From: Lytechinus pictus
Taxonomy: Eukaryota
Direction: 5' to 3'
NCBI RefSeq assembly: GCF_037042905.1
Contig: NC_087251.1
Span: forward strand, 25,174,001 to 25,238,000
Length of the DNA: 64,000 nt
Part shown: in pieces, positions 1 to 64,000 of the stretch
Position numbering within the stretch: position 1 is the first letter of the stretch
How the letters are laid out: every line of letters begins with the position of its first letter
Program-made: the position numbers and the translations under genes
Notes under the pieces: generated by a model
What the model was told of the DNA's origin: nothing
The model's database searches: none
What the model saw: the letters and a program-made list of their open reading frames with translations, nothing else

Positions 1-82
1 AAAACACCCTTAAATTGGCTTTTAAAGCTAATAACAAACTTGTATGAAATCATCTACAGTATATGCTATATTTAGGGATATG

Positions 83-3000
83 CTACCGAACAGCTTTTGG
101 TTGTACTTGCAATTCCTCAGGAGGGTTAATTTGAAATTGCTGCGTTCCCTTTTCATTATCACATTCATTGACAAAAATGGTATGTTCATTGCTATTGTGA
201 TCAAGGCATTTATTTGTGTTCTTCAACTGGAATCGTTGGTTAACCTGCAAAAAAAATAAGATAAAGACAGCAAAGATAAGTATCATTTTCTTAGACCTCT
301 GATTATGATGCTGTTCACATTGATTAAGTATTTGCGTCAGACACGAAAAGTGTCTATATACAGGGTCAGCGTCAGTGTATTTTGATGGAGGAAGAGGTAG
401 TCAGGTAGATCAGGGTGGAATTTGTGAGGCAATTAGTTTTACATGAAAAAGGTTTACACTCCCAAAGAGACATTTTTTTCATCTTCAAGTTTAAAGAAGG
501 GGGTACCAGACGGGGACAAACCACAGGGTGCTCTAATTATTTACATAGTAGGGCCAAATAAGGGAAGGCTTGTGATTTCGCATGTAATATGCAAATAGGC
601 ACAGGGGCGGAGCCAGGATATTTGAAAGAGGGGATGAGCATGATGACGTAAAGGTGATGTCATATTTTTCTTAATTTAATTACATTATAGGGCTAATATC
701 TAGTCACACAACCCAGACCTCTTTTTTTTTACTCCTTTCTTCCTTCTTTACCCCCCCCCCCCTTTCCCTCCCCTTCCTTTTCACTACTTGACAAAATCAT
801 AGAGACCACTGCCCCCTAAGGCACCATCCCTGGGTAGGCCTATTATGGAATATAAATAATGCATAGAGAAACATCCGCCTTATAACTATGATCATAACGC
901 ATACCTCATCATAATCCCAGAACGATGAATACCGAACTCTATTGCACTTGTCTATCCTGACTCTGGTCCCATCCACGTAGAAACAATAATCATACAGGAT
1001 GATTTGGCCTGGACCGGTAAAACGAAACCTCTGATTACCTCCCATACCATGACAATAATAAACACCAGCCTGTAAAAACACAATCCACAAAATAAATAAT
1101 AAATGAGCACAGTTCACGGATATAGTCACAAACCGTCACACTAAATTTATTTTGAAGTTTGATAAATTAAATATACATGTACATTTAGACAAACACGAAT
1201 TAAATGTATGATTTTTAAACATCATGGTATGTTATTAAATCAATACTTTGTTCGAAACAGAACGACTGTTGGACGAAAATTTCAAAAAGTTCAAACGTTT
1301 TCCCTACTTTCCTTTGTGAAAGTGGAGTGAATATTTTTCAGAACCCTCAAGAAATATAAGCAATGTTATATCAGCATTGCTGAATTGGGCTATCCTCCGA
1401 TTTGATATCTATAATCTATATTATGTTTTAGTATTCATTTTTGTATATGCTGTTTATTGTATTTCTTTTATCCGTCCCGACTTAAAGAAACAAGCAAGCC
1501 TCTCCTTTCCTGGATATTTTGTATTTTCTTTGTATTTTTTCGACAACGAAATTATACTTGAGATGGATATAGGGAAACATTATATTTTTTATATGCAAAT
1601 TTACAACATATCGATATTCTGTCCACCAAATTCACGAGTCGAGGAAAGTTATGAATGATATTTTTGGGGATAAAACGAAGCTTCCATCTTTATATATGGT
1701 CGCGTATGAAATAACCGTATGTTTCACACATCACGTTATTATGAGGTGGAAGTAACTTGAAACAATATACCTTCCGTCCTGCTACCTTATTGGTCTAAGA
1801 GAAGAGTCTACTCATGAAAAAAATAATGAGACACTTATCCCATGCATAATTTAAACTTTAACAGAATATTCTAATTTCATTTATACTGACCTCTCCCCCT
1901 GCTGTATCTTGATGGCCCATACTGTCTACACACAATCCTGTGTGTACCGACTTGATCTGTGACAAAGAAATATAATCATAAACATTAATGATAATTAATA
2001 AGTAATTCGGCAATTTATCCTTTTATTTGAACAGTCTGAAAACGATTTAGGGTAAAAGGTATTCATTAAATGCTGGAAAACCACATCTATATATGGTCAG
2101 GAGCAAGTAGTTTCGCGCCATCTAGTGTCATTATACATATAATCTCGAGATTGTTCAGATCGGGATAATTTGCCGAAATAGCACGATTATTTGAAAACTC
2201 GGGATGGTGCAGATGGTCCTCGAGTGTTTAAGGATACACATAAATATGATACCAACCTTAGATTATATTTTCACGTGCCAATAATAATAATATCAATTAT
2301 AATGATAATAACATGGACATTCCTAATGCGCCGGTATCGATCATAAAAAGATACTCATGACGCAGTAAAGAAAAAATTGAAACCCTGCCGACGTCTTTTG
2401 GAAGTTTATTATATAAGAATGGCTCAGCATATTGGCATGATCGACTCCCCATGAATTATGAGATTGTGGTACAGCAACTGTCAGCAAGCAAGATAAGCTA
2501 GCCGAATTAGGGTTACGAGCGGTACTGTAAGGATTGCCATTCAGTCCATGGTTTACTTCTCGAAACTGAATTCAAGAAAAACTCAAAATTTCATATTTTC
2601 TGAAATGTTCGAAATTGATTTCTCTTTAATGATAAAAGTGTTACGCAATCGATGAATTGTGGCTGTATTTCAACTGGACTTACTGCATCCATATGGCTGT
2701 GTTAAAAAAATATATAAACAAATCCATCATCCATTTTTATGTAAGAAAATACATTCTATCGCACCCCATGCACTTGCAATCACCGCAGATGAGAACCCTT
2801 ACCTCTCCCCATCCCTTGTTAGGAGGCGGTGGAGGAAACTTCTCTAATGAATCAAAGGCAATCTCCTCCATGAACCATTTAAAACTCTTCGGACAGTTGT
2901 GCCGTCTGAATCGAATCTGTTCCCCGATGTCACCGTAGGGTTTCCCGCGTAAATCTGGTCTGGCGGTGTAGAAATATTCTTTGAAGTCGTCCATCCAAAC

Positions 3001-6000
3001 TTCGGCTACTCGCATGTAGTTCTGATACAAAGAAAGTAATAATTCTGAAAATTAATGATGTGAATGGTTTCTCAAATTCAATCTTAAATAACAGGTCCGC
3101 TGTAGCATGGCGTTTAATTGTGAAAATAGGTAAAACTTTATATTTCATCCAATAATAACCATGACGGAATTTTCATCGTTATGCTTGTTTTTATATTTCT
3201 ACAAACTACATACATGTAATAAGAAATCAGCTATAGTATAGATTTTGTAATATCACATTGTTACTGTCTTTTGACTGGTAAAATTTTGTTCTGTTTGTCA
3301 GCAAGATGCAAATTTGCGCTTAATGTTGCAACCTGGTCCATCCGTCCGCGATTCGATTCAGTGAAAAAATTGTAATAGCATTGATTTTTAAATGAACATT
3401 ATTTCCAACTTATGAAATCTTAAAGATCAAAGTTCCGAATAGTGGTGTACATACTAGTTTCGAAATTCCGGTCTACTGTGAGCCTCCCCGTAGGAATAAA
3501 AAGAGGGATTCAATTCCAAATCGTAATGACCCTATATGAGTCTTGCGATCGGCTACGATTTGAAGCTGATTAGGACTCCACAAGGCTCTGCAGTGAAGCA
3601 GCATTCGATATTTTATTCGATTTGTTTAAAAATGGGTCGTAGCCGGATCGTATGAGTACAGCGTGCTTAAACGCCCTTTCACAATATTGATCCCCGATCA
3701 GTTTACGACCGCCTGCAACCTTTTTTTTTGTATTGCACGATCGATCGCTTGGTGTCTTGCGAGCACTCGCAGTCGTTGTAGGTGATTGCACGAACCAGGG
3801 GTGGTCGTGACTTGTCGCATCTGGACTTTGAACATGTTCTAAATCCAAACGCGATCAAATGCGATCGATTCACTCGCTTCAGATCGTATGACCATTACGA
3901 CCAGTCGCATTGATGTCATTCAATTTGTACGAGCGATCGCATTGCCTCACGTCGACTCTCACGACTATACATTCGGTCGTGCAACTTTTAGATTGGTGTG
4001 AAACCGCTCGCAATCACTCGTACAACACTAGTAGTGAACGCAAGGCCACTCACACGAGCATTTTGCGAGTAAATGCGACGTACTGGTCGCTTGTGTTGTA
4101 CCACAGCTGCTGCTTTTTTGTGAAAGCCTTTATGCGATGAGATAAATAGCGACCGATACCCTTTGCAGCCTGTCGTACGACCGAAAGGTGAAAATGGTCG
4201 CAAACCAAATAATTGTGAAAAACAGATCATTAAGTGCATAATATAAAGTCTTTTAAAAATTGATGAATTAATTTGTTACCATGTGAATAACGCTGACACC
4301 AGGTACGCCTGAGTCTGGGTAGGTGTAGGGAACACCCTTCCTATACACGTGACCAACTCTAGAACACGGAACAAACTTTAAGCTCCCTCCACACATCCAA
4401 ATCTGGAAAATTGAAGTTGAATAGAAAGAACAAACAGCTGTTATTGCCTTGCAACGACTGCATTAAAAAAAATCAATAATTTGTTACAAAAGAATTTGAT
4501 ATCAGTATCAGATAAGTATTATACATGTATTATACAAAACGTTCTATAGATGATGTTATGTAGATATCCTTTCAGTTACTGTCGATGACTGGATCTGATA
4601 CAATTTCATGTGATTTTATATACCAACAATCAATAAAGTGTTCCAATACTTTACATACATGCATTATATCCATATTTTGTTTATTTTTAACATTCGGTAA
4701 GAAAATATTACAGACCCCCACCCCCCCAAAAAAAAAATAAATAAAAATAAAAATAAATCTTCTACACATGCACAATCGAAATGTTCAAGTAATCTCTTGG
4801 ACTGTCGATCTGCTGGTGCTGCAACCTCATTTATTATGATCAATCACAGCAGTCACCGTCTTCTAATTTAAGGTGACAAGGGAATTTTCGTACTTTTCTT
4901 GATTTTTGTATATTGACAATTTATGTCTACTTCCCAAGTTATTTTTTTTTTTTAGGAATGAGACTGATGCGCGGAGATCTCCCTCCTGATGCATGGGAAA
5001 AAAGAAAGATTTGGAGAAAGAGATGTCACAGTAGCATAATCTCGAGAAGAAACTAATAATAATTTTCAGACAAGACATTATAGTTTAACATAATCAGGCT
5101 ATAAATAAGTTTGGTAATCTATTCACCGACCTTAAATGATATTTCGAAGTTTTCCCCGCCCCAAATTTGAAGTCCTGGATCATAAGCACCGATCTCAAAG
5201 AAGTATTCTCTGTCGATGGCGAACAAACCACCAGCCATTATGGGCGAGCTGATATGAGGTAAAATTTAATTAAAAGAAGAAGAAATATATTACTATTGAA
5301 ATAGTATAGCATAAAGGCCTATTGCCTACATGGTATATCAACATGGAGAGGGAGGATATAAGGTTTGTAACATATTTAAAAAAAACGAACCAACTCTACG
5401 AAATGCAAGACTTTGAAATATTGGTTTGGGTTATCTACAGTAGACCCCACTATTATTCTTAAAGGGGTACCCCGGGCTGAAAATATTTATATTCAAATAA
5501 ATAGAGTAAAATTCACAGATCAAAATGCTGAAAATGTCATCGTCATCATGAATATTCATTAGATGGGCTGATGATGTCACCTCCCCACTTTCCTTTTTCT
5601 TATGTTGTTACATGAAATCATAAATGTTTCGTTTTTTCATACATGTGTGAATAATGTGTCTCCTCTATAATGAAATGAGTTACAACAATAAATATCTAAT
5701 GCACTAAATCAGTTGTCAATCCATTTTTTCAGTTCTTGGTAGAAAAATATTAATAAACCTAATTTCATATAGTAAAATACAAAAGAACAAGTGGGGATAT
5801 GACATCATCAATTTGCTCATTGAATATTCATGAAGACATGCCTAGAACTGTTTCACCTGAATAATGCAAATCTTTAAAATGCCATAACTTTGTTATATAT
5901 TCATTGTCCGATTTTGATCAAATTTTCAGTATTTTGTTTGTCTGAATTTTATTTATCTCTTTAAATCATATTATTTTCAGCCCGGAGCATCCCTTTAAGG

Positions 6001-9000
6001 GAACAGTAGATTGATGTATCCTAGATTTACCCTGGTGAAGATTTGGCATTATGCCATTATCTCAATGATTCGAAACAAACAAGGTAGAAAAACAGGAAGA
6101 GATTTAACATGTAATTCATACACTGGTTCATTCATTCAAAATAACACAAAACATAAAGTGCAGGTGCATATAGTATTTATCTAGTCTGAAATGTGAATAT
6201 TGTCACATTTGCTTTAACCTAAGTTGATAAATCAGAGTAAATATGATCAGTCACAAGTTGAACTTTAATCGGTGGATGTTATTGTTTTAAACATTGCCTG
6301 ACAGTCACTGTGGAATAGACATACAACTGCAATATGGTACATATTGTGATGAGTAATGAATAAATATTTTGAGAACTTACTCGTATGGTTCGCTTTGATA
6401 CTTGAGACCTAATCTCTTTCTACTCAGATCAACTGGGATCCGTTTATACCAGAAATCCCAATCCATTGCACCACGACACATACCATCTCCTTGTGATCGA
6501 TATTCAAAGGTATCGGCCGATATCGAATCGACGGTGGGACAGACCACAGTCGTTCTGGGCAGGGAAGCAGAAATGGTTTTAAAAAATGCAAGGAGTCCGT
6601 CAGTAAGGAAAAAGGAAATAATAATTTAAAAACAGCTTTCCATTAACAAAACAAATCCGTTTGTGGCGCATTCTTTCAAGTCAAAGTTTTTTTTTAGCGA
6701 AGGAAACTTTTTCTGAAAATTTTTTAAGATTCTTGATGAATTTCACCCTAATGAAATAATGGTGTTGAAAACGTGGAATGTTTGCATGAAACTGACAATG
6801 TATCGCTTGTTTAAATTGTTAAAATGATGTCCAACGTGTTTTCTCCCGAATACTAGAGAGAACTACCCTTAAACTCGAGCCATTACCTATTGAGGGCTAT
6901 TTCTGTTAGCAATGGAACGAGCCAATTCGGAGAGCATTCGCAATGGGCGTCGAGGAACGTGACCACTTGACCGCGAGACTGCTCCGCGCCAAAGATACGG
7001 GATCGAATCAAACCTTCTCGTTTGCTGTTACGGTAGAGTTTAACTTTACCTTGGAATTGAGGTTCATCTATGTATTGCTGGAGTCTGGCTTGTAGGTGAG
7101 CTGAAACGGAACAGGAATTTCTATAATGATTAGATGATCATCATCATGATGCTGTTGATGATGATGATTATGATGACGATCATGATGATGAAGATGATGA
7201 CGATGACGATAATGATGGTGATGATGATGATGTTGTTGATGACAATAATGCTGATTAAACTTTGATTCAACAAAGAGATCATGACGGGTTTTTTTTAAAC
7301 AATAGTGAATACGATCATAAGATTGTGTGCTCATGTACATGGTGTATAGGGGGCAAGACGAGCTGAGGGTGGCGCCATTTTTTTCTTCACTCACTGGTAT
7401 AATACGGGTAATATATATTTACACTATCCATGCCAGTCTTTTGATATTTCCTTTTCTCCCATTTTCCTTTCCCCTCCTCGATGTTTACTTAAAAGGGTGT
7501 CCCTGCCCCTGAAACACCACTCCTGTTTGTATGTAACAAGTTGTAACTATATTGTGTCAGATTGCTAAACAGTTTTTCATTATCGATTACTTCTTTCCAT
7601 CAAATCATTAAAAAAAAAACTTATAATAAAACAGAGGTCATAATATTATCCACCTGTGATATCATGATCTTGTAGATCTGTGTAACTTGTCTTTTCCACT
7701 CATAACTTACATTTATCGCTGAAATCATCGACTAATATCACTTCTTGGAGTAAATTTGGAGGCGATGTGTTGATGATACTGTGTACCGTTCGTAGGAGAG
7801 TTGACCATCCTTCGTTATGAAACACCACCACTACTGATGTATTTGGTAGATTGGTCGGATAGTGCCAGTATCTGCATCTAAAATGACATCAGTTAAATTG
7901 AACGATTAGGTAACCCACTTTCTTACATTGTCGAGACGTTCATCTAGATTTGACTGGCATCTTCAAAAGTTAAATAAGACTAGTATAGGCTACTTTTTTA
8001 TGATTTAATTATGCTGGCATCCTTCATTCATAATACATGTATGATTAAAGGAAGTGTAATTGATAGTAAATTCACTAAGATTTGTAATGTTTAACATTTA
8101 AAGTAAAGTCAAATGATTATTCCATACTGTGATTTCAACATATAGCAAATAAATATTTAACATGAGCTGACATAGAGTCAGGGAAAAATAGGTCCGGTCA
8201 GTGAAGAATTATGAAGATAGATGTGACCATTTTTGGAACCATCCTTTCAGTTTTGGTCTATACATGAAAAAAAAAAACGTGCATCAATCCATGATGTTCA
8301 TGCCGACTAAGAATGGATAATGAACAATATTGTTAGCTCAGGCGATAGAGCGGGTGGTTCGTTTTTCCGGTGGCCCGTCTTCGATTGGTGCGCTAGTGCC
8401 TTTTAGTAAGGAATAATTTTTAATCATCATTACTAGCAGTAGCGTACCGTGACTCGGAGGAGACAAAGCATTGGGGGGGCAAAGCATTGTTCACAGACAA
8501 TGCACTGCCCCCCCCCAATGCTTTGTCTCCTGCGGTTCACGGTACGCTACTGATTACTAGGTCCCTCGGACAGGAACTTAAGCCTTTGGTCCTCTTTTTG
8601 TTTTGCTTACAAGCATTCATGCTTTCTTAGTGATCAGGTAAAAAAGAAATTACCATCAAGTTATTTTTCGTGAGCATCATACTTTTTCATTGCTTCGTAT
8701 TATCCACTGTGGAATGACCCACGTTTTTTTTTCACGATCACAGCTTCTTCAAAATATTACCTCCCAGTGACGTTTATCCTGCCACAAGCAAAATATTGAC
8801 TCATGAGATTTGAGCATGCGCACAAACTTACTCGTCTTGTCTAATATCATTCACAGTCCTGTCGAGTGCGATTCGGTCACTGATGACCATGTTGAAGCCA
8901 TATTCTTTAAAGCTCTGATCATATTTCTCCTGATCACTGGGGTTCAGCATGACGGGGCGACCATATTCCCCCGCGCCCTGACGACGCTCGTCCTCGGGAG

Positions 9001-12000
9001 GGGGCTCAAAGTTACCCATTGTGCTCCTCAGGACGGGAGGCTCTACAATAAGTGTCTGTGTTAAAAAAAGGAAAGGAGAGATTGGTTGATTAGTTTCTAT
9101 GTTAATTGGAGCATTGTGATTGTTTTCCTAATGTATTCTGTTTATATTTACTACAAACAACCACTTCTCACTAATTCTGTATACAAAATTTTCGCTCTTA
9201 TTTTTCTTTAATTCTATGTATCGTTCCTGTACAATATATAAATTATAAAAAAAATAAATAGATAAAAAACAAATATAAGCTCAAACTGAACCACATATTT
9301 TTTATCTGTTAATTCTCAGTTATACCATTGGTTGTAAGCTTTGACATGATTTTGTATTTTGTTATTGTTGGACAATTAATAAACATGATAATGAGATTTA
9401 ACCGAACCAAATATTCATGCTAAAATTAATGGAATAACAAGTATAGTAGATGAATTCTCCTGAATTGAAATAATTAATAAACCGCGCGAATTGCAATTAG
9501 AAGATACAATAAACTCTTGAAATTTGGAAACAACGAAACATGTTAACAAAAATGCACAAATGATTAGACCTACTATATGTAAATTCATGTTGTTTATAAT
9601 TGGTCACAACAAACTGTTAAGGTTTACTACTAAAATGTGCAAATTTCATTGGTTGCTCGCTACGCTCCATCGCGTGCAAGCAATCGAAACTCGTTTTAGG
9701 GGGTCACGACAGACGGCGCCATTCACATAGGTAGCATATATTAGCTTAAAATGACAATCATTCTTGCTCGGTTGCTGCACTTTCCTGCATGAAAATAACT
9801 GACATCTGTTTCAGTTGATGACGTCACCCCGGGTTAGCCACTGCTTATATATAAATTACATATTTATGCCCCCCCCCTCCCAGAAAAAAAAAGACATATA
9901 GGCAAACCCGACCCTTATTTGCCACAGGTCATCGCAAATCGTTGTGCATATATAACTGTATAATGGTCTATAAAATTATGTGAACAAGACTCTATAAGCA
10001 TATACCATTAATTGCAAATATGTTTTCGACTGTACATGTATAATGGAGATATCGAGGCAGCTGGACATATTAGTTAAGACGCAAAGAGAAAATATGACCT
10101 TCGTGGTTGATATGAAATAAAAAAAGGATATACGGAACACCGGGGTATATACTAACAAACTGAGTAACAGGGAGAATCACTACAGGGAGGGGGGGGGGGC
10201 AGTAGGAAACGTCACCCAAATATTCTATGGGGGACATGACGCCATTCCTGCATAAACAATAACTTGAATTTTGAAGCCTTCCTTTTATTAATGGTCTAGA
10301 ACTGCAAACAAGATCAAAATACCTTTTATACTTGAAATTAGAGTTTTCCTCGCTAGCTCGTAAAATTCAAATCCAGGATTGTTTCAGGAAGCATTTTGTA
10401 CGAACCCCTAGGGTCCAAGTTTGAACCCCTGTACCAACCCAAAGAGTTCAAATTTGAACCCCTATTTCCAAGTGTGATATGTTTATGTTAAATAACACAA
10501 CACAACCATAGGTGGATCCAGGGGGCCGAGGGGTCCGCCTTCTATTGGCGGAGCCAAAAAAAGGAGAAAAGAAGGGGGAGAGAAAGAAAAGAAACAAAAA
10601 AACCGAAGGGGAAAGAGAGGAGGAACAAAAAAGAGAAGAGGAAAAATAAGAGGAGGAAGACGAGTGGATGAAATAAGGTCAGGGGAAGACTTGGATTAAA
10701 AAAAAAAAATTCATGTCACTATATAAAATTTTTCGCGCTCACATTTTCTGTTCGATTATTATATTGCTCAATAAGCTGATATGGAGCTGAAAATATCAAG
10801 TTGTTAAAAATATGTTAACCCATGCATCCTATTCATAATTACAAAAGTGCTTAAATGTCCAGTTTTTATGCCTCAATGTCAACAAATTTCACGCTATCGT
10901 TAGGCTTATTAGATTAATAGATAACATATTCATGAATTCCTAATGACTAAATTGTCCCCTTTTCAGAATGGAATATTGACAAGTTTCATCTCGCTCTTAG
11001 GAAGAGGAATATGAAAATAGTCATCATTTCCATTTGATGACAAAATATCCTTAGAATGTCCCGGTCCTAGGACAAAAGAATAATGAAAAATATCAGCTCG
11101 CGCTTCGCGCTTACATTATTTATTAAATGCGTTCACATCCATTTTACAATTTTCCTACACAGTACTTGAAACAGTGCTTAAATTGACCCTTTTCAAATTG
11201 GAATATCAAATTTTTTCAGCTCGCGCTTCGCGCTCGCACTATTGATTTTCATGATTAAAAATTGTATTCAGAATGCCCAGATTTTGTCTAATTCTGTCGC
11301 ACGCATGTTTATTGAGATACGCAGCTTGTTCTTTATTCAGAACGTGCTCAAATTATCAAGTTGCAGATCAGAATATCAAAAAAATTCTGCTCGCACGCGC
11401 CTCGCATCAATAATTGTATAGTTATATACCTATCCCGTAATGATTACAAATAGCACTTAGAATGTCAATTTTTAGGTCGGAATGTCAAAAATTATTATGT
11501 ATCGTGTTGGCTAACTGCAAAAATCCTCAACAGGTCCCTTTACGATCAGGCCAAAACGCATATTAAACATTTCTGCTCGCGCTTCTCGCTCGCAGTAATT
11601 ATCGAGTTACATACGCATCTTGTTCAGGACCACAAACATTGCCCAGAATGTTCAATTTTCAAGACAAAATACAATTGAAATTTCAAAAAATGTTATCTCG
11701 CGCTTCGTGCTCGCACTATTTAAATAGGGCTTATGAGATTATTGCATATTTATGTTGTCTTAAAACAATAAAGATAAGAAGTGACTGTTAGGACTACTAT
11801 TCAAAGAAAAAAAATTGAGCGGCCTATCGGGGAAAATATGGGTGAAAAAATGCCCCCCATAAACTGGATCCGCCCTTGACAACATCACCAACGATCCATG
11901 CATTTTGCAACTATCTATCATTCTAATGTTCACATTGTTGCTTGTTATATCGTACTTGGTACGATACAAACCACGATTGACTCAAGCAGATAATCAGGTT

Positions 12001-13428
12001 TTTATTTAAGCCTAGTGTGTGTCATCTTTCCTGAGCAATAATATGCGTCTGGCCAATTATTATCACGATCCATTTCTGATCAATTGTGGCAAGTCATTCC
12101 AAGTCACCAGGCATGACCCGGGTGTTTGTCGGGTGAAATCATATCAGTGTTATCCGAAGCGTAATCGGTGATGGTTTTGATAGAAGGTGGATAACTTATG
12201 AAGTCGGTATTGATCAGCCAAAATAATGATCAAATATCATTAATATCGTGTTAATAATGATAACCCTTGCAACGTAAGAAACACTGACGTATCTAGGAGA
12301 GAGGACAAGAAGGCCTGTGTCCAAAGCACCACTTTTGGGGGAAGGGGTGTTAAAGGGCAAATGTTAGGGAGAGAAGGTGAGAAAAAAGGAGGGGGGGGGG
12401 GTAATCCCTTTTGATATATATTAACACGGAAACAGTAAATAAAAAATAATTGATATGCACACAAACCTAATTTATTGATACCATTGTTGATCTTTCTGAA
12501 AAACAAAATTGATGTCATGATGCACCCTAAATTCAATTTCAATTCAATTCAATTCAATTTTATTTTCCACATATTGAGTAAAAAACATGCAATATAATTA
12601 CAATTGAATACATACATAGATAATAAACAATACAAATATAAAAAGTTACAATATATTACATAAAAAAGACATAAAATAATCAAAATGTGGAGGGGATTGA
12701 CAAAGGCCATATTGATCTATCAAGGTCAATCCCCAATGAAAGAAATAAATGGAATACACAAATTACATATGGATAAAAAAAAAAGAAAAAGATACTAGAC
12801 CTCAAAACCCCAGACAAAGCAAGAGAAAGTAAAATAATAGTTTAATCAATCCACTAGAATCTTCTTCAGGTACATGTAGGCCTATTTTCTGCACACTCTT
12901 GTACAAACCCCTACCCCTTTAAGGAAGCATCAGATAGTTTTGGATCTAATCGGCTTGATATTACTATTTAAAGTTCTATCCACTCATTGGGTGTATACAC
13001 ACAATGAGTGGATAGAACTTTAAATAGTAATATTGCTTGTGAAGTGGTACAATGCACTGTAGCCTATAGGTCTAGCTATACCGCACAAATTTTGTTGATC
13101 ATCTTTTAAGGCATCAACAGAAGCACAAAATATGTGTGAATGTATACTAACTAACAATGTAGTATTTTAGCAATATTGTTATTGATATCATTAATGTTAT
13201 TGATATTAATATTCTGAGAATAATACTTACATCCAACTGCATGTCTTGCAGACCGTCGGGTAGATCATTGCTCCTTCTCAACCCCCTCCATTCATCATAA
13301 GGATTCCAAAAGGTAGAGTCTTGAGTTGTGAATAATAATAGAACTGGTATCAAGAGCATTAGTACAATACATAATACAAATAATTTCTTACACCACCGAG
13401 AGCGTCTATTACAGCACCTACCAACCAT
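83..13428 (-). CDS. GALNT7: Polypeptide N-acetylgalactosaminyltransferase 7-like (GT27 catalytic domain + C-terminal ricin-B lectin), 11 coding exons, 609 aa
   Basis: Exons in transcript order: 13231-13428, 8832-9055, 7711-7877, 6887-7100, 6381-6554, 5131-5248, 4280-4402, 2803-3021, 1891-1956, 905-1069, 83-244 (1830 nt incl. TAG). All introns GT-AG, phases consistent. N-terminal type II TM ([18 protein letters not shown]). Family motifs: [57 protein letters not shown] (DxH), [59 protein letters not shown], lectin [15 protein letters not shown]. The T7 subfamily call comes from recalled similarity; the exact paralogue needs a tree. Confidence 0.93.
602..832. mobile_element. Degenerate CAGGG...CCCTG MITE
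   Basis: Begins CAGGGGCGGAGCCAGG and ends CCATCCCTG; poly-C and pyrimidine-rich interior; no clean TSD. Confidence 0.35.
3525..4215. repeat. CpG-rich interspersed repeat, probably a non-autonomous DNA transposon relic
   Basis: Abrupt rise in CpG with recurring CGATCG/GTCGCA/TCGTA motifs inside an AT-rich intron; termini not resolved. Confidence 0.4.
5463..5994. mobile_element. Kolobok/T2-type MITE, family A copy 1
   Basis: TTAA|AGGGGTACCCCGGGCTGAAAAT...ATTTTCAGCCCGGAGCATCCCT|TTAA; long imperfect inverted arms; homologous to 14264-14869 and 19068-19567. Confidence 0.85.
7125..7250. repeat. Degenerate (ATG/CAT)n microsatellite
   Basis: Imperfect GAT/TGA triplet run about 25 nt from the GALNT7 exon 4 acceptor. 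Confidence 0.85.
8330..8640 (+). mobile_element. Degenerate tRNA-derived SINE interrupted by a small MITE
   Basis: A-box-like TAGCTCAGGCGATAGAGC head and degenerate B-box; the body resumes after the 8437-8552 insertion. Confidence 0.45.
8437..8552. mobile_element. 116-bp hairpin MITE with 8-bp TSD (hAT-like)
   Basis: ATTACTAG|CAGTAGCGTACCGTGA...TCACGGTACGCTACTG|ATTACTAG; almost wholly palindromic. Confidence 0.9.
10507..11878. mobile_element. Non-autonomous TIR element with internal GCTCGCGCTTCGCGCTCGCA repeats
   Basis: Ends CATAGGTGGATCCAG / CTGGATCCGCCCTTG; purine-rich tract; motif recurs near 11097, 11219, 11389, 11576 and 11697; TSD not clean. Confidence 0.65.
12530..12780 (-). mobile_element. 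3' tail of a non-LTR retroelement
   Basis: (AATTC)n run, i.e. a (TTGAA)n tail on the minus strand, plus stem-loop GGGGATTGAC...GTCAATCCCC at about 12692-12734. Confidence 0.5.
12958..13033. repeat. Perfect inverted repeat (32-bp arms, 12-bp spacer)
   Basis: ATATTACTATTTAAAGTTCTATCCACTCATTG / CAATGAGTGGATAGAACTTTAAATAGTAATAT. Confidence 0.95.
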
Positions 13429-14263
13429 TGTTACCGCTTCCAGTTATCACGATACCAAGAAAAATAACACATGTATACAGGAATCAGCAGATGTATTATT
13501 TCATACAGACGAGTATCAATTATCAGAATACCAAATGTACATAGATCCTTTAGAGTATGATATTCCCATTGAGCGACTCCGTGATATTCCATGCACAATA
13601 TCCGTTTTGTTATTTTTCATGTTGAAGTGGCAGACTATACGGTTCCCCGACTATACAGCTTCCAAACATAGATAGTAGTACCAATAATGAAGGTCATTAC
13701 TATATGTTGTCTGCTAAAGAACACCAGCTACCCTTAACATGCTTAGGCTTAAGAATGCAAACTTCGGAGGCGCCGCGTGTATAGATAAACCACACGATGA
13801 ATGGTTGCGATGGTATGTTTAAACAGTGTATTATTTTGGTACCCGTATATATTGATGATTAGAACGACAATTTGAGTAGAAACGCACGATAATTATGATC
13901 TGATGTTTGCTGACTGATAAACAGCACTATGTAGTAAACGTGGGCTCGTAGCGTATTACTCAACATGCTCAATATACCACGTAAGTACTAGAATAGTATG
14001 AACGGGTGACTCCATTCGCCCTGAATGAACACAAAGAATACAAATAGGGGTATAGACTTTTGCCTTTTGTGTAAACGTTGCACTGTTTTCTCACTGGCTT
14101 TTGAAGTTTTTCTTGGCCACGTTGGCATAATAAGACGATTCAATGAAAACTGCAAATACTAAAAACATTCTATCAGTTGAGTTTTTTGGGTAATATTTTT
14201 ACTTTATTAATTACCAGTAAATCATCGTAAACGGAAACAGTACGCCCAGTCAACCACCTTTAA

Positions 14264-14869
14264 AGGGATGGTCCAGGCTGGAGATATTTCTATCTCAATA
14301 AATAGAGTAAAATTCACAGAGCAAAATGCTGAAAATTTGATTAAAATCGGATTAAAAAAAAAACGAAGTTATTGAATTTTAAAGATTTGCATTATTCCGG
14401 TGAAACAGTTCTAGGCATGCCCTCATGAATATTCATTAGGTGGGCTGATGATGTCATATCCCCACTTGTTCTTTTGTATTTTATCATATGAAATCAGGTT
14501 TATTCAAAAAATTTCTACCAAGAACTAAAACAATTGGATTGACAACTGATTAACTGCATTAGTTATTTATTGCCGCAACCTATTTCATCATAACGGAGAC
14601 ACATCATTTACACATGGATGAAAACATGAAACCTTTATGATTTCATGTAATAACATAAGAAAAAAGAAAGTGGAGATGTGACATCATCAGCCAACCTAAT
14701 GAATATTCATGACGATGTGCATATAAATGTTTTCACAAAATATTTATAAACTTTAAAATTCAATAACTTTGTTATTTTTTATCCAATTTTGATGATATTT
14801 CCATGATTTTGCTCTGTGAATTTTACTCCATTTATTTAGATATAAATATTTTCAGCCCGGACCATCCCT
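14264..14869. mobile_element. Kolobok/T2-type MITE, family A copy 2 (opposite orientation to copies 1 and 3)
   Basis: TTAA|AGGGATGGTCCAGGCTG...CAGCCCGGACCATCCCT|TTAA. Confidence 0.9.
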
Positions 14870-16871
14870 TTAAACCTCTTTGAACCGAAAAGAGGTTTTG
14901 ATGAAGTTTTATTAATCATATAGGCCTCAATACAGGGCTACCTTAACCGATTCAGGATTATACGGGATATCACTAAAAATTGAACACGATTTTACAAATT
15001 TGTTGGAAGCTTGGTGATCTAGAGGCATCAATAAAAATATGTTTATTTCTCTCTTAAAAATATATTTTGGGGAAACTTTAGCATAGATAGTATTAGCGGA
15101 TGTGGAGAAGAAAGTAAAATTAGTTGTTTTCATCGTATACAGGTGGGATACAGCAAATATCAAGGATTTAATGAAGAAAAAGATATTGATGATATGGAAA
15201 TCGTGCAGTTTGTGAATATTCATATCAAACAATCTTTTTTATGCTGATAGAGTGCATTTAATTCAAAAGTATATGACTCCATCACTCGAGTGTCTACACG
15301 TAATGTATATATTATGCACTTTTCCATGATTATCGCCCAAACTCTCAACGCGTCCAGGACAAAGTGCATTCCATAACGTATCAGTGTTATCTAATTCTAC
15401 ATTGTCAAAACAGAGTCTATCCATGTATTGTACAGGAAGGTATAATACAAGAGACAAACATATTGCCCAACGTTCAATTCTACATAGTTTGACTGTTTTT
15501 CTCACTTTACTTGTTTACTTTTCCATGAAGAAGTAGTCATGCATGGAAATGCATGTTAAAAGCGTGACTTGCATGTGCAGAAGATTGATTTTTGGTGAAA
15601 TAATTGTATTCTGGCGATCAGTGTATTTTTTAAGTCAGTTGGTTCCGCTGTAAGCGGATGCATTGATCCTATCATTTAAACCTTGACACGTACATAAAAA
15701 ATACAAAATGAGGTATAGGGTCATCGATTCCCTTTTTTCTCTTTTTGCTCTCATGAGATAATTCAAAGACAACGACATTGCTTTTTCCGATTCATGTTTG
15801 GCTTTTCTAGGAAGTTGAGGAGAAAGTAATAATGATGAGGGTATCAGAGCCTCTTATACTTGCTGGGTAGTCAGATATACACTGACTTGTCAATAGCCAC
15901 AAATGAATGCAATTTAAACACATTTTAATGGATTCCTATTGTGCATCCCTATATACTCATTAATTGTTGGGTAATGATAAATAGTAGATCTCTGTCACAG
16001 AGAAGAGATTAATGTCCTTAAAAATAACTTCAATAGGTTTTTAACGTACCCAAACATCGTCACATCAACATGCATACGGGTATTGAAAATGAGAAATTTG
16101 AGCAGATTTGTATATTTGATTTTTATTCATGTTAATGATCATACTGTATATTATTTCGTTCATATGTCAAGCGCTGGAGAGTTCTTGTATTGTGGGCAAG
16201 ATTGCACTTTCGTTATTACTATTCATACTAAATCAGTGTGTAATTCGGAAAAATAATGAAATATTGATGAATTTGGAAATTTATTCAATGATTTGCTGAA
16301 TACTATCAAATTAGATTAAGTATAGGATATCCTAATTAGGTGAGGGATCAAGGTGGGGGCACATTCGGCCCGTACCCTTCCCCTTTCTTTTTATTATTGT
16401 TATTTTTTTAGTGGAATATCGTGAATACGCAAGTGAAGACTTTTTTTTGCTTGTCAAATTTTTTTCGAAACCAAGATGCCCTTACTTTTGAAAATCCTGA
16501 TCCGTTCCCTGTCCCAACTGCTGCAATATACGAATAAAAAGGGGTATCAAGAAGGATGTTTTCTTTAGAAGCATGACACACTTTTACTATACACAAAGTG
16601 CAGCCAAGGGAACTTACTTTTTGAAGAAGGCATCGAACTGACAACATTTCCCCGCAATAAACAATTAACTCATTTCCAATGCGAGATTTTTTGTATATCT
16701 AATGATCTCATTTGTAGAACATCCATAACTTTTTTTATTCCTTATATCTGATATCTTTTAAACTTTTTGCCATCCTTTCAATCACTCTGCTATCACACAA
16801 TTTAATTTCCTTAGCAATTTGGATTGCATTTTGATCAATGATTTCTCAGTTATTACGATAGCGTTGATCAG

Positions 16872-17140
16872 GGCCCCGTCTTACAAAGAGTTGCGATTGA
16901 TCCAATCAATCGCAACTATGGAAAGCCAGCAAAGTCAACATGTAAAATGCATGTTTGTTTTACAAAAGTTCTAGATATGAATGTATATCCATAAATTCAT
17001 TGATTTCTTGACATTTTGGCGTGTTCTCCTTCGTTTACAAAGAAACTTTTGCAAATTTCCTGTAGAAAAAATTATGACACTAATGGATTTCCATAGAGTT
17101 ACGTTTGATTGGATCAATCGTAACTCTGTAACACGGGGCC
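16872..17140. mobile_element. PIF/Harbinger-like MITE, family B copy 1
   Basis: CAG|GGCCCCGTCTTACAAAGAGTTGCGATTGATCC...GGATCAATCGTAACTCTGTAACACGGGGCC|CAG; 3-bp CWG TSD; homologous to 25613-25844. Confidence 0.85.
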
Positions 17141-17744
17141 CAGGTGTATTTTGATGAATCATATCTGTTTACTTATTAGAGAATAAAGTAAAATTGAACA
17201 TTCGAAATTTCATCTACAAGGCATAAGACATTTAAACGTGCGACATTATGGGCTTACCCATTTGCATTCCGCCCGTTTGCTATTGCTCAAAATGCTGTAA
17301 TTTCATATTCTTCATAAAAATTCGTTAAAAGTTCACCTCTGGTTATAGGGGTCTACATGTGTCCAAATCGATGTCAGGTTAGAGGCTTTTTAAAACTCAT
17401 CTTATACATGTATAGGGGTACACCAAGGACGCGTTTCATTACGGGATTTGCCAGACAATTACAATATTAAAAGTCGGTTCCATAACAATTTGCTCCGATG
17501 GAAAATCTGCGCATTATTCCAAACATGAAACCCAACCGCCAAAACTAGACAAACCCTGATATCTTCTTTACATTGTTCTGAACCAAAAACTATCTTTCTA
17601 ACCCTATGTCCTCTTGAGATATACTGTAGGAGACGTGAGCAAATGTCACAGGGGTATTTAAGTCGTGTCACCTAACAATAAGATATTTGTGCTTCAGTCA
17701 GCCAAAATCAAGGAAAGTTGTTAGCTCTGACAATTTGTCAGATC

Positions 17745-17960
17745 ATGGCCATTATCAGCGGGGGGGGGGGGGGCAGTCCCCCCCAAATTGGAAAACTTAC
17801 ATTTTTTTCAGTAAAAAAAAATTTCACAAAAATTCACAAAAAGTGTGCACCAAATCCTCCATTCTAATTGTAAAAATGCAAAACGCCCATGACAAGCTCA
17901 ATCGCTTTCGCGTTTCTTTTTTGCCCCCCCCCCCCCGTAAAACTTCTGTATACGGGCATG
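17745..17960. mobile_element. Small MITE with poly-G/poly-C arms
   Basis: GTCAGATC flanks both sides (17737-17744, 17961-17968); CATGG/GCATG-type ends. Confidence 0.6.
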
Positions 17961-19067
17961 GTCAGATCACAAATATTTGAATAAATACATTGATCAAGCA
18001 ATCAACTTAAAATTTCTTAAATCGGATGAAAAAAAAAAAACCTTTGTCTTTGTTAGGTTTAACATTATTTTGGTGAAACTAATCATATCCATATTTTTCT
18101 TTTTTTTGTTTTAATATGAAATTATAAAAATCCAGTCTCTTTCCCTGTCTCCCAGTTAACCCTTCTTTTTTTCTCTCCTTCCCATCTCTTTCACTCTTTC
18201 CTACTTCATCGCGATTTCACTCTCTCCCTCTTTCACTCTCACTACCCCTTTCTGTCCCTCTCTTACCCTTTCTTCTTCTCGTTCATCTCGCTATTTCCAT
18301 CGAAGCTAACATATTTCATTTTACACAATATTATGCCATCATTATCTTTTTATTTTCTTTATGTAACAATAAACAGGGGTTTGTATTTATACACAAATCA
18401 TACTATTACTCTTTGCAATAATTTTATATCTGGTATTAAAAATCAAAATTAAATTGCACAAAAGAGAACATAAAACAGTATATCTATATCGTAGCCACAC
18501 ACCAAAACATAACTTTCAAATAAATAAACTCATGAATGTTAATGTCCGTAGATGATCTCTCATCTAGGATTTTACAAAATTATAATAACATAGTTTTGAC
18601 AGAAAAAAAAAGAAACAGTAGAAAATCCTCTTGAACAACCTCCTAAATGGAAGAATCATTGCTAATTTATGATACCTATACATTTATTCTTTGAAAGAAA
18701 GGCTAATCATCAAAATAAAGTGGGTTTCTTAAGAATTTTAGTAATAGCTCCCTTCAAAATATGCTGATGTTGCTTAACATTCATATCACTACTTAATAGT
18801 GGAAATCATATAAATATTAACAATTAGACTGAGGTTTTCAACCTTTCATACTTTGTTTAAACATCAGAAAAGAGTTAAGCCACCTGAAATTTTATGCAAC
18901 GCCCCATTGGTATTTCCTTTTCAACTAAGGAAAGAGAAAACAAGAACATGTATACACAGGCAAGATGAAAAAACAAAACTTCTCCCTATCCATCCCCTTC
19001 CTTGTACAGATGTCTTAGCCAAGTGGACAAGTCTTTAAAGTTTGCCTCTAAATATTGTTATCATTAA

Positions 19068-19567
19068 AGGGATGGTCCGGGTTGAAAATACTTATATCTA
19101 AATAAATAATTTTTAACAAAGCAAACTGCTGAAAATTTAATCAAAATTGGATAATAAACAACGAAGTTATTGAAATTTAAAATTTATCAATATTTTGTGA
19201 AAACAGTTATATGCACATCGTCATGAATATTCATTTGGTGGGCTGATGATGTCAAATCCCCACTTTCCTTTTTCTTATGTTATTACATGAAATCCTAATT
19301 GTTTCATTTTTTCATACATGTGTAAATGATGTGTCTCCATTATGATGAAATAAGTTGCGGCAATAAATCACTAATGCACTTAATCAGTTGTCAATCAAAT
19401 TGTTTTAGTTCTTGGTAGAAAAATTTCGAATAAACCTAATTTCATATAATAAAATACAAAGAACAAGTGGGGATATGACATCATCAACCCACCTAATGAA
19501 TATTAACAAAGACATGCCTAGAACTGTTTTACCGGAATAATGCAAATCTTTAAAATTCAATAACTTC
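19068..19567. mobile_element. Kolobok/T2-type MITE, family A copy 3 (right end truncated)
   Basis: TTAA|AGGGATGGTCCGGGTTGAAAAT start; body colinear with copy 1; right TIR missing. Confidence 0.85.
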
Positions 19568-20801
19568 TTTAAGTCCAACCATTAATGTCCTTTGCCATGA
19601 TATCTATCTCTCTTGAAGTGCTTGAGTGTTATAACGACAGCTATGGCTGCAGCTTAGGTTGTTGGTAGAGCACCAGGGGAGAATGTCATCTACATCTGTC
19701 ATGTGACAAGTTTTCCCAGTTTTGATTGGCTGAGAAGTATAGGTATTTTTTTTCTATGGTTACAGTTGAAAAATGACAACACTTCAGTTCTAACAACATT
19801 CAGGAAGTTGTCCCCTGTAAAGTCATTCATGGCAGACATGAGTGCGATATAAGGATAGAACTTAAAAGAAAATCTGCACACAAATATGATGTTAATATAG
19901 TAATAATTATGGTTTCTTAAATTCTGAATGTGCAAGCGAAAACCAAGCTCTATAGACTTGTATAATATGGTGTTCAGGGGTTAATCACGATAATGTCACA
20001 ACCTTAGTGCTTCATCTCTTTCCAAAATAGTTCACCGTTTTCACAAAATAATGTAGCACATAATTCTAATAATAATATTAGGTCTCTTTGACAGAATCAA
20101 AATGTAAAGTAAATAAAATTATTTGATGAATATGACTTGAAAACATTGAATCTTATTTCTTTGCCTGCCAAACTAATCATGCAAATAAAAAAAAATACAA
20201 TCTATAACAACCGTTGAATAAAATATGTCTCTATTAGAAACCCAATAAACGTCTATTAAGTAGAAAATTGTAAATCTAGATCAAATTGTACTGCATAATG
20301 TTGTAGAACTACTGGTAATATAAATGCCTGAGTTACACATCATATTTTTGCTTCATAATATGCAATTTTATGTGGCATTTGTGTAGTACTAAACAAAATA
20401 CCAAGCAATTTAAAGCAAAATTTACAAACAATATTCAATCCATGTTACAATAAAGGTAAGTGAATACATTCATGATCACAGATATTTAAAAACTATTTCA
20501 AGCAAACATATTGATGAGTGATGACAAATGAATGCATTTAAATATTCCCTGCAAACACATTTCATACATACCCAGAAAATTTAAACAACCATAATATATT
20601 ACTAATTAGGGATAGAAATTGATAGATTTATTTCACTTCGTTTTTATAGTTTATAATATAGAAAACAACACCTTTCTATAAAGTTCTCAGCTGTCCAGGA
20701 AACTTCACTCATCTGCACATTCTTGAAGTGATATACATATGGCCAATAGACAGAAAATTTTGAGCGCATACTCTTTCATATAGATTTAGAGGCTTTCTTA
20801 A

Positions 20802-21272
20802 AGGCGAAGTTCATCCTGAAGAAAAGTTTGTTGTAAAAATAGCAGAAAAAATAATTAAAAAATATTAGTGAAGGTTTGAGGAAAATTCATTAAAGATGAA
20901 GGAAGTCATTAGAATTAGAAGTTTTGGATGTGTGATTTCATAAATGAGCAGCTGCCCAATATATTATGTAAAATTTCATATTTGTAATGGATCGTGATGA
21001 CTTATTTTTTTATTCATTTTTTTTAGGAATGGGTGTAAAATGATATGCCTCTTGATATACTGAATGTACAGTAAAAACCATTTTCAAAACCATTTTCAAT
21101 TTTCTGAGAAAATGACATTTCACTTATCTCTTACAATTGGATATGTAGGAGAGCTGCTTGCATATGTAATTAAAATTTATTCTATGATGGATTTTCTCAA
21201 ACCTTCAGCAACATTTTATATGTATTTTGTGCAATTTTTACAATAAGCTTTTTGTCAGGGTGAACTTACCCT
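20802..21272. mobile_element. Kolobok/T2-type MITE, divergent subfamily
   Basis: TTAA|AGGCGAAGTTCATCCTGA...TCAGGGTGAACTTACCCT|TTAA. Confidence 0.8.
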
Positions 21273-21392
21273 TTAACAATGAATTTTTGAGCTTACAGAT
21301 TAGATCATAACCACATTAAATCAAGATTCCTTGACATATACGTTTACATATAGATGATTGAGAAAAGGATTATTCTTTTGAAAATGTAAAAA

Positions 21393-22275
21393 AACTAGGA
21401 CATCAATGATGTGGAGCTCATCCGGCATCTCGCAAGGGAATTTAACACAATTTTTTATTTCAGCCCAGTTGACACTGTAGTGAATTATATTGGTGACATA
21501 AATTGAGGAAACAGAATTGAAATTGATGAAGAAATGACAAGCGTTATTGTGATTTCTGAATAAATTTTGTATAAATTAGCATAAATCATTTTCTGGTCAA
21601 ATTTTTTAAATTGTGTGTAGAACCTTAGTGAACCTCATTTATTTTTGTTATTTATTATTTATTTATTGGTATATGCACATATATTGACCAGCAGCAGGGC
21701 TGAAAGGGTCAATTTACAATAATAATACAAAGTACAAAAAAAAAACATAACAAGTAGAGTAAGTATAATTTTGGCCAAATGATTGAATGGCATTTTACAT
21801 GAAGATATATGTATTTCTTGAATACAAAAGGATAGATAAGAGAAAGAAATGTGAGAGAGCAGGGGGATAGAAGTAGAAATGTATTACAGAAAGAGAAACC
21901 TGAGACGGGGAAATAGAGGGTGGTCAGAGAGACTAAAGAGACAGAAACCAAGAACATTATAAATGTTTTCAAAAAATTAGGTACATTAGTGAACATTCTA
22001 CACATTCACGTGTAGCTCTCGGAACAAAACAAAAATCAAAATCAGTCAACAAATAAGTATTTTGTGAGTTTTTAAATATATAATACATAAATTAGCATAT
22101 TTAATGAGTTTCAAAATTCTGTGTAGAAGTTTTGAATCCCCCACCTAGTGCCATCATATAAAGCAAACAGAATTGAAATCGGACTTGAAATGTCAAAGAA
22201 GAATCATTTTGAAATTGTGGACAGACGACAGACGCCACAAGCTCATCTGGCCCTTTGGGCCGGATGAGCTAAAAA
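21393..22275 (+). mobile_element. Helentron-associated (HINE/DINE-1-like) non-autonomous element, family D
   Basis: Subterminal AGCTCATCCGGC (21415-21426) is complementary to GCCGGATGAGCT (22259-22270). Terminal hairpin AGCTCATCTGGCCC-TTT-GGGCCGGATGAGCT, preceded by GACAGACG microrepeats; A-rich flanks. Confidence 0.65.
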
Positions 22276-24546
22276 TGATGAGACATCAGTGTAGTACTGA
22301 TACATAACTTTCAAAACCAAGAATATGCTAATTTTACATTTCTCAATCAATTTAAATCAAATTTATGTTGATTGGACTTTGGCCTATCAATCTCAGGGAT
22401 GATAAACATGTAACATACAAGTGACACATGCTGAAAATATCATCAATGATAGATACCGACAGGCCATTCATTCATCCTTCTTTATGATGAATGGGTATAA
22501 ATCCTTTTATCAGTGAGGTAGGAATATTTAATTTCAAATTGATGAATGGAATTATCAAAGAAAAACATCAAGATGTACAATCAGTCAGTATCTAAAGCTT
22601 CAAAGAGCCTGAAACTAACTAAATGGCAACAATTTAATTCAGAAGCCTTAATGAAAGGCAGATTTGGATCATGATTTTTTTTCTTCTTTTGTGCTCCAGT
22701 TTTAGGGCAAATGAAAAGATGGTTTCAAGCTTTACAAATATCAAATCCCCACTTTGATTCAAGTTTGAAATTGATCAACACTCACAAAGTCTGTCTCGGT
22801 ATGAAGAGATCCAATATAAATAGACTTTCCTAATTTAGCAGGTAAAATTAATTTTACCAGCACTTAACATTACTAAAGGTAGTTTACTTCATATGTAATA
22901 TATCACAGGGTGTTACTATTTTCTGCTTAAACACATAATATGAAATGGTCAAAGAGAGGTTATACCCATAACTACCTTCCAGAAAACCTCTAATACACAA
23001 TCCAGCAGAGATTGATAAAACTTTTGTAAAATTGCACAACACAATATGAGTCAAATGCAGGTGAATTATCTTTGCTGAAAGTAGAAAAAAAAATTGCATC
23101 TGGTCGAATGAGAGGTATACTGTATCTCTTCCTTCGAGGCCAGACTGAGGCCGAATATTCCAATACAAGGCCGGCCGAGGCTGGAGAACCAGGAAAAGGA
23201 CAGCCATGGCCAAATATTGTGATATTATTTGGTGGCAACGGCAAGATTTCATAGGGACCCTAAATACCTGTCATTTCTTTGCCCAGTGATGCTCTTTGTT
23301 TTGGTTAGGTTTTTTTTTTCCACACCTCCATAAAAAACATACACTGATGCTCATATACATACCGATATACTTTACATATACAGTACACTCATATAGTCCA
23401 TACACACACTCATACATAACCACTTACCCAATTAACCATATTATCAACCCTTTGAGGACGACTAGATTTTTTTTACTTTGCCTCAGGTTTTCGAGTTGTT
23501 TTGAAATCAAATTGTCTGGGAGTCTACAGACAATTGATTTCAAAACAATCCGAAAGCCTAAGGGAAAGTCAAAGTTTTCACTCTAGTTTGATGAAAAATG
23601 GAAGGGTTATCACTTTGAAATATTATTGAATAATGTTGAACGTAAATTTCAAAATGAGAATACCAAGATATTGACAGAACGGTGCACGCGCAAAACATTT
23701 TTTTAACAGTATGAGCATGCGCACATGCCTTGCAAAGTCTAATCTCCATCACGTCATTGTCAATGCAGCATGCATGCAGTGCATCTGGGCTGCATAAATT
23801 GGCTTTGACATCAAGAACAAAATAGAAAGACAAAAGAAAGTAAGAAAGAAGTGTGTACTCATACAGGTGGATGGGCGTACTCGACATTCGACTCTCCCCC
23901 CCCCCCTCTCTCTCTCTATTAGTTTCAATAATATTTTAGAGAAACTGACAACATTCGGCATTTGCACACCCTAAAATTCTGTCGGACTCGGCTGGCCTTG
24001 ACCTGAGGATTGTGTCCGAGGCAGAGGATTAACCTCCGTCCTCGAGGATGAGGACAAGGACGATTTTGCAGCCTCGAGACCCACAACACTGTTCATTAGA
24101 TCCACAAAAAACAACAATGTGTTCACTAGTGACTGGTATTTCACAGTCTGCAAGTACATTGTCATAACAACATGCCAATGCATTCAAAGTAGAAATGCAA
24201 CAAATACCATCATGGAGTGTTCATTGGAGTGCTATTCTAGTCACCTGATGGTCTGTGCAATTTCTGCATCCTGCTATGTAAGGCATGCTTACATAATATC
24301 TTGCTTTGAAAAATCTGCCTATCATAATGAAAAAAATGAAAGGTCATTTGACCAAAATTGCCCATTAGGTAACTCAGAATTGGTCTTTTCTATTGAATTT
24401 ATTAGAATGTCTGGAAAATATTAGAACGCTTTTGGCATTTCATAGTTCTTAAGGTCAGGTCATATAACTTCACAAAAACCTTTATGAAACACCATCTCAG
24501 ATGAGTTTAAGTTTGGAAGGTTACTATTCAACATACTATTCTCTTG

Positions 24547-27500
24547 TCACCTATGTAGAAGATAGTCTTGTATGATGTTTGGTATGGGTAGGTTTCTAAT
24601 GGCACTCTCTGTGAACAGTCTATGAGGTCCTAACCTCTCCCTCACAACCATGCGAGACAGGTGCATCAGTGAACGTGGGCAATCTGGAAATAGATGGTGA
24701 AAATATACTTTAATAAATGAATAATGATGAATCCTACCATCTTGAAAATCACAACATCCTCTTTAATAACACCAGAATTTTAACTTCTGCTTAGATATAG
24801 GGGCGGCGCCACTAAGGGGCTCAGGGTGACTGCCCCCATGATTTTTTTAGAAGGAAAAACAGAAAAGAGAAAAAATTAAAGAAGAAAAAGAATGTGATCA
24901 CATAAAAAGAGAGGCATGTGTCATTTAATGCAATTATAAACTCATTATTTAATTAATTAAAAAAAAAAAAGATCACCAATAGCTCATCTAGCTGCCTCCA
25001 TTTAAAATTATTCTTGCCCATCCCTGAATATATATGTTGTGTGGTCACTTTATATTTCATATGTATCCTCAATACATGTTCACTGCAAAATATATTTGCT
25101 ATTGTATCATTTTCGTTAAAATAAACCTTTCACTGAATCAACTGGATTAAATTACTCAACAATTACCACCATCATTGTTTGTTTGTGGTTTTATAACTCG
25201 CTTAATACACACAAGGAGTTAAGTCAAACATCCACTCACCAACATGGGGCTTAAGCGCATCCATTACATATTTACAGCGAGGTTGAAAACTAATATACTC
25301 CCACCAGAGTCTGACCAGTGCCTCAAAGAAGTCCTTCTGGCCTACAGCGTAATCCTTGAGAGGACAGTAGCCCTTGGTGTCATCTGAACAGTCATCACAC
25401 TCTGGCTCCAGCTCTTGGCCACGGTCAAGGAGGAACTGGATTGCTTCCAGGTCCTTGGATCGAGAGAATACCCTGGGAGAGGAAAATAAAGGGAAGAAAG
25501 GGAATAGAGTGTGAAATGAGGAAAATAATGCTCTATTAAAAGTTAAATTTGTACCCTGCTACTTGAAGGATGAATACACTGCTGGCAGTCTACAAGTACT
25601 CAAGTACTCCTGGGCCCTGTCTTACGAAGAGTTGTGATTGATCCGATTAATCGCAACTATGGATGGCCAGCAATGACAACATCTACATAATGCATGTTTT
25701 TTTTGTTCAAAATATTTTCTAACTATGATGTATATTGCATTCATTGTTTTTTTGAAAATTCACTGTGCTTCTCTTTGTTTACAAAGAAAATTATGACACT
25801 GATGGATGGATCCAATCAATCGTAACTCTTTGTAAGACGGGGCCCTGTACTCAAGTACAGTTGATGAAAAAACTTTTTGTTGAGGTTGAAAATGCATTAT
25901 TACATGTACCGGTGCCTAAAAATGCATTTTAGAGATAGTGTGTATTTTATCAGTCTAACTGATTAACTCAACACAAAATACATCACAATGGCTCAGACAA
26001 AGCTTAGCTATATGACAGAAGACCATAAAATCATACATCCTTCCTCCATGAAATGTATATATTTTGTGCCTATATCTGCACTAAATCATGGCCCATTTCT
26101 GTACATCCATATTCTAAGCTGATCAAACCCAAGCACTCGTGTCAAAATGCATACACTAGTTTGCGCAGTCCAGAGATATTTCATTAGTTATGTTTACACA
26201 ACGTTGCTAAACTACAATTATCATCCAAGTATTAAACCTCAATGATAACCAGTTGTTTAATCCTTTGTACATGGGTACTAGAAAGTTAACAATCTTTCAG
26301 ATATCTTTAAAGATCAAAACTACAATATTCAAAGATTAGATGTCATTTTAATGCTCATTGTAGTTTGAGCATGGATATACTACTACTGGAATGCCCAGAA
26401 ATTTATAATTCATAATCAAGACAAGTGGAATGCCTCTGGCCGTCTCACCTGCATCACGCGATTCAATATAGCAGCAGTGCTGATTTTGAAAACTACTATA
26501 ACTCGCACAAGATGTTCAGTGATACTTGGTTACTCTTATTTCCACGTTTTATGAACTAGACCCATACACTTATAGAGATATGATGGTAATTCAACAAATA
26601 CCCCCAACGTGGCCAAAGTTCATTGACCTTACATGACCTTTGACCTTGATCATGTGACCTGAAACTCGCACAGGATGTTCAGTGATACTTGATTACTCTT
26701 ATGTCCAAGTTTCAAGAGAAAGATCCATCAACTTTCCAAGTTATGATGGTAATTCAACAGATACCCCCATTATGGCCAAAGTTCATTGACCTTTGACCTT
26801 GGTCATGTGACCTAAAATGCGCAAAGGATGTTCAGTGATACTTCATTACTCTTATGTCCAAGTTTTATGAACTAGACCAACACACTTTCAAAGTTATTGC
26901 GGTAATTCAACAAATACCCCAATTTGACCAAAGTTCATTGACCCTAAATGACCTTTGACGTTGATCATGTGACCTGAAACTTGCACAGGATGTTCAGTAA
27001 TACTTGATTACTATTATGTCCAAGTTTCATGAATCAGATCCATAAACTTTTAAAGTTATGATGGTAAATCTACAGATACCCCCAATTCGGCCAAAGTTCA
27101 TTGACCCTAAATGACCATTGACCTTGGTCATGTGACGTGAAACTCATGCAGGATGTTCAGTGATACTTGATTAACCTTATGTATAAGTTTCATGAACTAG
27201 GTCCATATATTTTCTAAGTTATGATGACATTTCAAAAACTTAACCTTAGGTTAAGATTTTGATGTTGATTCCCCCAACATGGTCTAAGTTCATTGACCCT
27301 AAATGACCATTGACCATGGTCATGTGACATGAAACTCAGGCAGGATGTTCAGTAATACTTGATTAACCTTATGGCCAAGTTTCATGAACTAGTTCCATAT
27401 ACTTTCTAAGTTATGCTGTCATTTCAAAAACTTAACCTCAGGTTAAGATTTGGTGTTGACGCCGCCGCCGCCGTCGGAAAAGCGGCGCCTATAGTCTCAC

Positions 27501-30500
27501 TCTGCTATGCAGGTGAGACAAAAACTGAGAATATCAGTTATTTTCTTGGTAGTTTACAATCACATAAAAATATACTTACAGGGTACAGTGTACATGTATT
27601 ATGGACAACAGATAATTATTTCATGGATGCAGAAATACAAAATGTGTATTTTTCATCAACTTTTCAGGAATTTTCCCTACATACAGTAATACGATTTTAA
27701 ATTGGCTAAACGGATGTTTTTAGCTGTTGTTTAAATGAAAACTAAATACTTTAATTCAAACCTATTACATGGCCTATATAAACAGATTAAAATGGCCTAT
27801 ATAATATATCACAAGATACTTGATAAACATCAATTTTTCCGACAGTAATGTTTACCTGAACATTGTCCACTTTGAATGGGGACATCTTGCTCCCTTACAG
27901 TGCTTCAGTAGAACGTCTAATATGTTTATACTAGGGAAAGCGGCATAGAAGGGGCACTTGTAGGCTGTAACAGGGGGAAAGTCCCTGCAGTTAGCCGATG
28001 CCCCAATGGCAAGCATGTCTTGTACCAGGTCTTTTTGTCTCTCCATGACAGCCATGGTAAGTGGAGGTAGGAAATGGGGACGAGTGTTGCGCACCTTCTC
28101 TAACTGGACCGGTGGGAGCTTCCAGCCTGTGTTCACATCAAACCCATGTTCAATCAGGAACTTGACCGTTTCTCTTTGACCACCCTCTATGGCTAGATGA
28201 AGAGGTGTGTCTGGACAGTCCAGCGTTGTGTACGTATCATAATGGACTAACAGTAACTCCAGACAACTGAAAAGAATACAGATTTATTCATGACTAAACT
28301 AATTACCAGGCATAAAGTAATAACCCATTTTTAATAATAATAATAATAATAATACATGAGACTTGTATATAGTACACTTTCCATCTCGATTAGATACTCA
28401 AGGTGCTTCAGAGCAGAACAAGAACAAAAACAATTTACACATAATACATGTTTGAACAATAAGCTATGTCTGTCAAAGAGCACTCTTATACAGGTATATT
28501 TTCAGGTTGCCCCTGAAGGTGGTCACAGAAGTCTGGGTTTTCAAACTCTGTGGATGAGAATTCCACAGGTTTGGCACTGCACGTGCGAAGGCCCGTTCCC
28601 CCCATGATTTCTTAGAAACTGGAATTTGTAAGAGATTACATGATGAGGATCTTAAGGTTTTTGAGGGTTGGTAGTTATGAATCAAAGACTTATTGTAACT
28701 GAGGATGATCTCTTTAAGAATTCTTTCAGAACTGTTTTAGCATTGTCTTGGAATGAATATTAATAGTCTACCAAAGTACCACAAAAAATTTCCTTTTTAC
28801 AAACACCTAATACGTTAAGTCATTTAATAACATGTCCCACTTACTCAGTATGTCCTTTATACGCAGCAACATGAATAGGTAGATAGCCATCTTCCACCAA
28901 TATCTTGGGGCTTGCTCCCCTCTCCAAGAGCACTTTAACAATATCAACATAATTCTCCTGGGTAGCAATATATAACGGAGTGGCTTTGTCCTGAGCCTGA
29001 CTGTTGATGTTTCCTCCTGTCAATAAAAGAGGAAATATATACCAATAAGTATCAATTTTCTATTGATATATATTAAAATTTTGTCTATTTTGTTTAGTGC
29101 TTGGTCATGTCACCATTTATATGTTTCACATTGAATTTAAGGAAAAAGTAAATTATATTGATCATCAGATGATATCTCAGCTGAGGAAATCGTCATATCT
29201 CCTGGGTAGTGCTTATATAGTCCTCTATTTAAATTTGTCAATATTCTCATTAACATACGTAAGGTTTGTCCAGACATCACACAAAACAGTTCTGCAACAT
29301 TTTTTTGGTAAAGAGTCAGTGGGGTATGAGCCTATGAAGTGACACTTATAGATTGCAGAGACACAAGACTGTTATTCCTTCACCCAACTACAAAAGAATC
29401 CAGACTTTTTGCATTTACTAAGGGGAAACTCTCTACAACACACCAATTCCTTTGAAAATGCAAGTCAAATCACAATGGAGAGCTGAGAGTCTTTTGTCAA
29501 AAGTTGGTGGGCTGGGACAGCATCGGAATCTCTTGACTCTGGACAACGACATATTTGCAATTGTTCGTCTGGTGCAAATCTCTGCTGTCCCAGTCCATCA
29601 AATTTCCTTAAAAGCCTCTCTGCTCTCTCCAATGCGATTTTAATTGCAATTTCAAAGGAATTGATGCGTTGTACAGAATTTCCCGTAGTAAATGCGAGAA
29701 CAAACTAATATCAAACAAATGAACAGACAGACAGTGCAATCAGTGTCATGTCACCGATTTCTCCATGAAACTTTGGACAATTTATTCGCACTTTAGGTTT
29801 ATAATACAAAATCATCAAAAGACCAAGGCAACATGCTTCAACAAGTCTGAACACTTCAGAAAACATTGCGAAGTTTTGTCACATCATATCTGAGTGAAAG
29901 TGAAGAATGTAATCAGGATACATACCTCTATCTAGAAGCATATTGAGACAGTCTATTTTTCCATACTGAGCTGCAACAAAGACGGGCTGTATACCATGAT
30001 CATCTCTTGCTCCTATATGGGCGTTGGCATTGAGCAAGTATTCTGTGATGGCTACATTGCCTTGGCTAGCAGCCTCATGTAGAGGGGTCCAACCATTGTA
30101 GTACTTGGCATTCAGGTCAGCTCCTGCTCTGGTCAGGTGCTCAACACAACGGATATGGTTCCCACACACAGCTATTCATGTTAGAAGAGAATCAAAATAA
30201 AAATGGTAGGCCTATCTTTTTCATAATAAGAATGCTTTACTTGAATAGAATCCATCTTGCCAAAGTGAACTTTGCTGGGATTGATGAATTTAACTAACAT
30301 GAATTTGACTTACAGTTACATCGCTGAAAAAGAGAAAATGAAGGGAAATAAATTTTTGTTGACTTTTAAAGCAAAGTTGACTACTTGGGCAAATACAATA
30401 ATCAAATTACCAACAACATAATATTTTTCCTTTATATTTGTATGTTTTTTTTCTTGTGCTCATTTATCTATGCATGACTATCTTAAGTTAAATCACAATT

Positions 30501-33012
30501 ATACACAATGCTGATATGTGTTTAAGAAATGAGAATGGAGGATTGAGTCCGAGTGAGTGAAAGAAAAAAAGAAAAGAGAAATAGAGGGCTCTAAGAAATG
30601 AAGAGGAAGAAAACTCGACTCCTCAAAGGATTGGGGTAAATTAAATTGTTGTAAAGGAGCTTATAATAAGTACCTTGTAATATAGAAGAGCCATCCTCAT
30701 TATTGGGTATGTTTGGGTCTGCTTCATTCTGGAGAAGAACAGAAACCACATCATGGTGACCCGCCTTAGCAGCCAGAAACAATGGTGTTTCTCCTTCAAA
30801 CGTTCGTTGGTTGAGCTCATCTTTTACATCTAAATTTAGTAAAAGAATGGGCGATTCCATCATTCTTCATTCTATTCTAAGGACATTTGGCCTTGTTGAT
30901 AACTGTTCTCATTGAAATTCTGCACATTAATATGATTTCAAAAAACATCAAAACATAACCCCAAAGTTTGCCAAACTCAAACCTATAGTGACTCTACCCC
31001 TTTCCCAGAACAAACGGGATCCAGAATACATGTACATGTGGAATCAATGTGATGTAGTGAAGTCTCCGACTCACGACTTGTAATCAGAGGGTGGTGTGTT
31101 CACAGAAGTTGTATCCTTTGGCAATGCTTCAGTAGGACACTCTCCACCCAGGTGGTAAATAGGTGCAAAATAGGATGTGAAAGCCAATTGATTGTAATAA
31201 TAACAATAACGCAGTTCTTGTATACTACAGCGCATATCACATTATGTCATACCGTCCCTATGAGCTTTTAAAGGACTTGGATATTATAATTATTACCCTG
31301 GCTTTAGCCCCGCAGCCTTTTACAGCGCGGTGGCATTTCAAGGAATAATTTCCTGCCAGGTACCCATTCATCTCACCTGGGTTGAGTGCAGCACAATATG
31401 GATGAATTTCTTGCTGAAGGAAATTACGTCATGGCTGGGATTTGAACCCACAACCCTTTGTTTCAAAGTCAGATGACTAATCCACTGGGCCACAACGCTC
31501 CACATTGTGTGTTTATTACTTATAATTGTGCGTTTATTAAACTTAAGAAAACAAAGTCTGATGACAGACTTGGTAAATTTATCAATCAGCAAGTATAATG
31601 AGAGGAAATTGTTCTGAACAGTAGCATTATCCCGGGAGGGGGGGGGGGGGGCACTCAGTATATAATGCATAGTGGGTGTGTTTTCATCTTCATCTTATTG
31701 AGAAAAAGAACTAAGAAAGCCGCTCCGAAGCATAGCATTTTTTTCTTATCGAGAGAAAAGAAAGAAATCCGCTCCAAAGCTTCGCATATTTTTCGTTACG
31801 CCGTTCCAGTCGCATTGATCCGCCACAATGAGCTGCAATTTTGGGGATAAGCCGCCGCAGAGCGCTGTCCGACCATCGCCTCTGCGCGAGTGCACCCGGC
31901 GCCTGTGCCGCTGGGCTAGCTGCATACACGTATGTCCGTTCCATAGGGATGCACACGCAGGCGACCCGTTCCAAGGACCCCCGTTTTCACAAACATTTGT
32001 AGTTCCGAAGCCCGTTCCGAGGACCCTCCTTTTTACAATAAGTCCGCTCCAAGGCCCCCAGTTTTTGTCTCGCCCGCAGCACATACCTACCAATTTTTTG
32101 GTCGAGTACCCCCCCGGGGCATTATCACAAGTCACAACCCTAGCATACATGTATATGACGACTTTAGATAAATTCAGAGTGAAAATTGACTAATGAGCAA
32201 CTGTTGGGTCTGGGTCATCTTTCATTTCATCACACAGTATTGTATTCACTCTTTTCTAAGAATCCCTTTAAATGCCATGCTCACAGATTACATTCTATTT
32301 AACCCTACACCCACTGAAGAAATACAATCATACACTCAACATTCCAAAGCTCAAACTTTTTATACATATAAAGTTTCTGATCTATCAAAAGTTCCAGAAC
32401 GGTTAAAAATGACTCGACATAACAGATTGACATTATTCTTAGAACTTCCTCCTGTAAAAGTACAGACTGCTGTTGGCATATTATCATACTAGTTGTGGTT
32501 GTCAAATGCCCAGATGAATAGTAGCAGTAAAAATCTCTACAAAACTATATGTGGCTAAAAATAAGAGACCTTAATGAAGCCTCCTTTGCTGCACCTTCTG
32601 CTTTAAAGACAAGAGAGAGGTGCTAGATGGACTATGGACTTTGCTGGGAGTGAGTTCCATATTATGATAGCATCAGGAAAGAATGTCTTTTGATATATTC
32701 ATTGAAATGAGATAAACTGATGTACAATATAATTTCTTATTCAATTCAAAGTATTGTCATGACAACATTATGGAAGAACCTGATTTAATAATATATTTCC
32801 ATACCTTCTTCATCAAAGTGATTAACAAGCATCTGAAGACACTGCACATTGCCTGCTGCTGCAGCTTCATGGATAGGTCTCCAGCCTCTGTTGTCCGGTA
32901 CATCCAAAGGTTTCCCTTGTCGAATCAGGGTCAGTAATCCAGATTTATTTCCTGCTCTGATTGCCAATGTCACACTGGAAAAGGTGTCTGGGTAAGTCTC
33001 TGTGAAATCCAT
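24547..33012 (-). CDS. ASB3: Ankyrin repeat and SOCS box protein 3-like, 7 coding exons, 520 aa
   Basis: Exons: 32805-33012, 30674-30829, 29926-30171, 28845-29016, 27856-28266, 25240-25472, 24547-24683 (1563 nt incl. TGA); GT-AG, phases consistent. N-terminus MDFTETYPDT..DVPDNRGWRPIHEAA resembles vertebrate ASB3 (MDFTEAY..DNRGWMPIHEAA). Ankyrin repeats include GETPLFLAA, GWTPLHEAA, ATPLYIAT, DTPLHLAI. C-terminal SOCS box PRSLMHLSRMVVR..LPIPNIIQDYLL. An in-frame ATG at 33030 could add 6 aa. Confidence 0.92.
25613..25844. mobile_element. PIF/Harbinger-like MITE, family B copy 2
   Basis: CTG|GGCCCTGTCTTACGAAGAGTTG...CTCTTTGTAAGACGGGGCC|CTG. Confidence 0.85.
26421..27520 (+). mobile_element. Helentron-associated (HINE-like) element with internal ~150-190 bp tandem array, family C copy 1
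   Basis: Subterminal IR GTCTCACCTGCAT (26442-26454) / ATGCAGGTGAGAC (27507-27519); AAGTTCATTGACC recurs at about 26615, 26778, 26930, 27093 and 27286; (GCC)n stretch and terminal hairpin. Homologues at 52596-53415 and 60540-60817. Confidence 0.8.
28332..28700 (-). mobile_element. 5'-truncated L2/CR1-clade LINE fragment
   Basis: Minus-strand translation YQPSKTLRSS..WGERAFARAVPNLWNSHPQSLK..FRGNLKIYLY matches the typical C-terminus of L2/CR1 ORF2; followed by a 3' UTR and a (TTA)n tail at 28332-28354. Confidence 0.8.
31050..31185 (+). mobile_element. Degenerate tRNA-derived SINE fragment
   Basis: Contains GTATCCTTTGGCAA..CACTCTCCACCCAGGTGGTAAATAGGT, the same type of core as the adjacent minus-strand SINE. 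Confidence 0.5.
31196..31502 (-). mobile_element. Full-length tRNA-derived SINE
   Basis: Minus strand: A box GTGGCCCAGTGG, B box GGTTCAAATCCC, core GCACTCAACCCAGGTGAGATGAATGGGTACC, (TTA/TTG) tail. Confidence 0.85.
31631..32118. mobile_element. Unclassified non-autonomous element with CCCGGG termini
   Basis: GCATTAT|CCCGGGAGGGG..GCACTC...GAGTACCCCCCCGGG|GCATTAT; 7-8 bp TSD; GC-rich interior. Confidence 0.8.
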
Positions 33013-33747
33013 TGTCAAGGCCAAGATCATCTACATGTATAAGATTTCCTGCATATGAAAAAAAGGTAGAATTTTTTTATCAGCCTAGGGGACATTCAGC
33101 AACATCAGCTCAGCAAATGTTTCAACTTTCAAAGTTATAAGGAAATTGTTGGCCATGAAAAACACAACAAATTTGTACAGTAGTAGATCTATATAAAAAT
33201 ACAGATGGGGCCCTAAAGCAACGTGGGTCCTAAGACTATGCACCACTCATCATGCATGCAGTTTTTAATGGCAAATGCACACTCTGTGTGTGGAACTGTG
33301 ACTGCACTGCCTGCAGAGTGACAAACGATTTCTATTCATTTTTTTCTAGAGGCTTCAGTGAATCTCTAAATGAAGAGAAAACCCACAACTGCTTGGAATT
33401 TTGGATTATATTCGCTGCAATTTCATATTATCCTATAATAATATGAACATATTTTAGAAATTGAGGCACAGGAAATACTAATTTTTTGCATGATAACTCG
33501 AGTGCGTATCTTTAGGACACCTTCTACATCGGGCGGCAAAATCAAGAGGTGTTTTGAAAACATGTTCGGATTTTCGTATTATATTAGTGAGTATTGTGAT
33601 ATTTTCTTCTTGGTTAATGATTTTTAGAATGTTTGCCACAAATAAGTGAAAGATAATTTGTAAAAATATTAAAATTGGCATAGTTATTGTTTGTATTACA
33701 AAGTGCGTAGCTTTAGGTCCCCCCATCATACATTTGAAATAGCTATG

Positions 33748-33960
33748 CAGCCCCCAAGTCAGTTCTTATTTTCATCAATTGTTCATGATTTAATAATCAT
33801 CATCACAATTGAGGCACAAATCATTATCATCAGTCACTACTTTCATCACCACAATTATCATTATCATCACTAGTGTCACTGTCATCATCATCATCATCAA
33901 TCAATCAATCAATCCAATCATCATGATCACCATCATCATCACCATCACTTATCATCATTG

Positions 33961-33991
<31 letters not shown>

Positions 33992-34628
33992 CATCATCAT
34001 GACATCACCATCATCATCATGAATCATCATCTTCACTCAACTCATTATCAACAGCATCATCAACATCATCAGTCATCATCGTCACCATTCAAGTTCAATT
34101 CAAGAACATGACAGATCATTTTTTAATCAATATTAATCATCCTCATTATCAGGGCGTGAACCACCAATCGTCACTCAATCAGCCCCCAAGTCAGTTCTTA
34201 TTTTCATCAATTGTTCATGATTTCATAATCATCATCACAATTGAGGCAGAAATCATTATCATCAGTCACTATCATCACCATAATTATCATCATTATCATG
34301 ATCACTGTCATCATCATCATCAATAATCAATCAAATCATGATCACCATCGTGCATCATCACCATCACAAATTATCATATCATTGTCATCGCCGTCGTCAT
34401 TGTCATCGATCATCATCATCATCATCATTCATCATCATCTTTACTCAACTCATCATCAACAACAGTCAACGGCATCATCATCTGACATCAACATTAACAA
34501 CAACATCAGCCATCATCGTCACCATTCAAGTTCAATTCAGGAACATGACAAATCATTTTTTAATCAATAATATTAATCATCCTCATTATCAAGGCATGCT
34601 TAACCACCAATTGATCATCACTCAATCA
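33748..34628. repeat. Tandem duplication (~432-bp period) containing (CAT)n microsatellite
   Basis: CAGCCCCCAAGTCAGTTCTTATTTTCATCAATTGTTCATGATTT starts at 33748 and 34180; both units end ..ATTAATCATCCTCATTATCA..ACCACCAAT..TCACTCAATC. Confidence 0.9.
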
Positions 34629-34971
34629 ATTCCTCCTCGGGTGGTTCCTATTAATAGGGACGTTGAGGAGTATAATCAAGAAGAAGAATTCAGCTCCATG
34701 TGTCTGATTGTGCAGTGACACACTCGCTTGCACTGTGACTGTGAGTGTGAGCGTGTCTACACAGCAGGGAAGTCCATGCAGTGATGCACGGGCGGAGAGC
34801 AACGACAAAGACGGAGCCAGTCAGCCAGGCCAAGCCACAGCTAGCTGGCCTGGCGGAGTTTTCAGCGCCCGGCTTCTCCATCGGGGCTCGGGGGCTGAAC
34901 TTCTGAAGCCCCAAAGCAAGCACTTATTACGTCAAACCAGCAATAATTATGCACAAGCAAATACAATTTAC

Positions 34972-35110
34972 CTCTAAATTCGGTCTAACTCAAAGGTAAG
35001 CCACTATATCAGCTCCGGATCAGCTCACTTTCCCTTTCACACCATATTTAGAGCCGGAAGAAGAACGCAAATCAAAACAAAGTTATTCGCTCTCGATCTC
35101 CGCGATAGCT
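34972..35110 (-). promoter_or_regulatory. Candidate non-coding first exon / promoter of ASB3
   Basis: The ATG exon of ASB3 begins at a splice acceptor (ttcatatgcag, boundary 33048), so an upstream exon must exist. The CpG-richer zone 34700-35240 has a good minus-strand donor AG|GTAAAT at 34972/34971 and an ETS-like CCGGAAG near 35054. The 5' end is approximate. Confidence 0.45.
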
Positions 35111-35800
35111 AGCTAGCTCTGGCCAGTCCCTGAATTAACTGAAGTAAGAGATAATTATTTTTAAAGACCGTTGCTTTCGCTATCCAGTCCTCGTCACGAA
35201 AATTTAGAATATCTGTGCACCTTCCCGGGCACCTTCCCCCAAAGAATTAAGAACATACATCATTTACATTATGTAGTGTAAATTAGATCGATGGCGCACC
35301 CAAGGTGAATGTACAACTTTCAAATTTGACCAAAGAATTTTGTTGCAGAGATTGCTAAGGCTCAGTATATAGATATAAGCACAAAAAGGGAATTAAATAG
35401 GAATGCCCCCGCCCTTCGGAGAAGAGCAGAATTTTCATAATTGTTTCATTTTAAAAGAACATTTGTAAAACCAAGGAGCAAGCTCCTTGGTAAAACTTTA
35501 TCTATGCTGTCGCAATCCCGAATTATAATGTGGGGACATCTTTTCATGGTGAATTGTCGTAATCATCTCTGGAGTGCAAGGTCACCAGTCTTCGCGAGTA
35601 AATTGTTTCGTTATAAATCGTGGGAACAAGTAACTCGTGAGAGTAAGAAAAAAAACCTGTCATAAATGAACTTATGGGCTCCGTAGAATGCAGCCAATGG
35701 ATGGAATCTGAAGAAACTTAAATTTTTTTATATGTTTTTTTTAAATATGTTTATAAAAAGGAGGAGTCTCAATAACACATCAACGCCATGAACTTTATTA

Positions 35801-35881
35801 TATAGTTATAACTTTTCATCTATTCTTTTTCTTTCTCCAACTTTATAGTTATAACTTTTCATCTATTCTTTTTCTTTCTCC
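35801..35881. repeat. Short tandem duplication (43-bp period)
   Basis: TATAGTTATAACTTTTCATCTATTCTTTTTCTTTCTCC at 35801 and 35844. Confidence 0.9.
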
Positions 35882-36155
35882 TCCCTTAAAATTGCCAGCC
35901 AATTAAACTACGTACGTGCCTAGTTCCGCCAAAGGGATGCACTTAAAAAGTTCTTTGTTTGTCAAAAACATGTTCCTTTATCTTGGACATACACCCCATA
36001 CATCCCAAAGATTTTCCTGGGGGTGCTGCATGCGTATAATCATTCTCTCTGGGAATTCTGGTAGGTCTGTGCACGGAAAACCCAGAAAATGTGAAAAATG
36101 TAACCAAAATGACATCACGTACGTTATTTTGATGATGATGATGATGTGATGATGA

Positions 36156-36186
36156 CATAGAGATGTATACTAATTATATCTCTATG
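36156..36186. mobile_element. 31-bp CATAG...CTATG micro-element / possible excision footprint
   Basis: GATGATGA|CATAGAGATGTATACTAATTATATCTCTATG|GATGATGA; first 21 bp identical to 44976-44996. Confidence 0.7.
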
Positions 36187-36221
36187 GATGATGATGATCA
36201 TTTAAATTACTTAACTCTATT

Positions 36222-36376
36222 CAGGGGCCGCGGAAGCGGGGGGGGGGGGCTTCGATCAGCCCCCCACACTTTTCCTAATCCATGTACAAAAACGCAAAAA
36301 TGACCATACGATTGTGATTTTTTACATGGTCAGCCCCCCCCCCCCCCCCACTTTGAAAACCGTTCTGTGGCCTCTG
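36222..36376. mobile_element. Small CAGGGG MITE
   Basis: CAGGGGCCGCGGAA / TTCTGTGGCCTCTG imperfect TIRs with poly-G and poly-C arms. Confidence 0.6.
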
Positions 36377-36399
36377 CTATTATCTATAGAAAATGATGA

Positions 36400-36487
36400 C
36401 AAACCACTTGCACTTCTAATTTTGTATTTGATTGGCTGGTACGGTACGCGCGCGTAGAAGCAAGACGAGGTACGGTACCGTCGACAG
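36400..36487 (+). promoter_or_regulatory. Candidate SDCCAG8 core promoter upstream of the TIR insertion
   Basis: GATTGGCT (reverse CCAAT box) at about 36430 followed by CpG-rich GTACGCGCGCGTAG. Without the 36488-37672 insertion this would lie about 140 bp from the ATG. Confidence 0.35.
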
Positions 36488-37672
36488 CAACGAACGTAGA
36501 GGGCAGCAACACACAAGCGTGTTGCTCTAAGGAAGGTCAACTCCGCTCGAATTTTGTGACCACTCTAAAAAATAAGGTGGGGTTTTGGGAAATTTGTCGA
36601 GTTGATTTTTTTTCATTTGTTAATTTCAAATATTTTTTAATGAACAATTATTAGATCGGTTATTCTGGGTATAAATAGTAAAAATATTACTTTTATTTTT
36701 AAAGAAAATATTTAGCTTAAATAATCATGATTTTGACATTTTTCCTCATTTTGGAATATTAAGCCTGTGACGAGGATACCTCATATCTCTTATTTTCTTC
36801 TGCTGAATTTCGCTGCACCACTAATAAATGCATAGACAACCACCGTAATAATCGAGGTCATTTTTCTGGCCTGGGTGCGCCGAGTCTGGGCCGGTCGCGC
36901 AGCTAGCTAGTGACCGTGATGATGCGCTGGGGCTTCAGGCGACTCGTCATAGATCTAGCAACTTAGACAATGACGTCTAATTTGCCTGGCCTGATTTGAA
37001 GTGTAATGGCTTCAGGGCTGATGTTTATCAACGATGATTGTTCAAGGTTAGATTTCAAATTTTAAATGTCATTTGACTTTTAAGTCTATAAATCTGAAAT
37101 AAAGGCGCTGTATCCCCGAAATCCGGGTCTAAATTTCAACTCTGAGTCCGAGACCATGGCATGGACGGCGAAAAAACAACCCATGCATCGGATGCATTGC
37201 ATTGGCTGCGCGCTGCGCTGCAGCTGCACTGTGATGATGGGTTCAGCGAAGAGCTCAGAGAAAATAAGGTGGTTATATTCAATCCCGAAATGCTTTGCGA
37301 GTGGTCACAAAATCGTCTCGACGCAAATCACCTAATACAGCCGTCTGGTGAAATCGCTGATAACAACAATCACCGATTTGGTAGTAATTTTAGTTTCCTG
37401 AAACTTATATTTGTAAAGTTTTAAATATCAAAGTATGTTTTTATATGTATGTATATTCCTCAACATATTTTTAAAGTTATCTTTGATATTGTTGTAGTCA
37501 TATTCTTCCATATTCGTTTTTTGATCGCTACTAATTTGTTGTTGTATTGGATCGGCATTTGATTTCGTTGGCATGAACAATAAAATATGCGCGCAGCTCA
37601 GCTGCATGCGCGTATCGAGTTGACCTTCCTTATAGCAACACGCTTGTGTGTTGCTGCCCTCTACGTTCGTTG
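36488..37672. mobile_element. 1185-bp non-autonomous hAT-like element with 56-bp TIRs and 8-bp TSD
   Basis: GTCGACAG at 36480-36487 and 37673-37680; TIRs 36488-36543 and 37617-37672 match at 55/56 positions; no transposase ORF. Confidence 0.92.
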
Positions 37673-37762
37673 GTCGACAGTAATTGATCGGCAACTTCAT
37701 CTAAGGTCAATATTGGAGGAGAGGCAGTTTTAAAAATTTCGATCTTAGTTTTACTTTCCATC

Positions 37763-40700
37763 ATGGATGATGATTTAGGATTCACCCTTGCCTTATCAGG
37801 AAGAGGATTAAGGGGTATGTATTATTTAAAGATGAACCGCTTGTTCGTAGGCGTAGCGTAGCCAGGTCGTCGTACAGAACCGTATCGTACCTCCAATGAA
37901 GACGGAGCAGAGCAACTACAAAGCCAAGGGCAAGGGCAGGGCTAGGCCAGCGCCAGTCAGCCAAGGGAGCCCGGGCGGCAAGCGGCGTAGGGGCACTCTG
38001 CGCCGCGCTGCGCTAGATTCTTTACCAAATATTCACAACACGGCACAGCAGCAAACAAGGGCGTAGTCGAGGATGTGCATCTTGTTAATGTTAGAGAAAA
38101 AGATCATCATGAAGATGGCTATGTTAAATGTAAACATCGGTAAGGTTTTCCCAGTCTTCTCAAGATGTTTTTCTTGTTTTTTTAATGATTTTTTTTACTT
38201 TTTGTTTAAAAATGGAATCAATAATGATATCGTTTAAATTTAAATATCGGAAATGAAGTTGTAACGTCCATGCGCAGTGAGTCGCCATCGGCGATAATCG
38301 GCGGTCTTCAACCTTCAATTTTGCACACAAAAAAATAATTCTTACCCAAATCTTTATATGAGATTGATGGCAAAATGCTATGGAATCGGTTAGTACCACA
38401 TTTAACTCACATTTTTGATGATTTCTGCTTGCAGAATGGTGATATCGTGATGCTTGTTGATTTCTTCAAAATGGGCGCTAGCGGTGGCAAATTTGCCGAT
38501 CTTTTGCCAATATTTTCATGAATACTGAACTCATCCTAAAGAAATTATCACTAAAGGGTAATTTTAGGTCGCTTTTCACGTTGACGATGTCAGATTTTAA
38601 GGATATTGGCTAGTTTTTGAGATAATGACCGTCCGCGAAGTATGGACATGCGCGAAGTTTGGACTCACTGTCATACATTGAGACGCCACCCCCTCTTATT
38701 TTGATAACAATTGTCACCCCCACTTTCAAAATGAAATGATCGTGAGCATTTTTTATAATCTATATTTTGATACCAAATATTGGTAACTTGAGCAGGCAGT
38801 TTTGGAAACATCGATTGCTTAGTGTGGGCGTGTCAAATCGTCACCCGAGATAAATGGCAGCTAAAATTTGCACCGTTCGGACCAAGTTTGCAAGTCTGAG
38901 TTTGACTGCGCTACACTCCTTTTTCTTTTGCTGGATCTGCTCCACAGTTGAAACTAACCATAGCGATATATATGCAATATACCTTGGTTGATTTTGTTGT
39001 CTGGGATGATAGCTCATTAATTAGTGACATGCCAAATATTTTACAATGTTGATAAAAATTTGTGTCCTTAAAGGACAAGTCCATCCCAACAAAAAGTTGA
39101 TTTGAATAAAAAGAGAAAAATCCAACGAGCATAACACTGAAAATTTTATCAAAATCGGATGTGAAATAAGAAAGTTATGACATTTTTAAGTTTCGCCTAA
39201 TTTCACATAATAGTTATATGCACATCCTGGTCGGTATGCAAATGAGGCAACTGATGACATCACTCACTCACTTTTTCTTTTGTATTTTATTATTTGAAAT
39301 ATGAAATATTCAAATTTTCTCATTGTCCTGTGAAACAAAGTTTTATTTCTCACTGAACATGTGGAGTTACCATTGCTTAACATGATATGATTCAGTCAAG
39401 TTAGTCCTTATTGTCAAATCTGTAAAAAATGAAATATTGTATAATTCAAACAATAAAAAACAAAAGAAATAGTGAGTGAGGGATATCATCGATTCTCTCA
39501 TATGCATGTGACTTAATTGTGCATAGAACTATTTGGTGAAAAGTAAGTGAAATTTCAAAATGTCATAACTTTCTTATTTTACATCCGATTTTGATGAAAT
39601 TTTCAGCATTATGCTTGTCTGATTTTTCTCTGTTGATTCAAAACAACTTTTTTCTGAGGTGGACTTGACCTTTAAAACAGTTCAAATCACTACATGTACA
39701 TCTACATAAAGCACCACCATAGAGTGTTGCAAGAGAAAAGATCATCAATCAATGACATGTTACTCACCACAAACATGTACATATAAATATCTACAGAAAA
39801 TTTGCTGACGAGGTGGATACAAAACTGATGAATATGTGTTCGACAGCTCAACCAGGCTTTGACAAAGCATTGTCTCATGGGAATGAATTCTCCATAGCGA
39901 CTTGAGCAATCCTCTAAGAATGCAGATTTGAGATTACATCTATATACCTAAATTGGCCATGCCATGCTTTTATGCAGAAACATTTTTTTTTAAAATAAGT
40001 CGTTTCAGCATTTACTTTCTCAAAAAAGTCTTTTTCTGAATGGTTGCTAGATTATGACAGCCTTGTCCTAATATACATGTATTTATGGTAATATTAGGCC
40101 CATTATGGAATGGAAACAAATATCTGTCTTAAAATTGCAGGGAGGGCATCAGACTCGATTAATGAGCTAAGGGCAACACTTAACAGTAGTCCAAGGAGGC
40201 GTACTTTAGGTAGTCACCTACCCACACCTAGACACTCATCCTCCAGCCTTTCCAAGAGCACCTCCAGAAGATTGCAACACAGGAGTTTGTCTTCACCAAG
40301 GGATCTTGAGCCAGGAAGTCTTCAAAACACAAGGTAATCCGATTCTCTTCTCAAAACAGGGTAGAGTGTCAGAAGTAGTTGATTTTTGACTTAATTACTC
40401 ATGAATCACATATTTTTTCAGTTGTATATCATTTTTATTTCAATGATTTCATGCATTCAACGATTTGTTGCAGAAATGTATGAAAAAAAACATACACAAA
40501 ACTGGGTTATGGTTAACATCAATTACCGGTACTCATAGCTCCCCCTTATTTTCTATTAAAGATGGTGAATTTCTTAATCATTTACATGTAAGTTGAAAAT
40601 GGAATCACTGGGTGTTGGTCAAATTAATACTGGTAGGTAGTATTTCCTGGACTGGTTTATAGTTAATTTAATATCTCTTTATTTGTAAGGTTTTTGTTGA

Positions 40701-43700
40701 ACTATAGTCATCTTGCTAATGTTTATATAAATCCATCATGTTTTGTGCAGGTTATCTGATAATAGAGCACTTGACAACTACAACAATGCTGTAGACAGGC
40801 TCAGAACTCTACTTCTAAGCAATAGTAATCAAGCAAGTACATTGCCTGGTAGAGGTCGAAGGTCATCGGAAGTTTTCTCTCAGAATGGCCAGCATGAGGT
40901 GAATGATTTCAGCATTTGTGTGTGTACATTCAATCAAATCAAGTCTAAACTCTGTATTCTCTTACTTTGACAATTTACACACACTCTCTCCCTCTTATTT
41001 GTACATTCTACAAGTTATGAACTTGTCGATTGGCATTAGTCATCTAGCAAACATCTCTTCCATCCACCACCTTCTTTTTCCTTCCTCCTCCTCCCCCTCT
41101 GACTTTCTCTATTCCCCTACCTTTCCAATAAACAGAAATATACTGGTAGCATGAAGAGGAGGAGATGAGATTTTTCTTTTTAGGAACAAATATCGTTCAA
41201 TTGTATGAACACTGAGTGAAATGCCATTATTTTCTTTTCTTTTGTAACAATTCATGCGCTAGGCTCCCTTTGCAATGGAGGATACCTACACCTACAAACA
41301 GTCCCCTAGACTTCCATTAACAACCAGCGTGTCTAAAGTGCACACTGAGCCCAACTCGCAACAGCTGCTACAGATTATCAACAGCCAAAGTGCATACATT
41401 CAACAGTTAGAGGGAGAGAATAAGTACTGCAGGGTAAGGAGCATATTTTTCCAATCATACGCAGCTCATCATAATGTGAACTTTGACTCGTTGAACTTTG
41501 AGCTAATTGATTACTTGATTCATTGAAAATGATTCCAGTTTCTCAATGTGCGATTTTGTTGATATGTCTAAAAAATAAATTAAAGTAGTGAAATGATGAT
41601 TGTATATTGAGAAAATGTAAAGAAAAGTCTATTCAAAAGAAGAAAAATTATAAGATATATTCAAACTAGCGAAGAAGCAGATATGGCACATTTGGAAAAA
41701 AAAGTTGTTGATGATTTTGTTTCATTTTGTCATTAAAGACACCAAGGGAATATAAATCGGATGCATTTATCTGGACTATATTTTATTTTGTGCATTCCAA
41801 ATCATAGTGTTGAAATGAAATCCATGAATGGATATTCTTTTATTTTTGTAGTATATTTTGTGTATGTTTATCATTAGGAGGAGCTCCATGGTCTAAAAGG
41901 AAGGACAGAGGCGATTGTAGCAGAGAATGTCAAACTGAATGACGAGATGAAAGATATGCTCATTAAAACAGCTCTGGAAGATAGTCCATTTAGACAGGTA
42001 TTGGTCAAAGTGATAGAAAGATATTAAAAAATAGAGAGACTGGAGGGGATGGGGGAGTTGATGATATATAAACAAGAAGATGGCTACAGATAGATAACAT
42101 TTGAGGTGTAAGAAAAGGAAGAAATGACAGAGGATGTTTAAAATGAAAGTATGATTTAATATCACCCATATATAAACTGGGTTTCAAAAGAAACAATGGT
42201 TACAATGGCACTACACAAATTCCACTCATTTACACAGGCTAGCTTCAATAATCGTTACTAAGCACATGTCAATAATTGTAAAGTGTTTATCTGTGTGTGG
42301 CTGAGTGAGATACACACAGACACACACCATGTTCAGATCCCCCGCTTACCGGGACATTCCTGGGGGATTTGTGTGTGACTGTGTGATTGTTCCAGTCATT
42401 TAAAATTTGATGTAAATTTCCTGTAGCTTCTTTGTGAATGAACCAATCACTAAAACATGCCTATGAAGGACAAGTGTAAGAAACTGGAAATTTGTTGAAT
42501 CCCATCTCATTTCGAATGGTCTTTCTTTTGCCATTTTGTGACTTTGGATTCTGAAACCGATTGGTGTGTGGAGTTATAGCCCAAAGCTGCCAACTAATTT
42601 ATTTTAACGATACTAGTATGTTTTTTCATAATCAAAAGTGACAAAATATGAGTTTTTATTGCAAAATATGTTTTTTGTTAAATTTGATTGGCATGCTTCA
42701 TACATGTACATGTATGTGTAATTTATCAATTTTTGTACTAAAATATGTTTTTTCCTTCAAAATATGATTTTTATTATGGATCAGTATGTTTTTTGGTCAA
42801 CAGAGGTTGGCAGCTCTGATAGCCTCTCTTTGATTGAACCAATCTCTTAATTATATTAATGTCTGAGCAAAATGAGTTCTATTAGATTTGTTAATAAGAG
42901 AGCGGATCGGATCCTTGTTATTTGATGAAAATATCCTTATCTCAATATTAGGACCAGCCATGATACTCAAATTATTATTATTTGCTATCCATTATACTAA
43001 ATTTACATGTATACAAAATAGATGCCTGGTCATGTGTTCGCACACAACCAATCATCAGATTAGGAGCATAGTATGTATGTATAATTTCTCATATTATTAC
43101 AGTGTTTGTTACTGTAAAATGTTTAAATATATAAGAGTTTTAATGTGTTTTTATCCCTTTGTAATGGTTTTAATCTAGGATGAACAGCCATCCTCAATGC
43201 AAGGTAACCAAGAAAGACGTTCTAACCAGAGACAACATCCTCAAGCTCCGGATAGACTCATGTTTGCCCAATGGAGTGAAGATCTTGTAAGTCATGACAC
43301 TGTCAATTTCATTAAATCACATAATTCCTTTTTAGTTGATGGACCATAATTACAAGGAAAAGAATATTTTGTAGTTTTAGTTTTTACTGTGTCCAAAATA
43401 AAGTGTATAAAGAAGAGTTGTTCTTTATCATGATAATTGATTACTGATAATTTTTTTTTGTTTTGTTACATATTGTTCCATTTATTAGATGACATCATGA
43501 GCTTCCCCAATAAATTCGATCATCTTGTTTTACAGTTTGTTTCATATAAACTGTTGAAATATGAGTACATCGATTGGATACATTTTTGTATATTCATAAA
43601 GTTAATTATATTCATTAAATGAAATGAAAAGTCTTATTTGATACTGCATTGTTTCCTTTGCAGGAAAAACTGAAGAAAATGCATAGTATGCGAGTAAAGA

Positions 43701-46700
43701 GATTGGAAGACCAATTAGCTTCAACAAAGTAAGTTTGTTTGAGAAATATGTTCTTGAGCAGACACCAATCATTATTTCTCTATGGACTTTGTGTGTCTCT
43801 TATTGTGCCAAATTGGTGACTTTGGCAATTTAGGGTCAAAAGACAGCATCACCTTTGTAGCAATTACTGCGATGCACACACCTTTTTCCAATTACGGTAG
43901 CTGATGCTGGATGGAACAGTACTTCAATGGTTAAAAAAGAAAGAAAATCATATGTCAGACCCGTCTAATACAGACTATCCCTATGATTGGGAAAATTGAA
44001 GAGCAGTTTTCATCATCATATTGCAGTCTTGCAAAAATATATTCAATAAATTAAAGAATATCATATATTTTTTTAGCTTTCATTATCTAAAGTTGTGTTT
44101 CAAAGTTGCAATATCTGGGAAATCATTTATTCAACCTGTAGGTATAACAGAAAAGATGTATCTTGTGGCAAATGGAGCATGCACTTATAGGTGTATTTTC
44201 CTTTATAATTTGTCCATTTTGTTGTAGATCTGAGTTGGTAAACTATGAGAAGCAGTGCAATGATTTGAAGGTGAAGCTAAGGATGGCTGAATCAGTAAAC
44301 CTTCTCTCAAGGAAAGACAGTCATATCAAAGATGGTCTCTGTGTACGCTGTGCTCAAGAAGAGGCTGTTATGACCATCCCCAGTCAGCCTGCGAATAGTA
44401 CTACCATTCACAGGATAACAGAGTATGTGATATACCCCCTTATTTTTTGGTTTTCTGTTATGACATTAATTCTTACTTCCAGTTTTGGTAGGACCTACAA
44501 ATTATCTGTTACAGTTTGTTTTTAGTTGTCCAGTAGCATTAAAAATGCAACAACAAAAACTTATTTTCCTTTGTCGCCAAGAAAAATTAACAAACAACTA
44601 CTTGATAATTTTGACCAAGGACTGAGTCCCAGCTTTGATGCCATACAGGTACAGATGTTAAAACCAATTCTCGCTACCCCAAATAGCGATTTCGCCGAGA
44701 TCCGGGAAAATCCCTGTAACGCGCATTGCATTATGGGGTAGCTTTTTCGGTATTACAACTTCCTGTTCGGAAGTCCAATGCACTGTTTTGCCATCCAGAT
44801 CAACAGATAAAAACATGAATAAAAATTATTTTTCATGTGAAATATATTTTATATTTTTATTCATAATTCAAATGGAATCAAAACTGACCAAAGTAAATAA
44901 AAAGTATTATAATCTGTACATATTACGCTGATTGGCATCGATTTCAGCGTGGTGGAAAACTCAGTATCGCGAACCCATAGAGATGTATACTAATTAGCGT
45001 TATTAGTATACATCTCTATGCGCGAACCTTGCGCGAGCATGACTCTGAACCGGAAGTTGTGATGACGACCCGACGGAGTGAAAATTATCTCGTCTCGCGC
45101 ATTATGAGATTTTTGTTCCTATTTGGGGTAGCGAGAATTAGAGTTCACTTTTCCTGAATATAGTACAAATTAGTGCTGTAGCCGAACCGCCGAACCGAAC
45201 GGTAGTTCGCCGAACATGGCACTTCCGAACCGAACAGAACCGAACCGAACACTAAGACTTGGTTCGGAAGTTCGGCAAAAAAAAAAAAAACGGCTTTCAG
45301 CTAATAAATTTATAAGTTTACACCCTTTCTAATCATTATATTTGCGCATTCTCTAATCTTCTTTGCAATTGTATGTTGGAAGTATGCGCTTATTTTGCGG
45401 TTACTAGATTTTATTTTCATTTTCATGTTGACATTGTGGTTTTTACGGCCCTGATTAAGAAAGGAGATCCGATGAATGATGTTGCGCGAGCTTGCGCTAT
45501 AATCATTTTACTGGCTTTCATCATCTCTCGCTCTGTGGCCGAATCGCCGAAGCATGGTAAAGAAAACCAAAACTGTATGAGTGTTCATTGGTTAAATCTA
45601 ATTATTTAAATATTGTTGTTTTTAGGTGGCGAACAAGATTCTTGTTTGAAAATCTTCAAAGTATTTTGAATGAACGAGCTCAATAAACTGAAAGTGAAAG
45701 ATGAAGTACCATTAATATTACGAATTACGATACGTGATTAAGATCGTAACTCGTGTATTGTTGCGGCGGAGAATAAAGATCTGATTGAGGTGATTAACAT
45801 TATTATTGAGGTGTCGGCTCGCTACTGTCTAGTTTTCATGATTTTAGAGAGAAGTAAAGAGTTTTGAAAACGAGAGATCCAGTGAAAGTGGGAAATAAAG
45901 TGAGTGACTGTTAGAGATGGAAAGGAGAGACGCAAAACAAATAATATAGAAATGAGATGAGGTGAAGTTATCTTTTTTATTATTAACAATCAGATGAAAA
46001 TAAAAATCAAACACTCATGAATGATTACGGTATAGCATATAGCAAGATCCCCTTCCCCTCGTTGAAAAGTTGAATGAAGATAAAGCGGAAACAGTCATCT
46101 CTTGGGGGAAAATGACCCCCAATCTTTACTTTTTTCCCTTTCTTATCAACTTCTCAAATTAACCATAAACAATTCGATGATCACTCTACTCCCCCTGTCC
46201 CATTACAGTCGTAAAACTTTGCATCCCACTTTGTCTGTATGTTCATGGGCTGCGTTTATGCGACCTCAAGCCAGAATCATGATTTGAATCATGATTTGAA
46301 TCATGATTCAAAACACAAACATGAATCACGATATCACATAATCAGCGTTTAGACGACCTTCATTCCTAAGCTGTTTCTCCTCAGATTCGGGCCAATCCAG
46401 TGCGCATCACTAGTGCGCAGTTTGACAGAGGAAGTTTTTCGCACGTGTTTCGGCTCTCGAAAAATATTTTGCTTCCATAATTCAACCTAAGTTTACTTCT
46501 ATCATATAGGGTCCATATGCTTCTATTCATCTTGTTAGTTAATCCAAAATGGTGTTCGGAAGTGAATTTCAGCGTAGATCCAATTTAATATTGACACTCT
46601 ATACTCACAACAACTGAGATCATTGTCTGTCCAGTTAATTCATTTACTAGAACTTGAAGTTGAAGACATGACCAAAAAATGAAAAGTAGTGGACGATGCG

Positions 46701-49700
46701 AAGACCAACACAGAATTTGAACATGACAAGAAATGCATGCAGAGTAATCATGTACATACAATGAGCACATAGAGAGCCTTGAGCTTGGCAAGAGTCAAAC
46801 CGAAAGCCGTAGCCCGACACAGTGAGGTCATATAATCATGATTCAAATCACGATATCGTTTATTCGAACATTTTCGTACGTGATTCTGCAGAAACGTCTT
46901 TCCAAACGCCCCTTTTTTCGTGTTTCATGTTTGTGATTCTAATCATGATTATATTCAATTTCGACTAAACGCAATCGTGATTCTGCAGAATCATGATTTG
47001 AATCATGATTCGAATCATGATTATAGGGTAAAAAAGTGGCGGATAAACGCACCCATGGTCGAATGAAATCTGACCAATAAAATCATAGAAATCTCGGCAA
47101 TTGCTCTTCAATCGGTGAGCTGAGTTTCGCGGGTGACAAAGCACGTGGCTGTTTGTACCAATGCGACAATCAGCGACATGCGATTGGTGGTTTAGTTCAC
47201 CCATCGAGCCAATTAGCGAAAGGCGCATTACATAAGCACGCTTTCTTCGACACGCCCCTGGCCCTACTATGCCTGCAGTTCAGTGCACTGGCGCTGGCCG
47301 GCCCGCCTCGTATGTGATGCAATGGCCAATCACGTTTGGCCGGACTGTAAATATAAATATTCATGAGCTCAAAGTCCCGGCCCGCGACAAGGGGACTGCA
47401 TGCGCTGGCGCGACCTAGCTGGTACTGGTACGAGTCGAGTCGAGTGCGAGCGTAGTTAATTTGGCAAGTATCCAAAGCGTGGTCCAGGTATGGGCGACGA
47501 GGAAGAGTCGCCATTTTAGAACTGTGAGTTACCCAATAAATCTGTCATCAGATAATCAAATTCGAGATAACAGTTGATTCGTTGAGCACTATAACTTTCA
47601 TAGTTTCATGTCAACAAGATAGAGATAAAATGGTTTGATGTGACAGAGGACACGCGAGCACATGCAGTCAATCAAGTACAAATTGTCTACCGGTACGCTA
47701 CGTATACCTGAATGAACTATAACTTTATCAGTCTATCATTACCGAACCCCGAACCGAACCAATGTTCGGCAATTTTCTGCCGAACCTTGCCGAACCGAAC
47801 CGAACCCGAACATGGCGCCTGACTTGCAGCACTAGTACAAATCATTATGGAATCACATGCAACAAAGGGCTGGAGGTCATTTTACCCCAACGTTTGGTCA
47901 GAAGTGTGTTTTACATATTGCAGAAATATTTCAGAAGTACACTGAATATACACTGAGATTTTAAATACTGGATACTTGATGGGGTAAACCCTTTGGCAGC
48001 TCATACAGGAAGCTATACTGGGATGAATAAAGTGAGTCCCTTGAAGGAGTGTCATGAAGTGCAGAAATGGTGATGAATAGACATAGCAATTTGTATATCA
48101 GTAAAACATGCTATGCCGATCCAATCGTTCATTTGTATATTTCAGAGATGCCAACTTAATTTTTTTTTTTTTTTGCTGAACTTTATTTTACTGAAAATGT
48201 TACAGTTTTTATTTTAGTTGCATAGTTTTTTATTTTAATATTACTTCGCATGTTTAGCGCGAAAAAGATGTGCACCAAAATATGCACATGCACATCTGTA
48301 TAATCCTCAGAGATGGCAGTGCTGTTTACAATGTACAATGTAGTTCCCCTGACGTTTGATTGATTTTTTTTTACCTGTTTGTATTATAATACCATCAGGG
48401 AGAGGGATGATTTGGTGAGTCGTCTCACTGCTAACCAGGCAGCAAAAGAAGAAGCAGAAGTGAGGGAAGCTGAAGCTTATAATCAGGTGCAGCAAAGCAT
48501 TCAACTCGTAGAACAAGCTCAGTTAGAGAGAACAGAGGTAAGTAGCAAAGTCGTGAGTTACGTCTGTTGTTTCTAGGATAGTAGCTCGCAGAACAATGTC
48601 TTGTCTTGTCTTGTAAATACTGCACTTGATCGCCTCAAAGATGCTATAGACCTGCAGGCCATTCACGTAATCGCTGCTGCTATATACTTCTTTTAATTAG
48701 CATGTTTTTTGCTCGGCTGTTTCTTAAACAAAAAAAAATAGGAAAATTAAAACAGTAAAGTAAGCAAAACAAACGGAGCGCACACAATGCATGATGGCTA
48801 ATCCATCAATGCAAATCCACAGACTCTTCTTGCATGCAGAAATGAGATTGTACATAATTTTTTTTAAATATGTAGATTAAGATCCAGACTAAAAATATGT
48901 ATATTTGATTAGAATAGTGGATGAAATTATTTTACTATTTATTTAAGAAAATAAGTGAGATGTATATAATTAGGAATTGAATGATAAAAGTACATAATTA
49001 TCACAGATTGTTTGGAGGCAGGATGGATTGGCATATGGCATGAAAACAATATTGAAATGTTTACGTGAATGTTTATGGTAAATTGCTGATTGGTCTACAC
49101 CTGTTTTGTGTACTTTCAATTTCGTGTCATCACACATGGTGTAATCCTACTACATCTTCAACCGATTTGTCTACTACTAATTTAGTCTAATTACCATTTA
49201 GCCCATTTAAACTTTCATCCATTTCCAGTTAGGCTGTTCCCGTTTCATCTAATATCCACCTGGCTTGACACCACTTATTCATTATGGTTCAATGAACTGT
49301 TAATGAACCAAACTTTCATTTGACCAAGTTAAAATTAATTAGACTAAATAAAAATTGACTAAGGGGGTATTAGACCGATTGTATTTTATAGCAAATGGCA
49401 ATTAGTCCAAATTGATTAGTAGACCAAATGGGTTTTACCTGTGTGGTATTAGACTGAGAAGTAGACCAAGTGAATATATAAACCAATGATTGGTTTTGAA
49501 AGAATGCTCTTTTTTAATTAAAAATATGAATGTCAGGTGAATTTTATCATTAATTTATAAGGTAGGAAGAGAAAGAATAAAATGCATAATGCATAAAAAA
49601 TCTTGAAATTAATTATGGTATTGATCTGAAGACTGTATTGGATTTTTTTTTTTTGGGGGGGTCTCCTTTCCTTATAATTAGAAGTAGTTTCTGACTTCCA

Positions 49701-52700
49701 GCTTCAGATGAATTATTCATGTAACGCTCATCTACAAAAACAAAATTGATAATAATATGCAGCATTTATAAAACGCTTTGATAATGTTTATAAGCGCTGC
49801 ATACTATTACCCGGGCTTTAGCAAGTTCTTCTTACCAGGTACCCATTTACTACACCTAGGAGGAGAATGACATATGTAGATAATTGCCTTTTTTTTTAGA
49901 TTGTTCTTTGGGCCTGATGTTGCCATCATAAAATGATGAAAAGTGGCCCGTGACTGCCACGTAATAAACCATAATTAGATTAAAAGTACAAGGTTTTACA
50001 AAGTACAAGGTGCCTTGCTAAAAGACGCAAGTGTTGTGGTGGGGCTTGAACCGCAGACCTTGTGGTTCAAAGTCCTGAGACTTATCCACTGAGCCACAAC
50101 AGGTCTATTCTTCATTGGATATTGTGAGTATGACCGGGATTCCCTTGTTTCTCATTCAGGCCTTAGTACAGACAGAGCAAGCTAAGGAAGACATTGTCAG
50201 ACTTCAAAGCAGAATGGCTGACATGGTAACAGAACAACAAGAGAAACTACATCTTGAAAGAGAGGCAACTAGGAGAGAGAGTCAAGAAGAAATTGCACAG
50301 CTCAATCATAAAGTGACTACTTCTTGTTTTCTTGATTCTTGGTATAATTTTTTTTTTTCAAGGAATGAGACTATATTGTATGTGAGTTCAGGGGTTTTTG
50401 GCATTTTAGTTTGACATGCATCTTCTTCACCTTTCACTGTATTATTGATTGACTCTAGAGTCCTGTGAATCATAAGATAGTAAAAACTGAAATGGCCATG
50501 GGTTAAATACAGTGTTTTTATTAGTGTCAGTCATGGGCCATCCGTTGCGAAAGGAAGGGAGTACCATAAAAAAGAAACATCCCTCACAGGCTGAAGGTTA
50601 CTTCCATGAAACAGGCTTTGCATTTAGGAAGTGAGGATTGCCGATGATGAATTAGTGAATGTACCTTCATTATTCAGTATTAATTAACTTAGCATGAGTC
50701 AAAAGTGAAATAGTTATTTGGAAAAGAATTCTGTTATCTCATATGCAGTTTAGTATTACAGTCTCCATCCTTCCCCTCACATGAAAGAGAATGCCAGAAA
50801 ATGATTAAAGATTAAAATTGATATATGTATTGTGTAAAGACCAAATAATCCATCTATCATTATTGTTTGATTTCCTTTGAATTGTTAGGTTGGTAAGCTA
50901 TCTGAAGAATTATCTGCAATGACCAATCAGCTAGAGAGAGTGACCAGAGAGAAGGTAGATATAACATCAGAGCTGGATCAAGCTAAGATGCAAATCATGC
51001 AACATGAGGTACAAATCACAAAGGTAAAAGTCATTGGGTTCTAATCTATCCACTTGGTCTACTAACATGGTCTAACTGTTAGATAGTGATTTATGGCTAA
51101 ACCCACTTTTTCTTTTATCAAACTAGTCTAATTACTGTTTGGTCCTACCATCACTTAGTCTGATACTCACTTAGTCTTACTGTAGTTTAACCCTAATAAG
51201 ACTGGGGCAGGGCTGATTCAGCCCCCCAATAGTTTTTGCGATAAATCTACTGCACAAAACTTTCTTACCGCATCCATCGCTGACTTTTGAGACCAAAATT
51301 CCGACCCCATTGTACGCAGTTCCGAAATTACGCAACATTTTGTAAGTGCATGCAGACCCAAAATTGATCAAAAATGTGAATTCGTGTACAGATCCAATGC
51401 AAATAGGGATTTTAGCCAAAATTCATAAATGTATAATTTCTCCTTTTATTGATTAAACTCAATTAATTTCATCTTGTTTATGGTCAAAATAAAGTCCCCA
51501 TTGAAAAAAAATTAAGAAACAAAGAAATACATAAGAAATTAAGAAAACAATAAAATACATATTAAAGAAAATAATAGTGATATTGAATTTTTCTTAAGTA
51601 CATTTGATCAGAATCCTATCAAGGTCTATGAACAAAAAGCAAGGATTTTAGGGGCCTTATTTTGTTAATTAGAGAAAAATTTGGATTTTTTGCATAAATT
51701 AGCAAAATCAATTAGAAATGAGATTTTACAAAGAGTTTGATCATACAGTTTTGTAATCAGTAAGCTATGGGCAACGTGTGTGCTCATTTTCATTGTGATC
51801 ACGCAATCGATGGCCAATATCATAAGGGGGAGGGGGGTTGAATCAATTGAGGTAGACTTGTCCTTTAAGTGATTTTAGTAATTTCTTTGTTAAATGTCCA
51901 TACATTTTTACACATCTCTGTGTCATAATACAGGTATCTGAGGACACACGAGTGTCAGCTACTACAGCTAAGGTACAGAGGGATGAGGCAATGAGACAAT
52001 TAGAGAGACTCAGAGCATCCATGGAATCAGAACTAAGAAGTGCAAAACAGGTTTGTCTTGAATTCATTTCTTCACTTTTTACTTCCATATAAAAACCATT
52101 TAAAAACTTTATTTTGTTAAATGCAGCATAATGCATGTTAGCTATATGCCCTAGTCAAAGTTATCTTTGGTATATAGATTACTTGAGCTCCAAATGCTTT
52201 AAATAAATGGAATGTCCTATCTATACATAACATGATAACCTAAAATATTCTGAGAACATGGCTGAAAAGAGATACTGAGTTTTGTTTATGATTTAGCAAA
52301 TAACTATTAGTTTTGTCAAGTTTTCTGTATATATGTTTTTTTGCAATTGCAATATTCTTCATAAAATGACAGGTAAAAGCTATGTCTGTATTACAGGAGA
52401 AATCTCGGGTGAAGAATGACTTATCAGATGTAAGAAGGAGACTCCAGCAGGCTGAGAAGGATGCCTCCTCATCACGGGAGGAGTGCATCCGTTTGGTAGA
52501 GAAACTCAATGCTGCTGAGAGAGAGGTAAATAAATAGTGTTATGTATTCAATAATTGAAATGATGATCTTTTCTCTCCATTCTTGAGGATATTTGTGTCT
52601 AGCCTGTATAGCAGAAGATGGCGTAGTCAACAGTGAAGTCTTAAGCTAAGGTTAAATATTTAAAATGTTATCATAACTTATACAGTATATGGACCTAGTC

Positions 52701-55700
52701 CATGAAACTTGGACATAAGGTTAATCAAGTATTACTGAACATCCTGCTCGAGTTTCAGGTCACATGACCGAGGTCAAAGGTCAGTTTGGGTCAATTAACT
52801 TTTGCCATGTTGGGGGTATTTGTCGAATTGCCATCATTTATTTTTGAATGTTTAAGAATCTAGTTCATGAAACTTGGACATGAGAGTAATCAAGTATCAC
52901 TGAACACCTGTGAGATTTTCAGGTCACATGACCAAGGTCAAAGGTCATTTATAGTCAATGAACTGAGATTATGTTGGGGGAATCAAAATAAAATCTTAAA
53001 CCAAGGTTAATTTCAAAACTTTGAAAGTATATGTATCTAGTTCATGAAACTTGGACATAAGAATAATCAAGTATCACTGAACATCCTGCACGAGTTTCAG
53101 GTGAAAGGTCATTTAAGGTCAATGAACTTGTGCCATATTTGTGGTATTTGTTGAATTGCCATCCTAACTTTGAAAGTTAATTGAAATACTTCATGAAATG
53201 TGGACATAGGGGTAATCAAGTATCACTGATGATGTTGCGCAATGCTAGGTCACTCAAGGTCAAATGTCATTTAGGGTCAGTGACCATAGTATTTAATTAT
53301 CACATGAATGGTGTTTTTGTTAATTATTCTATAGTCATTATCAAAGTCAGCACTGCTGCTATCGGTATATTGAATCGCGAAATGCAGGTGAGACTGCAAG
53401 AGGCACTTCACTTGTTCTAAAGTGAAATCAGAAGGAGAAAAATGGGAGGCAGAAGTACAAAAACTTGTATTATTTTATGGATATTTTATGGAATGGCCCT
53501 AATATTTATAAATGAAAGCAGAATTTAGAATATTAAACGCAGAAAGGGTACTTAGGATGGAAAATCAGATTTTGATCATGTAATTAGTAGCAACTGTATT
53601 AGGCACTTCTTAATTCACATCTTACAGGCATTGGTCAACATTGATTTTACTTTTAAGAAAATCTGAGCTGCAAGGTCCCATTTGTCAGCTATGCCAGAAA
53701 ATTAAAAAAAATATAGTGACTGGAAGTACCACCCCAATTTTATTCCACCACATGTGTTACACTTAAACTCCCCAGGAAAATCATTAAATGGTGACTTTTC
53801 AGTCACAGATATCTTGAAAGTGTCAGCACTTTTTTTTTTTTACCTGGGCATCATTTTTTATCCATTAAGTACAACAAACACTAAATTTCATGATTTTTAA
53901 AGATACAACCTTTGTGATGTTGACCGATGACTGTTTTTGATGGGAGTGTTGTATGGAAGTCAAATCATGTAGTATTAATCACAATTTTCAATATTTGTTT
54001 GTGTTTTTATTAGGCAAGTATTTTACGTTTGTCTCATGAGAGTGTTGAGAAGGGTAACAAAGACGCTCTGAGGATGGTAAGACACCGAGCAGAGAAGAAG
54101 GAGCAAGACCTCAAACAAACTATACATGACATGGAAGCCAAGCATAGTAAGTTATTTTCCAAGTAGTTTTATGTTTGGGCTCTGTTTTATTTATTTATTT
54201 ATTTATTCACGTTTTCTTTGAAAGACAGGGTTGTCCCGTTCAAGTCAATTGGCCTGATTTTCAAGGGAGCCCTGTCAAATGTACATACATATAACATGAC
54301 ATATATACAGAAATAAAAACAGTGATTAAAAATAAATAATGGCAAAGGCTTTTATAGAGAAAAAAATCATATATGAAATGAGTATAAAATATGGAAAATA
54401 ATATATTAACAAAAAGACAAAGCATAGTGGACAAAAATCATTACAAGTAACAAAAAGAAAAGAAAGAAAAAAAAAGAGAGAGCATGATAACACAATCATT
54501 TTGGATGGTTACAGAGGAAGTTTGATCAATGGATCTGGTATTGTCTGAGGCATCTTTTGAAAATTTGGAGAGAAGGGGATGTTTGTCTTGTGTTTTTCTT
54601 TAGTATCATCCCATTCTGTGAGGTATTATATCGCTTGGTATTTTATTGTGTATTGTTTCTCATGTAATCTTCAAAGTGTTGTATTAAAAATGTTGATCAA
54701 TGATACCATACATTTAAATTTGACTTCGGGAACCTGACTCACAAGCAATTATTCTTCAAGGTTTCCTCCATGATATTTCATCCGTTCTTTTGAAACCTAA
54801 ACCAAGACACCCCCACCAAATTTATTAAAATTGGGCAAGGGTTGCTTATACTTCAAATGACAGCACATTGCATGTTTCATTATCACAATAAGTTACATTA
54901 TTACACTGTTCATCAGATGTATGCTATAAACCTAAATTAAGTGATATGCATTGGCACTTATATTTTTTGCGCTTAACGGAATTAGGCTGTGCACATTTAC
55001 ATACACTAATTGTGCTATTTTAGTGGGCCAAGCCAACTGGAACTGCATTTTTGTTGCTTGCACATTCATATTTCTAATTATGAGATACGTATTCTTTTTC
55101 ACCTCTGCTTGGAACAGGTTTAGCTGTGAATGAACTAGAGAACATGTTATCAGATCAACAAGCCTTGATCACAAAGCTTAGAGGAGAGGGTAGAATCCTT
55201 ACTGAGAAGTTAGAGAGTGGAACTAACAAGTATAGGTTAGTAGCCTTAGAGTTTGAAGTTTAGAATTGACGTTTAATTGTGAATCAATGTGAATGACATT
55301 GTAAATGATGATAGTCTCAAACCATACCAGAAGATATTCTTGTATAGGAAAACTCTTCTGTGAAATATATTTACTCACTTATGTAACGAACTAGATATGA
55401 TCTATAAGTTGAAAAAGCAGCTAAGAATTGTAAACATTTGAAGTTTAGAACTGATGTTTCATTGTGAATCAATGTGAATGGCATTGTAAATGATAATAGT
55501 CTCAAACCATACTAGAAGATATTCTTGTATAGGAAAACTCTTCTGTGAAATATATTTACTCACTTATGTAACGAACTAGATATGATCTATAAGTTGAAAA
55601 AGCAGCTAAAAATTGTAAACATCTGAAGTGTAGAATTGATGTTTAATTGTGAATCAATGTGAATGACATTGTAAATGATAATAGTCTCAAACCATACTAG

Positions 55701-57258
55701 AAGATATTCTTGTATAGGAAAACTCTTCTGTGAAATATATTTACTCACTTATGTAACGAACTAGATATGATCTATAAGTTGAAAAAGCAGCTAAGAATTG
55801 TAAACATTTTATAAGAATGTCAATGTTGAAATAAGATAAGTTCAATGAAATTTAATCAACAAACCAGCAATTTTTTTGCAAAGTCTATGATACTAACCAT
55901 TAAAGCATCGACAATCATTCTCAGAAAACTGTGAAATCATGATGAAAGTATAGAATCAATATATTTGTGCTGTAGGAAGTACATTTCCCTCATTTCTTTC
56001 TATTATCACTTTAGATCAGAGCTTCGTCAACTGAGGCAGGTGAATGGTGAGCTTGTGGCCCGATCAGAGCGCCTCTCCCAGCAGCATAATGATATGGAGA
56101 TACAGTGTGTAGAGCATGGTAAACTACATCATAGAATGAAAACCCGTCTCCAGCAGATGGAAGAACAGAATAACAAAAATGCTAAACAGGTAATGTGTCT
56201 GGAATACCTGACATTGCTATGCTGCTGCTACTACATATGTCTCTTCTATTTCATAGGCTTCATAGTTAATTCTATATTTGGGATGATGTATATATTCATT
56301 CTGTGTTTTGCTTTGATCTATTTGTTGCTTTATTTATTTTTGATCAAGTATTGATCTGAACCAACCTATTTGTCCATCCAATCCCCATTTTTCTCCTTTT
56401 TCAAATTAACTTCACAAACTGCTCAAGCTATGACCTTCTGAAGCTTTACAAAATTCATATGAACTAGAAAAAAAAAATGAAATACAGGAAGGTCTCTCTT
56501 TTATAAGGGGTTGATGCATATACTTCATGGAATTGAACAGCATCAAATCATTCTGTTTTGAACTCGGGGACTCTAAAGTAAAAGGTGCATTTAGATGCAG
56601 CTAAATGCAAATCTTAAATGGGTACCCTCGATTGGATAAAAATCAAATCGCATTTTATTACTCTTTTTACAATGGGCCTCAGACCCTTCAAAGTCAATCA
56701 TGATTTATTTTTTCAAATTATTTGCTTTGATATTAAGATCTGTGAGCTTCTTTATGAGGAAGCAGATCTGCTTTGATGCCTGAACACCTAGAGAGCATTT
56801 CAACAACATTGATGTCTGATGATTTTTCTTGATAATGATTTCATGCTAAGCACTGTAACTGTGGCAATCTTTGGATGAAATAGATTTCATCGGTTAAAAC
56901 ATCCAACAAAACATTCCCCAGGTCCTCAGTAAGGAAGTAGGGTTCCATCTTAAGAATCATGTTTTCCAATCTGTTTATGGTGCGAGCTCTGATCTTTCCA
57001 ACCGTTCATGATTTTGATTGTGTTTGACATCCACTCTAGATCTTTGAGCTCCTTCAGAAGCAGACCAGCTTGATGCAGGAACGACAGGTCCTCAGTAAGG
57101 AGGTAGAGTTCTTGAGAAGCCATGGCATCACCAATGCACCATCAGACCTGAACAGGAGTGAAACCAACTGGTTGAACAGTGATGTAGATAAACTCAAGAG
57201 ATCGGCTGGATCATATGGCAAGGAGGCTATGGTACCAAGTCATGATCAGGACAGGTAG
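37763..57258 (+). CDS. SDCCAG8: Serologically defined colon cancer antigen 8-like centrosomal/ciliary coiled-coil protein, 17 coding exons, 789 aa
   Basis: Exons: 37763-37814, 40141-40333, 40751-40898, 41263-41433, 41878-41997, 43179-43286, 43664-43728, 44228-44422, 48399-48537, 50160-50312, 50889-51023, 51934-52050, 52397-52525, 54014-54146, 55118-55235, 56015-56189, 57040-57258 (2370 nt); GT-AG, phases consistent. Recognised motifs: RASDSINEL, INSQSAYIQQLEGENKYCREEL, GLCVRCAQEEAV, ERDDL..REAEAYNQVQQ, REECIRL, QCVEHGKLHHRMKTRLQQM, LLQKQTSLMQERQVLSKEV. Exon 1 is the least certain. Confidence 0.9.
39072..39671. mobile_element. Kolobok/T2-type MITE, related subfamily
   Basis: TTAA|AGGACAAGTCCATCCCA...TGAGGTGGACTTGACCT|TTAA; internal similarity to family A (AAAATCGGAT, TGATGACATCA, CTTTTGTATTTTATT). 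Confidence 0.85.
42582..42818. mobile_element. Small TIR element (hAT-like)
   Basis: CAAAGCTGCCAAC / GTTGGCAGCTCTG ends, with ATAGCC on both flanks. Confidence 0.6.
44666..45139. mobile_element. Non-autonomous TIR element (21-bp perfect TIR)
   Basis: AATTCTCGCTACCCCAAATAG / CTATTTGGGGTAGCGAGAATT; internal IR ACAACTTCC..TTC / GAACCGGAAGTTGT; TSD not resolved. Confidence 0.8.
44976..45020. mobile_element. 45-bp CATAG...CTATG micro-element / possible excision footprint
   Basis: CGCGAACC|CATAGAGATGTATACTAAT-TAGCGTT-ATTAGTATACATCTCTATG|CGCGAACC; perfect 19-bp arms, perfect 8-bp TSD. Confidence 0.9.
45171..47834. mobile_element. 2.66-kb non-autonomous hAT-like element
   Basis: GTACAAAT|TAGTGCTG...CAGCACTA|GTACAAAT; clusters of CCGAAC/GTTCGG subterminal repeats at both ends; no long ORF. 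Confidence 0.9.
46248..47054. mobile_element. PIF/Harbinger-like element nested in the hAT-like element
   Basis: ATG|GGCTGCGTTTAT...ATAAACGCACCC|ATG; subterminal arrays of the palindrome AATCATGATT at both ends. Confidence 0.8.
49150..49490. repeat. Degenerate foldback repeat of TTAGTCTAAT / TAGACCAA motifs
   Basis: Left half has TAGTCTA/GTCTAC motifs, right half their complements; similar motifs at about 51050-51180. Confidence 0.45.
49750..50100 (-). mobile_element. tRNA-derived SINE interrupted by a ~120-bp insert
   Basis: Shares CCAGGTACCCATT..CACCT and TTCAAAGTC..GACT.ATCCACTG.GCCACAAC with 31196-31502; a T-rich insert at about 49888-50010 splits it. Confidence 0.7.
51191..51845. mobile_element. 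piggyBac-like non-autonomous relic
   Basis: TTAA|CCCTAATAAGACTGGGG start; GATTCAGCCCCCC / GGGGGTTGAATC subterminal IR; right terminus lost. Confidence 0.5.
52596..53415 (-). mobile_element. HINE-like family C copy 2
   Basis: Reverse complement of 26421-27520 (ends ATGCAGGTGAGACTGCAAGAGGCACTTCACTTGT), with about 4 tandem units of CATGAAACTTGGACAT..AATCAAGTATCACTGAACA. Confidence 0.85.
54183..54480 (-). mobile_element. 3' tail of a non-LTR retroelement
   Basis: (TTTA)n run followed by stem-loop GACAGGGTTGTCCC...GGGAGCCCTGTC and an A-rich tract. Confidence 0.45.
55252..55809. repeat. Tandem triplication, 3 x 185 bp, near-identical
   Basis: Units start at 55252, 55437 and 55622 and differ by only a few substitutions. 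Confidence 0.95.
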
Positions 57259-57381
57259 CATACATCATTTTTCTTTTAAGTATTGATGAAAGGAACGTTT
57301 CTTAAAATATTCAAAATCACATGCAATTGAAATCAAGAAAGTGCACATGCATATTTTTTCACTATAAAATATTATAACTTA

Positions 57382-57863
57382 GACACTGTTCTCACTACTG
57401 TTCTAAAACTAGTTTAACGTGAAATGAGAACGGTGGAAGCGGTCTTGGAAGCGATCTTCCAAACCGGTTCAGAAAACCACCTTGTGATGTAGTTTTGAAG
57501 ATCGCTTTGCCTCGTTAAACTGGTTTTAGCGTGAGGACACAACTGTTCTTCAGGAAGCAATCATCTCACATTTCGAGCGCGCGACTCCACACACTGTATG
57601 TGGAATGATTACGCTGCAGTTTCAAATTTTGCGCTAAACATGTCACTCCACCGAGAGTGCCTTGAGCACCTAGCAAGGTGGATACGTGCGCTATACAAAT
57701 CCTATATTATTTATTTATTTATTTCCCATAGCAGCAAGACTGCTTTACGTGAAGTGGTTTTGAAAACCACTTTCAGGTGATCAAATGGGAACACTAGCAA
57801 AGCAATCTTCCAAACTGGTTTCCAGTATACCAGTTTGGAACAAAGTATAATGAAAACAATGTC
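57382..57863. mobile_element. Harbinger-like TIR element downstream of the SDCCAG8 stop, with a retroelement 3' tail inserted
   Basis: GACACTGTTCTCACTA / TAATGAAAACAATGTC imperfect TIRs; internal GAGTGCCTTGAGCACC..GTGCGCTATACAAAT-(TAT/TTTA)n at about 57654-57723. Confidence 0.6.
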
Positions 57864-59682
57864 AAATTCACATTAATAGATTATCCCCTCCCTCCCCCCC
57901 CCAAAAAAAAAAAAGAACGAGGAAACAGGGATATACTAAATTAGTCTTTAACAAGAACCATCATCCTGTATTGTAATAGCTTCATGAACAATAAATTTAC
58001 TTGGGTTGATATAGTCTGAGTTTAATGTTTTTCATGTAGTAAGTTAATGATTTTGTACTGATTAATTGCTTTTGTCACTTAATCCATTTTATATTTTAAT
58101 CTATATTTCATTCAGAGATAAAGTTAATATATTAAGAGTGTAGACCATTATTTAGAAAAGAAAATTATTCAACCCTGGTCCTAAATTAATTGATTTTGTA
58201 AGTAAATTATGTAACACAAACCTGATGTTTATGTGAAAACTAATGAAGACATATGAAGACTTTTTAGTTCCTATTTACAAGTTTGAATGGTTTTTAATCA
58301 AATAAAATTACAATCATTGGCAAATAATTGAATTTAAAAAAGTTATGGTAGATCCATCATGCATTTGTATTTTAGTTTAATCTTAGACCTAGCTATGTGC
58401 ATCATGATGGTATGATATTTGTTTAATACACAAAGTATCATATTATTTTTAAATTTACTCTCCCACTGCATTCTGAAATAGTAGTTTCTATAATTCTGCC
58501 TTGATATAAACAGTAATTGCATAAACAACCACTTAATTATATGCCTTAAAATGAGAGAACATTATTTTTCACACATTACTTTATATCAAAATCTTACAAG
58601 CTTATGCAGTTGGAAAAAGAACTTCATAAATATGCATGGCAAAATGTTGCATAAGTTACAGCAATACATATTTTAACCGTCCATTTTTATCAATTTTTTA
58701 TATTGATGCTCTATTGGAGCTATGGTTTTAAGAAGGTAGCAAACAGTCATATAACTTGTGTGTGAAGTATGGACATTCATTTCTTATTTCTAATTAATTA
58801 ACATTCCTTTCATTTGTCTTTTCTTAGTGTATGTCATTTATATACATTTTATTTTTATTTTACCTGAAATATCAATTTCCACCCTGTCAAAAAAATTGCA
58901 AATTGGTTGATTGTTAGTAATTTGTGAGTTGTTGAAGTTATCAAAATGTCATGTGGACATGCAAATATCATGCATGAGGTGAAAGAAAATATAAAGCCTA
59001 AAGGGCAATTTCATATGAGAAAAATTATAGTCCAGAGTAAATCCATTCATGGATTAAAAATCAACATTTCTGAAAATAGGTGTCATGACATGATAATCAT
59101 TATTGGCATGTTCAACTTTATTTGGAAAAATTCTCAGAAAATGGTTCAAATTTCTAGTAAGTACATTTAAATGGGTTAATTTCATTGATATTGAAAGTGA
59201 TTGCTCATTTTTATAAAATGTACAACATGGTTAAATTTCATTATTGATATTGAATATTGTTGAAACAAAAGATTTGGGGGGAAATAACAGACATATTTTC
59301 CTCGAATTAACTGCTATAGTGGTTTAAGAGAGGCAAAACACAGAACATGAACTGTGAACACAAACTCAAATAATATTTGTATCTGAATTAAATTTCCCAT
59401 GTGGAATTTCCTAGATGGTATGACATTTCTTTACACAGTACTCTAGTTGATTCTTCTTGTACCTCAGTCAGTATAAAACACCTTCCAGTATTTTAGATTA
59501 AACAAATTATTCCATGTATGTTCTAATCAATGTATCTGTGTGTATTGAGTGTCTGTAAGAAATAATCTTTTTATTTTCATATTTTTTGTTGTACTTTATT
59601 ATATTTGATTGTACTAACTAATTGAAAGTATTTAACTCTTTATGCCAGTTGTAAAAATTGTGTATTGTGACGAATTAATATA

Positions 59683-60218
59683 CAGTGCGTCCCACAAAAA
59701 GGAAACCCGTTTTCAGAGATAGATTTCACAAGTATTAAATATGTTTTTACTATAAATTTGATACCCATGGCAAGAGTGGAATCTCATCTCTAATTTGAAA
59801 CCAACAGCTTAGCAAATTGTTCATGCGTGGCAGATTACAAACAATAAATACTGAGGCATATCAAAAATGATTTGTGCAGAACTCATTTGTGAATCTGAAT
59901 CCTTTCTCATTTCAGGGATCAGTGAGAGAATCTTATCAAAGAATACACAAGAAATGCTAATGAGCCAATAGTTGAATAAGCACGTTGTCATATCATGAAC
60001 CAATCTTGTCTAATATTTCTGGGCAACCTGGTTTTGACATTAAAATTTCAAACTTGTTTTGCTCATTAATGCGTGAAGTGTTCGTCTCATATAAGGTATC
60101 AAAATAAAGAGTAATAATTGAATTATATGATTATATAAATTAAATATCATAATTCATTTGCCTTTGAAAAAAAAAAAAGACTTGGGAATCACGGTTTCCT
60201 TATTTCTGGGATGCACTG
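59683..60218. mobile_element. Tc1/mariner-like non-autonomous element
   Basis: TA|CAGTGCGTCCCACAAAAAGGAAACC...GGTTTCCTTATTTCTGGGATGCACTG|TA. Confidence 0.85.
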
Positions 60219-60539
60219 TATAGTTGTAAATGTCTGATGTGTTTGGTTCTGTATGCAAATTTTATTCAAAGTTTCAGTTCTACCTTACATCAAATTTTAG
60301 GCCTGGAAATCGTTATGAATATGAATCCAATTGAATTGTTTTATTCAGTTTGGAAGTACATTGCAACATTGGTTTTCTGGGGATGGCAGACAGTGTTATT
60401 TAGTTTCATTCTTTTATTTGTGTGTGAATTCAGAACTATAATCATGTTTTCTTGAATAAAGCCACCAGTCATTTATAGTTATTCAAATGCCATAATACTA
60501 TGAATCCTGCAACAACAACAAAATACAATAAAATTTAAG

Positions 60540-60817
60540 GTATTGGGGGTATTTTTTGAATTGGCATCATAACTTACAAAGCTTATTGATCTAGTTCATG
60601 AAACTTAGATATAAGGGTTATCAGGGTATGAATGATTATTTTCACAATTCTAGGTGACTTGATCAAGGTCAAATGTTCATTTTAGGTCAATGGACATAGT
60701 ATTTCACTATCATATGATTTTTTTAAAATAATTATTCAATAATTGTTTTAAAAGTGAGCAATGCTGCTATATTGAATTGCGTAATGCAGGTGAGACTGCC
60801 AGTGGCATGCCACTTGT
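60540..60817 (-). mobile_element. HINE-like family C copy 3 (partial)
   Basis: ATGCAGGTGAGACTGCCAGTGGCATGCCACTTGT end plus one tandem unit. Confidence 0.8.
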
Positions 60818-62035
60818 TTTTATTTGAATTTGGTGGGGGAGGGTGATTCGCTTTGCCAGGCATATCTTAAAAAATATCACATTTCACAAAGCAATAATGA
60901 AAACATTTGTGGTACAGTATATTCAATGATGTAGTAATAATTTTTACAGAAATTTTATACTTTTGTTCTCGTACATTACTGTACTTTTTATCAAATGCAT
61001 TTAACATTTTTTGTAGCAATAATATTTTTTAAATGTATGTTTAAATAAAAAAAAACAAATTGGATACTAATATTAATCATTTAATTTTGTTGTTATTCCT
61101 CCAAAATTATTTTCAGAGTGTGATTTTGATGGTCAAATACAAAGATATCAAAGGAAAAGCAGTGACAATGTAACTAGGCATGGCAAAACTCCAAAAAGTC
61201 GCCAGAAAAGAATTTTGGGTTGAATATTCCTACTGAAAAAGGAGAATCTCAGCTTTTAAATGATACATAACTCGTGTTAATGGATTTTCTTAACCCTCAT
61301 TACAAGGAGAAGAAAATTTGACTACAGTAGAATATTAATTTGGAGTTAAGAGGGATTAAAAGTTGACAAGGCTATTGAATCACACTTGCCCCCCCCCCCC
61401 ATTATTGTGCAAGGCGACAAAAAGTGGATTAAAACTCATTCAAATTACCCTAGAAGGGGGGGGGGGGTCATCAAATTGGCTAAAAATTTGTCATGCTAAT
61501 TAGGCACATCCAGTTTTAGATAACAGAGAAGTATGAATGAAGAAAGATCTTGACCATTTTTTTTTTCATTTATTGGAGTTAAAAATAAGGGGAATACTTC
61601 AATTTTGGGGAAGAAAAACAAATAAAAAGTAATCTAAGAAGAAAATATGGGTTTGATTAAAACTGTCGAGGGAGCCATTTGGGTTTGTCTGGTACATAAT
61701 TTTTTTACATCAGAAAATAGAAAAAAGTATGCTCTTTCAAAAATAATACTCAAAATTTAGATTTAACCATTCTGACCAAAACAACTTTGAATGTCATACT
61801 GAAAATCACACAGTGCAACTTTTCCTGGGTCTAGTCACGCCTGGACACAGATTTAGTTTCTGAAATCAGGGTATTTCATTAATTTTGGAAAATACTCTAA
61901 AAACTTCCCTTTCGGATGACAACAAAAATACAGTTATTGTTCATTCTTGAGCATACACTGACCCCTTTTTTATTCAGCGTGTAAAAAATGGGTTGCACCA
62001 AATAGAAGGGAATTAGTCAGCAAACAAAATTTTTA

Positions 62036-62254
62036 ATCACTAATTTTAAATCATTCTTAAACAAATGAATCATACAGTACATGTAAATCAAACAATGATG
62101 TAAATATTATGTAATTTATTGATTACGAGTCACAATCAATAAATTACTCCTAGTACATATGTTTGTATTTACATCATTGTTTGATTTACATGTACTGTAT
62201 ATGTCACTTCCATATGATGATTCATTTGTTTATGAATGATTTAGAATTAGTGAT
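62036..62254. repeat. Foldback inverted repeat with an internal second hairpin
   Basis: ATCACTAATTTTAAATCATTC..TACAGTACATGTAAATCAAACAATGATGTAAATA pairs with its reverse complement at about 62166-62254; inner GTAATTTATTGATT / AATCAATAAATTAC. Confidence 0.85.
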
Positions 62255-64000
62255 CATCGTAAGAACTCTACCTTTGTAAGTGAGAACTTGGAACAGACAT
62301 TATTTTTACTCAAGCAAAGTACACAAAAGAAGTATGACGACACATCAAAATCAACATGCCAGTCATTTAGTCAAGAAGAACTAATACTTACTTTTTTTAA
62401 TGCCCGTATAGCTGTTTTACCATATGAACTTCACAGTAGGTCTTTAAACAACCCTGTTTAATTTATTGAATAAAAGATATTAAAAATTAGACCTCGTTTT
62501 TATGATGTTAAATACTTGTTTAAACTAGGCTACTAAATAACTACTGTCAAGTTTAAATAGTAAACAGCGCCATAAAAAATAATGAATAAACATTGTTTTT
62601 AGTGTGCAAAGAGATCTAAATGAGGAAGATGGATGGGGTAAGTTCGATCTCACCTTTGATGTAAATGTGCATGGCAACATTGACATCATGTTAGCAGAGT
62701 GAACTTGTCTAGGAGGAGCAATTAAAATTTGGCTATGTCACGTCAGTTTAGCGGAAAAGCGATAGATACACGATGGAAATAGGATTTATTAGTAGCGCAC
62801 TATCTTGTCATACACATAGGTCGTACATAAACGACAGCGATGTATCTCTAGATTTCATAGACAGCAACAATTTTTAGCATTATCACCGCTACACTTGTCA
62901 TTTACATAATAGTTCAAAGATACTAAATAAAGTAAACGCTCCTAAAAGGGTATTTTAAGATTCTAAATAAAGATGAACTTGAACGCGGTCGTAAGGATCC
63001 TTAACGCATCACGTCAATCGATGGATTACTACAATTATGTGGTGTCATGCTGGGCTTTCTCTCTTTAATTAATTTCCGGAGCATTCCTAATCCCAAATAA
63101 TTCCTCGTTGTTCCTGTGTTGTTCGCTACACGTTCTTCATTGATATATCTGTTATTTACCCCAATGAGGTATACTGCCTTTGCTCTTTTTGTTAGCGGAA
63201 AATGCTAGAAATACACACATGAAAACGAACAAAACAAAACAAACATTTAGTTCTGAAGCCCCCCTTGCGATGTTTCATCCGTCTTCCTCCCACTCTCCCT
63301 CTTCCGTGATCATGTTAATCCACTTCTGACTCACTCATTCTTTTCTCTATCTACTGAAGGGGCCTCAATACACGTATTTATGTATTATATCATCACCCCC
63401 TTCTCTCTACCCCATCAAACATTTCAAACATCGACTTCCGATTAGCTCTCAAACTCCCCCTCACTCTCTCCCCTCCTTTATATATACCCTAGAGCTCCGT
63501 ATACAGTTCAACTCTCTTTGCCCGCAATTTCAATAGATCCCCCTATATTGTTCACCCCCCCCCCCCCCTCTTTCTGTCCGTCCGTCTACTGTATCTTTCC
63601 CCACTCACTCTCTCTTTCCATCTCTCCCTCTGTCTTGCCTCTCTTTGTTTTTCTCAAGCGTCACTAGTTCTTACATCACTATCTTTCTGAGTGTCGCCCC
63701 TTCGCATCTCCCTCTCTCTTTCCCACTTTAAAGTCTTATTCCATATTGAGCTCCTACACTAACCATGGACCCACTACAAATCATGCTGGTAACCTTTGCT
63801 GGTAACACTCTCGGAACCATCATTTATGATAAACATTCGAAATCGAGATATAAACAGTGCATGAATCTCCCTTTCTTTTCTCATTACCTCGGTCACGTCC
63901 ATGTCTTGCAAATTGATATCTAATAATTTGCCAAATCTATTTCCTCCTGTTTACTCTTCTATATTTTTTTTTCATTGAATGAGACCGAACCAATAATGAC

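Follow-up and report, generated by a model that had tools for sequence, protein, structure and literature searches.

The SDCCAG8 locus of the sea urchin Lytechinus pictus carries a transposon-like insert that separates the gene's start codon from a CCAAT box and a CpG patch (36430-36487, against an ATG at 37763), and the question raised by this arrangement is what the insert does there. An earlier note on this DNA, which described the separation correctly, suggested that the insert may be spliced out as a new 5'-UTR intron, using an acceptor improved by the only mismatch between its terminal inverted repeats (TIRs), or may supply a new promoter. From our analysis of the window, by which we mean the whole 64-kb stretch of DNA, we consider it probable that the element is an ordinary recent MITE-like insertion in the SDCCAG8 core promoter, that its place is ahead of the mRNA start and it is not an intron, that the mismatch is neutral, and that the likeliest effect, if any, is changed transcription. 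Coordinates of the features are collected in Table 1.

Table 1. Features of the insertion and of the SDCCAG8 5' region, in window positions
Feature	Position	Strand	Remarks
Whole element	36488-37672		1185 bp
Left target-site duplication (TSD) copy, 8 bp, GTCGACAG	36480..36487	+	sequence
Right TSD copy, 8 bp, GTCGACAG	37673..37680	+	sequence
Left TIR, 56 bp, starts CAACG	36488..36543	+	internal 8-bp hairpin 36505-36526
Right TIR, 56 bp	37617..37672	-	internal 9-bp hairpin 37634-37655
Non-coding element interior, 1073 bp	36544..37616	.	no Pfam (2 longest + frames), no Rfam
Sole arm mismatch	37633..37633	.	T here, C at 36527
AG proposed as acceptor	37634..37635	+	base-paired in all predicted folds
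SDCCAG8 exon 1	37701..37814	+	RNA 5' ends ~37701, 62-nt leader, ATG 37763, donor GTATGT at 37815
Minor alternative first coding segment, annotated isoform X1 (MKMAMLNVNI)	38109..38140	+	donor GTAAGG at 38141
CCAAT box (ATTGG on +, from 36431)	36430..36438	-	sequence
CpG-rich proximal promoter patch	36430..36487	.	9 CpG in 58 nt, GC 0.60

The ATG at 37763 opens a 17-exon GT-AG model whose 789-aa product is 100% identical to record P0001, the SDCCAG8 homolog of L. pictus. Of the 4 SDCCAG8 reading frames tested beyond exon 2, 3 hold the Pfam family CCCAP. The minor alternative first segment has one contig of run X1 (depth 2.4) reaching into it, from 37786 to 38134. A candidate upstream exon on the + strand near 34997, which has a strong GT site, was rejected, the sense depth in 34873-35105 being 0.

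The sequence confirmed the earlier description of a 1185-bp element with 55/56 matching TIRs and a perfect 8-bp TSD, the right end of which lies 90 nt before the ATG. The single mismatch falls at arm position 40 (BLAST of the arm pair, E 5e-22), both ends of the element carry CAACG tips, and a subterminal 20-nt inverted pair lies inside it (36551-36570 and 37294-37313). The right arm reads TTGACCTTCCTTATAG followed by C, with a TAG at 37633-37635, and the left arm in the same reading has TTAGAG, as had been noted. A second transposon-type element was observed within 110 bp in the same promoter region.

The longest stop-free frames within the element are 63-92 aa; no Pfam family was found in its 2 longest + frames, and there were 0 Rfam matches across 36000-38300. 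Its interior is high-copy, by contig depth, in both the same-species organism A and the related-species organism B. In the organism B DNA run, summed contig depths inside the element were 9,011-72,868, where the exon-2 contig had 62, which gives a depth ratio of element to single-copy SDCCAG8 exon 2 of 145 to 1175 that is not a true copy number. Three organism A contigs differed from the element at 5 of 782 letters, or ~0.6%. RNA depth over the element was 4-11 and alike on both strands, and we therefore read it as coming from element copies elsewhere. With TIRs and a TSD, no coding capacity, high copy number and homogeneous copies, the element has the attributes of a non-autonomous TIR transposon: it is a recent copy of an abundant, MITE-like, non-autonomous cut-and-paste DNA transposon of the 8-bp TSD class. 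The earlier view, in which a young element is bounded by TIRs and has hAT-like tips, is upheld by the arms, the TSD and the 0.6% divergence. Sea-urchin genomes hold many comparable elements.

Within the 64-kb window no second copy was found; a 14-mer match at 7798-7811 was rejected as a further copy, there being no element around it. The outer arm had 0 matches among contigs from metagenomes, viruses and prokaryote genomes. The inner 18-mer occurs at 38 metagenome loci, and at all 38 the alignments did not exceed 39 nt (best E 0.002), which we take as chance. We found no paper on hAT MITEs of Lytechinus sea urchins, and none on a sea urchin among the listed matches for SDCCAG8 and transposon. 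The family may already carry a name in Repbase, Dfam or the datasets of PMC12130899.

The position of the insert relative to the transcript was examined in a stranded raw RNA run, ~6% of which was sampled. Five RNA molecules end at 37701, with an adjoining depth of 7; the proposed acceptor AG lies 66 nt before this position, which places the right end of the element at about -29. Sense depth in exons 2-4 was 33-41 per bin, or ~82, 65 and 65 per base. The segment 37669-37901 accounted for 4,380 letters, where 5,130 would be expected with a taper from 37701 and 12,118 with flat exon-2 depth through 37669; exon-1 coverage is close to the taper figure and thus fits a start at 37701. The CCAAT box stands at ~-1270 from the observed RNA start with the insert present, and at -77 to -73 when the element and one TSD copy are removed. 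NFY/CCAAT motifs in human promoters, as PMC3820735 describes them, concentrate at -150/+50, and the position without the insert falls inside that zone.

In one RNA run, accordingly, the SDCCAG8 mRNA starts at ~37701, past the right end of the element. The earlier note had named RNA reads as the check and a start past 37680 as telling against its reading, and the start seen in this run, from another haplotype, lies on that side. The run differs from the window in exon 2 at positions 40235 (83/83 sense reads) and 40273 (82/82), which marks it as another haplotype that may lack the insertion. At the listed diagnostic places within the element, the family letter rather than the window's was carried by 15/15 RNA reads at 36915-36916 and by 7/7 at 37384 and 37386, and the contigs of run X1 likewise carry the family letter. 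Among the points against our reading is that this latter run, from organism A, agrees with the window in its exon-2 letters and does express SDCCAG8 (contig depth 15.7). The insertion allele would be expected to use the same start site.

We suggest that a transposase made elsewhere, probably of hAT or P type, inserted the element in the open SDCCAG8 core promoter, between the CCAAT/CpG block and the start, and that the ancestral promoter was presumably empty of it. With its right end at about -29 from the mRNA start, the element would stand outside the normal transcript and would not be removed as an intron. The likeliest effect, if any, would be altered, and probably lower, transcription of the insertion allele, and any such change would follow from the displacement of the CCAAT box, now at about -1270 and at about -75 without the insert. 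As it stands the insertion is routine, and mildly useful as a cis-regulatory allele: a 1.2-kb insert at -29 of a conserved centrosome/cilium gene is a natural experiment on how far echinoderm promoters rely on CCAAT spacing, and the exon-2 SNPs of SDCCAG8 permit an allele-specific comparison of expression.

At a divergence of 0.56-0.64%, the probability of at least one change among the 112 arm letters is 0.47-0.51. One arm mismatch is thus to be expected, which argues for a neutral difference and not a tuned splice signal. Its placement suggested another origin, compatible with the promoter insertion that we favor, which we regard as possible but rather doubtful: the element would be a composite, in which a small hairpin element with 39-bp arms received in its loop an inner unit with 14-16-bp inverted ends, with duplication of TA, and the unlike letters would be the old loop, the same in most copies. 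The mismatch does fall exactly where an outer block of 39 bp meets an inner one of 16 bp, and at each end of the element TA stands on the inner side of it. In one organism B contig form (depth 123.6), 36512 and 37651 are linked by 8 other letters, making a 55-bp mini hairpin. However, another organism B contig crosses the left boundary (36497-37021), which argues that outer and inner parts together are themselves the family form. A third contig from organism B follows 37275-37631 and continues into 25 unaligned letters, but these could be a splice or a truncation; and the bins containing the arms are deeper than the interior in run X1 (134.8 against 17-29), although a single host transcript, if well expressed, can raise the depth of the arms. 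The flanks of the inner unit, CTAA and TTAT, also are not the TTAA duplication that PMC9587614 gives for Kolobok.

The superfamily of the element is not settled, its tips being hAT-like. The terminus consensus of hAT elements is YARNG, Ac-type hAT TSDs have T at position 2 and A at position 7, and P elements have 7-8-bp TSDs and CA...TG ends. The 8-bp TSD and the CAACG ends that fit YARNG bear out part of the hAT label given in the earlier note; the length of the arms does not, since hAT elements as described in PMC3517528 have 8-bp TSDs and TIRs of 5-27 bp, and we have not filed the element under hAT for this reason, although the tip bound by the enzyme may be shorter than the 56 bp seen here. 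The TSD has GA at positions 4-5 of GTCGACAG, in place of the TA of the Buster-family consensus nnnTAnnn (PMC3517528), at one site only. A family belonging to the P superfamily and not to hAT, which would alter the label only, is conceivable, and we hold it tentatively: the arms exceed the lengths stated for hAT in that source, and the TSD and CA start are as in P elements. These TSD and CA...TG features are, however, common to hAT and hence not diagnostic, the CAACG tips match the hAT terminus, and positions 2 and 7 of the TSD are T and A, as in Ac-type hAT, again at one site only.

An explanation that we consider unlikely is that the element supplies a putative replacement promoter, its right end filling the region from -29 to about -500 and driving either the old start or a new start inside the element. 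The position of the right end at -29 would suit this, as would the interior ATTGG at 37201-37205 and CpG-rich stretches, and run X1, which may or may not carry the insertion, expresses SDCCAG8 with the window's exon-2 letters; but at the listed diagnostic places this copy's own letters appear in no read or contig. The mismatch letter makes the right arm TTATAG, yet relative to the start seen in RNA this sequence is near -70 and not near -30.

The least probable of the explanations, and to us a very unlikely one, is the intron of the earlier note, in a form in which the CCAAT block would start transcription either before the left arm or within it, and splicing from a donor at 36470, 36536 or 36577 to the AG at 37635 would rescue expression, the mismatch being kept as helpful. 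The three GT sites are present as described, and the first scores 6.7 bits against a median of 6.5 for real donors (23/871 decoys as high). For the acceptor, two splice-site models trained on just 16 SDCCAG8 introns disagree. The pyrimidine/purine model gives it 5.83 bits, where the 16 real acceptors have a median of 5.55, and rank 2 among 63 AGs, with 61/840 intronic decoys matching its score; in the base-specific model it has 0.4 bits, below all 16 real acceptors (lowest 0.8), and rank 21 of 63, and 298/840 decoys score as high. With the letter of the left arm substituted, there is still an AG, two bases further upstream, at 2.56 against 0.41 bits in the base-specific model and 4.65 against 5.83 in the other. 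The mismatch thus shifts the score by -2.2 or +1.2 bits according to the model, and an AG survives either way, so that the claimed improvement of the acceptor is not borne out.

The branch-like TGAC is present as claimed, but its A (37623) is only ~12-13 nt before the AG. The usual distance from branch-point A to acceptor AG is 18-40 nt. In three predicted folds the AG is paired (P 0.96-1.00), either in the local hairpin or through the duplex of the 56-bp arms, and the predicted arm pairing also buries the pyrimidine tract, the proposed branch point and the donor at 36536. A spliced leader would be harmless, there being no ATG between 37636 and 37762, and PMC12130899 reports introners from a different sea urchin, S. 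purpuratus. The RNA 5' ends at 37701 nonetheless argue against an intron and against an insertion in a transcribed exon of the introner kind, with the qualification that they come from one run, of another haplotype, which may lack the insertion. None of the 15 listed RNA joints runs to 37635/37636, in a table filled by the repeat at 39068-39675, which dominates the joint, loose-end and variant tables (1096 joints, 3530 loose ends and 697 variant rows beyond those listed). We give little credence to the remaining form of the proposal, in which, on the insertion allele, the displaced CCAAT block would open a new start and the element would be spliced from 36470-36577 to the right-arm AG despite the 56-bp duplex. 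If true, it would give SDCCAG8, in a laboratory sea urchin, a still-segregating, transposon-made 5'-UTR intron and a new first exon; a single step would have both moved the promoter and added an intron, and the two alleles would be directly comparable, with intron gain caught in progress.

Returning to the promoter insertion that we favor, the element can be compared with several known systems. With the non-autonomous hAT derivatives and MITEs of Drosophila, Mar and BuT2, it has in common the lack of coding capacity, the TIRs, the 8-bp TSD, the many near-identical copies and the gene-adjacent position (PMC3517528, PMC3942097). It differs in its 56-bp arms with internal hairpins, against 5-27 bp, and in its length, 1185 bp against the 532-927 bp given for BuT2 MITEs in PMC3942097; its TSD misfits the Buster pattern, and no autonomous partner was identified. 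Its GC is 0.39, and it is no more AT-rich than the 64-kb window. Kolobok elements are described in PMC9587614 as having a TTAA TSD and RR...YY termini. The inner arm block likewise has purines at its start and is similar to the end of the repeat at 39068-39675, which is flanked by TTAA, but the inner boundaries are without a TTAA duplication and the whole element has an 8-bp TSD. Introners, as presented in PMC12130899, are also recent TIR DNA elements with GT and AG sites near their ends; they are spliced from exons, whereas the element here is upstream of the observed RNA start, with no junction seen among the joints listed. Finally, the ends of maize Ds/Ds1 give splice donors and acceptors (PMC5395267), and the present element shares with them a non-autonomous nature, the 8-bp TSD class and cryptic sites near the termini. 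Ds, however, has 11-bp TIRs and acts inside transcribed sequence, whereas the site here would be held in the duplex of the 56-bp arms and would not belong to the normal transcript.

The element, its terminal inverted repeats (TIRs) and target-site duplication (TSD), and its distance from the SDCCAG8 ATG were all found where an earlier note had placed them, and are listed with neighbouring features in the table below. A 17-exon GT-AG model from this ATG translated exactly to P0001, the 789-aa protein record of the Lytechinus pictus SDCCAG8 homolog, and the start codon appears sound, since the same N-terminus occurs in the L. variegatus record and in an older L. pictus record. There was no Pfam match in the 2 element frames tested and no match of the element in Rfam. 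The annotated isoform X1 starts at a different ATG; a same-species contig of depth 2.4 runs from exon 1 into the intron as far as 38134, followed by 33 unaligned letters, and points to an extended exon 1 as a minor form. Across 37902-38134, depth was 0 in the raw RNA run from this species. The upstream ankyrin-repeat gene, whose Pfam matches are ankyrin only and which we take to be ASB3-like, has a non-coding exon lying about 2.5 kb away from where SDCCAG8 starts, and the two divergent promoters are therefore also pushed further apart by the insertion.

Features of the SDCCAG8 upstream region and intron 1 (window coordinates)
Feature	Position	Strand	Remarks
Ankyrin-repeat gene	33030-35162	-	Head-to-head with SDCCAG8
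Its non-coding exon	34971-35162	-	Present in a same-species contig
CAT-rich degenerate repeat	33790-34620		Ankyrin-gene first intron; 437-bp internal duplication
Low-level RNA	34640-34872	+	Depth about 2; antisense to ankyrin-gene intron 1
Second hairpin element	36222-36376		155 bp, imperfect inverted ends; about 50 bp upstream of CCAAT box; very abundant (its bin up to depth 121,985, related-species DNA)
CTATT direct repeat	36217-36221, 36377-36381		5 bp; flanks second hairpin element
CCAAT box	about 36430-36438	-	Reads ATTGG on the + strand
TSD, GTCGACAG	36480-36487, 37673-37680		8 bp, at both element ends
TIR element	36488-37672		1185 bp
Arms	36488-36543, 37617-37672		55 of 56 positions matching
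Sole arm mismatch	36527, 37633		Arm position 40; C versus T
CTCF-core-like stretches	36492-36506, 37654-37668	+, -	One per arm, convergent; 11 of 14 positions as in the consensus
SDCCAG8 ATG	37763	+	90 nt past element end
Isoform X1 ATG, donor	38109, 38141	+	Annotated
High-copy repeat	about 38250-38880		Intron 1; bins 61,000-135,000, related-species DNA; inverted ends looked for, none clear
Kolobok-like non-autonomous element	39068-39675		Intron 1; TTAA both sides, long imperfect arms; one end like the 16-bp inner block of the TIR element's arms; extremely abundant (depth 3-5 million, related-species DNA)

We aligned to 34640-41600 the reads or contigs of four runs, comprising raw stranded RNA and contigs from the same species, and DNA and probable RNA contigs from a related species. 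Coverage of exons 2-4 in the raw RNA run was sense-only (33-41 per bin versus at most 1.05), with per-base depths of about 82, 65 and 65, respectively. Only at 37701 did many molecules end (5 molecules, from about 6% of this one run; adjacent depth 7), and we read this position as the RNA 5' end of SDCCAG8, in a run from another haplotype that may be without the insertion. The haplotype assignment follows from differences from the window at 40235 (83/83 sense reads) and 40273 (82/82), where the RNA letters encode the amino acids found in the older L. pictus record. RNA depth over the element was 4-11, both strands alike. At the diagnostic sites listed within the element, the RNA reads carried the family letter and not that of the window copy (15/15 at 36915-36916; 7/7 at 37384 and 37386), and the same-species contigs had the window's exon-2 letters (0/192 differing) and likewise family letters in the element.

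Relative to 37701, the right end of the element lies at -29 and the CCAAT box at -1270; when the insert and one TSD were subtracted, the box fell at -77 to -73. CCAAT boxes usually lie at about -60 to -100. Because the element ends at -29 and the box without the insert falls at its usual position, we conclude that the insertion cuts the core promoter in two and is not a leader insertion. NFY/CCAAT motifs are enriched from -150 to +50 in human promoters, according to excerpts of PMC3820735.

The family to which the element belongs is abundant. In related-species DNA, the summed depths listed within the element ranged from 9,011 to 72,868 as compared with 62 for the exon-2 contig, ratios of 145 to 1175 which are not true copy numbers and can be read only as hundreds of copies. 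These copies were nearly uniform at several sites (66,847/66,894 at 36764, for example) and differed from the window copy by 5-6%, as against 5.8% for single-copy, mostly intronic SDCCAG8 pieces; three same-species contigs differed from it at 5/782 letters. Judged from these divergences, the family either was present before the two species separated or entered each of them, and it has stayed active; the window copy is young.

We regard this as a real but ordinary insertion in a core promoter, and consider it probable that the copy is inert and that SDCCAG8 output from this allele is changed, more likely lowered, or unaffected. A hAT- or P-type transposase, encoded at another locus, would have recognised the tips and excised a donor copy, which would then have inserted with an 8-bp stagger into accessible SDCCAG8 promoter DNA; this cut-and-paste step is suggested, through standard biology, by the presence of both TSD and TIRs. 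The inserted copy would be inert, leaving the initiation region and 62-nt leader intact downstream and the CCAAT/CpG block shifted 1193 bp away. Output of the allele would change, probably downward, or would be unaffected if the displacement is made up for by the element's end or by sequence downstream (the GC-rich start of intron 1).

The arm mismatch might, as a tentative alternative, mark what was the loop of a small hairpin element before an inner unit inserted there. It falls exactly where an outer 39-bp block meets an inner one of 16 bp, TA lies on the inner side at either end, and arm-containing bins of the same-species contig set were deeper than the element interior. Related-species DNA also contained a 55-bp mini hairpin form (depth 123.6) that joins 36512 to 37651 through 8 other letters, and a related-species contig (depth 160) tracks 37275-37631 before 25 unaligned letters; however, another contig of that species, 36497-37021, spans the left block boundary intact, and the inner flanks differ from the TTAA of Kolobok (excerpts of PMC9587614). 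The left break of the mini form coincides exactly with the end of the first stem of the hairpin within the arm; excision may have left this form as a scar, or it may have arisen by internal deletion. The 37275-37631 alignment ends three letters past a minus-strand AG and may represent a copy exonised via an inward-facing arm acceptor, or an inner unit that lacks the outer arm. If this composite origin were true, the arm asymmetry would be family-wide, one of the outcomes that the earlier note had set against its own proposal that the mismatch improves a splice acceptor.

That proposal was not supported. Two crude splice-site models, both trained on the 16 SDCCAG8 introns, disagreed. The proposed acceptor, the AG ending at 37635 (-66 relative to 37701), is plausible by a pyrimidine/purine model (5.83 bits versus a real median of 5.55; rank 2/63 AGs; 61/840 intronic decoys as high) and poor by a base-specific model (0.4 bits, under all 16 real acceptors at 0.8-11.6, leave-one-out; rank 21/63; 298/840 decoys as high). 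With the left-arm letter in the right-arm context, an AG survives two bases upstream (2.56 bits base-specific, 4.65 pyrimidine/purine), such that through the mismatch the best acceptor loses 2.2 bits or gains 1.2 bits, respectively; a 2-nt shift within the leader has no reading-frame cost. At the copy's divergence of 0.56-0.64%, the probability of at least one change among the 112 arm letters is 0.47-0.51, and nothing calls for selection.

It is unlikely that the element acts as a replacement promoter. Least probable of all, and not supported here, is the reading that it is spliced out as a 5'-UTR intron, made by a transposon and still segregating. A spliced leader keeps a small probability, because the donor at 36470 is fair (6.7 bits; 23/871 decoys as high) and 37636-37762 contains no ATG. 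Against it, sense coverage of 37669-37901 totalled 4,380 letters, nearer the 5,130 predicted for a taper between a depth of 7 at 37701 and one of 83 at the donor than the 12,118 predicted for flat exon-2 depth back to 37669, with an upstream exon joined at 37636. The branch-like A lies only about 12-13 nt from the 37635 AG, which has a pairing probability of 0.96-1.00 in each of the three predicted RNA folds, either in the arm's own 9-bp hairpin or in a 56-bp duplex between the arms that would bury the pyrimidine tract and the donor at 36536 as well. A start downstream of the element, which the earlier note had set against its intron idea, is what the 37701 end indicates, in one run from the other haplotype, possibly lacking the insertion.

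The earlier note had given the element a hAT label. An 8-bp TSD fits hAT elements, the CAACG tips match the YARNG ends of hAT, and the TSD matches the Ac-type pattern. That pattern was not found in the text of PMC3942097, and the TSD does not match the Buster pattern; moreover, hAT TIRs measure 5-27 bp in excerpts of PMC3517528, in contrast to arms of 56 bp here. Because of the long arms and the Buster mismatch, we withheld the label and do not file the element as hAT. Introners have been reported in S. purpuratus (excerpts of PMC12130899), and on present evidence the element is not one; Ds1 ends, for their part, supply splice sites (excerpts of PMC5395267). Our literature search, to which Repbase, Dfam and paper supplements were external, found no paper on the element or locus. 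As described in parts of PMC3517528 and PMC3942097, the Mar and BuT2 MITEs are non-autonomous hAT derivatives, and the element works like them.
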